A stretch of 32,000 nucleotides of DNA. It comes from an uncultured Planctomycetia bacterium (GTDB lineage: Bacteria; Omnitrophota; Gorgyraeia; Duberdicusellales; 4484-171). Shown in pieces: positions 1 through 32,000 of the stretch (position 1 is its first letter; each line of letters begins with the position of its first letter). Both the position numbers and the translations under genes were made by a program. The DNA lies in assembly GCA_964536865.1 (NCBI GenBank), contig CAZHYN010000002.1:1-32000 (forward strand), given 5' to 3'. The notes beneath the pieces were generated by a model, which saw nothing but the letters and a program-made list of their open reading frames with translations, had not been told where the DNA came from and did no database searches.

Positions 1-197
1 GCAATTAAATTTGTGCAAAACTCATCTAATTCTATTTCCAGTTCATTCATCTTAGGCTCGTATTTTTTGACTACCTTTTCTAAAATTTCTTTTCTTTTTT
101 CAATAAGCCCTTCAATTGACTTTTTAACCATATCTTCAGCTAGACCCGCTTCTTCAATTAATTTTTTCTTTAATTCATTCAATTTTTCTTCTAACAT
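1..197 (-). CDS. phoU: PhoU phosphate-signalling regulator, N-terminal part (gene runs off the left edge)
   Basis: Absent from the ORF track because it is truncated. The reverse complement has ATG at 197 preceded by GGGAGGA (202-208). It translates MLEEKLNELKKKLIEEAGLAEDMVKKSIEGLIEKRKEILEKVVKKYEPKMNELEIELDEFCTNLI, a PhoU-like helical N-terminus. It starts 13 nt after the pstB stop, the canonical pstSCAB-phoU position. Confidence 0.75.
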   Translation of the reverse strand, partial: MLEEKLNELKKKLIEEAGLAEDMVKKSIEGLIEKRKEILEKVVKKYEPKMNELEIELDEFCTNLI

Positions 198-210
198 ATT
201 TTCCTCCCAT

Positions 211-972
211 TTATCCAAATTTGCCTGTCAAATAGTGCTCGGTCATCTTATTTTGAGGGGTGGTAAATATCTTCTGTGTAGGGCCAAATTCAACTAAATT
301 TCCCAAGTATAAAAAAGCAGTGTAATCAGAGATTCTTGCTGCCTGTTGCATATTGTGAGTAACAATTACTATTGTATAATTCTTCTTTAAATCCTCAATC
401 AATTCCTCAATCTTTGCTGTAGCAACCGGATCCAAAGCAGAACATGGTTCATCAAATAATACAACTTCTGGCTCAAGAGCTATACAGCGAGCAATACATA
501 ATCTCTGTTGTTGGCCTCCAGATAAATCCAGAGCAAATTTATCAAGTTTGTCTTTAACCTCATTCCATAAAGCAGCCTGCTTTAACGCTTTCTCAACTTT
601 AAAATAGAGCTCTTCTTTATTCTTAAACATCCTATGAAGTTTTAACCCATAAGCAATATTCTCAAATATAGATTTAGGGAAAGGGTTGGGCATCTGAAAT
701 ACCATTCCTATTCTTTTTCTCAAAAACGTCTCATCAATATCATAGATATTCTGGCCATCCAATAAAATTGCACCCTTTACTTTTGCTTCAGGTATTATAT
801 CCAGCATTCTATTTATTGATTTTATAAGTGTGGATTTACCACAGCCTGAAGGACCAATAATTGCTGTAACTTTGTTTTTCTCAACATCAAGATTTACATT
901 TTTTATTACCTGCATATCTTGATACCAGATATTTAAATTGTGAATAGAAATTTTAATTTTTTTACTGTTCAT
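211..972 (-). CDS. pstB: Phosphate ABC transporter ATP-binding protein PstB
   Basis: Walker [13 protein letters not shown] signature LSGGQQQR, Walker B VVLFDEP and the PstB-typical [20 protein letters not shown]. Overlaps the pstA stop by 4 nt. Confidence 0.95.
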
Positions 973-1817
973 TTCCTCTTCCTTGCTCTTTTACGTATAA
1001 CAATAGCAAGCAAATCTATACCCAAAACTAAAAAGAGTAAGACTAAAGCTGTTCCATAAGCAATAGGCACCTGAGTTTCAGGATGTGTTCCTTCAGTCAT
1101 TAAAGCATAAATATGATAAGGAAGTGCCTGAACTTCACTAAAGATTGAGGTGGGAAGTTTTGCTGAATAGAATGTAACTGCAGTAAAAAGTATAGGGGCA
1201 GTTTCTCCTGCAGCTCTTCCGATACCTAATATTGAACCGGTCAATATCCCTGGGATAGCATTGGGCAAAACAATTCGGTAAATAGTCTGCCATTTGGTTG
1301 CTCCTAAAGCTAAGGAAGCTTCTCTCAAAGAGTTTGGAACAGCCAATATCGCCTCTTCAGAAGCGCGAATAATTACAGGCAGAATCAATATTCCCAAAGT
1401 AAGTCCTCCTGATAAAATTGACACACCAAAACCAAAGTATTTAACAAAAACTGCTAATCCAAAAAGCCCAAATACTATAGAAGGGACGCCAGCAAGATTG
1501 TTTATTCCAATGCGAACTATCCTTACCAGCCTTCCTTGCCTTGCATACTCTACAAGATATATTGCTGCCGCCACCCCCAAAGGCAAAGCAAAGCAAATTG
1601 CACAGAGAGTCAAATAAAATGTCCCCAAAATTGCAGGAAAGATTCCCCCAGAAGTCATTCCTTCGCAAGGCTTGTGGGTTAAAAATTGCCAGTTTATTAC
1701 TTTTATTCCCCTGATGATGATAAAGTAAAGAATAATAAAAAGGGCAGAAAGTATTAAAAAAGTAGCCAATCTTAATATTGCAAAGCCTACAAATTCTTTA
1801 ACCTTTCTGAAATTCAT
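969..1817 (-). CDS. pstA: Phosphate ABC transporter permease PstA
   Basis: Six-TM permease with the EAA-type loop [28 protein letters not shown]. Lies between pstC and pstB with 4-nt overlaps. Confidence 0.93.
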
Positions 1818-2692
1818 CCCAATCTTTTTCTAAATCTTTGAGATAAAATATCAGCAAGAATATTAAAACTTAAAGTAATTACAAAAAGGACTATAGCAAT
1901 AGCAAAAAGGGCATAAAAATGTGTGCTTCCTGCAACTGCCTCTCCCATCTCAGCAGCAATAGTAGCTGTCATAGTTCGCACAGGCTCAAAAAAAGAATGT
2001 GGAATAACCGCCGCGCCTCCTGCAACCATTAATACTGTCATTGTCTCACCATAAACTCTTGCCATACCCAGAATAACAGCTGTAGTTATCCCTCCTCCTG
2101 CGGCAGGAAGAATTACCCTAAGTATAGTCTCCCACTTATTTGCCCCCAAAGCATAAGAAGCTTCTTTAAATTTTTTGGGGACTGCTGAAATTGCATCTTC
2201 AGAGATACTTGTAATAGTAGGAATTGCCATAATACCCAAAATTAAAGAAGCTGTAAAAGCATTTAATCCTACAGCTAAATTAAAAATTTTTGCTACCTGA
2301 GGCGCCACAATTACCATCCCGAAAAATCCATAAACTACAGAAGGAATACCTGCAAGAAGTTCAATTACTGGTTTTATAAATTCCTTAATTTTGGGAGAGG
2401 CTACCTCTGAAATATAAATGGCACCTGCTACGCCTAAAGGCACAGAAATAACTAATGCTCCAAATGTAACTAAGAAAGACCCTAAAATGAGAGGCAATAT
2501 CCCAAACTCAGGAGGTTCATAGGTAGGATACCAGAATTTGCCAAATAGAAATTCTTTAAGAGAAGTAACTTTAAAAATTGGCAGCCCTTCTTTAAACAAA
2601 ACCATAACAATCCCTAAAAGAAAGAAAATAGAAAGTGAAGCAGGTAGACAAAAAAATCCTTTAATTAAATTTTCTTTTTGTGTTCTCTTCAT
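1814..2692 (-). CDS. pstC: Phosphate ABC transporter permease PstC
   Basis: Polytopic permease with ASYALGANKWETILRVILPAAGGGITTAVILG. Immediately downstream of pstS. Confidence 0.93.
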   Translation of the reverse strand: MKRTQKENLIKGFFCLPASLSIFFLLGIVMVLFKEGLPIFKVTSLKEFLFGKFWYPTYEPPEFGILPLILGSFLVTFGALVISVPLGVAGAIYISEVASPKIKEFIKPVIELLAGIPSVVYGFFGMVIVAPQVAKIFNLAVGLNAFTASLILGIMAIPTITSISEDAISAVPKKFKEASYALGANKWETILRVILPAAGGGITTAVILGMARVYGETMTVLMVAGGAAVIPHSFFEPVRTMTATIAAEMGEAVAGSTHFYALFAIAIVLFVITLSFNILADILSQRFRKRLG

Positions 2693-2694
2693 AC

Positions 2695-3513
2695 TTACTT
2701 TAAAGGGACAAAACCCTGCTCTTTAACTATCCTCTGCCCCTCTTTGCTTAAAACAAAACCAACAAAATCCTTAGCTAATCCTTTTGGCTTACCATTGGTG
2801 TACATAAATAACGGTCTTGAAATAGGATATGTGCCTTTTAATACAGTATCTTCTGAAGGCAAAATCCCCTCAATTTTTAAAGCTTTAACTTCTGAACTCA
2901 AATACCCTAAACCCACATAACCAATAGCACCTTTTGTGCGTTTAATTGTTGAAGCAACTGCTGCATTTGAAGCCTGAAGCAGAGCATCTGGACGCACACG
3001 CTGCTTTTTTAAAACTAACTTGTTAAAGCACTCAAATGTTCCTGAGGCAACATCTCGTGAGATAACAACTATTTTTTGATTTTTTCCTCCGAGCTCGCCC
3101 CAGTTAGATATTTTGCCGGTATAAATCTCTTTAAGTTGGCTGAGTGTAAGTTCATTAACTGGATTTGAAGGATGAACAATTACTGCAATCCCATCCATAG
3201 CTATAACATAGGCAACAGGGTCAACCCCTCTTTCTACAGCTTTTTTGATTTCCTTATCCTTTATCGGCCGGGAAGAGGTAGCAACATCACATATCCCATC
3301 AATTAAAGCAGCAATACCTACTCCTGAACCTCCGCCACGCACTGAAATGTTTGCTTCTGGATATTTCTGCATAAATACTTCTGCACATTTTTGAGCAATA
3401 GGCAAAACTGTAGTCGATCCCTGAATAACAAGTTTCTTTTCTGCATGGACAGAAGCTATTTTTAAACTCAGAGTAAAAGCCAACGCTACAATTACTAAAA
3501 TTACTCTTTTCAT
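2695..3513 (-). CDS. pstS: Phosphate-binding periplasmic protein PstS
   Basis: Signal peptide MKRVILVIVALAFTLSLKIASVHA, then type-2 binding-protein motifs (GSTTVLP, GGGSGVGIAAL, SSRPIK). First gene of the pstSCAB block. Confidence 0.9.
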   Translation of the reverse strand: MKRVILVIVALAFTLSLKIASVHAEKKLVIQGSTTVLPIAQKCAEVFMQKYPEANISVRGGGSGVGIAALIDGICDVATSSRPIKDKEIKKAVERGVDPVAYVIAMDGIAVIVHPSNPVNELTLSQLKEIYTGKISNWGELGGKNQKIVVISRDVASGTFECFNKLVLKKQRVRPDALLQASNAAVASTIKRTKGAIGYVGLGYLSSEVKALKIEGILPSEDTVLKGTYPISRPLFMYTNGKPKGLAKDFVGFVLSKEGQRIVKEQGFVPLK

Positions 3514-3528
3514 CTTTACACCTCCTCT

Positions 3529-4761
3529 TTAAAATTTAATTTTCCAGTCAACCTGTAAAAGATGCCTTCGGCCAGTTCCTTTAATTCTCTCCATATAGTA
3601 ATAATCAATGCCTAAAGCTACATTTTTTCCTATCCCATAAGTAAACGTAACTTCATGCCCTTTTACATCAGTATGACCACTGTAAGCATCTGAATCAGGG
3701 AATATATCAATCCAGGCATCCTTCTCTAAGTGTCTATACATATATTTTGCCTGCCACCTGCCTCTTTTTATCTTTTCAGCTCCAAACTTAATACCAAAAA
3801 GATACCCGTTATTTTCCTCTGAAGGGTCTGGGTTGTGCACATAATCACCAAATACAGCTAAATAAGGAATCAAACCGCCAAAAGGTTTCCTAAATCCTAT
3901 CTCGATACTGGGAGCAATAGAATTGTAATTGTATTTTAACAGACCTTTTTCTAATGTATTGTATTTCCCGCTCTCATCGTCTCCGTTAGTCAGAGTAGCT
4001 CCTTTCACATTATCAAAGATATAACCGGCAACAGCCATCTTAATGTGAGTTCTCTCATCGAATTTGTACTTAAACCCGGGCTGAATTACCCACATAAACG
4101 GATCTGAGGCATCACTAGAACTCTCATCTAATACCCAAAACCCGGTATTCATAAACAAATCGCAGTTATTCATCCTCTTGCTTAATAAAAGTGAGCCACC
4201 TTCAGGGTTTATATCAGAATCCCAGAGAAGGTCAGATGGCCTGAATATTAATTTCTTGATACTTTTTATCTTGCCTGCTTTCAAAGTTAACCAGGGCGTT
4301 GCCATCCATTCTGCATAAGCATAATCTAATCTGATATCAGGTGTTGAAAATCCATCACACATAGTCTGGTTAGTTGAACGAGCATCATCACCACCTGTAG
4401 CAAGTCCTGCTGCTACTTTTATTGTTTTGTTTACTTTTGTCTCCAATCCTAATCTGAACCTGTAACGACCTCTGTGTCTATCAGAGGCATCGTGTTTATC
4501 TTCCCATTGATAGCGCAATCTTAAATCACCTTTAATTCTAGTATTCTGAATCCATCTGGGTAGACCTTCTAATTCTCCTTTAGCCAAATCTTTTCTTACT
4601 CCCTCTTTCGTCTCTATTAAAATAGTCCGTGCCTCACCCGGAGAAAGAATTCCTTTTTCTACCAATTTTTCTACCAGAATATCAATCTCACCACTGTAAG
4701 CTAAACTTGGTATAAGTAAAAGCCATGCAAAAACCAGACAAACAATTTCTTTTGACAACAT
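3529..4761 (-). CDS. Outer-membrane beta-barrel porin, probably phosphate/anion-selective and Pho-regulon linked
   Basis: Signal peptide, N-terminal helical segment (LVEKLVEKGILSPGEARTIL) and long alternating-hydrophobicity beta-strand sequence. C-terminal WKIKF has the terminal aromatic typical of OMPs. Strong SD GGAGGTG upstream. Placed directly upstream of pstS. Confidence 0.7.
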   Translation of the reverse strand: MLSKEIVCLVFAWLLLIPSLAYSGEIDILVEKLVEKGILSPGEARTILIETKEGVRKDLAKGELEGLPRWIQNTRIKGDLRLRYQWEDKHDASDRHRGRYRFRLGLETKVNKTIKVAAGLATGGDDARSTNQTMCDGFSTPDIRLDYAYAEWMATPWLTLKAGKIKSIKKLIFRPSDLLWDSDINPEGGSLLLSKRMNNCDLFMNTGFWVLDESSSDASDPFMWVIQPGFKYKFDERTHIKMAVAGYIFDNVKGATLTNGDDESGKYNTLEKGLLKYNYNSIAPSIEIGFRKPFGGLIPYLAVFGDYVHNPDPSEENNGYLFGIKFGAEKIKRGRWQAKYMYRHLEKDAWIDIFPDSDAYSGHTDVKGHEVTFTYGIGKNVALGIDYYYMERIKGTGRRHLLQVDWKIKF

Positions 4762-4784
4762 CCTTCACCTCCTTTTAATTATTT

Positions 4785-5000
4785 CTATAACCATATATTT
4801 CTATATAATTTCCTAAATCGGTGTAGTTCCTTTTCTACTCGCTTTAAGGATTCTTCTACATAACCACCTTCGAGCCTGTCTGAGTTTTCAATCTCAGCCA
4901 ATACATTCTGCAAAGTAGCAAGTTGTGAACGTAAGAAACTGGCGAAAAAATCCCTGTGCCAATCTGATATAGTTTTTATTCCCTTCTGTGTATTACTCAT
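4785..5000 (-). CDS. Hypothetical 71-aa helical protein inside the pho operon
   Basis: ORF with a good SD (AAGGAG 5 nt before the ATG), lying between the sigma-r4-like ORF and the porin. I recognise no family. Confidence 0.45.
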   Translation of the reverse strand: MSNTQKGIKTISDWHRDFFASFLRSQLATLQNVLAEIENSDRLEGGYVEESLKRVEKELHRFRKLYRNIWL

Positions 5001-5024
5001 TTTGTCTCCTTTTGCTTTTTGTTT

Positions 5025-5210
5025 TTATACACTTAATCTATTAACTGCATATAAATTTTCTGTTAATTTTTGGTTAATTTTCATCTTTCTTAAAAGTAAT
5101 TGTTTGACCTGCCTCATTCTTTCTCTGCGAATCCTCAATTCCTTAGCTATTTGAGATTTGAAAGCAACCGATTCAACCAAAGGCAAATAATTCTGATACA
5201 ACTTTTCCAT
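5025..5210 (-). CDS. 61-aa stand-alone sigma-70 region 4 (4.2 HTH)-like protein
   Basis: SQIAKELRIRRERMRQVKQLLLRKMK closely parallels the RpoD region 4.2 HTH ([28 protein letters not shown]). There is no region 2 or 3. The SD is weak. It lies 61 nt downstream of phoR. Confidence 0.45.
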   Translation of the reverse strand: MEKLYQNYLPLVESVAFKSQIAKELRIRRERMRQVKQLLLRKMKINQKLTENLYAVNRLSV

Positions 5211-5271
5211 TTTTCTTTTAGATTTTAGAAAACAGGTGTTAAAGGAGTATAAAGGAAACGTTAATTTTTGG

Positions 5272-6999
5272 TTAAGAAAGGTAGGCAGGGAAAGTAATTG
5301 TGAATTCTGTTCCTTTGTCAGGTATGCTTTTTACATCTATTCTTCCATTGTGTAAAAGCACGATGTGTTTGACAATGGAAAGTCCCAAGCCTGTGCCACC
5401 AAGTTTTTTAGAACGGGATTTATCTACTACATAAAATCTTTCAAATATCCTGTCAAGATGCTCTTCTGGTATTCCGATACCTGTGTCTTTTACCTTAACA
5501 ATTATTTCTTTATCAGTTCTTTTTAACAAAATACTAATTTCTCCCTTTTCTGTATATTTAATAGCATTGTCTATCAAATTTATAAACATCTGCTCCAATT
5601 TAAAAGGGTCTCCTTTGATTACAGGCTTGCTTTCACATATTAAATTTAATTTTAAATTTTTTTCTTTTGCTTTCTGCTCAAATATTTTACATACATTTTC
5701 TGCCATCTCTTCCAAATTCATCTTTTCTTTTATCTGGGTTAATCCCTTCTCTTCCAATTCTGAAAGTAAAAGTAAATCACTGACAATATTTATAAGGCGT
5801 TCGGTATGTTTTTTGATAATATCTAAATAGTGTTTTGAGCTACCTTTTATCTCCTCTTCTAAAGTCTCGACATATCCTTTTATAGCTGTTAAAGGAGTTC
5901 TTAATTCATGAGAAACATTTACCACAAAGTCTTTCTTTATTTTTTCCAGTTTCCTAAATTCAGTAATATCATGCAAAACAATTATTAACTCTTCTTTAGA
6001 AGGCACAAAAACAAAACTGCACAGGAATACTTTTTCGTTCAACTCTAACTCTTGAGAAGAGATTCTTTTCTCTTCTTTTGCCTTCTCTATCAATTGAGCT
6101 ATAGTGGGATTCCTTAAAACCTCCCACCAGAATTTTCCCTCAGGATTTATTTGAACAATTTTTTTAAAACTTTCATTAAAAAGAATAATCCTGCCTTTTT
6201 TATCTAAAACCAAAAGCCCTTCTTCAAGGGAAGTGATAATACTATTTAATTCTTCTTGTTTTAAGGTTAAGTTATCAAATAGACGCTTTAGTTCTTCAGA
6301 CATTCTATTGAAACTTTCTGCCAGTTCTCCTATTTCACCCTTTCTTTTAAAACTTACTCTTGCAGAAAAATCGCCATCAGCTAATTTTTTAGATGCTGAA
6401 ACTAACTCTTTTAAAGGATAAGACAAATTCTTTGAAAAAAAGAAAGCCCCTAATAGAGAAAGAAAAGTCATAAAAATTACTATCCCAAAGATTCTGTTTT
6501 TTAAGTTATTAAGCAATTTATTTATATCTTTCAAAAACAGGCTCACCCTCAAAACACCTAAAAACTTTTCTTTTGATTTAACAGGTATTGCCACATATAG
6601 CATCTCTTCTTTTACTGTAGTGCTAAAGCGTAAAGATTTGCCAAGACCTTTTATTTTAGCTTGCTTAACTTCCGGCCTATCATTGTGGTTTTCCATAAGA
6701 TGTGGGTCTTTTTCGGAATCTGCTAAAACTTTTCCTGAAGGAGCAATAATTGTAATTCTTGTTTTTATATTTTTGCCTATTTCTTTTACTAAGGAATCTA
6801 ATCTTTTGAAATCTTTTTCTTCTATAAGAGGTAATACTTTAAGTTTAAGTGTGTAGGCTAAATTTTTAAGGCCTAAAGACAGGGTATTTATGTAATGAGA
6901 CCTTATTGTTCTAAAAGAAAAGGAAAATATCAATATTGAAAGCAATAAAATAATCAAACAGAAGCTAAAAAAAAATTTAAAGAACAGAGAGTGCTTCAT
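5272..6999 (-). CDS. phoR: Phosphate-regulon sensor histidine kinase PhoR
   Basis: Two TM segments, HAMP (LADGDFSARV), PAS-like region, H-box VSHELRTPLTAIKGY, N-box NLIDNAIKYT, G1 DTGIGI and G2 GGTGLGLSIV. Overlaps the phoB stop by 4 nt. Confidence 0.9.
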   Translation of the reverse strand: MKHSLFFKFFFSFCLIILLLSILIFSFSFRTIRSHYINTLSLGLKNLAYTLKLKVLPLIEEKDFKRLDSLVKEIGKNIKTRITIIAPSGKVLADSEKDPHLMENHNDRPEVKQAKIKGLGKSLRFSTTVKEEMLYVAIPVKSKEKFLGVLRVSLFLKDINKLLNNLKNRIFGIVIFMTFLSLLGAFFFSKNLSYPLKELVSASKKLADGDFSARVSFKRKGEIGELAESFNRMSEELKRLFDNLTLKQEELNSIITSLEEGLLVLDKKGRIILFNESFKKIVQINPEGKFWWEVLRNPTIAQLIEKAKEEKRISSQELELNEKVFLCSFVFVPSKEELIIVLHDITEFRKLEKIKKDFVVNVSHELRTPLTAIKGYVETLEEEIKGSSKHYLDIIKKHTERLINIVSDLLLLSELEEKGLTQIKEKMNLEEMAENVCKIFEQKAKEKNLKLNLICESKPVIKGDPFKLEQMFINLIDNAIKYTEKGEISILLKRTDKEIIVKVKDTGIGIPEEHLDRIFERFYVVDKSRSKKLGGTGLGLSIVKHIVLLHNGRIDVKSIPDKGTEFTITFPAYLS

Positions 7000-7673
7000 T
7001 CTTCTATTTTGTAACCTATACCTCTTACATTTTTAATAAATTTTGAAGCTTTGCCTAACTTTTCTCTTAAATTTTTAATATGGACATCTATGGTTCTGTC
7101 CAAAACCGCTTTATCATGTCCCCATAAATGGTTTAGAATCTGGTCTCTTGTAAATACCCAGCCTTTTTTAGAAGCCAAGATTTTTAAAATTCTGAATTCA
7201 GTTGGGGTTAAATCTATTTTTTTATTTTCTACAAAGACCTGGAATTTATTAAGATCTATTAAGAGAATATCGCCTATTTTGATCTTTTTGCCAGAATCTT
7301 GTGTTTTTCTTCTTAAAACTGCTTTTACCCTGGCAACTAATTCTCTTGGGGAAAAAGGTTTTGTTACATAATCGTCTGCTCCTAACTCTAAACCTAAAAC
7401 TTTATCTGCTTCATCAGCACGAGCAGTAAGCATAATAACAGGAATAAATTTAAAATCCTCTTTTGATTTTAAATATTTGCAAATTTCAATACCATCTGAA
7501 TCGGGAAGCATAAGGTCTAAGATTATAAGGTCAGGCATTTTGGAAGATAAGAATTTAAAGAAGCTTTCTGCATTTAGGAATTCTTTAACTTTAAAACCAG
7601 ATTTAGTAAGGTGCAAAGATACAAGCTCTAAAATATCAGGTTCATCATCTATTACTGCTATCAATTCATTCAT
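6996..7673 (-). CDS. phoB: OmpR-family response regulator PhoB
   Basis: Receiver domain (DDEPDI, phospho-acceptor context ILDLMLPD, conserved K in VTKPF) plus winged helix (LTPTEFRILKIL, VDVHIKNLREKL, VRGIGYKI). Paired with phoR next to pst. Confidence 0.9.
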   Translation of the reverse strand: MNELIAVIDDEPDILELVSLHLTKSGFKVKEFLNAESFFKFLSSKMPDLIILDLMLPDSDGIEICKYLKSKEDFKFIPVIMLTARADEADKVLGLELGADDYVTKPFSPRELVARVKAVLRRKTQDSGKKIKIGDILLIDLNKFQVFVENKKIDLTPTEFRILKILASKKGWVFTRDQILNHLWGHDKAVLDRTIDVHIKNLREKLGKASKFIKNVRGIGYKIEE

Positions 7674-7697
7674 CTTTTGAAGTTAAAATCATTCCAT

Positions 7698-7753
7698 ATA
7701 AAAATTCAAACAATTTTTGATAACATCATATAATTTTAGATAACATTTGTCAA
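7698..7753 (-). promoter_or_regulatory. Candidate phoB promoter with a Pho-box-like phased repeat array
   Basis: The minus strand reads TTGACA aatg TTATCT aaaa TTATAT gatg TTATCA aaaa TTGTTT gaat TTTTAT. That is six TTNNNN hexamers at an exact 10-bp phase. It contains a 17/20 tandem 20-mer (ATGTTATCTAAAATTATATG / ATGTTATCAAAAATTGTTTG). It can also be read as TTGACA-N17-TATGAT (7748-7753 and 7725-7730). Confidence 0.35.
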
Positions 7754-8139
7754 TCTCGCGTTCCTTAGAACGCATAGCCGATTTATCCACAAACATTTGT
7801 GAAGATGTAATATTCATAACAGAAGGCAAAATTATAAAACATCACAAAGATGAAAGTTAAGGTGATGGGCGGGGATAGGTTTCTTTTTGTTCCGATGGCA
7901 ATCTGGAACATAGGCTAATATAGACAGGTGCTTGAGGAGGGGTTTTGTTAACCTTACCTATTCTTTAAAATATTTCTCTTAAAAGATTTAAAATTGGTAA
8001 GCCAGTCAGCAAAAAAATAAAAATTTCTATTTTCCCTATTCTTTAATTACAAAAATTCTTTTCTGCCGAAAGGCAGACAAACCCCTATATAAGATGAGTT
8101 TTTAAGAGAAGATTCTTTTAATTAAAGCCTCCTCAAAGC

Positions 8140-8293
8140 AAGTGCTTGAGGAAGCTATCCAAAAGGGAAACAAACTTCCCGACGAAATGTCGGGATAAAC
8201 TCCGCGCAGAAGTCCGCCTGTCCCGATGAGCAATAGCGACATCGGGAAGCACCGACTTGTCCGCCTCTGGAGGAGACTGCGGGGTGGGTGGGG
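8140..8293 (+). pseudogene. Decayed paralogue of the 3' half (P7/P8 to 3' end) of the group I intron at 11728-11987
   Basis: Collinear blocks against the intact intron. AAGTGCTTGAGGAAGCTATCCAAAAGGGA matches AAGGTGCAGAGACTATCCCGAAAAGGGA. Hairpins CCCGAC-GAAAT-GTCGGG (8178-8194) and CCCGATG-N11-CATCGGG (8222-8246) match the CCCCGAT..ATCGGGG and TTCCGAC..GTCGGAA hairpins. GTCCGCCTCTGGAGGAGACTGCGGGGTGGGTGGGG matches GTCCACCCTCTGGGGAAACTCAGGGATTAGGTG. P7 complementarity is lost and no tRNA exons flank it. Confidence 0.45.
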
Positions 8294-8306
8294 AATTAAA
8301 TCCTTT

Positions 8307-8624
8307 TTACTTAATATTCTTTTTCTTACATTTATGGATTGTGTTAGGCAGGATTATTGGGATGATAAAGGTTGGTTCTTCTTCAGATGGGGAGCCATTA
8401 TTATTACTACAAACTAAGTTTTTGGGACTTTCTGAATATAAATCTCTCTTTAAATTATTCCATTCCCACTCATCCCAACTATTTAAATCAGAAGAATCTT
8501 GAAGTGTAAAATTCCTTGAAAAATAAAGATTTATCTGGATGTTTTCTTTTGAGTAGATTATTTCTTTGATGAATTTTTTAATGAAAAGATTCTTTTCAAT
8601 TCCTTTCTTTTGAGGGAGGGTTTT
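8307..8624 (-). pseudogene. Start-less 105-codon open frame: relic of a large serine recombinase C-terminus
   Basis: Hand translation gives KTLPQKKGIEKNLFIKKFIKEIIYSKENIQINLYFSRNFTLQDSS...HKCKKKNIK*. There is no in-frame ATG, GTG or TTG, hence its absence from the ORF track. FIKKFIKEIIYSKENIQINLYFS aligns with LIKEKIDSIKYSKKRIRVNFKYS of the intact recombinase. A 105-codon stop-free run is improbable by chance at this AT content. Confidence 0.45.
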
Positions 8625-8706
8625 TTAATACCAATTTTGTTAATAATGCATAAACTAATGCAAGAAGCTTTTATTAAGTTAAGGGGGTGTCTACAGTGAT
8701 TTTAAG

Positions 8707-8979
8707 CTAAATCTTTCCCAGAAACATCAATATCCCTATTATCACAAAGAGTATCGCACCAGCATACCGTATTAGTTCTGGTTTAAGATACTCCCCTAGA
8801 GCCGCTCCAATCAAAACTGAAAGAGCTGTTACTACCATATATGCAGAAACCGAACCTAGCCATACAGCGAAGGGCTTACCTGATTTTGCAGACATACCTA
8901 TTCCAACTAATTGAGTTTTATCGGCAAGTTCTGCCAAAAATATTGCTCCAAATGTTACTAGGAATATTTTCCAATACAT
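8707..8979 (-). CDS. UPF0016 (GDT1/TMEM165) family single-domain membrane protein, putative Mn2+/Ca2+ transporter subunit
   Basis: 90 aa with three TM helices and the family E-x-G-D-K-T-type motif (AELADKTQLV). Confidence 0.8.
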   Translation of the reverse strand: MYWKIFLVTFGAIFLAELADKTQLVGIGMSAKSGKPFAVWLGSVSAYMVVTALSVLIGAALGEYLKPELIRYAGAILFVIIGILMFLGKI

Positions 8980-9076
8980 TAAACCCTCATTGTTTTTCTT
9001 TGCTTAAAAACTCATTCCGTCGATAAATTCAAAATAGTAAGTGACTAAATTACCCGATAGATTTAGTGGTAGTCTC

Positions 9077-9745
9077 TTATCGGCCTCTACCTCTACCTCC
9101 AACGGGCACCCCTTTAGATCTCCCCACACCTTCTGGCTTGCCAACTCCTTCAGGCTTACCTATACCTTCTGGTTTGCCTATGCCTTCAGGTATACCGATT
9201 CCTTTTGGTATTCCTATTCCTTCTAGCTTGCCAGTAGGGAGTTCACCTCTTTGAATTTTTCTCAAGATACCTAAGGCAGTATTTCTTCCTGTCTTGGATA
9301 CTTCTATTGCATGTCTAATAGCAGACCGTGCTTCTTTGGGGACTTTACCCACAAGATCGCTTAAGACTTCAATATGTTTCTTAGTAGACCTCTCAACTGC
9401 TTCTAAGGCTTCACTTACATCATATCCCTGCGCTTGAGCTTTGTTAATCTGTTCCATTGCTCCATTAATATACTTTTCATAGTCTTTTAAGAGATCATTT
9501 ACAAACTCAGGCTTGCCTTTAGAAATCATCGCTTTTACTTCCTTTAATCTTTCTTTGGCGTACTTTGTGTAAAGGTTAGCCTTCTCTAATGGATCAAGTG
9601 CAGCCTTTAATTTTGCTGCCTCCATTTGCCGTTTTGCTTGATAGAGTGGATCATCAGGCAATGTCTCTGGCTCATTTTGAGCAAAGGCTATGCTTGCCAA
9701 GAATACACATATAAGTGTCAATAGCCACATTCTAACGCTTCGCAT
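9077..9745 (-). CDS. Secreted DUF5667-like helical protein with a C-terminal G-I-G-K-P-E hexapeptide repeat tail
   Basis: Signal peptide, then LPDDPLYQAKRQMEAAKLKA...AKERLKEV...HIEVLSDLVGKVPKEARSAIRHAIEVS, a DUF5667-type pattern. I prefer ATG 9745 (AGGAGG 8 nt upstream) over the track's GTG at 9754. Confidence 0.7.
   Translation of the reverse strand: MRSVRMWLLTLICVFLASIAFAQNEPETLPDDPLYQAKRQMEAAKLKAALDPLEKANLYTKYAKERLKEVKAMISKGKPEFVNDLLKDYEKYINGAMEQINKAQAQGYDVSEALEAVERSTKKHIEVLSDLVGKVPKEARSAIRHAIEVSKTGRNTALGILRKIQRGELPTGKLEGIGIPKGIGIPEGIGKPEGIGKPEGVGKPEGVGRSKGVPVGGRGRGR
9111..9236. repeat. Seven imperfect 18-bp tandem repeats
   Basis: Plus-strand units from 9129: ccttctggcttgccaact, ccttcaggcttacctata, ccttctggtttgcctatg, ccttcaggtataccgatt, ccttttggtattcctatt, ccttctagcttgccagta. 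A degenerate unit occupies 9111-9128. They encode GIGIPKGIGIPEGIGKPEGIGKPEGVGKPEGVG on the minus strand. Confidence 0.9.
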
Positions 9746-9955
9746 TTTCCACACCTCCTTTGTTAAAATTTGTTATTAAAATTGTTCTGTCTTGTATCTG
9801 GAGCTACTATAACCCTTTTTGTTTTTTTCTTCATCACCTCCTTTCTCCTTATCTTTAAGCAAAATATATACCAAAATAATGTATCTATCCTTTCTTCCAT
9901 ATATTTAAACCACTCAAATAATGAAAAGTTTCGGATACCTTATTTTTTACACATA

Positions 9956-10171
9956 TTAATCTTTTATTAGCTCATCTAAGGAAACCCCTAAGGCTTTCGC
10001 AATATTGGCAATTGTTTGGATCGAGGGATTAAGCGTGTAGCCTGATTCAATTTTTAGATATGTACTATAAGGAATATTTGCCTTTCTGGCTAACTGATCT
10101 TGGGATAATCCTAATTTCTTCCGATATTTTTTGATATTTTTTGCTATAGTTTTGCTTGACATCATATCCAT
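9956..10171 (-). CDS. XRE-family helix-turn-helix transcriptional regulator
   Basis: 71 aa. KKYRKKLGLSQDQLARKANIPYSTYLKIESG is a typical Cro/CI HTH. Divergent from the recombinase gene. Confidence 0.85.
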   Translation of the reverse strand: MDMMSSKTIAKNIKKYRKKLGLSQDQLARKANIPYSTYLKIESGYTLNPSIQTIANIAKALGVSLDELIKD

Positions 10172-10177
10172 TTTTGG

Positions 10178-10219
10178 CTATCCTTTTATGGTAAATATAT
10201 TTTAACTATCCAATTATGG
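10178..10219. promoter_or_regulatory. Two direct 14-nt repeats (CTATCCnnTTATGG) in the XRE/recombinase divergent control region; candidate operators
   Basis: ctatccttttatgg at 10178-10191 and ctatccaattatgg at 10206-10219, with 12/14 identity and 28-bp spacing, between the two divergent start codons. Confidence 0.3.
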
Positions 10220-10242
10220 ATTTTAACAAAGAGGAGGCTAAA

Positions 10243-11799
10243 ATGCAAGAAAAATTAAGATGTGCAATTTATACAAGGGTAAGTACGGATAATCAAGCAG
10301 AAGTTGAGTTTAACTCTTGTGAGGCTCAAGAAGAAAAGATAAGAGCATTTATTAAAAGTCAAGAAAATATGATAATTTATAAAGTTTACTCTGATGCTGG
10401 GTCCACAGGAGTAAATCTTAATAGACCTGCTTTACAGAAATTACTTGAGGATATAAAACAAGGCAACATTAACATTGTTTTGGTTTACAAAATTGACAGA
10501 CTTACCCGTTCTCCTAAAGATTTCTACTACTTAATGGAGATTTTTGAGAAATACAAAGTTGATTTTATCTCAATCACAGAAAGATTTGATACCTCTACTC
10601 CAGCAGGAAGACTTTTAAGAAACATAATGCTTACCTTTGCTCAGTTTGAAAGAGAGTTAGCAAGTGAGAGAACAAAAGATAAGATGCTTCAGAGAGCAGA
10701 AAAAGGGTTATGGAATGGCGGTATTTCTCCATTTGGATACAAGACATTAAATAAGAAACTTGTTCCTCATGAGCAGGAAGCTAAAGTTGTTAAGTTAATA
10801 TTTGAAACTTATGTTGATACTGGGTCTATAGCAGAGGTTTATAACACCCTGAAAGAGAAAAATATTTTAAATAGGCATGGCAAAGTTTTTACCAAATCAA
10901 GTATTAAAAATATCCTCTCTAATCCTGTCTATATCGGGAAGTTAAAATATGCTGGGAAAATTTATAATGGACTACATCAGCCTATAATTAGTGAACTTCT
11001 CTTCAACGAAGCTCAGGAACTGCACAAAAAGAAAATCAGGGAAATGAAACTCTTTAGAAATTATCTTTTTGCAGGTTTAATCACTTGTGAGGAATGCAGA
11101 TCAAAAATGACGCCAACCTATACAAACAAAAAAGCAAAAAGAGGAAGAAAGAGATATTTTTATTATAGATGCACCTCTACCCTAAAAAGAGACTGGCAGG
11201 TATGCACTACAAAACAGGTAAACGCTGATAGGCTGGAAAGATTTGTTTTAGAAAATTTAGAAAGAGTATCAAAAGATGAGCCTTATATTGAAAATCTTTG
11301 TTTTAAACTTAACCACAATCCAGATGAGTTAGTTCGAAATTCTCTTATAAAAAATAAGGTATCGGGCGACCGGGCTGGATTCGAACTAAGCAGGGAGCAA
11401 TTGAAAATTGAGCCTAAAGGTTTAATTTTCCAACTTAAAACCTTCCTTAACACTCTCTCCTCCCTCTCCCGAGCCGAGCAGGTTCTTTTAATAAAAGAAA
11501 AAATTGACTCAATAAAATATTCCAAAAAAAGAATCAGGGTAAACTTCAAATATTCCTTAAAAATCAACAACTTAAACCCCTCTCAACAAGGTTCTGGTCA
11601 GGTGGGGGTGGGTGGTGGGAGTTTAGAGAAAGAAAATCAAAATATCCCTTCCTTTTATTCTTCCGATTTAGTTCGAAAAGAAATAATGGCTCCCCGGGCA
11701 GGGCTCGAACCTGCGACCCGCTGGTTACACCTAATCCCTGAGTTTCCCCAGAGGGTGGACTATCTCTTCACCATATTCCGACGTAATGTCGGAACTTAG
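10243..11799 (+). CDS. Large serine recombinase (integrase type); the formal ORF has no stop before the tRNA and ends inside the intron on the opposite strand
   Basis: Start ATG 10243 with GAGGAGG at 10231-10237. Resolvase catalytic domain (RCAIYTRVSTDNQ, IDRLTRS), recombinase domain, zinc ribbon (CEEC...YYRC...C) and the terminal beta-hairpin block IKYSKKRIRVNFKYS ending near 11565. The last ~80 codons cover a G-rich tract, the antisense tRNA 3' exon (MAPRAGLEPATRW) and 72 nt of intron. Confidence 0.85.
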   Translation: MQEKLRCAIYTRVSTDNQAEVEFNSCEAQEEKIRAFIKSQENMIIYKVYSDAGSTGVNLNRPALQKLLEDIKQGNINIVLVYKIDRLTRSPKDFYYLMEIFEKYKVDFISITERFDTSTPAGRLLRNIMLTFAQFERELASERTKDKMLQRAEKGLWNGGISPFGYKTLNKKLVPHEQEAKVVKLIFETYVDTGSIAEVYNTLKEKNILNRHGKVFTKSSIKNILSNPVYIGKLKYAGKIYNGLHQPIISELLFNEAQELHKKKIREMKLFRNYLFAGLITCEECRSKMTPTYTNKKAKRGRKRYFYYRCTSTLKRDWQVCTTKQVNADRLERFVLENLERVSKDEPYIENLCFKLNHNPDELVRNSLIKNKVSGDRAGFELSREQLKIEPKGLIFQLKTFLNTLSSLSRAEQVLLIKEKIDSIKYSKKRIRVNFKYSLKINNLNPSQQGSGQVGVGGGSLEKENQNIPSFYSSDLVRKEIMAPRAGLEPATRWLHLIPEFPQRVDYLFTIFRRNVGT

Positions 11800-12022
11800 G
11801 TGCCGGGCGCTTCCCCCGATATAACATCGGGGTACTCCCTTTTCGGGATAGTCTCTGCACCTTCCCCGACGTTCCGTCGGGGCTTGGCTCAGGGTTACCA
11901 TCCCTGAACTACAAGAAGTTCAGAGTACAGGCTTCCCTGAATTCACCCGGTTTTTCATCCCGATGTTTCCATCGGGAGCTGCTCTTCACAGCCAGCTGCT
12001 CTACCTGCTGAGCTACCGGGGA
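11687..12022 (-). tRNA. tRNA-Asn(GUU), interrupted in the anticodon loop by a group I intron
   Basis: Exon 1 (12022-11988) is TCCCCGG TA GCTC AGCAGGTA GAGC A GCTGG CTGT. Exon 2 (11727-11687) is TAA CCAGC GGGTC GCAGG TTCGAGC CCTGC CCGGGGA G CCA. Joined, they give a perfect cloverleaf with loop CUGUUAA (anticodon GUU), U1-A72, G73 and encoded CCA, as in bacterial tRNA-Asn. Confidence 0.85.
11728..11987 (-). ncRNA. Group I self-splicing intron, subgroup IC3-like, 260 nt, no internal ORF
   Basis: P1 pairs exon GCUGU with intron GCAGC (nt 6-10), giving a U.G wobble at the 5' splice site. The terminal nucleotide is G (omega-G). P2 is an 8-bp stem with a GAAA tetraloop. Blocks GAGCCAAGC, GAAGGTGCAGAGACTA, GGCACCTAAG and TATGGTGAAGAGATAGTCCA match, from memory, the Azoarcus tRNA-Ile and cyanobacterial tRNA-Leu introns. 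P7 is GACTAT/ATAGTC and P3 is CCGGGTG/CGCCCGG. Confidence 0.85.
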
Positions 12023-12259
12023 AGTTATTTTATCTAAGAACTTTCTTCCCTGACCTGATTTAAGAAAACGTTCTCTTTGTCTAGCTTCTTTCACACAAAC
12101 AAACTCTTCATAATACACTAAATCAAATGGACCATTCTGCCTAGTCCACTGATTGGAACCTGAATTATGCTCTTTTAGACGCACTTCAACTCTTTTCGAA
12201 GTACAACCTATATACCTCTTACCATTACGTCTACTTTTTAATACATAAACTATAGCCAT
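11909..12259 (-). CDS. Short GIY-YIG (URI-domain, YhbQ/UPF0213-like) nuclease; only codons 1-79 are domain, codons 80-116 are read-through into the tRNA 5' exon and intron
   Basis: IVYVLKSRRNGKRYIGCTSKRVEVRLKEHNSG...WTRQNGPFDLVYYEEF...EARQRERFLKSGQGRKFL carries the GIY/YIG, R, H-N and E motifs. Codon 80 (TCC, 12022-12020) is tRNA nucleotides 1-3. The stop at 11909 lies inside the intron. Confidence 0.8.
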   Translation of the reverse strand: MAIVYVLKSRRNGKRYIGCTSKRVEVRLKEHNSGSNQWTRQNGPFDLVYYEEFVCVKEARQRERFLKSGQGRKFLDKITSPVAQQVEQLAVKSSSRWKHRDEKPGEFREACTLNFL

Positions 12260-12279
12260 CTTTCTATCTTATTACAGCC

Positions 12280-12309
12280 CTCGCCTGAGGCGAGTTCGCC
12301 TTCGGCGAA
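12280..12309. repeat. Two tandem 15-nt perfect hairpin modules (6-bp stem, 3-nt loop)
   Basis: Plus strand ctcgcc-tga-ggcgag (12280-12294) and ttcgcc-ttc-ggcgaa (12295-12309), inserted between tRNA positions 29 and 30 of the relic exon. Confidence 0.8.
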
Positions 12310-12351
12310 AGCTGCTCCCTGTCTACCAGCAGGTAGGTACCTGCTTAAGCT

Positions 12352-12381
12352 TCCGCCTGAGGCGGATCAGCCTCTGGCTGA
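12352..12381. repeat. Two tandem 15-nt perfect hairpin modules (6-bp stem, 3-nt loop)
   Basis: Plus strand tccgcc-tga-ggcgga (12352-12366) and tcagcc-tct-ggctga (12367-12381), inserted between tRNA positions 8 and 9 of the relic exon. Same YYNGCC-NNN-GGCNRR architecture as 12280-12309. Confidence 0.8.
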
Positions 12382-12435
12382 ACCGGGGAATAAGTTAATT
12401 TACAAAGAGCTCATCTCTTCCAATTTTGCATACTC

Positions 12436-12464
12436 ATTATACAACCATTGTTCTAATTTATCAA
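12436..12464 (-). promoter_or_regulatory. Candidate sigma-70 promoter for the relic exon / GIY-YIG / tRNA-Asn unit
   Basis: Minus strand TTGATA (12464-12459), 17-nt spacer, TATAAT (12441-12436), about 45 nt upstream of the relic exon. Such matches arise by chance in AT-rich DNA. Confidence 0.35.
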
Positions 12465-12719
12465 CTATATTGTTACTTATCAGAAAGTAGTTATCTTTAA
12501 CTTTATGAATAGCAAACGAAGCTTATTTTACCTGGACATTCCCAAAAAATAACCCTGAATTTCTCTAACGCGCTATAATCCAGTGAGTTAAGAAAATTAA
12601 AATCTGATTAGCTGCAAAGGTGAAATTTTAGGTTAAACCCGGATTTTGCATTAGCAAAATCCGCCCCAAGGGCAGCCCTTTATTCTTCATAAGAAGAAAT
12701 TCATTCGTAGAAATAAAGA

Positions 12720-12766
12720 GCTGGGTTAACCCAGCCCTTTCAAAAGAAAGGGCTTCTCCTTTTTAG
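12720..12766. terminator. Back-to-back GC hairpins with flanking T/A tracts (bidirectional terminator-like)
   Basis: gctggg-ttaa-cccagc (12720-12735) overlaps agccctttc-aaaa-gaaagggct (12733-12754). tctccttttt follows on the plus strand, and tctttatttct follows 12720 on the minus strand. Confidence 0.3.
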
Positions 12767-12975
12767 ACAAATTTTTCCCCGCCTGCTAAAAGTATATGTA
12801 AGTATCGGCGGGCAGGTAATGAAAAATTTGGGTTAAAAAATGAGCAAAGACTTCCCCAAAATTTTGGAAATCTAATGTTTTCAATGCTCTTTTAAGGTGA
12901 GAAATCCCGTTGTAAATTATCCATTTCATAGACAGGAAAACTCCAGGTTTTACAAATTGAAAGTTTATCAATAAG

Positions 12976-13752
12976 ATGGTATATTTATTTGATATGATAA
13001 AGATAGGTGACTTAGTGCTTCTTTATAAAGATGAAAAAAGGAACTACTTACTTAAAGTAGAAAGTAAAAAATTCCATACCGACAAAGGAATAATCGAATT
13101 AGAAAAACTTGTAGGAAAAACCTACGGAGATAGTGTAGAAACAAATTTAAGAGAAAGATTTTTTGTCTTGAAACCTACTCTCTACGAACTAACGATGAAG
13201 GTGAAACGTAAAACGCAAATCATTTACCCTAAAGACTTAGGAATAATTCTTACTAAAGCTACACTCTTTCCTGGAGCAAAAGTTATAGAGGTCGGCACAG
13301 GAAGCGGATCTCTAACTACTGCCTTAGCAAATTTTGTAAGACCTAATGGTAAGGTATACAGCTATGAAAAAAATAAAGAATTTTTAGATAACGCTAAAGC
13401 CAACTTAGAAAAGAATGGATTATCTTCCTGGGTAGAATTTAAACACCGAGAAGTGATAGATGAATTTGAAGAAAAAAATGTGGATTTTATAATGATTGAC
13501 ACTGGTAGCCCTTGGGAGTTGATTGGGGCTGCCTATAAATCTTTAAAAAGCGGTCACCGGCTAGCTACTATCTGTCCTACTTTTGAACAGGTTACCCAGA
13601 CAGTATTTACTTTAGAAAAAAAAGGATTCATACATATAGAAACTATGGAAGTACTTCTAAGGAGAATTTTGGTAAGAAGAGGCAAGACCCGTCCTGAACA
13701 AAAAATTCCTTCCCATACTGGATTTTTAATCTTTGCCTCCAAAATTCATTAA
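12976..13752 (+). CDS. trmI: tRNA (adenine58-N1)-methyltransferase TrmI (GCD14 family)
   Basis: N-terminal beta domain (GDLVLLYKDEKRNYLLKV...FHTDKGII), SAM motif VIEVGTGSGSLT and DTGSPWE. The start may be ATG 12994. Confidence 0.85.
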   Translation: MVYLFDMIKIGDLVLLYKDEKRNYLLKVESKKFHTDKGIIELEKLVGKTYGDSVETNLRERFFVLKPTLYELTMKVKRKTQIIYPKDLGIILTKATLFPGAKVIEVGTGSGSLTTALANFVRPNGKVYSYEKNKEFLDNAKANLEKNGLSSWVEFKHREVIDEFEEKNVDFIMIDTGSPWELIGAAYKSLKSGHRLATICPTFEQVTQTVFTLEKKGFIHIETMEVLLRRILVRRGKTRPEQKIPSHTGFLIFASKIH

Positions 13753-13824
13753 TGAATTAAAAATCTATAGGAAAAAAGAGAAGATAGTAGCTCTTCATAG
13801 TTAAGGCTCAACAAAAAACCCTCT

Positions 13825-14679
13825 TTAAGCGTTGCCTTCATAGGTTAAGGTATAGGTGTGGGCTAAATAAGAACTTCTCACATAAGGGGAACTTAAAACT
13901 TTCTTAAAACCCATTTTTAAAGCTACTCTTTCCCAGTAAAAAAACTTCTGGATAGGAACATACTCTTTAAGAGTCCAACTATCTCTAGAAGGAGGTAGGT
14001 ATTGACCAATACTTAGAAAGTCACATTTTGCCTCTCTTAGGTCTTTTAAAGTCTTTTCTACCTCCTCATCCTTTTCTCCTAATCCTAACATAATTCCTGA
14101 CTTAGTAAAAATTCTCTTATCAAAATCTTTTATAAATCTTAATACTCTTAGAGAACGAGTATAATCAGCTTTACTTCTTAAATAAGGATAAAGAGAAGCA
14201 ACAGTCTCGATATTATGAGAAACTACATCAGGATATGCTTTTAATACCTCTTCCAGCGAAGATAGATTACCACCAAAGTCAGGAATAAGCACCTCCACTT
14301 TTAAAGAAGGAATGGTCTTTAGCTCCTTCACAGTAAGATAAAAAAGAGTAGCTCCTCCGTCGGGTAGATCATCCCGAGTAGGAGAGGTAATTACCACATA
14401 GCTTAGCTTTAACTTCTCTACGGCTGTCTTTACTAACTCGGGCTCTTTAAAATTAACTTTTTTAGGAATCCCTTTAGTAATAGCACAGAATCTACAGTTA
14501 CGGGTGCAAATGTTTCCTAAAATCATAAACGTTGCTACACCTTTAGAAAAACATTCAGATATATTGGGACAACGAGCCTCTTGGCAAACCGTATAGAGAC
14601 CTAAATCCTTAAATAGGATCTTTAAATTCCTGCATAGGGATAAATTAACTTTTTTATTTAACCAAGGAGGTTTTTTCAT
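13825..14679 (-). CDS. lipA: Lipoyl synthase LipA
   Basis: Auxiliary-cluster motif CQEARCPNISEC and radical-SAM CTRNCRFC. C-terminal end of the family. Confidence 0.93.
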   Translation of the reverse strand: MKKPPWLNKKVNLSLCRNLKILFKDLGLYTVCQEARCPNISECFSKGVATFMILGNICTRNCRFCAITKGIPKKVNFKEPELVKTAVEKLKLSYVVITSPTRDDLPDGGATLFYLTVKELKTIPSLKVEVLIPDFGGNLSSLEEVLKAYPDVVSHNIETVASLYPYLRSKADYTRSLRVLRFIKDFDKRIFTKSGIMLGLGEKDEEVEKTLKDLREAKCDFLSIGQYLPPSRDSWTLKEYVPIQKFFYWERVALKMGFKKVLSSPYVRSSYLAHTYTLTYEGNA

Positions 14680-15466
14680 TCCTATTAAAATTCCAGCTTT
14701 CGCAAGTATACTTAAGGTTAAGGAGAGCCTCTACTTCCTCTTCCTCTTGAGTACTTAGCTTGTCTCGATAAAGAGTTATCTTGAAGGTATTCTTAAATGA
14801 GGAAATTAACTTCTCTCTCAACTCAAAAATATTTAAATGATGGAGAAAATAACTTAATCCTTGTGTCTTTTCCTGGATATCCTGTGGGATATTTTTAAAT
14901 AACCTTTTAATTAAAGGAAAGTTTACCTTTAAAGGGATGCTGCCATGTTGAAAGATAAGGTTTTTTCTTCTCTTCTGGGCATTGCCCCCTATTTTTTTCC
15001 CTTTAATCACTATATCAAAATACTCCCAGGAAGAAAAACAAAAATTATCAAACTTTTTTGTGGGCGAAGATACCTGGTAAGCAAAAGAAGGCTTAAGTCC
15101 TATACTTCGATAAAATTCCACTATAAAGGAAGTAAGAATGGAGTAAGATTGTTTAACAGAAAAAGGAAGAGATAAATCCTCTCTACTTAAAATTAAGCTA
15201 TAGGTTATCTCTTGATGATGAAGAATTGCTCCTCCTCCTGTTAGTCTTCTTACCACAGGAATATTTTCTTCCTCTATCTCTCTTAAATTTAATACCTCCT
15301 CTGCTTTTTGAAAGTAACCCAAGCTAACGGAAGGTTGGGACCAACCATAGATTCTTAAAGTAGGAAGTCTTTTTTGGGAATAGAGATTAAGGAGAGCTTC
15401 ATCGCAAGCCATATTATAGTAACCGGAAAGGTTACCATCTAGAATTACTCGCCAGATTCTTCCCAT
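14654..15466 (-). CDS. Lipoate-protein ligase family protein (LplA/LipM-like octanoyl- or lipoyl-transferase)
   Basis: BPL/LPL catalytic-domain pattern: LRIYGWSQPSVSLGYFQ, RRLTGGGAILH, KIGGNAQKRR. Lies between gcvPB and lipA with overlapping ends. Confidence 0.8.
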   Translation of the reverse strand: MGRIWRVILDGNLSGYYNMACDEALLNLYSQKRLPTLRIYGWSQPSVSLGYFQKAEEVLNLREIEEENIPVVRRLTGGGAILHHQEITYSLILSREDLSLPFSVKQSYSILTSFIVEFYRSIGLKPSFAYQVSSPTKKFDNFCFSSWEYFDIVIKGKKIGGNAQKRRKNLIFQHGSIPLKVNFPLIKRLFKNIPQDIQEKTQGLSYFLHHLNIFELREKLISSFKNTFKITLYRDKLSTQEEEEVEALLNLKYTCESWNFNRNEKTSLVK

Positions 15467-16899
15467 TTTAAAACTGGATTACGAGCAGCAAAAACTTCAT
15501 CTACTCTCTTAGTGAAAGTAGTGTGGGGTGCATCTTTTAAAATAGAAGGTTTGGTCTTAGCTTCCTGATCTATCCTCTTCATAACATCAATAAAATAATC
15601 TAAGGTCTCTTTACTTTCTGTTTCGGTGGGTTCAACCATTAGAGCTTCCTTAACTACAAGAGGAAAATACATAGTAGGGGGATGAATTCCATAATCAAGA
15701 AGTCGCTTGGCAATATCTAAAGCAGTAACTCCATACTCTTCCTTTTTATCTTTACAGGAAAAAACTACCTCATGCATACATCTCTTGGGAGAAGCTAACT
15801 GGTAATTATCCCTTAGTTTCTCTCTGATGTAGTTAGCATTTAGAAGAGAATTATGTGCCACCCTAACTAAACCTTCTTTGCCCAATCGTAAAAGATAAGC
15901 GTAAGTTTTCACCAATACAGGAAAATTTCCGTAGAAAGAACGCACCTTACCAATGGAGTGCTCTAAATCATAATTTAGGTAGTAGTGAGCTTCTCTCTTA
16001 TCTACTAAAGGAACAGGTAAAAAAGGAACAAGGTCTTTTCTTACTCCCACTGCTCCTGCCCCTGGACCCCCACTACCATGAGGTGTAGAAAATGTTTTGT
16101 GGAGGTTAAGATGAACAATATCGAATCCCATAAGGGAAGGCTTTGTTATTCCCAAAAGAGCATTAAAATTTGCTCCATCGTAATAAAGTAGGCCTCCCTG
16201 AGAATGAATAATCTCTCTGATATCTAAAATCTGCTCTTCAAATATACCTAAGGTATTAGGACAGGTAAGCATCATACCAGCGGTGGATGAATCCACCACC
16301 TTCCTCAACTTATCTATATCCACCAACCCCTCTTTCGTACTCTCTACTACCACAACCTGGTAGCCACACATACTTGCAGTGGCGGGATTTGTGCCGTGGG
16401 AAGAGTCAGGAACAACTACTTTAAATCGCTTCTCCCTTTTTAGAGAATGAAAAGCCTTAACTATAAGCATGCCGGTTAACTCTCCATGCGCCCCTGCACT
16501 GGGTTGGAAGCTAAATCGCTCCATTCCTGTAATCTCACATAATAGTTTCTCTAGGTTATAGAGAACTTCTAAGGTTCCCTGGATATCCTCCTCTCTCTGA
16601 TAAGGATGGATGCAAGCAAACTCCTCTAAGTTAGCCAAGTCTTCATTAACCTTAGGGTTATACTTCATTGTACAGGAACCAAGAGGATAAAAATTTGTAT
16701 CTATACAGTAATTCAATCTAGAAAGGTTGGTATAATGTCTTACTACATCAGCCTCTCCTAAAGATGGTAAGTTTAAATCCTCTCTTAATAACCTCTGAGG
16801 TATAAAATGGGAAGGTGGAAAAATAGAAATCTGTGGCTTAGTTACATAGTCAGTAAATCTTCCTTTTTGAGATTTTCGAAAGATGATTTTCTCTTTCAT
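15445..16899 (-). CDS. gcvPB: Glycine dehydrogenase (decarboxylating) subunit 2
   Basis: PLP-lysine context NLHKTFSTPHGSGGPGAG. Length and order follow gcvPA. Confidence 0.93.
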   Translation of the reverse strand: MKEKIIFRKSQKGRFTDYVTKPQISIFPPSHFIPQRLLREDLNLPSLGEADVVRHYTNLSRLNYCIDTNFYPLGSCTMKYNPKVNEDLANLEEFACIHPYQREEDIQGTLEVLYNLEKLLCEITGMERFSFQPSAGAHGELTGMLIVKAFHSLKREKRFKVVVPDSSHGTNPATASMCGYQVVVVESTKEGLVDIDKLRKVVDSSTAGMMLTCPNTLGIFEEQILDIREIIHSQGGLLYYDGANFNALLGITKPSLMGFDIVHLNLHKTFSTPHGSGGPGAGAVGVRKDLVPFLPVPLVDKREAHYYLNYDLEHSIGKVRSFYGNFPVLVKTYAYLLRLGKEGLVRVAHNSLLNANYIREKLRDNYQLASPKRCMHEVVFSCKDKKEEYGVTALDIAKRLLDYGIHPPTMYFPLVVKEALMVEPTETESKETLDYFIDVMKRIDQEAKTKPSILKDAPHTTFTKRVDEVFAARNPVLKWEESGE

Positions 16900-18239
16900 C
16901 TAACTACTTCCTTTAAACATATTACAAAATCATCTATCTCCTCCTTGGTTTTTATCTCAGTACAAGAAGTTAAGATACAATCTTTAAGTTGGGGATAAAA
17001 TTTCTCTAACATTAATCCGGGAATAATACTCTTACTGTAAAGAGCCTCCCATACTTGGTAAGAATTATTTACCTGCCAAACAAACTCATTAAAGAACGGA
17101 GAAGGAAAAACTAATTTGATCTCTCTTATATCCTCTAAACAGCGATAAAGGTAATAAGCTAAATTTAAGGAGTATAAAGCAACTTTCTTTAACCCTTCCT
17201 TTCCTAATAAAGAAAGGTAAATTGCTCCTGCTATGGCATTTAAAGAGTGATTAGAACAGATATTACTGGTAGCCTTCTCTCTCCGGATATGCTGCTCTCT
17301 TGTTTGAAGAGTAAGACAGAAACTCTCTTTCCCCTCTCGATCCACAGTTTTTCCTACAATTCTGCCAGGAAGGTGTCTTAAGTAATCTCTTTTAGTAGCA
17401 AGCCAGCCAAAGGTTTCTCCTCCCCAGGCACAAGCTCTTCCTAAAACTTGACCTTCTCCACAGACAATATCTACCCCTAACTTAGCAGGTTCTTTAAGAA
17501 TAGCTAAAGATACAGGATTGGTCACTAAAATAACCAAAATCCCTTTCTTTTTTACTATCTCATTTATAGTTTCTAAATCTTCAATTAATCCAAAAAAGTT
17601 AGGACTCTGGATACATACACAAGCTACTCTATCATCTATTTTCTCTTTAAGAGTATCCAAATCTAAAAACCCATCACGGTTAAACTTAATCTCTTCTACT
17701 AAGAAATCAGAACCTTTAAGATAGGTGTACAGAACAGCTCGATACTCAGGATGGATACTTTCACAAATTAAAACTTTACTCCTTCTCTTAATGCGTAAAC
17801 TCATAAGTACTGCTTCCGCTAAACTAGTAGCTCCATCATAGAGAGAAGCATTGCTGACCTCCATTCCTGTTAAAAGACAGATATAAGTCTGGTATTCAAA
17901 AATAGCTTGTAAACTCCCTTGAGAAGCCTCTGCCTGATAGGGAGTATAAGCAGTGTAAAACTCTGCTCTCCCTATAAGGTGATTTAAGGGAGAAGGAATA
18001 TAGTGAGGGTAAATTCCTCCCCCCAAGAAAGAATTAAACTTACTGAGAGGCTTATTCTTTTTAGCCAGTCTTTTAACTACCCGAATTAACTCCTCCTCAC
18101 TTAACCCCGAAGGCAAAGAAAGTTCTCCTCTAATCCTTAATGAGGGAGGAAGATGAGAAAAAAGTTCCTCTAAGGAGCCTAAACCCACAACTTCTAACAT
18201 TTCTTTAATTTGGGAAGGAGTATTGAGAATATAAGGCAT
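16896..18239 (-). CDS. gcvPA: Glycine dehydrogenase (decarboxylating) subunit 1
   Basis: FLGGGIYPHYIP, YTPYQAEASQGSLQAIFEYQT and the typical GcvPA length. 4-nt overlap with gcvPB. Confidence 0.93.
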   Translation of the reverse strand: MPYILNTPSQIKEMLEVVGLGSLEELFSHLPPSLRIRGELSLPSGLSEEELIRVVKRLAKKNKPLSKFNSFLGGGIYPHYIPSPLNHLIGRAEFYTAYTPYQAEASQGSLQAIFEYQTYICLLTGMEVSNASLYDGATSLAEAVLMSLRIKRRSKVLICESIHPEYRAVLYTYLKGSDFLVEEIKFNRDGFLDLDTLKEKIDDRVACVCIQSPNFFGLIEDLETINEIVKKKGILVILVTNPVSLAILKEPAKLGVDIVCGEGQVLGRACAWGGETFGWLATKRDYLRHLPGRIVGKTVDREGKESFCLTLQTREQHIRREKATSNICSNHSLNAIAGAIYLSLLGKEGLKKVALYSLNLAYYLYRCLEDIREIKLVFPSPFFNEFVWQVNNSYQVWEALYSKSIIPGLMLEKFYPQLKDCILTSCTEIKTKEEIDDFVICLKEVVR

Positions 18240-18241
18240 AC

Positions 18242-18622
18242 TTAAGATTCTTTTTCTATTAGACTCTTATAAGCAGTCTCCTCTAAAAGGTTAACTATCT
18301 CATCTCTGTTATCTACTTTTATCTTTATCATCCATCCTTTGCCGTAGGGATCTTGATTTACCCATTCGGGGTGATTAACTAAGTCATTATTAACTTCAAT
18401 TACCTCTCCACTTAGAGGAGAGTATAAATCACTAGCTGCTTTGGTAGATTCTATTGTGCCAAAGTGTGAAAACTGAGTAAGTTTTTCTCCTACCGAAGGC
18501 AATTCTACAAATACTATATCCCCCAACTCCTTTTGTGCATAATCAGTGATTCCTATAAGAGCACTATCATCTTCCAACCTTACCCACTCATGAGTTTTAG
18601 AAAAAAACCTATCCGCCATCAC
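18242..18622 (-). CDS. gcvH: Glycine cleavage system H protein
   Basis: 126 aa with lipoyl-lysine motif IESTKAASDLYSPLSGEV. Confidence 0.93.
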   Translation of the reverse strand: MMADRFFSKTHEWVRLEDDSALIGITDYAQKELGDIVFVELPSVGEKLTQFSHFGTIESTKAASDLYSPLSGEVIEVNNDLVNHPEWVNQDPYGKGWMIKIKVDNRDEIVNLLEETAYKSLIEKES

Positions 18623-18630
18623 TACCTCCC

Positions 18631-19719
18631 CTATCGGTAATACTTATGCTTAATGAATGGTAAATCTTTTACCTTCCCTTGATAAAATTTATCCCTTACC
18701 TTTACCTTTATAGGTGTGCCACTACAGGCAAATTCTGTCTTTACATACCCAATTCCTATGAAAGCGTCTAAGTTAGGAGAGTAAGCTCCGCTGGTTACTT
18801 CTCCAATCCTCTCTTGGGAATAATTAAAGATAGGATACCCTTTACGAGGGAATCCTCTTTCCTGCATAATAAATCCTACCCTCTTTCTCTCTATCCCCTT
18901 CTCCAAAGCTTTTACCAGACTCTTTTTACCCACAAAATCCTTACTCTTTAACTTTACTACCCAATCTAGAGAAGCTTGGAAAGGATTGGTAGACTCACTT
19001 ATATCATTCCCATAAAGAGGATAACCTGCCTCTATCCGTAAAACATCTCTTGAACCCAAACCCGCTAAAGTAAGACCAAACTCTTTCCCCTTCTCCACAA
19101 TTAAATCCCAGAAGTGAATAGCTCTCTCCTTAGGAAGGCACACTTCAAACCCATCTTCTCCCGTATACCCACTTCGAGAAATAATTAAATCAACTCCATC
19201 TATTCTCCTGGTCAAAAAATGCATATACTTAAGCTCACTTAGAGAATCACCAATTACTTTCTGCATCACTTTCCAAGACAAAGGTCCCTGTAAGGAAAGG
19301 AAGGCAGTATCAAAAGTCTCATCCTTGATTACTACCTCTTGACTATTACTTTTAAGCCAGGCAAAGTCCTTCTCTCGATTAGAAGCATTAACTACACATA
19401 AAAACTTATCCCCTAAGTTGTAAATTATAAAATCATCAATTATTGTACCCTCAGGTGTAGTAAAAAGATTATACTGAAGAGAAAATGCTTTTAGCTTAGA
19501 AATATCATTAGTGGTAAGTTTCTGAAGAAAATTTTCTCTTCCCTCTCCTTCAATAATAAATCTGCCCATATGAGATGTGTCAAATAACACACAGTTGGTA
19601 CGAGCGCATCTTGCCTCTTTAAGAATACTTTCATACTCTAAAGGGAGTGCCCAACCACTAAAGTTAACGATTTTAGAACTCTTCTCCCGATGCCTATGAT
19701 AAATGGGAGTTCTCAGCAT
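18631..19719 (-). CDS. gcvT: Aminomethyltransferase GcvT
   Basis: MLRTPIYHRH...FSGWALPLEY, LFDTSHMGRF, SRSGYTGEDGFE. I prefer ATG 19719 to the track's TTG at 19752. Confidence 0.9.
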   Translation of the reverse strand: MLRTPIYHRHREKSSKIVNFSGWALPLEYESILKEARCARTNCVLFDTSHMGRFIIEGEGRENFLQKLTTNDISKLKAFSLQYNLFTTPEGTIIDDFIIYNLGDKFLCVVNASNREKDFAWLKSNSQEVVIKDETFDTAFLSLQGPLSWKVMQKVIGDSLSELKYMHFLTRRIDGVDLIISRSGYTGEDGFEVCLPKERAIHFWDLIVEKGKEFGLTLAGLGSRDVLRIEAGYPLYGNDISESTNPFQASLDWVVKLKSKDFVGKKSLVKALEKGIERKRVGFIMQERGFPRKGYPIFNYSQERIGEVTSGAYSPNLDAFIGIGYVKTEFACSGTPIKVKVRDKFYQGKVKDLPFIKHKYYR

Positions 19720-19748
19720 AGACGATATTGTCTTCCCAATTAAAAAGA

Positions 19749-20852
19749 TCAAAGGCCTTTCTTAACTGTCTGAGCAGTAAGATTATCTATCTCTTTCTTC
19801 AAAACCTGAGGTAAAGAGAGAATCTCTGTATCCATAAATCCACGAACGATTATCCCAGTAGCCTCTTCTCTAGATAATCCTCTGGAAGCTAGATATTCAA
19901 TCTCATCCTTACTAATTTTACCAATAGCTGCTTCGTGAGACATATCTACATCTTGATAATTTGTCTCTAACTCAGGAATAGCATGGATTACTCCTTGAGG
20001 GGAAAGAAAAAGTCCTCGACATTCTAAATGAGCCTTGACTTGAGGGCTCTCTGCTTTAAGATGCCCCCGGGCAACAATCTCTCCTCCTGTACTTACCCCT
20101 CGAGAAACAACCTCTGCAGAAGTTTGAGGAGCTCTAAAGATAACTCTTGAGCCTATATCTTGAAAGGAACCTCTACTAGCCAAAAGGAGAGAGGTAAATC
20201 TGGCTTTGGAATTGTTTCCTAAAAGGACAGCGGTGGGATACATACTAACTTTACGCACAGGACGTAAGCATATATAGTTAGATAAAAAAGTAGCCCCCTC
20301 TTCTAAGATAGCAATGCTTTTGGGCTCTACTACGGTATCCTCTCTCCAAGAGTGAATCATAGTGAAGTTAAGATAAGCTCCTTTTTTAGCAAAAAATTCA
20401 GAAATTCCTAGATGAGTAGAATCTTGGGAAGCATAGGAAGCAGTACAACCTGTAATAATGTAGACTTTAGCTCCTTCTTCTGCAATAATTAGATTATGAA
20501 CTCTCTGAAAAAACTTTCTTTTCTTCAAAAAAAGACAAGCTTGAATAGGAAAGTAAGTATGAATCCCTTTTTTAACCCAGATAAAGTACCCTCCTTTAGT
20601 ATCTTTAAAAAAGTCCTCTTCTAGAATTTGAAAGGCTTTACCATAAAACTCCTTACTCCAAGGATACTTTTCTAGCGCTTCCTCAATGGGGAGTATCTCT
20701 ACACCAGGATTTAATGTTTTGGATATCAAAATTTCATCATCACTTTGGAGGAAAGAAACCAGACATTCCTTCTCACCAACATCTAATCCTGCGTTAGCTA
20801 AGCATTGAATCTCTTTCTCATTTAACTTTTTATCTAAACCTTTCATAGACAC
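19749..20852 (-). CDS. SufB/SufD-family Fe-S cluster scaffold protein (short, single copy)
   Basis: 367 aa. The C-terminal beta-helix and dimerisation region, HLECRGL...DMSHEAAIGKISKDEIEYLASRGLSREEATGIIVRGF, is typical of SufB/SufD. Overlaps the sufC stop. Confidence 0.8.
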   Translation of the reverse strand: MSMKGLDKKLNEKEIQCLANAGLDVGEKECLVSFLQSDDEILISKTLNPGVEILPIEEALEKYPWSKEFYGKAFQILEEDFFKDTKGGYFIWVKKGIHTYFPIQACLFLKKRKFFQRVHNLIIAEEGAKVYIITGCTASYASQDSTHLGISEFFAKKGAYLNFTMIHSWREDTVVEPKSIAILEEGATFLSNYICLRPVRKVSMYPTAVLLGNNSKARFTSLLLASRGSFQDIGSRVIFRAPQTSAEVVSRGVSTGGEIVARGHLKAESPQVKAHLECRGLFLSPQGVIHAIPELETNYQDVDMSHEAAIGKISKDEIEYLASRGLSREEATGIIVRGFMDTEILSLPQVLKKEIDNLTAQTVKKGL

Positions 20853-21559
20853 TTTCTACATCTTTCGTAACCGAACTTTCTTATAGTTTCAAAAATTTCT
20901 TGGGGGTGACCTATACAGTGAATAGCTCCATCTATCATTACACATCCTGTAGTAGCTTGGATATAATCAAGGATGTAGCCAGTATGGGTAATAATCAAAG
21001 AAGCAGGTTTCTGCTCCTTAAGGAAAAAATCCAAAATCCCTCCCATAAGAGAAATATTTTCTAAATCCACACCTGACTCTGGCTCGTCAAGAAGAAGAAG
21101 TTTAGGCTGTTGAAGAATTACCTGAAATAATTCAGAACGTTTCATTTCTCCCCCAGAAAAATCGAAGTTAAGCTCACGGTGGAACATCTTATCTAAATTA
21201 AGTTGGCATGCTAAACTCTTTATCTTCTCCTCTTGGGAACTCAAAAAATTAGCAATCTGCTCTAACCTCACCCCCCTTACCTTTGGAGGATGTTGAAACA
21301 TAATTCCTATTCCTAATCTAGCTCTCTCATGAATAGGTAAACTCTTAATACTCTTCCCCTCAAAGAAAATATCTCCCTTCACAATCTCATATCCACTTAT
21401 CCCCATAATTGTCTTAATAAGAGTGGACTTCCCACTTCCGTTAGGTCCAAAAAGAATGAGTGTAGAATTCTTCTCCACATCCAAGTCTATATCCTTTAAG
21501 ATCACCTTCTGGTTAGCTTGGACAGTTAGATTTTTTATTTGGAGAATATATTCAGGCAT
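20843..21559 (-). CDS. sufC: Fe-S cluster assembly ATPase SufC
   Basis: Walker A GPNGSGKST, signature FSGGEMKR, Walker B LLLLDEPESGVD, H-loop IITH. Confidence 0.88.
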   Translation of the reverse strand: MPEYILQIKNLTVQANQKVILKDIDLDVEKNSTLILFGPNGSGKSTLIKTIMGISGYEIVKGDIFFEGKSIKSLPIHERARLGIGIMFQHPPKVRGVRLEQIANFLSSQEEKIKSLACQLNLDKMFHRELNFDFSGGEMKRSELFQVILQQPKLLLLDEPESGVDLENISLMGGILDFFLKEQKPASLIITHTGYILDYIQATTGCVMIDGAIHCIGHPQEIFETIRKFGYERCRKCL

Positions 21560-21658
21560 TTTTAGCTATTTTGCAGGAAAACTTATATTAACATAAATTA
21601 GTAAAAAATAAAGAAAAAAATTAAAAATAATTTATTCTTTGGTAAAATATTCATAGAA

Positions 21659-22120
21659 ATGAAAAAATTAAAAACTCTAGTAAATCTTCTTAAAAAGAGA
21701 AAGAAAACTATAGCTGTGGCAGAATCAATGAGTGGAGGTTACCTTTCTTATCTCCTCACTAAAATTCCTGGGAGCTCAAATTTTTTTAGATTAGGAGTGG
21801 TAGCTTATTCTCTACAGGCAAAACACAAATTATTTAATATCCCTTATACCATCCTGAATCCCACACAGGGCGTCTCAGAAAAAATAGCTAAAATTTTGGC
21901 TAAAAAAATAAAAGGTATACTTGGTACAGACTTAGGGGCTTCTATCGTTGGTTTTGCTGGACCCAAAGCAAAGAAAGGAATGCGAGGAGTAGTGTACTTA
22001 AGTTTAGCTAAACATAGAAAAATAGTAACTAAAAGAGAAAGAATTTCTGGATCACGAGAAGAAGTTAGAAAAAAAGCTAGCTATGCCCTAATAGAATTTA
22101 TTCTAAATAATTTAGAATGA
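21659..22120 (+). CDS. pncC: CinA C-terminal domain protein / nicotinamide-nucleotide amidase PncC
   Basis: TIAVAESMSGGYLS, GVVAYS, VGFAGP. 153 aa, stand-alone CinA-C domain. Confidence 0.85.
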   Translation: MKKLKTLVNLLKKRKKTIAVAESMSGGYLSYLLTKIPGSSNFFRLGVVAYSLQAKHKLFNIPYTILNPTQGVSEKIAKILAKKIKGILGTDLGASIVGFAGPKAKKGMRGVVYLSLAKHRKIVTKRERISGSREEVRKKASYALIEFILNNLE

Positions 22121-22665
22121 GGACTTTCATCGCCTTTCCCTTACCTTTGGAAATAAAAGAGAGAATAGCAGAGATCCAAGATAAGTTAAAAGACTGTCAC
22201 TTAGATGTAAAATGGGTAAAACCAATTAACCTTCATATAACTCTTAAGTTTCTAGGAGAAATACAAAAAACAGTGGTTAGTAAGGTTAAAGGAATTTTAG
22301 AAAATATAGGAACTAACTTCTCTTCTATTAACGTAAAACTGAAAGAGTTTGGCTTCTTCCCCAATGAAAAAAGACCTCGTGTATTTTTTATCTCTACGAA
22401 CCAAGAGGATTATTTGAGAAGTATCTCTTTAACTTTAGAAGAGAAATTAGAAGAAATTAGCTTTAAAAAAGAAGAAAGATTTAAATCTCACATTACTATA
22501 GCTCGTTTTAGAAGCAAAAAGAACCTGGATTGTTTATTTAGACAAATCAAAAATATAAAAATAGAGGGAAAATTCTTTATTAAAGAAATTGTCTTTTTTA
22601 GGAGTATCTTAACATCCCAAGGACCAATCTATGAAGAAATCTTTAAAATAAACTTAAAGACGTGA
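22117..22665 (+). CDS. thpR: RNA 2',3'-cyclic phosphodiesterase ThpR (2H/LigT family)
   Basis: Two H-x-T-x motifs (HITLKFLG and HITIARF). The size and the cinA-thpR pairing are typical. Confidence 0.85.
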   Translation: MRTFIAFPLPLEIKERIAEIQDKLKDCHLDVKWVKPINLHITLKFLGEIQKTVVSKVKGILENIGTNFSSINVKLKEFGFFPNEKRPRVFFISTNQEDYLRSISLTLEEKLEEISFKKEERFKSHITIARFRSKKNLDCLFRQIKNIKIEGKFFIKEIVFFRSILTSQGPIYEEIFKINLKT

Positions 22666-23111
22666 AGGATAATATTTGTATATATCCCTGCGCACAAATC
22701 ATCTCCTACGATGCCATAACCCCCTTCTAATCTTTCTAAATTATTTGCAGGATAGAGCTTTAAAAAATCAAATAATCTAAAAAGTAAAAAAGCTAAAAAG
22801 ATGAATGGTCCCTTTTTAGGTAAAAAGAGCAAACTTATGAGCATCCCTGAAAAATCATCAATTACGATTTCTTTAGCATCTTTCTCTTCAAAAATTCTTT
22901 CTCCCCAACTAGAGAGAGGAAAACTTATAAAAACAACTATAAGCGTAAAGAAAAAAAATGAAAGACTACTTTTAAAAAGGAGAGAAACAAAAACTGCTAC
23001 CAAAGAAGCAAATGTGCCTCCTAGAATAGGAAGATAACCTATTCCAAATAGAGTAGAAAGAAGTATCACCGTAGCTCTTAAAAAGTTTTTATAAGTCTTC
23101 TGTTTGCCCAT
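22629..23111 (-). CDS. pgpA: Phosphatidylglycerophosphatase A
   Basis: GIGYLPILGGTFASLVAV, DDFSGM, GIVGDD. Start moved to ATG 23111 (MGKQK). Still overlaps the pgsA end. Confidence 0.8.
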   Translation of the reverse strand: MGKQKTYKNFLRATVILLSTLFGIGYLPILGGTFASLVAVFVSLLFKSSLSFFFFTLIVVFISFPLSSWGERIFEEKDAKEIVIDDFSGMLISLLFLPKKGPFIFLAFLLFRLFDFLKLYPANNLERLEGGYGIVGDDLCAGIYTNIILHVFKFILKISS

Positions 23112-23644
23112 AGGTAGTACACCCCAGAAAAAAGAGTAACTCCTACAATATACCACATAAGAAGAGGAATAAATTGGCGAGAAAGTATTCTAACTATGTA
23201 ATTTTGAGAGTAAGCTTTCTCTAAAATAAGAATTAGATAAATAATTACTATTCCCAAAATTTGAGAAAATGTTTTATTTTTACCAAACCTTTTTGCTTCT
23301 AACACCACTCCTCTGTTTAATCCTAAAAATCTAATCCCTGTAACAACAAACTCTCTTAGCATAATCACTACTACCATCCAGGCATTAATTACTCCTAACT
23401 CTAAGAAGGTAAGAAATACACCTATAACAAGGATTTTATCAGCGACAGGGTCAAGAAGCTTACCTAAATCAGAAATTAGATTTTTTCTGCGTGCTATAAA
23501 ACCATCAAGATAATCGGTAAGAGAAGCTACTACAAATGTAAAAAAAGCTATAATTAAAGAAATAAAGGTATCTTTTAAAGTTAAACCTATGCAGAGGAAA
23601 GAAAGAATAATTCTTGAAAAGGTAAGCTGGTTGGCTAAATTCAT
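23078..23644 (-). CDS. pgsA: CDP-diacylglycerol--glycerol-3-phosphate 3-phosphatidyltransferase
   Basis: CDP-alcohol phosphotransferase motif DYLDGFIARR...GKLLDPVADK. Confidence 0.9.
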   Translation of the reverse strand: MNLANQLTFSRIILSFLCIGLTLKDTFISLIIAFFTFVVASLTDYLDGFIARRKNLISDLGKLLDPVADKILVIGVFLTFLELGVINAWMVVVIMLREFVVTGIRFLGLNRGVVLEAKRFGKNKTFSQILGIVIIYLILILEKAYSQNYIVRILSRQFIPLLMWYIVGVTLFSGVYYLWANRRLIKTF

Positions 23645-24891
23645 TCTCCCACTAAATCGTACTCATAAGCATCAATAATTTTGCTATTATAAAAATCTCC
23701 GACTTTTATCCTTCTATTCTTGCTCTTTCCTATATAAACTACTCCATCGATCTCGTAACAACTAAACTGGGTGCGAGCTAAGTAAGTATCCTGTGCTTCC
23801 TCATCTATCAAAACTTCTACTCTCTTACCTAAAAATCTCCTATTGACTTCTAAAGAAATATCTCTCTGAAGCTCCATAAGTAACCTGAATCTTCTTAATT
23901 TCCGCTTATAATGTAGTTGGCCAGTAAAAGAGTAAGCAGGGGTATTTTCTTCTCGAGAATATAGAAAAGCCCCTAATCTCTCAAACTTTACCTGAGCAAC
24001 AAAATCCATAAGCTCTTTAAACTCCTCCTCTTCTTCTTGAGGAAAACCCACAATTATAGAGGTTCTCAAAAATACTTGAGGAATTTTTTTTCTTATTCTG
24101 TCTATAAGAAGAATTATCTCCTTCTTTGTCACCCCTCTATTCATTAACTTTAGAATTCTATCATTTATATGTTGGATTGGCAAATCTATATATTTACATA
24201 ATCTTTCTTCATGAGCAATAAGATCAATTAAAGAAGAGGAAAGATGTTTAGGATGAGTGTAAAGTAAGCGTATCCATCTTATATTCTTAGTCTTTTTTAG
24301 GATTCTTATTAGAAGATAAACTAAATCCTTGGAAGGATTAAGGTCTTTACCCCAACTGGTTATATCTTGACCTACAAGGTTGAGTTCTTTTACTCCTCTT
24401 CTATCTAAAAATTTTACCTCTCTTAAAATATCTTCAATATTTCTACTTCTATGAGGCCCCTTTATAAGAGGAATAGCACAGTAACTGCAGTTATTGGAGC
24501 AACCCTCAGAAATTTTTAAGAAGTCTAAGTGATAAGGACCAAATCTTTTCTGTCTCACACAAGAAGGAATACCTACTAAATTTTCCCATCTATCTACCTG
24601 AGGAAAGAATTTTTTTAACGTATCCCCGTAGCGTACTACTAAGCAGCCTCGTACTATAAGATTCTTTATCTTTCCTCTTTTTTTTAGTCTTACTGCCTCC
24701 TCTATCGCCGCTATAGACTCCTGCTTAGCTTCTTTTATAAACCCACAAGTGTTAATGATAAGAGTATGAGGGGCATCTATCTTTTCTTGGAAATCAAAAC
24801 CTTTCTTGATAAAGCGATTAACTATAACCTCTGAATCGTAACGATTACGGAAACATCCTAAAGAGACAACGGAAAAAGTCCTCCTCATCAA
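23641..24891 (-). CDS. rimO: Ribosomal protein S12 methylthiotransferase RimO (MiaB-family radical SAM)
   Basis: N-terminal SLGCFRNRYDSE, radical-SAM CSNNCSYCAIP, C-terminal TRAM domain. The rimO-pgsA neighbourhood is common. Confidence 0.8.
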   Translation of the reverse strand: MMRRTFSVVSLGCFRNRYDSEVIVNRFIKKGFDFQEKIDAPHTLIINTCGFIKEAKQESIAAIEEAVRLKKRGKIKNLIVRGCLVVRYGDTLKKFFPQVDRWENLVGIPSCVRQKRFGPYHLDFLKISEGCSNNCSYCAIPLIKGPHRSRNIEDILREVKFLDRRGVKELNLVGQDITSWGKDLNPSKDLVYLLIRILKKTKNIRWIRLLYTHPKHLSSSLIDLIAHEERLCKYIDLPIQHINDRILKLMNRGVTKKEIILLIDRIRKKIPQVFLRTSIIVGFPQEEEEEFKELMDFVAQVKFERLGAFLYSREENTPAYSFTGQLHYKRKLRRFRLLMELQRDISLEVNRRFLGKRVEVLIDEEAQDTYLARTQFSCYEIDGVVYIGKSKNRRIKVGDFYNSKIIDAYEYDLVGE

Positions 24892-24897
24892 GGTAGC

Positions 24898-25596
24898 TTA
24901 TTTCTCTACCGATACTCCTTGAGGGGTAATCTTTAAGCTCTTTATGGGTTGACGTAACCTCGTCAAAGGGGGAAGGAGTTTTCCGTTAACCTCTATTTCC
25001 ACTGCAGAACCATCACTAAATTTAAATTCTATCTGGCGCATAGCTCTCCAACTTTCCACTACCCCCTTCTTAAGAGTACCTTCAAAAACTATCTTGCCTT
25101 CTACTTTTGCTATCACAAAGCAATCTCTTTTTGCAGTAATACTTACATAAAGAAGTTGGTTTTTGCCTGAGGAAGGAGAAGTAACTAACATTTTCTTACC
25201 TTGAGAAGGAAGAGGAGGAGAGGTTTTAAAAACCCTCCTTGAGAAAAATAAAATCCCAACTAAAATTATAAAAATGGCAATACTTCCAAATAAGATTCTT
25301 CTAAAGAAACGGTGTTTTTTAAAAGGAGGAGTAACTATAGGGGGAGTGTGTTTTTTCTCTTTCTTTTCTCCCCTGAAGAAAGAATCAAACTTTGCCTCAT
25401 CAAATCTAATCTCCAAGAAAGAACAGTAGATTTTTAAGAACCCTTTCAAGTAAGTAGGATTTATCTTATCCCAGTTGCCCCCTTCTAAATCCTTTATTAC
25501 CGAAGGATGTAATTTAGTCTCCTCTACAACCTCCTCAATAGTTAAACCTAACTTCTCTCTCTCTTCTCTTAGTTGTGCAGATAACTCATCCTTCAT
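24898..25596 (-). CDS. rodZ: RodZ-like cytoskeleton-associated protein (HTH + TM + DUF4115)
   Basis: N-terminal XRE HTH LREEREKLGLTIEEVVEETKL, one TM helix (ILFGSIAIFIILVGILFF) and a C-terminal beta domain. Confidence 0.7.
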   Translation of the reverse strand: MKDELSAQLREEREKLGLTIEEVVEETKLHPSVIKDLEGGNWDKINPTYLKGFLKIYCSFLEIRFDEAKFDSFFRGEKKEKKHTPPIVTPPFKKHRFFRRILFGSIAIFIILVGILFFSRRVFKTSPPLPSQGKKMLVTSPSSGKNQLLYVSITAKRDCFVIAKVEGKIVFEGTLKKGVVESWRAMRQIEFKFSDGSAVEIEVNGKLLPPLTRLRQPIKSLKITPQGVSVEK

Positions 25597-27779
25597 ACCA
25601 ACCCTTTCTCTTTTAGATAGAGATCTGGATCTACTAGAATCTCTCTTGCTTTACTTCCTGAGAAAGGTCCTACTATACCTGCTTCCTCCATAAGATCAAG
25701 GAGGCGTGCTGCTCTAGTATAACCTACACGTAACCTCCTCTGAAGAAGAGATGCAGAAGCTTGTCGAGCAGTAAGAATAATCCTTACCGCCTCATCAAAC
25801 AACTCATCTTCCTCTATATGCATAGCTGTTGATTTCTCTACTTTAGTAATCTTCTCTTGATATACAGGTGCCCCTTGATTTCTTAAGAAATCTGTTAATT
25901 GCTGAATATCTTCATCGTCGATATAAGAACCCTGTGCCCTTATGGGTCGAAATGCTTGCGGTTTTAAAAAAAGTAAATCTCCCCTCCCTAAAAGTTTCTC
26001 TGCTCCTACGATATCTAAAACAGTACGCGAATCTACCTTAGAGGAAACCTTAAAAGAGATACGTGCTGGGAAGTTAGCTTTTATTACTCCTGTAATAACA
26101 TCTACCGAAGGGCGCTGAGTCGCTAAAATAAGATGGATACCCACTGCTCGGGATAGCTGAGCTAATCTCTGGATAGATGCCTCAATACTCTCCTTAGCTA
26201 CACTCATTAAATCTGCCAACTCATCGATAACAATAACTACGTAAGGAAGACGAAATTCCTTCTCATTATAACTGGTAATATTCCTTACTCCCTCTTCAGC
26301 CAAAAGTCGGTATCTTGACTCCATCTCCTCTACCGCCCAGTTAAGAGCAGCGAATGCTTTTTTTGCCTCATAGATTATAGGAGAAAGAAGATGAGGAATT
26401 CCGCTAAAAGGAGCAAGTTCCACCATTTTGGGATCAATAAGAATAAATTTAACCTCATTAGGTTTGGCTTTAAAAAGAATAGAGGAAATTAAGGAATTAA
26501 CACATACTGTCTTACCAGAACCAGTTGTCCCTGCAATCAAAAGATGTGGCATCTCCTTTAAGTCAGCTATCACTGGTTCCCCTTTAACGTCTTTACCAAT
26601 AGCTAAAGTTAACTTAGAAGGAGAAGAAACAAATGACTGCTCTTGCAAAACTTCTCTTAGATATACTATATGTTTCTTTTCATTAGGGACTTCTACGCCA
26701 ATCGTTCCTCTTACTGGAATAGGGGCAACAATTCGTACACTGGAAGATTTCATAGCTAAAGCAATATCATCAGCTAAAGTAGTAATCTTGGTAATCTTCA
26801 CTCCAGGTTGAGGCTCTAACTCATAAAGAGTTACTACAGGGCCTTTTTGAACACTCACTACTTTTGCCGATACCCCGAAATCGGCTAAAGTCTCCTCTAA
26901 ATTTTTAATGTTCTCCTTTATATCCTCCTTCATCTTCCGAGCGTCCAGGCCAGGAGGGACTTTAAGAAGGTCTATATGAGGAAGAGAGAAACTGGATGGC
27001 TCAAAACTCTTTTTTGCCTGCCTCTCTATATCCTCTATCTTCTTCTTTACCTGAACCTTATCAATAGCTTTTTCCCTCAAAGAAGGGGACTCTCTAACAA
27101 CTTCCTCTTTCTTGGGAATAACCTCTTCCTTTCTTTTAGAAGGATAAGGAGGAGGTGTATAAATTCTTATCTGAGGAGTAGTTTTTACCTTCCTCTTAAG
27201 CTCCGAGGTCTTCCTAGAAAGAATCTCTTCTTTAACTACTTTCAACTTAAAGAATGCTCCTTGAAGAAGAGAAACAACATCCAAGAACAAATAACTAAAC
27301 AAAGCATAAATACTCACACCCACAATGGTAGACAAAAATATCAATGAACCCCAAAATCCTAAATAGGTACGGAGGAAATGCGAAATAAAAAATCCTAACC
27401 CTCCTGCTTTTTCATAAACGATTACAGGCTCAGGAAAGAAAATCCCTACTAAAGCAGGAAAGAATATAATTAGGATTAGAAACAAGATAACCTTGACAGA
27501 CTTTTTTTGAGAAACTCCATAGGCTCTTATAAGATTTAACTTTTCTAATCCCTTAAATATAAAGTAGAAGGGGAAAAAGTAACTAACCACTCCAAACGTA
27601 AAAAAAAGGAAGAAAGCTAAATAACTCCCTAAAATTCCTACAAGATTATGAGGATTCTTATTATAAGGGGAACTTATCCATTTTATATCCTGAGGCACAA
27701 AAGAAACCAAACTGAGAAGGAGCATTATCCCTAAAGAGAAAAAAATCACTGCTTGGAGATGAACTATTATCCTTCTCAT
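25593..27779 (-). CDS. ftsK: DNA translocase FtsK
   Basis: N-terminal TM domain, Walker A GTTGSGKT, Walker B VVIVIDELADL and gamma winged helix SASLLQRRLRVGYTRAARLLDLME. Confidence 0.93.
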   Translation of the reverse strand: MRRIIVHLQAVIFFSLGIMLLLSLVSFVPQDIKWISSPYNKNPHNLVGILGSYLAFFLFFTFGVVSYFFPFYFIFKGLEKLNLIRAYGVSQKKSVKVILFLILIIFFPALVGIFFPEPVIVYEKAGGLGFFISHFLRTYLGFWGSLIFLSTIVGVSIYALFSYLFLDVVSLLQGAFFKLKVVKEEILSRKTSELKRKVKTTPQIRIYTPPPYPSKRKEEVIPKKEEVVRESPSLREKAIDKVQVKKKIEDIERQAKKSFEPSSFSLPHIDLLKVPPGLDARKMKEDIKENIKNLEETLADFGVSAKVVSVQKGPVVTLYELEPQPGVKITKITTLADDIALAMKSSSVRIVAPIPVRGTIGVEVPNEKKHIVYLREVLQEQSFVSSPSKLTLAIGKDVKGEPVIADLKEMPHLLIAGTTGSGKTVCVNSLISSILFKAKPNEVKFILIDPKMVELAPFSGIPHLLSPIIYEAKKAFAALNWAVEEMESRYRLLAEEGVRNITSYNEKEFRLPYVVIVIDELADLMSVAKESIEASIQRLAQLSRAVGIHLILATQRPSVDVITGVIKANFPARISFKVSSKVDSRTVLDIVGAEKLLGRGDLLFLKPQAFRPIRAQGSYIDDEDIQQLTDFLRNQGAPVYQEKITKVEKSTAMHIEEDELFDEAVRIILTARQASASLLQRRLRVGYTRAARLLDLMEEAGIVGPFSGSKAREILVDPDLYLKEKGLV

Positions 27780-29860
27780 GAAACTTGTTTCATACTGAGT
27801 GTTAATCTTCCTTGGGAGTCAATATTTATTACTTTTACCCTTACAATATCTCCCTCCTTAACAAAATCTCGAACTTCTTTTACATACTTATCAGAAATCT
27901 CAGAAATATGAATGAGCCCTATCTTGCCAGGTATGATTTCGCAAAAGGCGCCAAAATTGACTATTTTAGTAATCTTACCTGTAAAAATATCCCCTACTTG
28001 AATCTCCTTGGTAAGGTTTAAAATCTCCTCCACCGCTCTATTTAAAGACTCCTCAGTTTCAGCTACCACACTAACTGTTCCTGTCTCATCATCGATATCC
28101 ACAGTTACATTATACTCCCTTATGATTCTTCTTATTGTCTTCCCTCCTGGGCCAATGACCTCTCCAATCTTATCCAAATCTATCTTAAATGATTTTATCT
28201 TAGGAGCGTATTTGGAAATTCCCTCTCTGGGTAAGGCCAAAGCATCGTTCATCTTCTTTAAAACTAATAAGCGTGCTTGTTTAGCTTTCTTTAGACTTTC
28301 CTCGATTAACCCATAATCTAAACCATCTATCTTTAAATCCAGTTGAATAGCTGTAACTCCTTCTTCTGTCCCTGCTACTTTAAAATCCATATCTCCATAA
28401 TGATCCTCAACCCCAGCAATGTCAGTAAGGATAGCGTAAGAAGAACCTTCCTTAACCAACCCTAAGGCTATCCCCCCCACAGGCTTCTTGATAGGAACTC
28501 CTGCATCCATCAGAGATAAGGATGCGGCAGAAACAGTAGCCATACTAGAAGACCCGTTAGACTCCAATATCTCAGAAACTACTCTGATAGTGTAGGGAAA
28601 TTCCTCCTTGGGAGGGATTACACTTAGAAGAGATTTTTCTGCTAATGCGCCATGTCCTATCTCCCTGCGTGTAGGACCCCTTAAAGGCTTGGTTTCACCT
28701 ACACTAAAAGGAGGAAAAGTATAGTGAAGCATAAAGTGCTTTGATTTTTCTCCTTCCAAAGCTTCGATGAGCTGCTCATCACTTGAGGTTCCCAAAGTAG
28801 TGATGGCTAAAGCTTGCGTTTGTCCTCTGGTAAATATTGCTGAACCATGAGTGCGGGGTAGTATACTCACTTTACATTCAATGCTTCTTACCTCGTCCAA
28901 CTTCCTGGAGTCCGGCCGCTTCTTCTCCTTAAGAATCTTCTCTCTCACAAATCTCTTTTCAATCTCATAGAAAACCACTTTAATTTCTTGAGGAGTAGCT
29001 GGAAGCCCTTTTTCCTCTACTTTTTTAGAAACCTCCTCAACAATCTGGCTGAGTGCTGATTCTCTTTCTTCTTTTTTAACCAACCCATAAATCTCCTCCA
29101 GTTGAGAGAGAGCTACCTCCTTCACCAGATCAGCAAGCTCCTGAGGTGGCTGATAAAAAGGAAAATTTGCTTTTTCCTTCCCTACCTTCTCCCTAATTTT
29201 TATCTGAGCATTAATTATTTCTCTTATAAACGGATGAGCAAACTTTATAGCCTCTAATACCTCTTCCTCCTTAACTTCTCTGAATTTCCCCTCCATCATT
29301 ATAATTTTTTCTTCGCTTCCCGCAATAACAATATCCATTGAGGATTTATCTCTCTCTTCATAAGTAGGATTAACAATAAACTCCCCATTTAACTTACCTA
29401 TTCTTACTGCACCAACAGGAGCAGTAAAAGGGATATCAGAAAGAAGAAGGGCACAGCTTGCTCCATTTATCGATAAAACATCGGGATCATTTTTGCCATC
29501 ACTAGAAAGAACCATCCCAATAATCTGAACTTCATGAAGAAATCCCTTAGGGAAAAGAGGTCTTAAGGGTCTATCGATCAAGCGGGCACACAAGATTTCT
29601 GTATCCTTAGGCCTACCTTCTCTTTTTATGAATCCTCCAGGGATTTTGCCCATAGCATAGGTTCTTTCTTGGTATTCTACTACCAGAGGAAGAAATTCTA
29701 AATTCTGAGAAGGCTCTTTGGAAACACATACTGTTACCAAAACTACTGTATCAGCATAGGAAACCACTATACTTCCATTAGCTTGGCGAGCTAATTCTCC
29801 CCAGGAAAATATCAGCGGAGCTTTTCCTATATTAGGAAGGGTGAGTTGAAAAGGACCCAT
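27776..29860 (-). CDS. pnp: Polyribonucleotide nucleotidyltransferase (PNPase)
   Basis: Two RNase PH domains, KH (GPGGKTIRRI) and S1 (GDIFTGKITKIVNFGAF). Immediately follows rpsO. Confidence 0.95.
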   Translation of the reverse strand: MGPFQLTLPNIGKAPLIFSWGELARQANGSIVVSYADTVVLVTVCVSKEPSQNLEFLPLVVEYQERTYAMGKIPGGFIKREGRPKDTEILCARLIDRPLRPLFPKGFLHEVQIIGMVLSSDGKNDPDVLSINGASCALLLSDIPFTAPVGAVRIGKLNGEFIVNPTYEERDKSSMDIVIAGSEEKIIMMEGKFREVKEEEVLEAIKFAHPFIREIINAQIKIREKVGKEKANFPFYQPPQELADLVKEVALSQLEEIYGLVKKEERESALSQIVEEVSKKVEEKGLPATPQEIKVVFYEIEKRFVREKILKEKKRPDSRKLDEVRSIECKVSILPRTHGSAIFTRGQTQALAITTLGTSSDEQLIEALEGEKSKHFMLHYTFPPFSVGETKPLRGPTRREIGHGALAEKSLLSVIPPKEEFPYTIRVVSEILESNGSSSMATVSAASLSLMDAGVPIKKPVGGIALGLVKEGSSYAILTDIAGVEDHYGDMDFKVAGTEEGVTAIQLDLKIDGLDYGLIEESLKKAKQARLLVLKKMNDALALPREGISKYAPKIKSFKIDLDKIGEVIGPGGKTIRRIIREYNVTVDIDDETGTVSVVAETEESLNRAVEEILNLTKEIQVGDIFTGKITKIVNFGAFCEIIPGKIGLIHISEISDKYVKEVRDFVKEGDIVRVKVINIDSQGRLTLSMKQVS

Positions 29861-30126
29861 TACTTACGAAGGTTAAGCTCTTTTATTACCTCGTCGTACT
29901 TTTTGGGATCTCTCTTCTTAAGATATTGAAGGAGGCGCCGACGTCTCCCTACAAGCATAAGGAGACCTCGACGAGAATGAAAATCTTTCTTATGCCGTTT
30001 CAAATGTTCAGTAAGGTAATTTATCCTCTCAGTAAGGAGAGCAACTTGTACTGAGGCAGAACCCGTATCTTGAGGATGTTCCTTAAATCTTTCAATTATC
30101 TCTTTCTTTCTTCCTTTATTAGACAT
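29860..30126 (-). CDS. rpsO: 30S ribosomal protein S15
   Basis: 88 aa with [39 protein letters not shown]. Confidence 0.95.
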
Positions 30127-30135
30127 AGTATTATT

Positions 30136-30164
30136 ATCTTATCTATTGAAAAAGAGAATGTCAA
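30136..30164 (-). promoter_or_regulatory. Candidate rpsO promoter giving a leaderless or near-leaderless transcript
   Basis: Minus strand TTGACA (30164-30159), 17-nt spacer, TAAGAT (30141-30136), then only 9 nt (aataatact) before the ATG. No SD is present. Confidence 0.35.
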
Positions 30165-30179
30165 CTAATAAAAGATGAA

Positions 30180-30692
30180 TCACCGCTTATAAAGACCGAT
30201 TAACTCTCCTTTATCAAGAATATGACCTTTTATCTTTTTTAAAACCTCTTTTTTAGTAGCTCCTTCTTTAAGGTCTAAGACAGTATCTAAGGCGTAGACT
30301 TTGAAAAAATAACGATGAGTAGCACCAGGAGGAGGGCAAGGACCACCATAACCAATCCTTCTAAAGTCATTTATCCCTTGTAAAGTTCCATCCTCTAATA
30401 CTCCTTGGTGGGGAATATTCTCTTCTAATTTTCTCCTATTAGAAGGAATATTGTAAACTACCCAGTGTACCCATACTTTAAAAGGAGCATCAGGGTCATC
30501 ACAGATAATAACAAAACTTTTAGTTTGAGGAGGAACATCTTCCCACTCTAAAGGAGGAGAATAATTTAATGAATCACAACTATACCGAGATGGAATATAC
30601 TCACCATTATTAAAAGCAGAACTTTTAACTTCTAAGGCAAAACTTGATTTTAAAATTGAAAAAAAGAAAATAAAAATAAGAAGTTTCTTCAT
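30180..30692 (-). CDS. YbhB/YbcL-family PEBP (Raf-kinase-inhibitor-like) periplasmic protein
   Basis: Signal peptide. DDPDAP, HWVVYNIP and GYGGPCPPPGATHRYFFKVYAL are hallmark PEBP motifs. Confidence 0.85.
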   Translation of the reverse strand: MKKLLIFIFFFSILKSSFALEVKSSAFNNGEYIPSRYSCDSLNYSPPLEWEDVPPQTKSFVIICDDPDAPFKVWVHWVVYNIPSNRRKLEENIPHQGVLEDGTLQGINDFRRIGYGGPCPPPGATHRYFFKVYALDTVLDLKEGATKKEVLKKIKGHILDKGELIGLYKR

Positions 30693-30784
30693 TTCTAACT
30701 TACTATTATATCAGAAAAATTTTAAAAGTAAACCCTTATGTATGTTTTCTTTTAATCCATAATTACATTACAGATAGAGTAAAC

Positions 30785-32000
30785 CTATTTAAAGAACTTA
30801 TTAACGATAGGCATGCGTCTATCTTTTCCAAAAGCACGGGGGGTAATCTTAATCCCAATGGGGGACTGACGGCGCTTATACTCATTAGTATCCACCATTC
30901 TGATTACTCTCTTTACTAAATCCTTATCAAATCCTCTTCCTACAATCTCTTTAAAAGGTAAATCTTCTTCTATATATAATTTAAGAACGGGGTCAAGAAG
31001 AGGATACGGAGGAAGAGTATCGGAATCTTTCTGATTAGGTTTAAGCTCCGCAGAAGGAGGTCTCCTAAACACAGAAGAGGGAATAACTTCTCTTTTGTAA
31101 ACTTTATTGATATAGCGAGCAATTTTATAAACCATAGTCTTGGGAACATCTTTCAGTAAGCCAAAACCTCCTACCATATCCCCATAGAGGGTGCAGTAAC
31201 CACAAGAGACTTCACTTTTATTTCCCGTATTGAGCACTAGATACCCAAATTTATTAGAAAAAGCCATTAAAAGATTTCCTCTAATTCTTGCTTGAATATT
31301 TTCTTCAGTGTTATCAAATGGTCTATTTCTAAAAAATGGTTTAAGGGTAGAAAGATAAGCCTCGAAAATATCTCTAATATTCACAGTATAGAATTTTATC
31401 CTTAAATTCTTACAGATTCTTTTAGCATCATCAAAGGCCTGAGAAGAAGTGTACTGAGAAGGCATAATCAAACCAAAAACATTCTTTCTTCCTAAAGTAA
31501 GGGTTGCCAAAGACACCACCAATGCAGAATCTATCCCCCCACTTACTCCTACAATAACTTTTTTAAAACCGTTTTTCTTCACATAATCAAATAACCCTAA
31601 CTTTAATGCTTCAAATACCTCCTCAACATAAGAAACTCTCAACTGCTGGGGGACCAAACGTTTATTTTTATTAAAGTTGAAGATAAGAAAATCTTCTTTA
31701 AATCTCTTAGCAAATTCCACTACTTTACCTGAAGGAGAAACAACCATGCTTGTACCATCAAACACTAACTCATCTTGTCCTCCTACAATATTACAATAGA
31801 AGAGAAAACAATTAAGATATTGGGAGGCTTGAGAAAGAATACTTTTTCTTAAGGAAATTTTTCCCAAATGATAGGGAGAAGCGGATAGATTTATAATAAA
31901 ATCAAGATTTTTCTTGGAAAGCCTCTCCAGATAACTTTTTTGCCAAATATCCTGGCATATATTTACTGAAAAACTATAATCTCCCAAGAAGTAAAAAGGA
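30785..32000 (-). CDS. nadE: Glutamine-dependent NAD+ synthetase NadE (C-terminal synthetase domain plus part of the CN-hydrolase domain; N-terminus beyond the window)
   Basis: PP-loop GVSGGIDSAL. The N-terminal part of the visible ORF (FSVNICQDIWQ) belongs to the nitrilase-like domain, so the track's M at 31987 is internal and the frame stays open to the edge. Confidence 0.88.
   Translation of the reverse strand, partial: PFYFLGDYSFSVNICQDIWQKSYLERLSKKNLDFIINLSASPYHLGKISLRKSILSQASQYLNCFLFYCNIVGGQDELVFDGTSMVVSPSGKVVEFAKRFKEDFLIFNFNKNKRLVPQQLRVSYVEEVFEALKLGLFDYVKKNGFKKVIVGVSGGIDSALVVSLATLTLGRKNVFGLIMPSQYTSSQAFDDAKRICKNLRIKFYTVNIRDIFEAYLSTLKPFFRNRPFDNTEENIQARIRGNLLMAFSNKFGYLVLNTGNKSEVSCGYCTLYGDMVGGFGLLKDVPKTMVYKIARYINKVYKREVIPSSVFRRPPSAELKPNQKDSDTLPPYPLLDPVLKLYIEEDLPFKEIVGRGFDKDLVKRVIRMVDTNEYKRRQSPIGIKITPRAFGKDRRMPIVNKFFK

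Follow-up and report, generated by a model that had tools for sequence, protein, structure and literature searches.

The four classical types of group I intron in bacterial tRNA genes have been expanded to 21 cases, and the accompanying seed alignment includes Pam37.Asn.4Ug, an intron with the same host, the same site and the same P7.1-type insert as the one considered here (Williams, 2020; bioRxiv 10.1101/2020.01.27.920355). The IC3 introns of Azoarcus tRNA-Ile(CAU) and of cyanobacterial tRNA-Leu(UAA) and tRNA-fMet resemble it in being small and ORF-less, in lying in the anticodon loop and in the order of their helices, but differ in host and site, which is 34/35 in tRNA-Leu and 3' of the anticodon in tRNA-Ile and tRNA-Arg. 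A third point of comparison is provided by subgroup IA phage introns such as T4 td, in which, as Michel and Westhof are said to have described in 1990, P7.1 and P7.2 stand between P7 and the 3' strand of P3. Here, a minus-strand tRNA-Asn(GUU) gene of a Candidatus Omnitrophota chromosome is examined within the whole 32-kb stretch of DNA that was analyzed (the window). As read from its sequence, this gene very probably carries, between U35 and U36, a 260-nt group I intron of the Asn.4Ug class that is without an ORF of its own and probably self-splicing.

The interrupted tRNA-Asn gene

The gene occupies positions 11687-12022, precisely where a first-pass annotation of this DNA had placed it without stating the strand. 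Its 35-nt 5' exon (12022-11988; tRNA nucleotides 1-35) ends in GGCUGU, with U35 as the -1 nucleotide, and its 41-nt 3' exon (11727-11687; UAACCAGC...GCCA) begins at U36 and includes the G73 discriminator and an encoded CCA. When joined, the exons yield a 76-nt tRNA-Asn(GUU) with the perfect cloverleaf that the first-pass annotation had recognized. Identity of this spliced tRNA to 31 intron-less tRNA-Asn genes is 0.91 at best and 0.79 at the median, versus at most 0.70 to tRNA-Thr. Its U1 is common to all 31 tRNA-Asn genes compared, whereas tRNA-Thr genes start with G1, and U1 together with G73 is found in most of the 31. The gene had been taken for the sole tRNA-Asn copy in the window and is in fact its only tRNA, while default ARAGORN applied to the window reported no tRNA at all. 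Since standard finders miss such genes, Omnitrophota and many other uncultured phyla can seem to lack tRNA-Asn, and the value of the intron finding is mainly in annotation.

The locus is 100% identical in an independent assembly from an independent sample (L122), which excludes an assembly artefact. A survey for intron-minus alleles recovered one from another member of the Omnitrophota (L123), in which GGCTGT directly abuts TAACCAG across the same junction and the anticodon is GUU. No such allele was found at the same position in the strain relatives L205-L211: the closely related L205 and L209 lack the whole locus, with synteny breaking at about 12821-12833, and the contigs of the others end at this break.

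Fold, class and subgroup of the intron

The intron (11987-11728) matches the group I covariance model RF00028 across the full model (1-253) with 83.4 bits (E 4.9e-20; gathering score 50), bearing out the earlier call of a 260-nt group I intron after U35. The placement of P1 upstream of the tRNA by cmscan (12071-12040) is a misalignment, and P1 was assigned by hand to 11993-11977, where the exon sequence GGCUGU (11993-11988) pairs with the internal guide GCAGCU (11982-11977) across a 5-nt loop (GAAGA), leaving a U35·G pair at the 5' splice site. Among the matches listed, all 45 homologous Asn introns have U at -1, the U·G pair, the next three P1 pairs and a terminal (omega) G (11728 in the window), and the exon end GGCUGU is near-invariant. 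In an alignment of 23 sequences, P1 is 94.9% paired, its invariance being due to its pairing with the anticodon loop. It is followed by the P2 hairpin (11976-11959) with a GAAA tetraloop (11969-11966), and nine homologues in which P2 was folded separately keep a 7-8 bp stem capped by GNRA loops (GAAA, GUAA or GCGA).

The 5' strand of P3 (11950-11944), J3/4 (AAU) and the P4-P5-P5a-P6-P6a domain (11940-11859) come next, and then the 5' strand of P7 (11855-11849; G(A)GACUA, with a bulged A), which pairs with UAGUCC (11762-11757) to form the guanosine-binding helix. The 3' strand of P3 (11809-11803) completes a 7-bp CCGGGUG/CGCCCGG helix and leads into P8/P8a (11802-11769), which carries CCUAAG...UAUGG, the 11-nt GAAA-receptor motif, and through J8/7 (AAGAGA) to the P7 3' strand. 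The conserved group I core is thus present, with both the P3-P8 and P4-P6 domains and with P7 pseudoknotted with P3, and P7 agrees with its annotation in the Williams seed alignment. The intron closes with a P9 hairpin, which has a GAAA loop (11755-11736), and a 3' tail (AUUAGGUG) whose last base is the terminal G at 11728; no P10 pairing could be identified. The P1 pairing with its U·G, the terminal G, the GAAA-capped P2 and the P3 and P7 pairings had all been noticed in the first-pass annotation, and each is visible in the sequence.

In the 23 homologues, the proportion of paired cells is 87.9%, versus 76.1% in shuffles (0 of 500), 48 pairs have changed on both sides, and sliding the partners lowers pairing to 35-50%. 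Compensatory changes occur in P3 (100% paired, 2 covarying pairs), P4 and P5 (97%), P6 (100%), P6a (100%, 6 of 6 pairs covarying) and P8 (97.8%, 3 covarying pairs), while P7 is instead invariant at 100% pairing; the inner 5 pairs of P9 also covary. P2, P5a and P8a, at 52-60% paired, are less well supported because the MAFFT alignment puts these length-variable hairpins out of register. An independent minimum free energy fold (z = -8.0) recovers P2-P6a, P7.1, P7.2, P8a and P9. The extra hairpins that had been pointed out between P7 and the P3 3' strand (11848-11814) are real: P7.1 (UCCC-GAAAA-GGGA, 11848-11836) is 100% paired with 4 of 4 pairs covarying, and P7.2 (CCCCGAU-GUUAU-AUCGGGG, 11832-11814) is 96% paired with 6 of 6 covarying in the 23 sequences. 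When the P7/P3' insert was folded separately, this two-hairpin form (P7.1, GUA, P7.2) was present in 24 of the 45 Asn introns among the matches listed.

These hairpins bear on the subgroup, which the first-pass annotation had given as IC3-like. The core supports that label, since each of its blocks can be aligned with the four classical IC3 tRNA introns of the Williams seed alignment, and the near-identity of blocks to Azoarcus and cyanobacterial introns that had been pointed out is seen there in J3/4-P4, GAGCCAAG, GGUG(U/C)AGAGACUA and J8/7-P7. The compact architecture (P2 without P2.1, no P5abc, tetraloops L2 and L9) is likewise of IC3 type, and the GAAA loops of L2 and L9 and the CCUAAG/UAUGG receptor in P8 are shared. 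The label does not extend to the periphery: IC3 introns have no peripheral helices between P7 and the P3 3' strand, whereas here a 37-nt P7.1/P7.2 insertion of a subgroup-IA-type stands at that place, and the CCGGGUG/CGCCCGG helix of P3 also sets the intron apart. With subgroup IA phage introns it shares the two extra hairpins but not the core, which is of IC3 type, nor the host, which is a tRNA instead of a phage protein-coding gene, and it is ORF-less. Given that P7.1 and P7.2 are present and covary, the intron is best classed, on its sequence and pairings, as an IC3-derived variant and not a textbook IC3 intron. Among natural variants of the well-studied Azoarcus-type ribozyme, the two-hairpin form is a compact one.

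The view that tRNA-Asn(GUU) interrupted at 35/36 is an unusual and possibly undescribed location does not stand. Judged by host, site, U-1, terminal G and sequence blocks compared by eye and by pairwise alignment with the seeds, the intron is a member of the Asn.4Ug class catalogued in 2020 (Williams, 2020) and is novel in neither host nor site. Like Pam37.Asn.4Ug, it follows U35, the fourth anticodon-loop nucleotide, of tRNA-Asn(GUU), with U-1 and a terminal G; the two introns have the core blocks CGGGUGAAUUC, GCAGAGACUA, AGCGCCCG and GAGAUAGUCCACC in common, and both have a P7-P3' insertion and a GAAA-capped P9. Pam37.Asn.4Ug ties for the most positions matched with the window intron (169-171; nine seeds compared), although global pairwise identity to the Williams seeds, at 0.53-0.64 of the query, discriminates weakly. 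It differs in having one long P7.1 hairpin, whose internal loop (UGAGGA...CCAAUAA) is conserved, and additional hairpins following P2, whereas the window intron has the two-hairpin form, a minimal P1 loop and a host from the phylum Omnitrophota. A genome scan returned at least 44 Asn(GUU) introns at the same site, in many phyla, among the 97 classifiable matches listed, and in 33 of the 44 listed no position but the shared site combines U-1 with a terminal G. The class is common in uncultured bacteria. An HNH-like ORF lies in the P1 loop of four other Asn 35/36 introns (17.9-19.6 bits in Pfam for the three scanned, not reaching the cut-off of 21.4), and a CANCHREVHA remnant is kept in the intron of L077. 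Position 35/36 of tRNA-Asn is a recurrent homing site, occupied by at least three intron core types, some with HNH-like ORFs.

Beyond this anatomy, homology and covariation, catalysis and splicing in vivo can be projected from the anatomy and the established group I pathway. The guide GCAGC would pair with the exon GCUGU to form P1, so that the U35·G wobble marks the 5' splice site. An external guanosine, occupying P7, would attack after U35. The terminal G (11728) would then take the place of the guanosine in P7, and the freed 3'-OH of U35 would attack after the terminal G, joining U35 to U36 and restoring the GUU anticodon and the 76-nt tRNA. By analogy with the Anabaena pre-tRNA intron, for which the anticodon stem is described as helping to align the exons (Zaug et al., 1993, as cited in PMC3984707), the stem here (GCUGG/CCAGC) probably keeps the two exons together. 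The fold itself is probably clamped, like that of the Azoarcus intron, by the GAAA loops of P2 and P9 and the 11-nt receptor motif of P8.

The upstream GIY-YIG cassette and alternative readings of the locus

Directly upstream of the tRNA, on the minus strand, lies a 116-aa GIY-YIG ORF (12259-11909), the domain of which is encoded by 12259-12023 (Pfam PF01541, E 2e-14). It is without a stop codon, the frame continuing through the 5' exon into the intron; members of the family are 80-81 aa long. The protein consists of the catalytic domain alone, lacking a DNA-binding domain, and its nearest solved structures are UPF0213 proteins (PDB 1zg2 and 1ywl; E 4.5e-4). The ORF is preceded by a decayed duplicate of the tRNA 5' exon (12390-12274, minus strand; UCCCCGGU ... 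AGCAGGUA ... GAGCAGCU ... GGCUGU). Two 30-nt modules, each a pair of 15-nt hairpins (12381-12352 and 12309-12280; 4 hairpins observed versus 0.01 expected), and a 20-nt local hairpin insertion break up this duplicate. Farther upstream, a sigma-70-like sequence on the same strand (TTGATA-17-TATAAT, 12464-12436; 11 of 12 matches) is the likely start of a transcript through the duplicated exon, the GIY-YIG gene and the pre-tRNA, although such a promoter is weak evidence alone because the regional count of promoter-like sites equals the shuffle expectation. The second GGCUGU, at the end of the duplicated exon (12279-12274), falls on the same predicted transcript and could be a cryptic 5' splice site competing for the internal guide. 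The series of decayed tRNA 5' duplicate, 80-aa-type GIY-YIG gene and intact tRNA recurs in about 80 metagenomic loci. The duplicate carries one 30-nt module or two, each a pair of 15-nt hairpins (NNNGCC-nnn-GGCN'N'N'), and the GIY-YIG gene is always directly upstream of, and co-oriented with, a tRNA gene.

On the other side, a large serine recombinase gene (10216-11799, plus strand; Pfam Resolvase, Recombinase and Zn_ribbon_recom) converges on the tRNA 3' end, its reading frame continuing without a stop, in antisense, through the 3' exon and the adjoining 72 nt of the intron. Its NCBIfam matches are similar to CcrB and XisF and fall below their cut-offs. No duplicate of the tRNA 3' end, which would mark an island boundary beside a serine recombinase, was found in the 32 kb. 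The intron-less L123 locus is laid out like that of the window, with a GIY-YIG gene upstream and a serine recombinase downstream, but the two recombinases are only 25% identical and hence give no evidence for one shared element. Sub-threshold Rfam matches near the locus were judged to be due to chance.

This arrangement raises the question of whether the free-standing GIY-YIG protein cuts intron-less tRNA-Asn near 35/36 while the ORF-less intron shields its own copy, such that both spread together. In the window and in L125, L103, L129, L140 and L194, the end of the duplicated exon falls on or beside nucleotide 35, exactly the intron site; 8 of about 38 GIY-YIG-linked tRNA-Asn genes have an intron at 35/36; and the protein weakly resembles the group I intron endonuclease family TIGR01453 (E 6e-4, below the cut-off). 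Such collaborative homing is nonetheless unlikely, as most GIY-YIG-linked tRNA-Asn genes are intron-less and intact (27 within 60 nt), a GIY-YIG gene accompanies 1 of 44 intron loci from genomes among the matches listed, and the same cassette also precedes Lys, Val, Ile, Phe, Ala, Pro and Arg tRNAs, with a duplicated-exon end that ranges from nucleotide 7 to nucleotide 45 across loci. The absence of a DNA-binding domain and the HNH-like ORFs of some Asn introns also count against it.

Less probable still is that the intron is a dead relic in a tRNA-Asn pseudogene, tolerated thanks to another tRNA-Asn gene elsewhere in the genome. The crowding by mobile DNA (the stop-less ORF reading into the tRNA, the duplicated exon and the recombinase), the lack of the whole locus in L205 and L209 and the lack of an intron-encoded endonuclease would fit decay, but all core pairings are intact, every family-invariant position is kept (P7 and its bulged A, the GAGCCAAG and AGAGACUA blocks, J8/7, U-1 and the terminal G), the exons retain a perfect cloverleaf and an encoded CCA, and the sequence is identical in the independent sample. 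Finally, a tRNA-Thr(UGU) host with the intron between U33 and U34 (...CU / GUGAAG...UUAGG / UGUAACC) can be set aside as barely credible, for although ARAGORN in intron mode calls it, it too puts a U ahead of the 5' splice site and ends the intron in G, and 11 of the 44 listed homologues are formally ambiguous in the same way, U33 pairs with A in the P1 register, the sole U·G wobble is at U35, 33 listed homologous introns permit only the Asn solution, the tRNA body has U1 and is 0.79-0.91 identical to tRNA-Asn but at most 0.70 to tRNA-Thr, and the intron-less L123 allele has anticodon GUU.

The cassette compared with known GIY-YIG systems

The cassette is less familiar than the intron. With a confidence a little short of even, it is proposed to be an undescribed selfish element (or a tRNA-linked gene) that may lodge in the 5' half of a tRNA and use the tRNA promoter, often with U8-A9-G10 of the tRNA as its stop codon. 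In tRNA-Asn, the cassette junction often coincides with the 35/36 intron site, so that the intron could also serve to shield the cassette's tRNA copy from the nuclease. If confirmed to be mobile, the cassette would represent a new strategy by which selfish DNA settles in a tRNA gene and leaves the gene intact. No description of the GIY-YIG/tRNA layout was found in the literature searched, where the nearest reports concern T4 SegB and a note on an Slx1-like/TrmH fusion. T4 SegB (PMC2330249), a homing endonuclease of the GIY-YIG type situated among clustered tRNA genes, is alike in that a GIY-YIG domain is associated with tRNA genes, and the small UPF0213/YhbQ/Slx1-like proteins are alike in their GIY-YIG catalytic domain. 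The cassette protein differs in being only about 80 aa long, without a DNA-binding domain, and in being chromosomally encoded in uncultured bacteria. The duplicate of the tRNA 5' part, the pairs of 15-nt hairpins and the fixed position upstream of a tRNA are features of the cassette that have been described for neither SegB nor YhbQ.

The intron and its host tRNA

On the minus strand, a 35-nt tRNA-Asn 5' exon (UCCCCGGUAGCUCAGCAGGUAGAGCAGCUGGCUGU, 12022-11988) and a 41-nt 3' exon (UAACCAGCGGGUCGCAGGUUCGAGCCCUGCCCGGGGAGCCA, 11727-11687) are separated by a 260-nt insert (GAAGAGCAGC...GGAUUAGGUG, 11987-11728) whose terminal G lies at 11728. The first-pass annotation had proposed a group I intron within the anticodon of tRNA-Asn(GUU), and both parts of this proposal were borne out: RF00028 was the sole Rfam family reported in the 32 kb (83.4 bits, E 4.9e-20), and the joined exons gave a canonical 76-nt tRNA-Asn(GUU). 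Plain ARAGORN called no tRNA in the whole 32-kb window. The locus DNA is 100% identical in an independent Logan assembly (L122). Proteins that cluster with the window's LipA, FtsK and GcvPB at 90% identity carry the name Candidatus Omnitrophota, which identifies the host. The 260-nt intron encodes no ORF itself; it is real and very probably functional.

Helices assigned by hand on the minus strand comprise P1 (GGCUGU/GCAGCU), P2 (L2 = GAAA), P3 (CCGGGUG/CGCCCGG, with J3/4 = AAU), P4, P5/P5a, P6/P6a, P7 (G(A)GACUA/UAGUCC), P7.1, P7.2, P8/P8a (with CCUAAG...UAUGG) and, beyond J8/7, P9 (L9 = GAAA) and the 3' tail AUUAGGUG. All nested helices were recovered by an unconstrained MFE fold (z = -8.0), and the hallmarks named in the first-pass annotation (P1 with its U·G pair, GAAA-capped P2, P3, P7 and the terminal G) are all present. 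Covariation was examined in a MAFFT alignment of the window intron and 22 homologues having a two-hairpin form. Standard pairs occupied 87.9% of pair cells versus 76.1% in shuffles (0/500), both-side changes occurred at 48 pairs versus 28.5 in shuffles, and pairing fell to 35-50% when partners were slid by 1-3 columns. In this alignment P3, P6, P6a, P7 and P7.1 were 100% paired, P8 98%, P4/P5 97% and P7.2 96%. P2, P5a and P8a scored lower because MAFFT misregisters length-variable hairpins; when P2 was folded alone in nine of the sequences, each gave a GNRA-capped stem of 7-8 bp. The extra hairpins noted earlier between P7 and P3' are upheld by covariation at 4/4 pairs of P7.1 and 6/6 pairs of P7.2, as also at 6/6 pairs of P6a. 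Among the matches listed, 24 of 45 Asn introns have two hairpins in this segment and the remainder one long hairpin.

Splice sites and predicted splicing

The 5' junction contains GU and the 3' junction UG, so that a U preceding the intron and a G closing it are compatible with two hosts: Asn(GUU) with the break after U35, and Thr(UGU) with the break after U33. The Thr(UGU) host, called by ARAGORN in intron mode, is rejected on four grounds: in P1, U33 pairs with A and U35 makes the sole U·G wobble; of the homologous introns among the matches listed, 33/44 fit the Asn solution alone; the tRNA body after splicing is at most 0.70 identical to tRNA-Thr; and another Omnitrophota MAG (L123) has an intron-less tRNA-Asn allele (GGCTGT|TAACCAG). 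The same evidence assigns the intron to Asn(GUU), between U35 and U36. Compared with 31 intron-less tRNA-Asn genes, the spliced tRNA has a best identity of 0.91 and a median of 0.79; U1 is common to it and all 31, and G73 to most. Without exception, 45/45 sequences (the window intron and its homologues among the matches listed) have U at position -1, the U·G pair and a terminal G. The first-pass placement of the 5' splice site and intron end is confirmed.

By the usual group I route, splicing would start when an external guanosine attacks after U35, presented by the U·G pair of P1; the terminal G (11728) would then occupy the P7 site, and U35 would attack after it and be joined to U36, restoring the GUU anticodon. 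By analogy with the structure of the Azoarcus intron, the P8 receptor is the probable docking site of L2, and P5 that of L9. No P10 pairing was found. The anticodon stem probably stands in for it, as in the Anabaena pre-tRNA intron, for which PMC3984707 cites a demonstration that the anticodon stem substitutes for P10 (Zaug et al., 1993).

The GIY-YIG cassette and the flanking region

Upstream of the tRNA and adjoining it on the same strand is a small GIY-YIG ORF (12259-11909, minus strand; Pfam E 2e-14). Its relatives are 80-81 aa long and ~65% identical across phyla; the window ORF has no stop before the tRNA, and its frame continues via the 5' exon into the intron to give 116 aa. Further upstream the tRNA 5' exon recurs in decayed form (12390-12274, minus strand; fold z = -4.5), its pieces still ordered as in the intact exon (UCCCCGGU, AGCAGGUA, GAGCAGCU, GGCUGU) and the terminal GGCUGU lying 14 nt ahead of the GIY-YIG ATG. 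This duplicate is broken up by a 20-nt local hairpin (an inverted duplication) and by two 30-nt modules (12352-12381 and 12280-12309), each consisting of two 15-nt hairpins; apart from the four module hairpins, the window has no match to YYMGCCNNNGGCKRR (four against 0.01 expected).

A survey of 80 metagenomic loci together with L123 and the tRNA-Val locus L124, holding 87 GIY-YIG gene copies, indicates that this layout is general. A co-oriented intron-less tRNA begins within 60 nt downstream of 59/87 copies (Asn 27, Lys 11, Val 10, Ile(UAU) 5, Phe 2, Ala 2, Pro 1, Arg 1), and in 27 of these 59 the ORF's stop codon is the tRNA's own U8-A9-G10, read as TAG. An intron-containing tRNA-Asn lies beside eight additional copies. 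Duplication of the tRNA 5' part was seen in 43/48 loci and at least two perfect upstream hairpins in 35/48. Hairpin pairs follow tRNA nt 8, 12/13, 17, 28/29 or 36/37, always shortly ahead of the duplicate's end and the ATG, and compensatory changes at the three outer stem positions argue for base pairing. Cassette copy number varies between close strains: a contig 96-100% identical to the window (L125; JGI Ga0190363_1080932, 1-1215) carries three tandem duplicated-exon and GIY-YIG units, with hairpin modules at differing positions. In L124, a tRNA-Val pseudogene (1855-1955) lacking the first six nucleotides lies downstream of a functional tRNA-Val; the same 30-nt module follows nt 17 in the D loop of the pseudogene. 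Upstream regions of three loci (L166, L168, L126) have modules nested in the loops of others, as would result from insertion of one module into another. No prior description of this layout was found in the literature searched; the closest analogues are T4 SegB and small UPF0213/Slx1-like GIY-YIG proteins.

Both in the window and at several other Asn loci the duplicate stops precisely at nt 35, where the intron is inserted, which suggests a possible collaborative homing that would link the GIY-YIG gene to the 35/36 intron. However, the link is weak, since GIY-YIG-linked tRNA-Asn genes are mostly intron-less and the gene occurs at 1/44 genome intron loci among the matches listed.

A large serine recombinase gene (10216-11799, plus strand) converges on the tRNA-Asn 3' end, its ORF remaining open antisense across the 3' exon into the intron. 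The context in L123 is similar, with a GIY-YIG gene upstream of the intron-less tRNA-Asn and, in the same position downstream, a different serine recombinase (1799-3243, minus strand; 25% identity). An att-like repeat of the tRNA 3' end was sought in the window and not found. In strain relatives (L205-L211; 93% identical), the synteny gcvT-H-PA-PB-lplA-lipA-trmI stops at ~12821-12833, beyond which L205 and L209 lack the tRNA, intron and GIY-YIG gene; contigs of five relatives terminate within a few hundred bases of this point. Given this loss of synteny, the area from ~12821-12833 is a variable region, and it is an assembly break-point.

A recurrent homing site and a catalogued intron class

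At loci found via the neighboring GIY-YIG gene, introns of 219-562 nt, comprising at least three core types, interrupt eight further tRNA-Asn genes (CTGT|...G|TAA). In four introns of this set (L151, L175, L176, L182), an HNH-like ORF of 104-142 aa (motifs CxxC...HH...CANCHREVH) lies downstream of the 5' splice site and ahead of the guide sequence; the three ORFs scanned scored 17.9-19.6 bits in Pfam, under the 21.4 cut-off. An Omnitrophota intron of the window's subtype (L077, 5716-6052) retains a CANCHREVHA remnant in its P1 loop. With several core types and HNH-like ORFs or a remnant at one site, tRNA-Asn position 35/36 is a recurrent homing site, and the window intron plausibly descends from one that had an endonuclease gene and lost it.

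The earlier label IC3-like is fair for the core sequence, whereas P7.1 and P7.2 are a feature of subgroup IA. A scan of one genome per species for the subfamily signature GGGTGAATTC-N-AGAGACTA-N-AGCGCCC matched at least 120 loci in many phyla. Among the matches listed, 97 loci could be classified, with at least 44 in Asn(GUU) split after U35, at least about 38 in Phe(GAA) split after U33, and the remainder in a few Leu, Met, Thr, Arg, Ser and Asp hosts. One Asn intron (L115, 365 nt) shows an apparent partial internal duplication of P2-P7, with a second AGAGACTA upstream of the complete core.

Reviews up to 2014 and the tRNAscan-SE 2.0 paper name Leu, fMet, Arg and Ile2 hosts and no others. Scanning ~80,000 genomes, Williams expanded these four classical types to 21 cases, with Pam37.Asn.4Ug in the seed alignment (Williams, bioRxiv 2020, 10.1101/2020.01.27.920355). 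That entry and the at least 44 Asn(GUU) introns at the same site overturn the suggestion of an unusual, possibly undescribed location. The closest intron among the matches listed is just 77% identical to that of the window, whose sequence is therefore new. Its kind is not: host, site and core blocks agree with Pam37.Asn.4Ug, which likewise has an insertion separating P7 from P3', and the class that the window intron joins is already catalogued and widespread.

Follow-up and report, generated by a model that had tools for sequence, protein, structure and literature searches.

Mobile-ORF endonucleases duplicate part of their own target gene (PMC3630166). In fungal mitochondria such mORF hybrid genes have been found in atp6 of Allomyces macrogynus and in atp6, atp9, cox2 and nad3 of Glomus; a conserved gene has there received a free-standing endonuclease ORF (of the GIY-YIG type in Glomus atp9) along with a replacement for part of itself, the displaced native part is kept as a nearby duplicate, and ORF and gene can be in phase without a stop between them (PMC3630166). 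The tRNA-Asn locus described here follows the same plan. In the window (the whole 32-kb stretch of DNA that was analysed) and in two related loci, L001 and L002, an interrupted copy of tRNA nt 1-35 lies upstream of a GIY-YIG ORF and the live tRNA lies downstream, a duplicated target segment of the mORF type. However, what the fungal elements bring is a protein gene's 3' end, with the ORF coming after it, whereas the bacterial cassette has a tRNA gene as its presumed target, duplicates the 5' half, and has its ORF preceding and overlapping the live copy. Also unlike the fungal elements, the non-functional copy of the cassette has conserved 30-nt double hairpins, and the hosts are bacteria.

The phages of the T-even group offer two further comparisons. 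In T4, the free-standing GIY-YIG gene for SegB lies between tRNA genes and its product targets the tRNA intergenic region; Seg genes spread with co-conversion of flanking markers (PMC2988022). RNA hairpins and the processing of transcripts limit how far homing endonuclease genes are expressed (PMC2988022; see also PMC13096335). Unlike the phage-borne SegB, the cassette nuclease has no close relatives among IMG/VR viral contigs, where only distant N-terminal GIY-YIG matches were found. Seg proteins are ~200+ aa long and have a DNA-binding domain, and SegB is not known to overlap a tRNA or to be accompanied by a partial tRNA duplication. The second comparison is the T4 mobE/nrdB intron, an example of collaborative or trans homing, which the window resembles in two ways: its free-standing nuclease gene has an ORF-less group I intron next to it, and the cassette junction of its lineage is the intron insertion site. 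The likeness ends with the relatives, in which nuclease and intron do not co-occur and the intron family has an HNH-like ORF of its own (L085).

In sequence and structure the nuclease is closest to the UPF0213 (YhbQ-like)/Slx1 cluster, which includes stand-alone minimal domains of the same kind (PMC1564403). A prokaryotic Slx1-like GIY-YIG domain is fused to a TrmH-type tRNA (Gm18) methyltransferase, and an RNA role was suggested for it by Dunin-Horkawicz et al. (PMC1564403). The cassette protein differs from Slx1, which needs Slx4 and a RING/zinc domain, and no report of UPF0213 proteins abutting a tRNA was found. In mitochondrial tRNA punctuation, which serves organelles as a genome-wide mode of expression, stop codons are completed by polyadenylation. 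The cassette resembles it in that the reading frame finishes at or within the 5' end of a tRNA on the same transcript, whereby RNase P would set the mRNA 3' end, and differs in that a single selfish bacterial gene family is concerned and cleavage would remove the stop. Finally, REP/RAYT, IS200/IS605 and the double-hairpin elements of chytrid mitochondria share with the cassette GC-rich, polar, covarying hairpins that are inserted precisely, without target duplication, and are tied to a nuclease gene. The cassette differs from them in having no HUH/Y1 transposase and in that its hairpins are not dispersed in the genome (2 of 105 are away from a GIY-YIG ORF).

The window gene belongs to a widespread family of probably selfish cassettes, each a minimal GIY-YIG nuclease with 30-base double hairpins, that occupy the 5' half of tRNA genes in bacteria; the family has apparently not been described before. 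Neither small GIY-YIG genes abutting tRNAs nor the double hairpin were found in the full-text literature searched; a paper on CPR rRNA insertions reports GIY-YIG ORFs in non-intron inserts and does not mention tRNA. The parts of the locus are listed in Table 1.

Table 1. Parts of the tRNA-Asn locus and its neighbour, in window coordinates.
Feature	Coordinates	Strand	Remarks
Sigma-70-type promoter, TTGATA-17 nt-TATAAT	12436..12464	(-)	11/12 consensus matches; ~45 nt upstream of partial tRNA copy
Interrupted partial copy of tRNA-Asn nt 1-35 (pseudo exon 1)	12274..12389	(-)	read from sequence
Pseudo exon 1 segment, tRNA nt 1-8	12389-12382	(-)	
Double-hairpin element 1, 30 nt, TCAGCC-AGA-GGCTGA TCCGCC-TCA-GGCGGA	12352..12381	(-)	after T8 of tRNA copy
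Pseudo exon 1 segment, nt 9-21-like	12351-12338	(-)	
Palindromic extra insert, 20 nt, CCTACCTGCTGGTAGACAGG	12318..12337	(-)	D-loop part of tRNA copy; alignment gap vs L001, L097
Pseudo exon 1 segment, tRNA nt 22-29	12317-12310	(-)	
Double-hairpin element 2, TTCGCC-GAA-GGCGAA CTCGCC-TCA-GGCGAG	12280..12309	(-)	precise 30-nt insert between T29/G30
Pseudo exon 1 segment, nt 30-35 (GGCTGT)	12279-12274	(-)	
Spacer from tRNA copy to ATG, 14 nt, AATAAGATAGAAAG	12260..12273	(-)	no good Shine-Dalgarno
GIY-YIG core, codons 1-79	12023..12259	(-)	minimal Slx1/UPF0213-type nuclease domain
Read-through tail, codons 80-116 + TAG	11909..12022	(-)	tRNA exon 1 + intron P1-P2-P3 sequence
tRNA-Asn(GUU) exon 1, nt 1-35, live copy	11988..12022	(-)	sequence, intron-less orthologues
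ORF-less group I intron, 260 nt, between anticodon positions 35/36	11728..11987	(-)	RF00028
tRNA-Asn exon 2 incl. encoded CCA	11687..11727	(-)	T-loop position 60 = C, cassette-linked variant
Large serine recombinase ORF	10216..11799	(+)	Pfam Resolvase, Recombinase, Zn_ribbon_recom

The ORF has 116 codons on the minus strand (12259-11909), of which the first 79 make up the GIY-YIG core. The domain assignment made from the letters alone was borne out by a PF01541 match over residues 2-68 (E 2.1e-14, 54 bits against a cut-off of 22.6). The window protein has every residue that is invariant in the family (Y5, Y16, G18, R27, H31, N42 and E63); Y5, Y16, G18, R27, H31 and E63 are unchanged in 42 diverse relatives, and the family alignment shows the catalytic residues to be constant across phyla. 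The subfamily has in addition an invariant C-terminal helix of its own, FLKSGQGRK(F)LD, whose LKSGQGR motif corresponds to residues 66-72 of the window protein. The core structure was predicted with a pLDDT of 96. Foldseek placed UPF0213 (1zg2) first, followed by Slx1 (6seh, 7cq2, 4xlg), I-TevI and UvrC; the Slx1 nuclease domain matched with 27-29% identity and an rmsd of 2-2.9 A. The best profile matches among solved structures were BH0048 (1zg2) and EF2693 (1ywl), at E ~1e-7. The NCBIfam scan gave only a 'group I intron endonuclease' match below threshold, and nothing in the cassette matched the PADLOC profiles for anti-phage defence. A DNA-binding module as in I-TevI or Seg proteins is absent, the protein being a catalytic domain alone (79-81 aa), as was noted from the start. 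It is very likely that the window ORF encodes a GIY-YIG endonuclease and is a mobile gene of the free-standing kind; both the nuclease activity of its product and the target are inferred.

The tRNA gene is easily overlooked. ARAGORN at default settings found no tRNA in the window; with introns allowed it found the 260-nt interruption and mis-typed the tRNA as Thr(tgt). We typed it as Asn GTT from the intron-less orthologues L001 and L002. That the interruption is a group I intron, as claimed from the sequence, agrees with a score of 83.4 bits against Rfam RF00028 (gathering score 50). P1 was set manually because Rfam puts P1/P2 wrongly, in the ORF 3' end; read by eye, P1 pairs GGCUGU with GCAGCU, with a U.G at the 5' splice site, and the intron ends ...GGUG|. 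The serine recombinase ORF converges on the tRNA and crosses exon 2 in antisense orientation before entering the intron. This neighbour, which lies outside the cassette, is also present in L002; in L085 a recombinase-like ORF, its domain called by reading the sequence and not by a Pfam scan, likewise runs antisense into the tRNA 3' end.

The sequence-only reading described ORF and tRNA as fused head-on. They are in fact co-directional, with the 3' end of the ORF meeting the 5' end of the tRNA. It was right about the register: codon 80 (TCC, 12022-12020) is nt 1-3 of the same-strand tRNA-Asn(GUU), and the frame continues for 37 codons, across exon 1, P1 and P2, to a TAG at 11911-11909, inside the intron. 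The abutment is not due to chance, since in 61 of the 85 family copies no more than 40 nt separate the end of the domain from the start of a tRNA on the same strand. In the standard layout, tRNA nt 2-10 provide the last two sense codons and the stop (U8-A9-G10). The stop codon is inside the tRNA in 43 of the 61 tRNA-abutting copies (about 70%), and is the tRNA's own U8-A9-G10 (TAG) in 32. The standard junction reads ...ATT CCC CGG TAG in L006, L016 and L053, against ...ACT TCC CCG GTA in the window, whose lineage has one added base at the junction that leaves the tRNA TAG (nt 8-10) out of frame. The extra base shifts the frame, so the ORF reads on: for 27 codons past the junction in the intron-less siblings, where the stop is just beyond the tRNA (P0002, 106 aa), and for 37 in the window, because the tRNA-Asn there also has the group I intron. 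On this comparison the 37-codon tail is the product of a 1-nt junction slip. No homology of the 37-aa tail to anything was found; it is tRNA and intron sequence. The idea that the stop lies beyond the RNase P site holds for those 43 copies of the family, but the stop-less design proposed for the gene finds no support, the loss of the stop in the window going back to the slip. Eleven family members read through, in various ways.

Upstream of the ORF, hairpin inserts separate the segments of pseudo exon 1, which shares the direct repeats ACCGGGGAA, AGCTGCTC and TACCTGCT with the tRNA and whose layout can be aligned with L001 and L002. When the 30 nt of element 2 are removed, the 6+6 flanking nt are contiguous with the live tRNA. 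The 20-nt palindromic insert is missing in L001 and L097 and has a perfect-palindrome form (CCTGCCTGCCGGCAGGCAGG) in L002 and a near-identical one in L008. The pseudo exon 1 region has an RNA fold z-score of -5.2. The promoter in front of it is the only strong one on the minus strand within 11500-12700, and in the empty-site relative L086 an analogous TTGACG..TATAAT is found immediately 5' of a plain tRNA. The window promoter is presumably the original tRNA-Asn promoter, now serving leader, ORF and tRNA. The weak Shine-Dalgarno signal remarked on earlier was found again in the window spacer, and an SD-like 4-mer precedes 9 of 81 family ORFs.

The double hairpins are tightly bound to the nuclease gene. 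Among 105 double-hairpin pairs in 390 kb, 103 are within 400 nt of a GIY-YIG ORF and 103 have the same polarity as the ORF. With two hairpins as the fold, pairing amounts to 99.1% and there are 119 double-sided changes, a level reached by 0 of 500 shuffles. A single long 30-nt hairpin was dropped as the structure, since its pairing is worse than in shuffled controls. The GCC/GGC cores, A9 and T22 are invariant. Exact 30-nt insertions account for 38 of 67 double hairpins; they are located at tRNA nt 8, 12/13, 17, 28/29 or 36, with a T directly before the insertion in 37 of the 38 and no target duplication. Rfam gave no family for the double hairpin, whether gathering thresholds or permissive E-values were applied. 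The motif was not found elsewhere in the 32-kb window, and a genome-wide REP-like repeat is ruled out by this single occurrence and by the 103 of 105 pairs beside a GIY-YIG ORF. Whether the non-functional tRNA copy is upstream (type A) or downstream (type B), the hairpin sits in it. Across the family the hairpin ends a median of 20 nt upstream of the start codon. It may serve to damp translation, as a recognition structure of the nuclease, or both.

The family comprises 85 intact copies at 80+ loci in Patescibacteria, Omnitrophota, Dehalococcoidia and other phyla, the usual protein length being 80-81 aa. The abutting tRNAs are of at least 11 amino-acid types: Asn, Val, Ala, Ile, Lys, Met, Thr, Arg, Pro, Phe and Asp. 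Relatives are numerous, with 2,231 clusters (50% identity) matching the profile at E<=1e-10 and 315 relatives in a scan of one genome per species. The gene is missing from most genomes, and its occurrence on the various tRNA types is patchy, both inside single genomes and from one genome to another. At 47 of the 61 loci, tRNA nt 1-8 are repeated exactly within 200 nt upstream, while the same 8-mers occur only 7 times in ~1383 control windows. The two tRNA copies are identical at most loci, and the few differences (L014, L071) point both ways as to which copy is native and which imported. Protein lineage agrees with tRNA type in 56 of 74 cases, a figure confounded with host taxonomy, so that it does not distinguish a long vertical residence from spread to specific sites; the concordance was dropped as proof of site-specific homing.

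Mobility is indicated by several kinds of evidence. The empty and filled sites L086 and L001 have flanks ~95% identical at an otherwise conserved site, and L001 has ~400 nt more, which are the interrupted copy and the ORF. A 367-nt cassette, 94-99.7% identical, is found behind unrelated flanks in the window and L002 on the one hand and L001 on the other. Tandem cassette copies are present in L002, L073, L036, L027 and L022, and L004 and L006 have decayed 3' remnants of the ORF on the upstream side. All five alleles with the cassette have C at T-loop nt 60 and all five without it have T, which is consistent with co-conversion but concerns a single SNP in alleles that are not independent. Contig breaks are frequent at the cassette. 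The empty site, tandem arrays, unrelated flanks and linked T-loop SNP together indicate, at the level of sequence, a mobile cassette, and the arrays suggest re-invasion.

The reading we favour, with a probability of roughly 0.6, is that of a mobile ORF of the homing type, which supplies the tRNA with a replacement 5' segment and uses the promoter of the tRNA for its transcription. The cassette consists of a partial tRNA 5' copy interrupted by precise double hairpins of 30 nt that are rich in GC, a short spacer that lacks a Shine-Dalgarno, a GIY-YIG ORF of the minimal (79-81 aa) Slx1/UPF0213 type, and an intact functional tRNA copy into which the ORF runs directly. The tRNA would survive the cassette because the cassette supplies the replacement 5' segment. 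The tRNA's own promoter would produce the whole cassette as one precursor transcript, from which RNase P cleavage would part the nuclease message from the tRNA. As the stop U8-A9-G10 is beyond the RNase P cut, nuclease synthesis may be gated: cleavage would give a stop-less message and a low yield of nuclease. Spread and re-invasion would occur by nuclease-triggered recombinational copying into tRNA genes, similar to homing and probably by way of double-strand-break repair. The intron may shield the live tRNA from re-cutting, since in the window lineage the left end of the cassette, after GGCTGT (nt 35), falls where the intron is inserted; such protection would be a by-product.

Some observations do not sit easily with homing. 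The 79-aa protein has no DNA-binding extension with which to select a tRNA gene, and the presumed target, the intact tRNA, stays next to the ORF after insertion; classical homing elements destroy their own target site. The left homology available for recombination in L001 amounts to ~8 nt and a few leader bases, and a simple version of homing does not require strongly conserved hairpin sequence and polarity. More tentatively, a new class of element can be envisaged, specific for tRNA genes, in which a minimal Slx1-like GIY-YIG enzyme works with a 30-nt double hairpin recognised by its structure and placed precisely after U/T at structural junctions of the tRNA gene, the synthesis of the enzyme being gated by pre-tRNA processing through the stop U8-A9-G10; we consider this possible, at rather less than even odds.

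The presence of the intron led the sequence-only reading to collaborative homing: the GIY-YIG protein would cut intron-less tRNA-Asn where the intron is inserted and mobilise the protective, ORF-less intron, and the missing stop would make nuclease expression depend inversely on the maturation of the tRNA. T-even phages provide documented cases of collaborative and trans homing (PMC2988022), the intron is 35 nt downstream of the nuclease ORF in the window, the left junction in this lineage is at the intron site as noted above, and 9 of ~31 tRNA-Asn genes adjoining GIY-YIG genes have a group I intron. The relatives argue otherwise. The same nuclease in L004 (100%) and near-identical ones in L001, L002 and L090 (97-99%) abut intron-less tRNA-Asn, so the protein is not a dedicated partner of the intron; the check on co-occurrence likewise came out negative, with GIY-YIG but no intron in L001, L002, L004, L088 and L090, and the reverse in L085, where the same intron core is at the same site with its own 108-aa HNH-like ORF and no cassette. 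The family resides mostly on intron-less tRNAs, including 10 other types, the junction in other tRNA-Asn lineages is in the D-arm and not in the anticodon loop, and the stop loss, a 1-nt slip of the TAG(8-10) layout, is common to the intron-less siblings. On the 2x2 table of close relatives and the family survey, an association of intron and cassette was rejected. Collaborative homing is thus improbable, and the intron, on these comparisons, is a mobile element separate from the cassette. Even less likely is a host function, in which the protein would be a non-mobile factor, co-transcribed with the tRNA, for tRNA/RNA processing, quality control or maintenance of tRNA-gene DNA. Likely co-transcription from the tRNA promoter, the very strong conservation of the protein and the suggested RNA role of the Slx1-like fusion to a TrmH-type enzyme (PMC1564403) would suit such a factor, but the interrupted tRNA copy, the tandem arrays, the empty and filled alleles, the shared cassette behind unrelated flanks and the patchy tRNA types are left unexplained, and most genomes do without the gene.

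Two other explanations are better placed than these, though each remains unlikely. The nuclease might be directed by the hairpin as its true cis-acting site, recognising the 30-nt element as an extruded or single-stranded structure and inserting or copying it precisely after a T in tRNA-gene sequence. Such structure-guided transposition or conversion would work in the manner of REP/RAYT or IS200/IS605, with a GIY-YIG protein as the enzyme, and the duplicated tRNA part would follow from which insertions are survivable. Precise insertion after T at five discrete tRNA positions without target duplication, covariation for two hairpins and against one long one, the invariant bases, the strict linkage to the ORF by position and polarity, and the hairpin's place in the non-functional copy in types A and B all accord with this, as does the fact that the nearest characterised structural relative, Slx1, is a structure-selective nuclease. 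However, the ORF is outside the 30-nt element, so hairpin mobility alone cannot move the gene. Only 2 of 105 hairpins are away from a cassette, unlike REP-type repeats, HUH/Y1-type chemistry is missing, co-conversion could equally pass on precise 30-nt blocks, and an RNA-level role as a leader structure ~20 nt before the start codon would also fit the polarity and covariation. The remaining explanation concerns the window copy, which could be a crippled relic whose stop loss gives a 37-aa nonsense tail or stop-less messages and no useful nuclease. The slip does remove the standard stop of the family, the tail has no homology beyond tRNA and intron, a junk tail of this kind might impair the window copy, and decayed copies are common in arrays. 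Yet the core is intact with all invariant residues, and read-through is seen in 11 family members. The 97-100% identity across several samples and loci, including the recently duplicated array L002, argues for recent activity of the frame-shifted lineage.

Under the favoured reading of a homing-type mobile ORF, a large minimal GIY-YIG subfamily annotated as 'function unknown' gains a concrete and testable role. In the streamlined genomes of Patescibacteria, Omnitrophota and Dehalococcoidia, tRNA genes would host a compact selfish cassette on their 5' side. Integrases at the 3' side of tRNA genes and introns in the anticodon loop are well known; the tRNA-Asn gene of the window has a 5' cassette, an anticodon-loop intron and a 3'-side recombinase, all at one locus. 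The cassette also explains why certain annotation artefacts recur: tRNA finders mis-type the introns, contigs break at cassette loci, and ORFs are extended, either into tRNAs ('SSVGRA...') or at the N terminus ('PPEADQPLAG'). It offers a natural system in which to ask whether a nuclease of ~80 aa without a DNA-binding domain can find its target through nucleic-acid structure, what conserved double hairpins do beside a nuclease gene, and whether a stop codon placed beyond an RNase P site throttles a toxic gene.

In the window, the minimal GIY-YIG ORF and the intron-bearing tRNA-Asn(GUU) gene lie head-to-tail on the same strand, not head-on as worded in the sequence-only reading, whose coordinates and description of the junction are otherwise correct: tRNA nt 1-3 form codon 80 of the ORF, and the frame runs into the intron. 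It crosses exon 1, P1 (GGCUGU/GCAGCU, with U.G at the splice site) and P2, and ends at TAG (11911-11909). Residues 2-68 match the catalytic domain (PF01541, E 2e-14). The tRNA gene is missed by default ARAGORN, and its Asn identity was taken from intron-less orthologues. One strong promoter, and no other, lies upstream of the whole unit. The interrupted tRNA copy that follows it ends at GGCTGT (nt 35), 14 nt before the ATG, and the leader has a much more stable fold than shuffled versions of it (z = -5.2). The interrupted copy with its hairpins, the spacer and the ORF are called the cassette here, and L001 to L099 denote related loci from genomes or metagenomes.

Features of the window and of related loci
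Feature	Locus	Position	Strand	Remarks
Near-consensus promoter TTGATA-17-TATAAT	window	12464-12436	minus	
GCTCTTT box	window	~12410-12416		
Copy of tRNA-Asn nt 1-35, in pieces	window	12389-12274	minus	between promoter and ATG
30-nt double hairpin	window	12381-12352		inserted after T8 of tRNA copy
20-nt palindrome	window	12337-12318		in D-loop part of tRNA copy
Second 30-nt double hairpin	window	12309-12280		inserted after T29 of tRNA copy
GIY-YIG ORF, 116 codons	window	12259-11909	minus	ORF call
tRNA-Asn(GUU) exon 1	window	12022-11988	minus	directly 3' of GIY-YIG ORF
Group I intron of tRNA-Asn, 260 nt	window	11987-11728	minus	RF00028, 83.4 bits
tRNA-Asn exon 2 including CCA	window	11727-11687	minus	
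Large serine recombinase (Resolvase + Recombinase + Zn ribbon)	window	10216-11799	plus	converges on tRNA-Asn
Same recombinase neighbour	L002	876-2519	minus	
20-nt palindrome	L002	~195-214		
Group I intron	L085	166-757		window's intron core, same tRNA-Asn site; no GIY-YIG cassette
Recombinase-like ORF	L085	751-1489	minus	same position
ORF-less unit	L021	2741-2863		between ORF and live tRNA
Double hairpin	L051	4930-4959		>1.5 kb from any GIY-YIG ORF
Double hairpin	L058	4270-4299		>1.5 kb from any GIY-YIG ORF

Genes of this protein family usually abut a tRNA. Scanning one genome per species yielded 315 relatives, from which 80 loci were fetched, mostly from Patescibacteria, Omnitrophota, Dehalococcoidia, Elusimicrobiota and WOR-3; the layout counts cover 85 intact GIY-YIG copies. 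In 61/85, a same-strand tRNA begins no more than 40 nt from the end of the domain, and most of the remaining 24 are at contig ends or split from the tRNA by another cassette remnant. About half of the abutting tRNAs are Asn, the others being Val, Ala, Ile, Lys, Met, Thr, Arg, Pro, Phe and Asp. The stop is the tRNA's own U8-A9-G10 (TAG) in 32 of the 61, giving a 10-nt overlap, while 11 ORFs read further into the tRNA and 18 stop just ahead of it. Homologues are typically 80-81 aa, and the longer database entries are artefacts of the same layout, with C-terminal tails of translated tRNA ('...SSVGRA...', '...SPVAQQVEQLAVNQRVAGSSPARG') and N-terminal extensions of translated GC hairpins ('PPEADQPLAG'). 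Comparison of the junctions (...ATT CCC CGG TAG in canonical tRNA-Asn relatives, ...ACT TCC CCG GTA G.. in the window and ...ATT TCC CCG GTA in L001) indicates that the stop-less frame, read earlier as a special design, is real in the window but is a one-base slip of the family's TAG layout.

The nuclease had also been proposed to be the homing partner of the ORF-less intron. This pairing fails, because the same nuclease adjoins intron-less tRNA-Asn genes (100% identical in L004, 97-99% in L001, L002 and L090) and L085 carries the intron without the cassette. Among TCCCCGG-type tRNA-Asn genes, collected by scanning metagenomes for tRNA-Asn nt 8-35, cassette and intron occur together in the window, L003 and L097 (probably one population), the cassette alone in L001, L002, L004, L088 and L090, the intron alone in L085, and neither in L084, L086, L089, L091, L092, L096 and L099; GIY-YIG/tRNA adjacency is thus not linked to the intron. 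L085, which has a flank in common with the empty site L086, is decisive for the intron's independence of the cassette. Its intron has the same catalytic core as the window's, with compensatory changes in peripheral helices, and its P1-P2 holds a 108-aa ORF with CxxC...HH...CxxCH motifs (Pfam HNH match weak, E 0.002), so that the window intron is probably an ORF-less derivative of an endonuclease-bearing family. A group I intron is present in 9 of ~31 tRNA-Asn genes in a count covering cassette-adjacent genes alone. Directly after a GIY-YIG ORF, tRNA-Asn(GUU) with a group I intron at anticodon position 35/36 was seen in L005, L013, L015, L039, L059, L063, L066 and L097, and such introns are common in Omnitrophota and Patescibacteria MAGs; intron-permitting ARAGORN assigns these genes wrongly to Thr, Asp or Pro. 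The classical bacterial intron-bearing tRNAs are Leu, fMet, Arg and Ile, and tRNA-Asn is not known to be among them. The recombinase ORF of the window runs antisense through the tRNA-Asn 3' exon, which points to an integrative element that uses this tRNA gene's 3' end; three kinds of mobile element would then meet at the one gene. The genes to its left (pst transporter, phoR/phoB-like, porin) look chromosomal.

Comparison of loci shows the cassette being gained, lost and arrayed. The upstream flanks of L086 and L001 are ~95% identical (recR side, promoter included), L086 having a plain tRNA-Asn and L001 the interrupted copy and ORF inserted at the same site. The 367-nt window cassette shares 94-99.7% identity with those of L001, L002, L004 and L097, and its upstream flank has no similarity to that of L001. 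Cassettes are in tandem in L002, L073, L036, L027 and L022, and in L004 and L006 the interrupted copy is preceded by decayed 3' ends of the ORF. Both patterns are expected if the intact tRNA remains available for re-invasion, with older units being displaced in the upstream direction. Contig ends fall at the cassette in several cases. T-loop position 60 is C in 5/5 window-cassette alleles, whose 3' flanks differ, and T in five alleles without that cassette, a pattern consistent with co-conversion; L088 has the 3' flank of L090 but a different GIY-YIG paralogue. In a minority (~7-9/85) the live tRNA is upstream and a hairpin-interrupted full-length copy is downstream of the ORF. Recombination of a unit of interrupted copy, spacer and ORF with the resident tRNA, to one or the other side of the hairpin, would yield both arrangements. 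The reverse order (intact tRNA, short spacer, ORF, interrupted copy) was noted in L017, L032, L057, L068, L078, L081 and L009, mostly near position 2500; the copy in L017 is nearly full-length and takes in a second 33-nt spacer and ATG. Some Dehalococcoidia loci instead have the hairpin in the T-arm. The L021 unit (partial tRNA-Pro 5' copy, double hairpin and spacer), missing from the 91%-identical L034, looks like a relic of ORF loss, so that hairpins standing alone may be scars of earlier cassettes.

The double hairpin is a defined element, with consensus TCCGCC-RRA-GGCGGA-YCMGCC-TYY-GGCKGR and 105 pairs at 15-nt spacing across the loci. Although the search imposed GCC-N3-GGC cores only, the three outer stem positions left free covary (99.1% paired, 119 double-sided changes; 0/500 shuffles as high). 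Folding as a single long hairpin is rejected, only 82% being paired, worse than shuffled controls (494/500 at least equal), which argues that two separate stem-loops are selected and a perfect 30-nt palindrome is avoided. All but two of the pairs (103/105) have a GIY-YIG ORF no more than 400 nt away, and 103/105 are oriented with the ORF, purine-rich loop first. A hairpin motif is upstream of the ORF in 72/85 copies. The double-hairpin motif is confined to the cassette leader within the 32-kb window, and matches no Rfam family. Relative to the live tRNA, 38/67 upstream pairs are exact 30-nt insertions, 37/38 of them after a T (nt 8, 12/13, 17, 28/29 or 36). An exact copy of live tRNA nt 1-8 lies within 200 nt upstream at 47/61 loci, the same 8-mers occurring only 7 times in ~1383 control windows. 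The start codon follows the last hairpin by a median 20 nt, and an SD-like 4-mer precedes only 9/81 ORFs. The 20-nt palindrome is a second kind of GC-rich insert (CCTGCCTGCCGGCAGGCAGG and variants), also found upstream of the ORF in L008; it occurs on Asn and Arg cassettes and is absent from L001 and L097. A GCTCTTT box and then an A-rich stretch lie 15-25 nt upstream of tRNA-Asn in different phyla, at filled and empty sites (window, L086, L099, L015, L051, L060, L063), and the box loosely resembles the GIY-YIG ORF 3' end (GTTCTTAGATAAAAT).

These observations are best read, with a probability of about 0.6, as a selfish cassette spreading by nuclease-triggered copying into tRNA genes. The nuclease would break the tRNA gene and repair would copy the cassette in, the tRNA surviving because a replacement 5' segment is brought along, a mirror-image counterpart of the 'hybrid genes' that mobile ORFs form in mitochondria (PMC3630166). 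The whole unit would be one pre-tRNA transcript, cut by RNase P at tRNA nt 1. In ~70% of the family the stop would lie 3' of this cut, so that processed messages would lack a stop and finished protein would come from unprocessed precursor only. Combined with a start codon that lacks an SD and follows a stable double hairpin, this may hold a potentially toxic nuclease to low levels; repression of this kind, in several layers, has been described for the homing endonuclease genes of phages (PMC2988022). Against such homing, the enzyme consists of the catalytic domain alone, its presumed target is still intact after insertion, and left homology at L001 is only ~8 nt. Protein lineage agrees with tRNA type in 56/74 cases versus 29% expected, a figure confounded with host taxonomy, and sequence evidence for an imported versus a native tRNA copy is ambiguous.

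Simple homing also needs neither the conserved sequence nor the polarity of the hairpins, which may inactivate and mark the redundant tRNA copy and structure the leader, or be what the enzyme recognises. The window protein keeps all residues invariant in 42 diverse relatives (Y5, Y16, G18, R27, H31, N42, E63 and the LKSGQGR motif). Its closest solved relatives by sequence are UPF0213 BH0048 and EF2693, and the folds nearest to its confident AlphaFold model (pLDDT 96) are BH0048 in first place, the Slx1 nuclease domain in second (rmsd 2-2.9 A, 27-29% identity), and after these I-TevI and UvrC. Prokaryotic Slx1-like proteins are the minimal stand-alone GIY-YIG form, one being fused to a tRNA Gm18 methyltransferase (Dunin-Horkawicz et al., PMC1564403). 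A hairpin-directed variant of the reading, built on recognition of the double hairpin by this Slx1-like enzyme, seems unlikely.

The family comprises 2,231 clusters (50% identity, E<=1e-10), with no match in PADLOC and no close relatives on viral contigs. In CPR rRNA genes, every GIY-YIG protein is reported to come from a non-intron insert (PMC11270868). Full-text literature searches returned no account of small GIY-YIG genes abutting tRNAs, of a stop codon from tRNA nt 8-10, or of the double hairpin. It is doubtful that hairpin and nuclease form an element whose mechanism is of a new type. The separate parts, namely a free-standing GIY-YIG gene, duplication of part of the target and regulatory hairpins, are already known in kind; what is new here is their combination and their habitat.

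Follow-up and report, generated by a model that had tools for sequence, protein, structure and literature searches.

Upstream of a short GIY-YIG reading frame in the stretch of Omnitrophota DNA analysed here (the window, 32 kb in full length), the 5' half of a tRNA-Asn appears a second time, broken up by small hairpins. What is this fragment, where do its hairpins come from, and what has it to do with the predicted nuclease gene and with the intact, intron-containing tRNA gene on the other side of that gene? The answer depends on the anatomy of the locus, on its recurrence at other tRNA genes (numbered with an L below) and on the dispersal of the hairpins themselves.

A tRNA-Asn relic interrupted by palindromes

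The features concerned are the following, ordered along the minus strand.

12436..12464, minus strand: sigma-70-like promoter TTGATA-17-TATAAT, 11 of 12 consensus positions
12382..12389, minus strand: relic block 1, TCCCCGGT, tRNA-Asn positions 1-8 (block alignment)
12352..12381, minus strand: double-hairpin module 1, TCAGCC-AGA-GGCTGA plus TCCGCC-TCA-GGCGGA, perfect hairpins, at tRNA position 8/9
12338..12351, minus strand: relic block 2, AGCTTAAGCAGGTA, tRNA positions 9-21 but for one substitution and one additional base
12318..12337, minus strand: 20-nt insert CCTACCTGCTGGTAGACAGG at tRNA position 21/22 (comparison with L014)
12310..12317, minus strand: relic block 3, GAGCAGCT, tRNA positions 22-29 (block alignment)
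12280..12309, minus strand: double-hairpin module 2, TTCGCC-GAA-GGCGAA plus CTCGCC-TCA-GGCGAG, perfect hairpins, at tRNA position 29/30
12274..12279, minus strand: relic block 4, GGCTGT, tRNA positions 30-35 (block alignment)
12260..12273, minus strand: leader aataagatagaaag, 14 nt, a weak purine-rich ribosome-binding region just 5' of the ATG
11909..12259, minus strand: GIY-YIG ORF, 116 aa (Pfam PF01541, E = 2e-14)
11988..12022, minus strand: tRNA-Asn exon 1, positions 1-35
11728..11987, minus strand: ORF-less group I intron, interrupting the anticodon loop after position 35 (Rfam RF00028, 83.4 bits)
11687..11727, minus strand: tRNA-Asn exon 2, positions 36-76 including CCA

Read along the minus strand, 12389..12274 is TCCCCGGT / TCAGCCAGAGGCTGA TCCGCCTCAGGCGGA / AGCTTAAGCAGGTA / CCTACCTGCTGGTAGACAGG / GAGCAGCT / TTCGCCGAAGGCGAA CTCGCCTCAGGCGAG / GGCTGT, and the genuine exon 1 of tRNA-Asn (12022..11988) is TCCCCGGTAGCTCAGCAGGTAGAGCAGCTGGCTGT. 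The preliminary description of this DNA had claimed that the whole 35-nt exon recurs here in order, and it does: all 35 nucleotides are retained, in blocks of 8, 14, 8 and 6 nt separated by palindromic inserts of 30, 20 and 30 nt, with one substitution and one extra base as the only differences. In a block alignment in which long inserts are free, the relic scored 45, compared with 17.3 +/- 3.5 for 1000 shuffles (maximum 29), and when the entire 32-kb window was scanned in the same way no equal score was found anywhere but at the exon itself. The relic is therefore a partial copy derived from the 5' half of tRNA-Asn. The sequence variant seen in block 2 is also found in L014. Since the aligner carries the match on to tRNA position 38, block 4 may continue into the leader as a decayed AA (positions 37-38), and GGCTGT-AA may thus represent a read-through of an intronless anticodon loop, as in L202 and L002. 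The relic has no 3' half and hence not the complete cloverleaf of a functional tRNA gene; ARAGORN found no tRNA in 12274-12392, and Rfam, even at permissive thresholds, no family. Likewise, no Rfam family was found at permissive thresholds in a hairpin cluster at 8050-8300.

The order in which the parts follow one another (relic, GIY-YIG ORF, tRNA with intron) is as first described. The ORF contains a GIY-YIG domain (PF01541, 54 bits for a cut-off of 22.6), the conserved part of which covers 12259..12026 (78 aa), and exons 1 and 2, once joined by hand, were recognised by ARAGORN as tRNA-Asn(GTT), which the program does not see in the raw window because of the intron. The reading frame runs through exon 1 into the intron, since it is in the +1 frame relative to its relatives and misses the usual in-tRNA stop codon. 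However, this does not make it an intron ORF: it starts 237 nt upstream of exon 1, and only its frame-shifted tail lies inside the intron. The promoter-like site, which is a consensus match only, lies ~45 nt upstream of the relic and probably drives a co-transcript of relic, ORF and tRNA. The 14 nt just 5' of the ATG are identical in L001 and differ by one nucleotide in L014. The leader of the putative transcript is predicted to fold far more strongly than shuffles (z = -5.3).

The inserts have the structure first ascribed to them, in that each of the four 15-mers forms a perfect hairpin, with a stem of 6 bp and a loop of 3 nt. GC-rich perfect hairpins are concentrated in the relic zone, where five occur in 200 nt as against six in the other ~31.8 kb of the window. 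Module 1 is a canonical copy of a dispersed 30-nt family whose exact motif occurs in phage and metagenome contigs. Module 2 is a variant pair that keeps the family loop rule, NNA in the first hairpin and TNN in the second; it is also present in L001 and L014, with single relatives in L010 and L013, and the exact pair was not found in viral contigs. Position 29/30 is likewise filled in the tRNA-Asn relics of L002, L005 and L008. Comparison of this spacer in relatives, which the preliminary description had suggested, proved informative for the other two sites: in L001 both are precisely empty, with no module 1 at 8/9 and no 20-mer at 21/22, and the close relative L014 carries at 21/22 a perfect palindrome, CCTGCCTGCCGGCAGGCAGG, of which CCTACCTGCTGGTAGACAGG is a decayed copy. 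The same 20-mer sits at 21/22 of another tRNA-Asn relic (L202), and further copies are found in L015 and L006. The D-loop complementarity AGCAGGTA-CC-TACCTGCT, first read as a palindrome created by this insertion, does exist, but in view of the intact palindrome in L014 it is probably incidental.

A GIY-YIG cassette at many tRNA genes

Homologues of the window protein are encoded by ORFs of ~80 aa in Omnitrophota, Patescibacteria, other phyla and phage contigs. The ORF adjoins a tRNA or a tRNA 3' end in 19 of the 20 genome loci with a homologue, the tRNA identities including Asn, Ile, Phe, Asp, Ala, Pro, Cys and Met, and further tRNA-linked cases were found in metagenomes and in phage contigs (the latter with a profile built on a 7-sequence alignment). 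Gene and tRNA are often fused: in 8 of 13 loci with the layout of the window the stop codon of the ORF is T8-A9-G10 of the tRNA, the proteins being 79-84 aa long (81 aa in six), and the C-terminal tail differs according to the tRNA that is overlapped. In an alignment of 17 sequences, 37-69% identical to the window protein, residues Y5, Y16, G18, T20, R27, H31, G34, E63, K67 and G71 are invariant, which places the family, by its domain and its conserved Tyr, Tyr, Arg and Glu, in the GIY-YIG superfamily. The sole sequence match among solved structures, and the closest solved relative, is the domain-only UPF0213 protein of PDB 1zg2, and intron endonucleases are only weakly similar (TIGR01453, 19.8 bits for a cut-off of 56). 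Neither a second Pfam or NCBIfam domain nor the separate DNA-binding domain of Seg-like homing endonucleases was found in the ~80-aa conserved protein. In contrast to SegB or I-TevI, no DNA-binding domain can be recognised in it. A literature search on bacterial tRNA-linked mini GIY-YIG genes returned nothing relevant.

On the far side of the ORF there is again a partial copy of the same tRNA, with the same kinds of hairpins. Block alignment detected it at z >= 3.9 in 9 of 13 loci with the window layout and, in the mirror layout (tRNA, ORF, 3' relic), at z >= 7 in 4 of 7 loci, and intronless genes for tRNA-Ile, Phe, Asp, Ala and Cys show this arrangement as well. Relics differ in extent. The relic ends at position 35 in the window, at 35 plus 2 further nt in L005 and at about 20, 24, 30 and 46 elsewhere, and in L202 and L002 it passes directly through an intronless anticodon loop. 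This variability bears on the idea that selection has kept the relic as a functional, tRNA-like leader RNA that would regulate ORF translation or maturation of the downstream tRNA. Such a role would account for tRNA-derived blocks that are nearly intact beside an older ORF, directly upstream, that is decayed beyond recognition, for the strong predicted fold and the promoter-like site upstream, and for the position of modules 10-31 nt 5' of the ATG in many loci. It is nevertheless highly improbable, because relic extent and the number and positions of modules differ between loci, L001 works with a single module pair and L009 has no relic at all.

Evidence for mobility is indirect and comes from near-identical copies in diverged backgrounds, as expected of homing, the flanks being unrelated or strongly diverged. 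L001 contains a cassette 99% identical in nucleotide sequence, in which GGCTGT/aataagatagaaag again forms the junction and the tRNA-Asn alongside has no intron, and nucleotide identity is 97-99% among the cassettes of the window, L001 and L014. The rest of the L001 and L014 loci has no other match to the 32-kb window; these two share a dnaX-recR neighbourhood that the window does not have, and their contigs end inside the cassette. No ORF-less allele of the same locus was recovered. Decayed ends of older ORFs upstream of the relic indicate that cassettes have stacked in L001, L002, L013 and L170. Stacking is not claimed for the window, since a DNA alignment with a decayed older GIY-YIG gene scored like shuffles there (42 versus 41 +/- 6). 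Upstream of the window relic, only the last ~19 nt resemble an ORF end. A T inserted in the D-loop of L001 is present in relic and tRNA alike, a pattern that simple two-arm repair would explain less well than target duplication or gene conversion. Partial tRNA duplications also exist that bear modules and have no space for an ORF (L081, L082 and L104), and pieces of tRNA form tandem arrays in L008 and L082.

The intron had at first suggested a different origin, in which the relic was left by one-sided repair at the intron homing site and its end served as a decoy 5' splice site, so that the ORF would in effect belong to the intron. Neither proposal is supported by the comparison, given that the same junction lies beside an intronless tRNA-Asn in L001, that other tRNAs concerned are intronless and that relic ends are varied. 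A broader version would be collaborative homing, an established pathway (PMC3984707): intronless tRNA-Asn would be cut at the intron site, the relic would come from one-sided repair, intron and ORF would spread together and GGCUGU might be an alternative 5' splice site. In five of nine GIY-YIG-linked tRNA-Asn genes an intron does occupy one and the same site (identified by Rfam in the window, L004, L167 and L202, by similarity in L005), the relic ends at or just past the insertion point in the window and L005, and the GGCUGU of the relic matches exactly the part of the exon that is paired to the intron guide GCAGCU. Yet we consider this scenario unlikely. The combination found in L001, the presence of the architecture at five or more other, intron-free tRNA identities, the relics of L002 and L202 that cross the anticodon loop and the spread of relic ends from about position 20 to 46 are all difficult to reconcile with it, and splicing from the relic would lose the true exon 1 and yield a hairpin-laden product that is not a tRNA. 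The intron often accompanies the cassette in the tRNA-Asn lineage, where collaborative homing or an intron-as-immunity link may have a part, and cassettes without it are found in L001, L002, L008 and L070 as well as at intron-free tRNAs.

Dispersed palindromic modules

The preliminary description had left three candidates for the origin of the hairpins (a tiny palindromic mobile module, template switching and a re-engineered leader) and proposed a search for them elsewhere. That search, together with the empty sites of L001, favours the first. The exact double-hairpin motif has at least 129 copies in at least 120 metagenome loci and is present, in intergenic positions, in about a dozen phage contigs, and the 20-mer family occurs in 35 phage loci. 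The modules are thus widely dispersed families of their own, across several phyla and phages. Certain insertion sites recur, namely the T-loop (GGTTC^RAATCC), the D-arm (AGCT^CA) and position 29/30 of tRNA-Asn. GC-rich perfect hairpins reach 9.6 per kb in relic zones and 0.39 elsewhere, and several of the enrichment figures take in loci chosen through the motif itself. Stems are kept by compensatory variants (TTAGCC/GGCTAA, CCAGCC/GGCTGG and TTCGCC/GGCGAA), and three perfect outer base pairs surround 47 of 339 GCC-N3-GGC sites, when 5.3 would be expected. The flanks follow the consensus YY|module|RA. Direct repeats of variable length (5-14 nt) flank 30 of 131 copies, against 3.7 expected, and inverted repeats lying 2 nt or less from the module show no excess (4, for 3.6 expected). 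In some cases, identified by reading individual sequences only, a module sits at the tip of a larger hairpin. Loop-loop complementarity within the double hairpin was considered and rejected (13 observed, 19.5 expected). The modules resemble REP/REPIN sequences in being short, GC-rich, extragenic hairpins in many copies, and carry no GTAG or CGTC tag. Nothing relevant on such hairpins in Patescibacteria was found in the literature.

Dispersal of this kind also bears on whether the hairpins could have formed where they are, while a break was being repaired, through template switching or snap-back synthesis. Every insert is self-complementary, the inserts lie close to the broken end of the relic, and GCAGCT|GGCTGT in tRNA-Asn is similar to the module arm TCAGCC/GGCTGA, all of which such a process would explain. 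However, identical 30-mers and 20-mers exist in unrelated contexts, phyla and phages, one and the same module is found in relics of different tRNAs, and the loop rule and the flank rule are common to the copies. An origin in place is largely refuted by these dispersed identical copies, and we give it very little credence.

It is tempting to see modules and nuclease as a single system, in which the domain-only GIY-YIG protein would be structure-specific and cut hairpin or cruciform DNA (tRNA arms as well as modules), thereby spreading the modules and generating partial tRNA duplications, much as REP sequences and RAYT proteins act as partners. A GIY-YIG protein that recognises DNA shape instead of a long sequence and modules of 15-20 nt would then be an unrecognised mobile system of several phyla, with tRNA genes, owing to their near identity across bacteria, as universal landing pads and homology arms. 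Modules are present in nearly every relic of the ORF family, mostly 6-9 nt from its broken end; insertions are found in tRNA loops and at the tips of other hairpins; the flanking direct repeats, the domain-only nature of the closest solved relative and the 8 copies, among the 129 listed, within 400 nt of a GIY-YIG homologue would also be in line with such a scheme. Nevertheless, no GIY-YIG gene lies near the phage copies in the 26 loci given by a first scan of phages for the double hairpin, and a homologue is present in only 1 of the 35 loci with the 20-mer. Most copies, moreover, are far from tRNAs (among the 129 listed, 21 lie within 200 nt of an intact tRNA and 108 are not near one), and GIY-YIG-driven transposition of miniature elements would be without biochemical precedent. 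Both the single system and the multi-phylum role that it would give to tRNA genes therefore seem rather doubtful to us.

A homing-type reading and its relation to known systems

We find it reasonably probable that this region flanks, on the left, a small and selfish GIY-YIG cassette of the homing type that lives on tRNA genes, whose relic has been colonised by mobile palindromes. The cassette would consist of a short leader, an ORF of ~80 aa for a GIY-YIG domain only and a tRNA 5' part fused to the 3' end of the ORF, with the second, partial copy of that 5' part on the other side. We infer that the nuclease breaks cassette-free tRNA genes and that the break is repaired from a cassette-bearing copy, by analogy with free-standing GIY-YIG homing endonucleases such as T4 SegB. 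The relic would be the left homology arm and the intact tRNA the right one; the ORF would be copied in, tRNA function kept and the duplication reproduced. Being among the most conserved DNA of bacteria, tRNA genes would be ideal targets for selfish elements that need homology in distant hosts. The redundant arm would be free to vary and, through a putative mobiliser, would have been colonised stepwise by tiny GC-rich palindromes, i.e. the 30-nt double hairpin TCAGCC-NNA-GGCTGA-TCCGCC-TNN-GGCGGA with its variants and the 20-nt palindrome, which would favour tRNA-derived arms and the tips of other hairpins. Since the inserts split a direct repeat whose recombination could delete the ORF, cassettes with an interrupted relic might persist longer, and this protection from deletion could be the rationale for keeping the modules; as part of the 5' leader of the relic-ORF-tRNA transcript, they might also stabilise or tune the RNA. 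The link between modules and nuclease may be just a shared habitat, and the group I intron would be a separate passenger on the same tRNA-Asn. With homology blocks of only 6-14 nt, the relic of the window would hardly be usable for RecA-type strand invasion, and this copy may no longer be mobile, or another mechanism may operate.

If this reading is correct, an 80-aa nuclease gene on a tRNA, with a second piece of the tRNA as flank, would be the smallest homing-type cassette described, one that moves between genomes with strongly diverged housekeeping genes, and the story of SegB and tRNAs would go beyond T-even phages and take in Omnitrophota and Patescibacteria chromosomes. Double hairpin and 20-nt palindrome, for their part, resemble a bacterial counterpart of mitochondrial double-hairpin elements. 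There are practical consequences as well, because cassettes and modules break assemblies at tRNA loci and leave pseudo-tRNA fragments that escape annotation pipelines, and the targeting principle of so compact a predicted nuclease would be of interest in itself.

How does the cassette compare with better known systems? As in integrase-type tRNA elements with their attL and attR ends, a partial tRNA copy flanks the insert, an intact tRNA is regenerated and relics stack. In contrast to them, it is the 5' half that is duplicated here, the insert is about 250 nt long and there is no integrase. A large serine recombinase does abut the tRNA 3' end in the window and had prompted an att origin of the relic as a candidate, rejected because the recombinase is missing from related loci. 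REP/REPIN sequences with their RAYT proteins and the small dispersed repeats of cyanobacteria are likewise short intercistronic palindromes, forming doublets with dyad symmetry and inserting in nested fashion at hairpin tips, usually without obvious target duplication; the modules differ from them in a unit of only 15 nt without the tag, in extending beyond one genus and in their strong association with tRNA fragments. Paired short GC-rich hairpins scattered through AT-rich genomes are also known as the double-hairpin elements and GC clusters of Allomyces and yeast mitochondria, which sit in intergenic DNA, introns and RNA genes. Paquin, Laforest and Lang reportedly described such mitochondrial elements and, in Allomyces, a mobile ORF that had taken the place of the end of atp6. 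This endonuclease ORF, beside which such elements are found, reportedly supplied a new gene end on insertion, and the old end was displaced and survives as a fragment. The mitochondrial elements are organellar and lineage-specific, whereas the modules keep their stems across several bacterial phyla and phages.

For the nuclease itself, T4 SegB and the Seg family, with a GIY-YIG core and genes among or beside tRNA genes, are the obvious comparison. The T-loop motif that SegB recognises in tRNA genes is GGTTCRANTCC, and the tRNA DNA beside it is carried along when it homes (PMC2330249), and SegB homologues, enriched beside tRNAs, drive tandem amplification of tRNA segments (PMC13096335). The T-loop is a hot spot here too, and the tandem arrays of L008 and L082 are likewise made of tRNA pieces. 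However, SegB has a C-terminal part beyond its catalytic domain, truncation of which abolishes toxicity (PMC13096335), whereas the window protein is a catalytic domain of ~80 aa alone. Unlike segB, ORFs of the window type are fused to a tRNA, with their stop inside it and a partial duplicate of it as flank, and their cassettes are chromosomal in Omnitrophota, Patescibacteria and other phyla, in addition to phage contigs.

Architecture and recurrence of the cassette

The elements of the cassette (a partial tRNA copy or 'relic', a leader and a GIY-YIG ORF fused to a tRNA gene) and the sequences flanking it are arranged in the window as follows.

12464-12436, minus strand: promoter-like site, TTGATA-17-TATAAT
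12389-12274, minus strand: relic of tRNA-Asn exon 1
Between relic and ORF, minus strand: leader, 14 nt
Start at 12259, minus strand: GIY-YIG ORF (Pfam, E = 2e-14)
12022-11988, minus strand: tRNA-Asn exon 1
11987-11728, minus strand: ORF-less group I intron, 260 nt (Rfam, 83 bits)
11727-11687, minus strand: tRNA-Asn exon 2

Spliced together, the two exons give a tRNA-Asn(GTT) (ARAGORN). The relic reads TCCCCGGT / 30 nt / AGCTTAAGCAGGTA / 20 nt / GAGCAGCT / 30 nt / GGCTGT, identical to the preliminary description, and its block layout is borne out: in a block alignment tolerating long inserts it scored 45, as against 17.3 +/- 3.5 (maximum 29) for 1000 shuffled controls, and across the whole window only exon 1 itself scored higher. 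The four 15-mers are, as had been described, perfect hairpins with a 6-bp stem and a 3-nt loop, and the 5' leader of the transcript is predicted to fold strongly (z = -5.3). Further upstream, a series of terminator-like hairpins (for example AGCCCTTTCAAAAGAAAGGGCT followed by a T-run, and GCTGGGTTAACCCAGC) occupies 12640-12760, between trmI and the promoter-like site.

This anatomy recurs widely. A scan of species-representative genomes with ORF residues 1-78 as query returned 20 loci with homologues, in Omnitrophota (some labelled Planctomycetia), several Patescibacteria lineages, Acidobacteria, Ignavibacteria and Bacteroidia. Where the homologue is closer, residue 78 is followed after 2-3 nt by an intact tRNA (Asn, Ile, Phe, Asp or Ala), whose 5' part is partially duplicated ahead of the ATG (block-alignment z at least 3.9 in 9 of the 13 loci with the window layout). 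Distant homologues show the mirror layout, intact tRNA, ORF, then partial 3' copy, with z at least 7 in four of seven loci. Ten residues (Y5, Y16, G18, T20, R27, H31, G34, E63, K67 and G71) are invariant in 17 proteins with 37-69% identity to the window protein; from their position in the Pfam match, they include the tyrosines of the GIY and YIG motifs as well as the Arg and Glu of the active site, and with its catalytic residues thus conserved the gene looks functional in these 17 homologues.

In eight of the 13 loci (L002, L003, L004, L006, L007, L009, L013 and L070) the ORF stop is T8-A9-G10 of the tRNA itself, giving proteins of 79-84 aa (81 aa in six). The window and L001, a locus with a near-identical cassette, have one additional base at the ORF/tRNA junction and so pass over this stop; as a result, the ORF of the window extends to 116 aa. 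Since the stop lies inside the tRNA, RNase P cleavage at tRNA +1 would remove the stop codon from the mRNA, and this could restrain expression of the nuclease.

Spread of the cassette and its relation to the intron

The cassette has spread horizontally. L001 is 99.1% identical to the window over 334 nt, from relic block GAGCAGCT through the ORF into exon 1, and L014 is 97% identical from the relic's first base up to the contig end, while the rest of L001 and L014 has no similarity, as DNA or translated, to anything in the 32-kb window. Upstream, the two loci share dnaX and recR, with DnaX clearly diverged between them (judged by inspection), where the window has trmI and lipA instead; near-identical cassettes are thus found in diverged or different neighbourhoods. 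In L014 the entire module-laden relic falls within the shared segment, so the relic travels with the cassette. Two of the three cassette contigs terminate within the cassette; repeats tend to end contigs. Decayed ends of an older ORF lie directly 5' of the relic in L001, L002, L013 and L170, and in L013 this remnant belongs to a different subfamily than the resident ORF, which points to successive invasions.

The relic had been described as ending at the intron-insertion point and as the leftover of one-sided repair at the homing site. The first claim is weak and the second mechanism is not required, because L001 has the same GGCTGT/aataagatagaaag junction beside a tRNA-Asn without intron, because relics end at positions as varied as ~20 (L006, L070), 24 (L003), 30 (L004, L013), 35 (window, L005) and 45-46 (L002, L008), and because the relic has GGCTtTTAA, the anticodon loop without intron, in phage contig L202, where it accompanies a GIY-YIG gene and a tRNA-Asn that does carry an intron. 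The GGCTGT-AA of the window may likewise be an intronless loop minus one T. We nevertheless judge introns to be far more frequent among GIY-YIG-linked tRNA-Asn genes than expected for bacterial tRNAs, the expectation itself being a matter of judgement, and a link of the collaborative-homing or immunity kind (PMC3984707) may exist between cassette and intron in the Asn lineage.

Within the window intron, at 11777-11975, the pattern (C)CCGAYG...CRTCGG(G) recurs in four similar hairpins; one lies in a 37-nt stretch which in the Rfam alignment has no counterpart in the group I consensus. The first is common to L005, so that at least this hairpin is the native P2; the other three might be module-like additions. 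In two phage tRNA-Asn introns (L202, 870-1180; L167, 1830-2115) the Rfam core begins ~300 nt past the 5' splice site, and their P1-P2 region holds an extra ORF or added hairpins.

A gene for a large serine recombinase (10216-11799; Resolvase, Recombinase and Zn-ribbon domains) converges on the tRNA-Asn from the 3' side, its frame crossing tRNA and intron on the opposite strand. It is adjoined by genes for an XRE regulator, a DUF5667 protein and a GDT1-like protein, and 8700-11800 resembles a small integrated element that makes use of this tRNA. G-rich repeats are found at ~8280 and ~11600.

Dispersed families of palindromic modules

The preliminary description had listed a tiny palindromic mobile module among its candidates, and the inserts do belong to families that disperse independently. 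The first 30-mer of the window fits TCAGCC-N3-GGCTGA-TCCGCC-N3-GGCGGA exactly. When phage contigs were scanned with a looser form of this motif, the exact one was found in roughly a dozen low-GC contigs. There it lies in short gaps between genes, often with a start codon 10-20 nt further on; none of these loci has a GIY-YIG homologue. A metagenome scan gave at least 129 exact copies in at least 120 loci, from hosts of 32-60% GC, where 24 fixed bases make the chance expectation essentially zero. Among the matches listed, the loop is NNA in hairpin 1 (123 of 129) and TNN in hairpin 2 (126 of 129), which extends dyad symmetry across the whole 30-mer, and the flank consensus is YY before and RA after the module. 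Stems vary with pairing kept (TTAGCC/GGCTAA, CCAGCC/GGCTGG, TTCGCC/GGCGAA, CTCGCC/GGCGAG, TCTGCC/GGCAGA). Of the 339 GCC-N3-GGC sites among the matches listed, seed copies excluded, 47 pair perfectly at all three outer positions, where 5.3 would be expected. The second pair in the window is such a variant, obeying the loop rule; its exact form was not found in phage contigs. The 20-mer represents a decayed version of CCTGCCTGCCGGCAGGCAGG, and L014 has the perfect one at this site; the 20-mer also occurs at tRNA position 21/22 in L202, and further in L006, L015, L125 and 35 phage loci.

Several other occurrences were noted. Phage contig L195 (2239-2330) has a tRNA-Met with CCTGCCTGCCGGCAGGCAGG in its variable loop, still called by ARAGORN as a 92-nt tRNA, and L172 has a related copy without T arm. 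In three phage contigs (L037, 6540-6569; L041, 826-855; L035, 2407-2436) the double hairpin lies within predicted ORFs, and may be inserted in frame, as with Rickettsia palindromic elements. In GC-rich metagenome contigs (L049, L055, L072, L115, L126) it tops a longer conserved imperfect palindrome, …ATTCCGGC…AGCT-module-…GCCGGAAT…, which looks like a separate composite repeat family. Another cluster of GC-rich hairpins in the window, at 8050-8300, interrupts a spacer that is otherwise AT-rich. It includes TCTGCC-GAAA-GGCAGA (8062; compare TCTGCC-AAA-GGCAGA of the L004 relic), a decayed TCCGCCTCTGGAGGA (~8262) and CCCGAYG-type hairpins resembling those of the intron; it matches no Rfam family and has no similarity to tRNA or intron, and could be a further fragment colonised by modules.

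Modules are gained stepwise and at recurrent sites. L001 lacks those at 8/9 and 21/22, its tRNA sequence being uninterrupted there with no target duplication, a classical empty-site signature. Recurrent sites include positions 8/9, 17/18 and 21/22, the D-arm AGCT^CA, position 29/30 of tRNA-Asn (four separate lineages) and the T-loop of 3' relics, GGTTC^RAATCC (nine loci, single orientation); a module and the broken end of its relic are usually 6-9 nt apart. An intact tRNA lies within 200 nt of 21 of 129 copies among the matches listed. Neighbourhoods of tRNAs make up an estimated ~2% of a small genome. Some modules occupy the tip of a larger hairpin (L057, L117, L131) and others AT-rich DNA between direct repeats. 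Among the matches listed, flanking repeats measure 5 nt or more at 30 of 131 copies, where re-paired flanks predict 3.7, and those around the 20-mer reach 14 nt. At low-GC loci, GC-rich perfect hairpins number 9.6/kb in 200-nt relic zones against 0.39/kb elsewhere, a contrast somewhat inflated by motif-selected loci.

A putative mechanism and its relation to known systems

By analogy with T4 SegB, a GIY-YIG enzyme that binds a tRNA T-loop motif and homes with its flanks (PMC2330249), the nuclease would break tRNA genes without the cassette, and repair would copy the cassette from a donor, with homology supplied on one side by the relic and on the other by the intact tRNA. SegB homologues cluster near tRNAs, segments of which they amplify in tandem (PMC13096335); reminiscent of this are arrays of tRNA pieces, each with a module, in L008 (3330-4050, 103 nt x 8, after tRNA-Asn) and L082 (2520-2800, 70 nt x 4, before tRNA-Arg). 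As a rationale, the modules would benefit the cassette by breaking up a direct repeat through which the ORF would otherwise be lost, and perhaps by stabilising the 5' leader. However, several findings pose difficulties for this model: the window protein has no recognisable DNA-binding domain, the window relic offers homology blocks of only 6-14 nt, relic and tRNA of L001 share the same D-loop insertion, and module-bearing partial tRNA duplications occur without space for any ORF.

Full-text searches of open-access papers turned up no account of a mini GIY-YIG cassette fused to a tRNA, nor any of these modules. The cassette would work similarly to free-standing GIY-YIG homing endonucleases, although its protein is without a recognisable DNA-binding domain, which is a criterion for that family. 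The modules resemble REP/REPIN sequences, yet have neither the sequence tag nor the genus restriction of REPs, and can be likened to cyanobacterial small dispersed repeats and mitochondrial double-hairpin elements.
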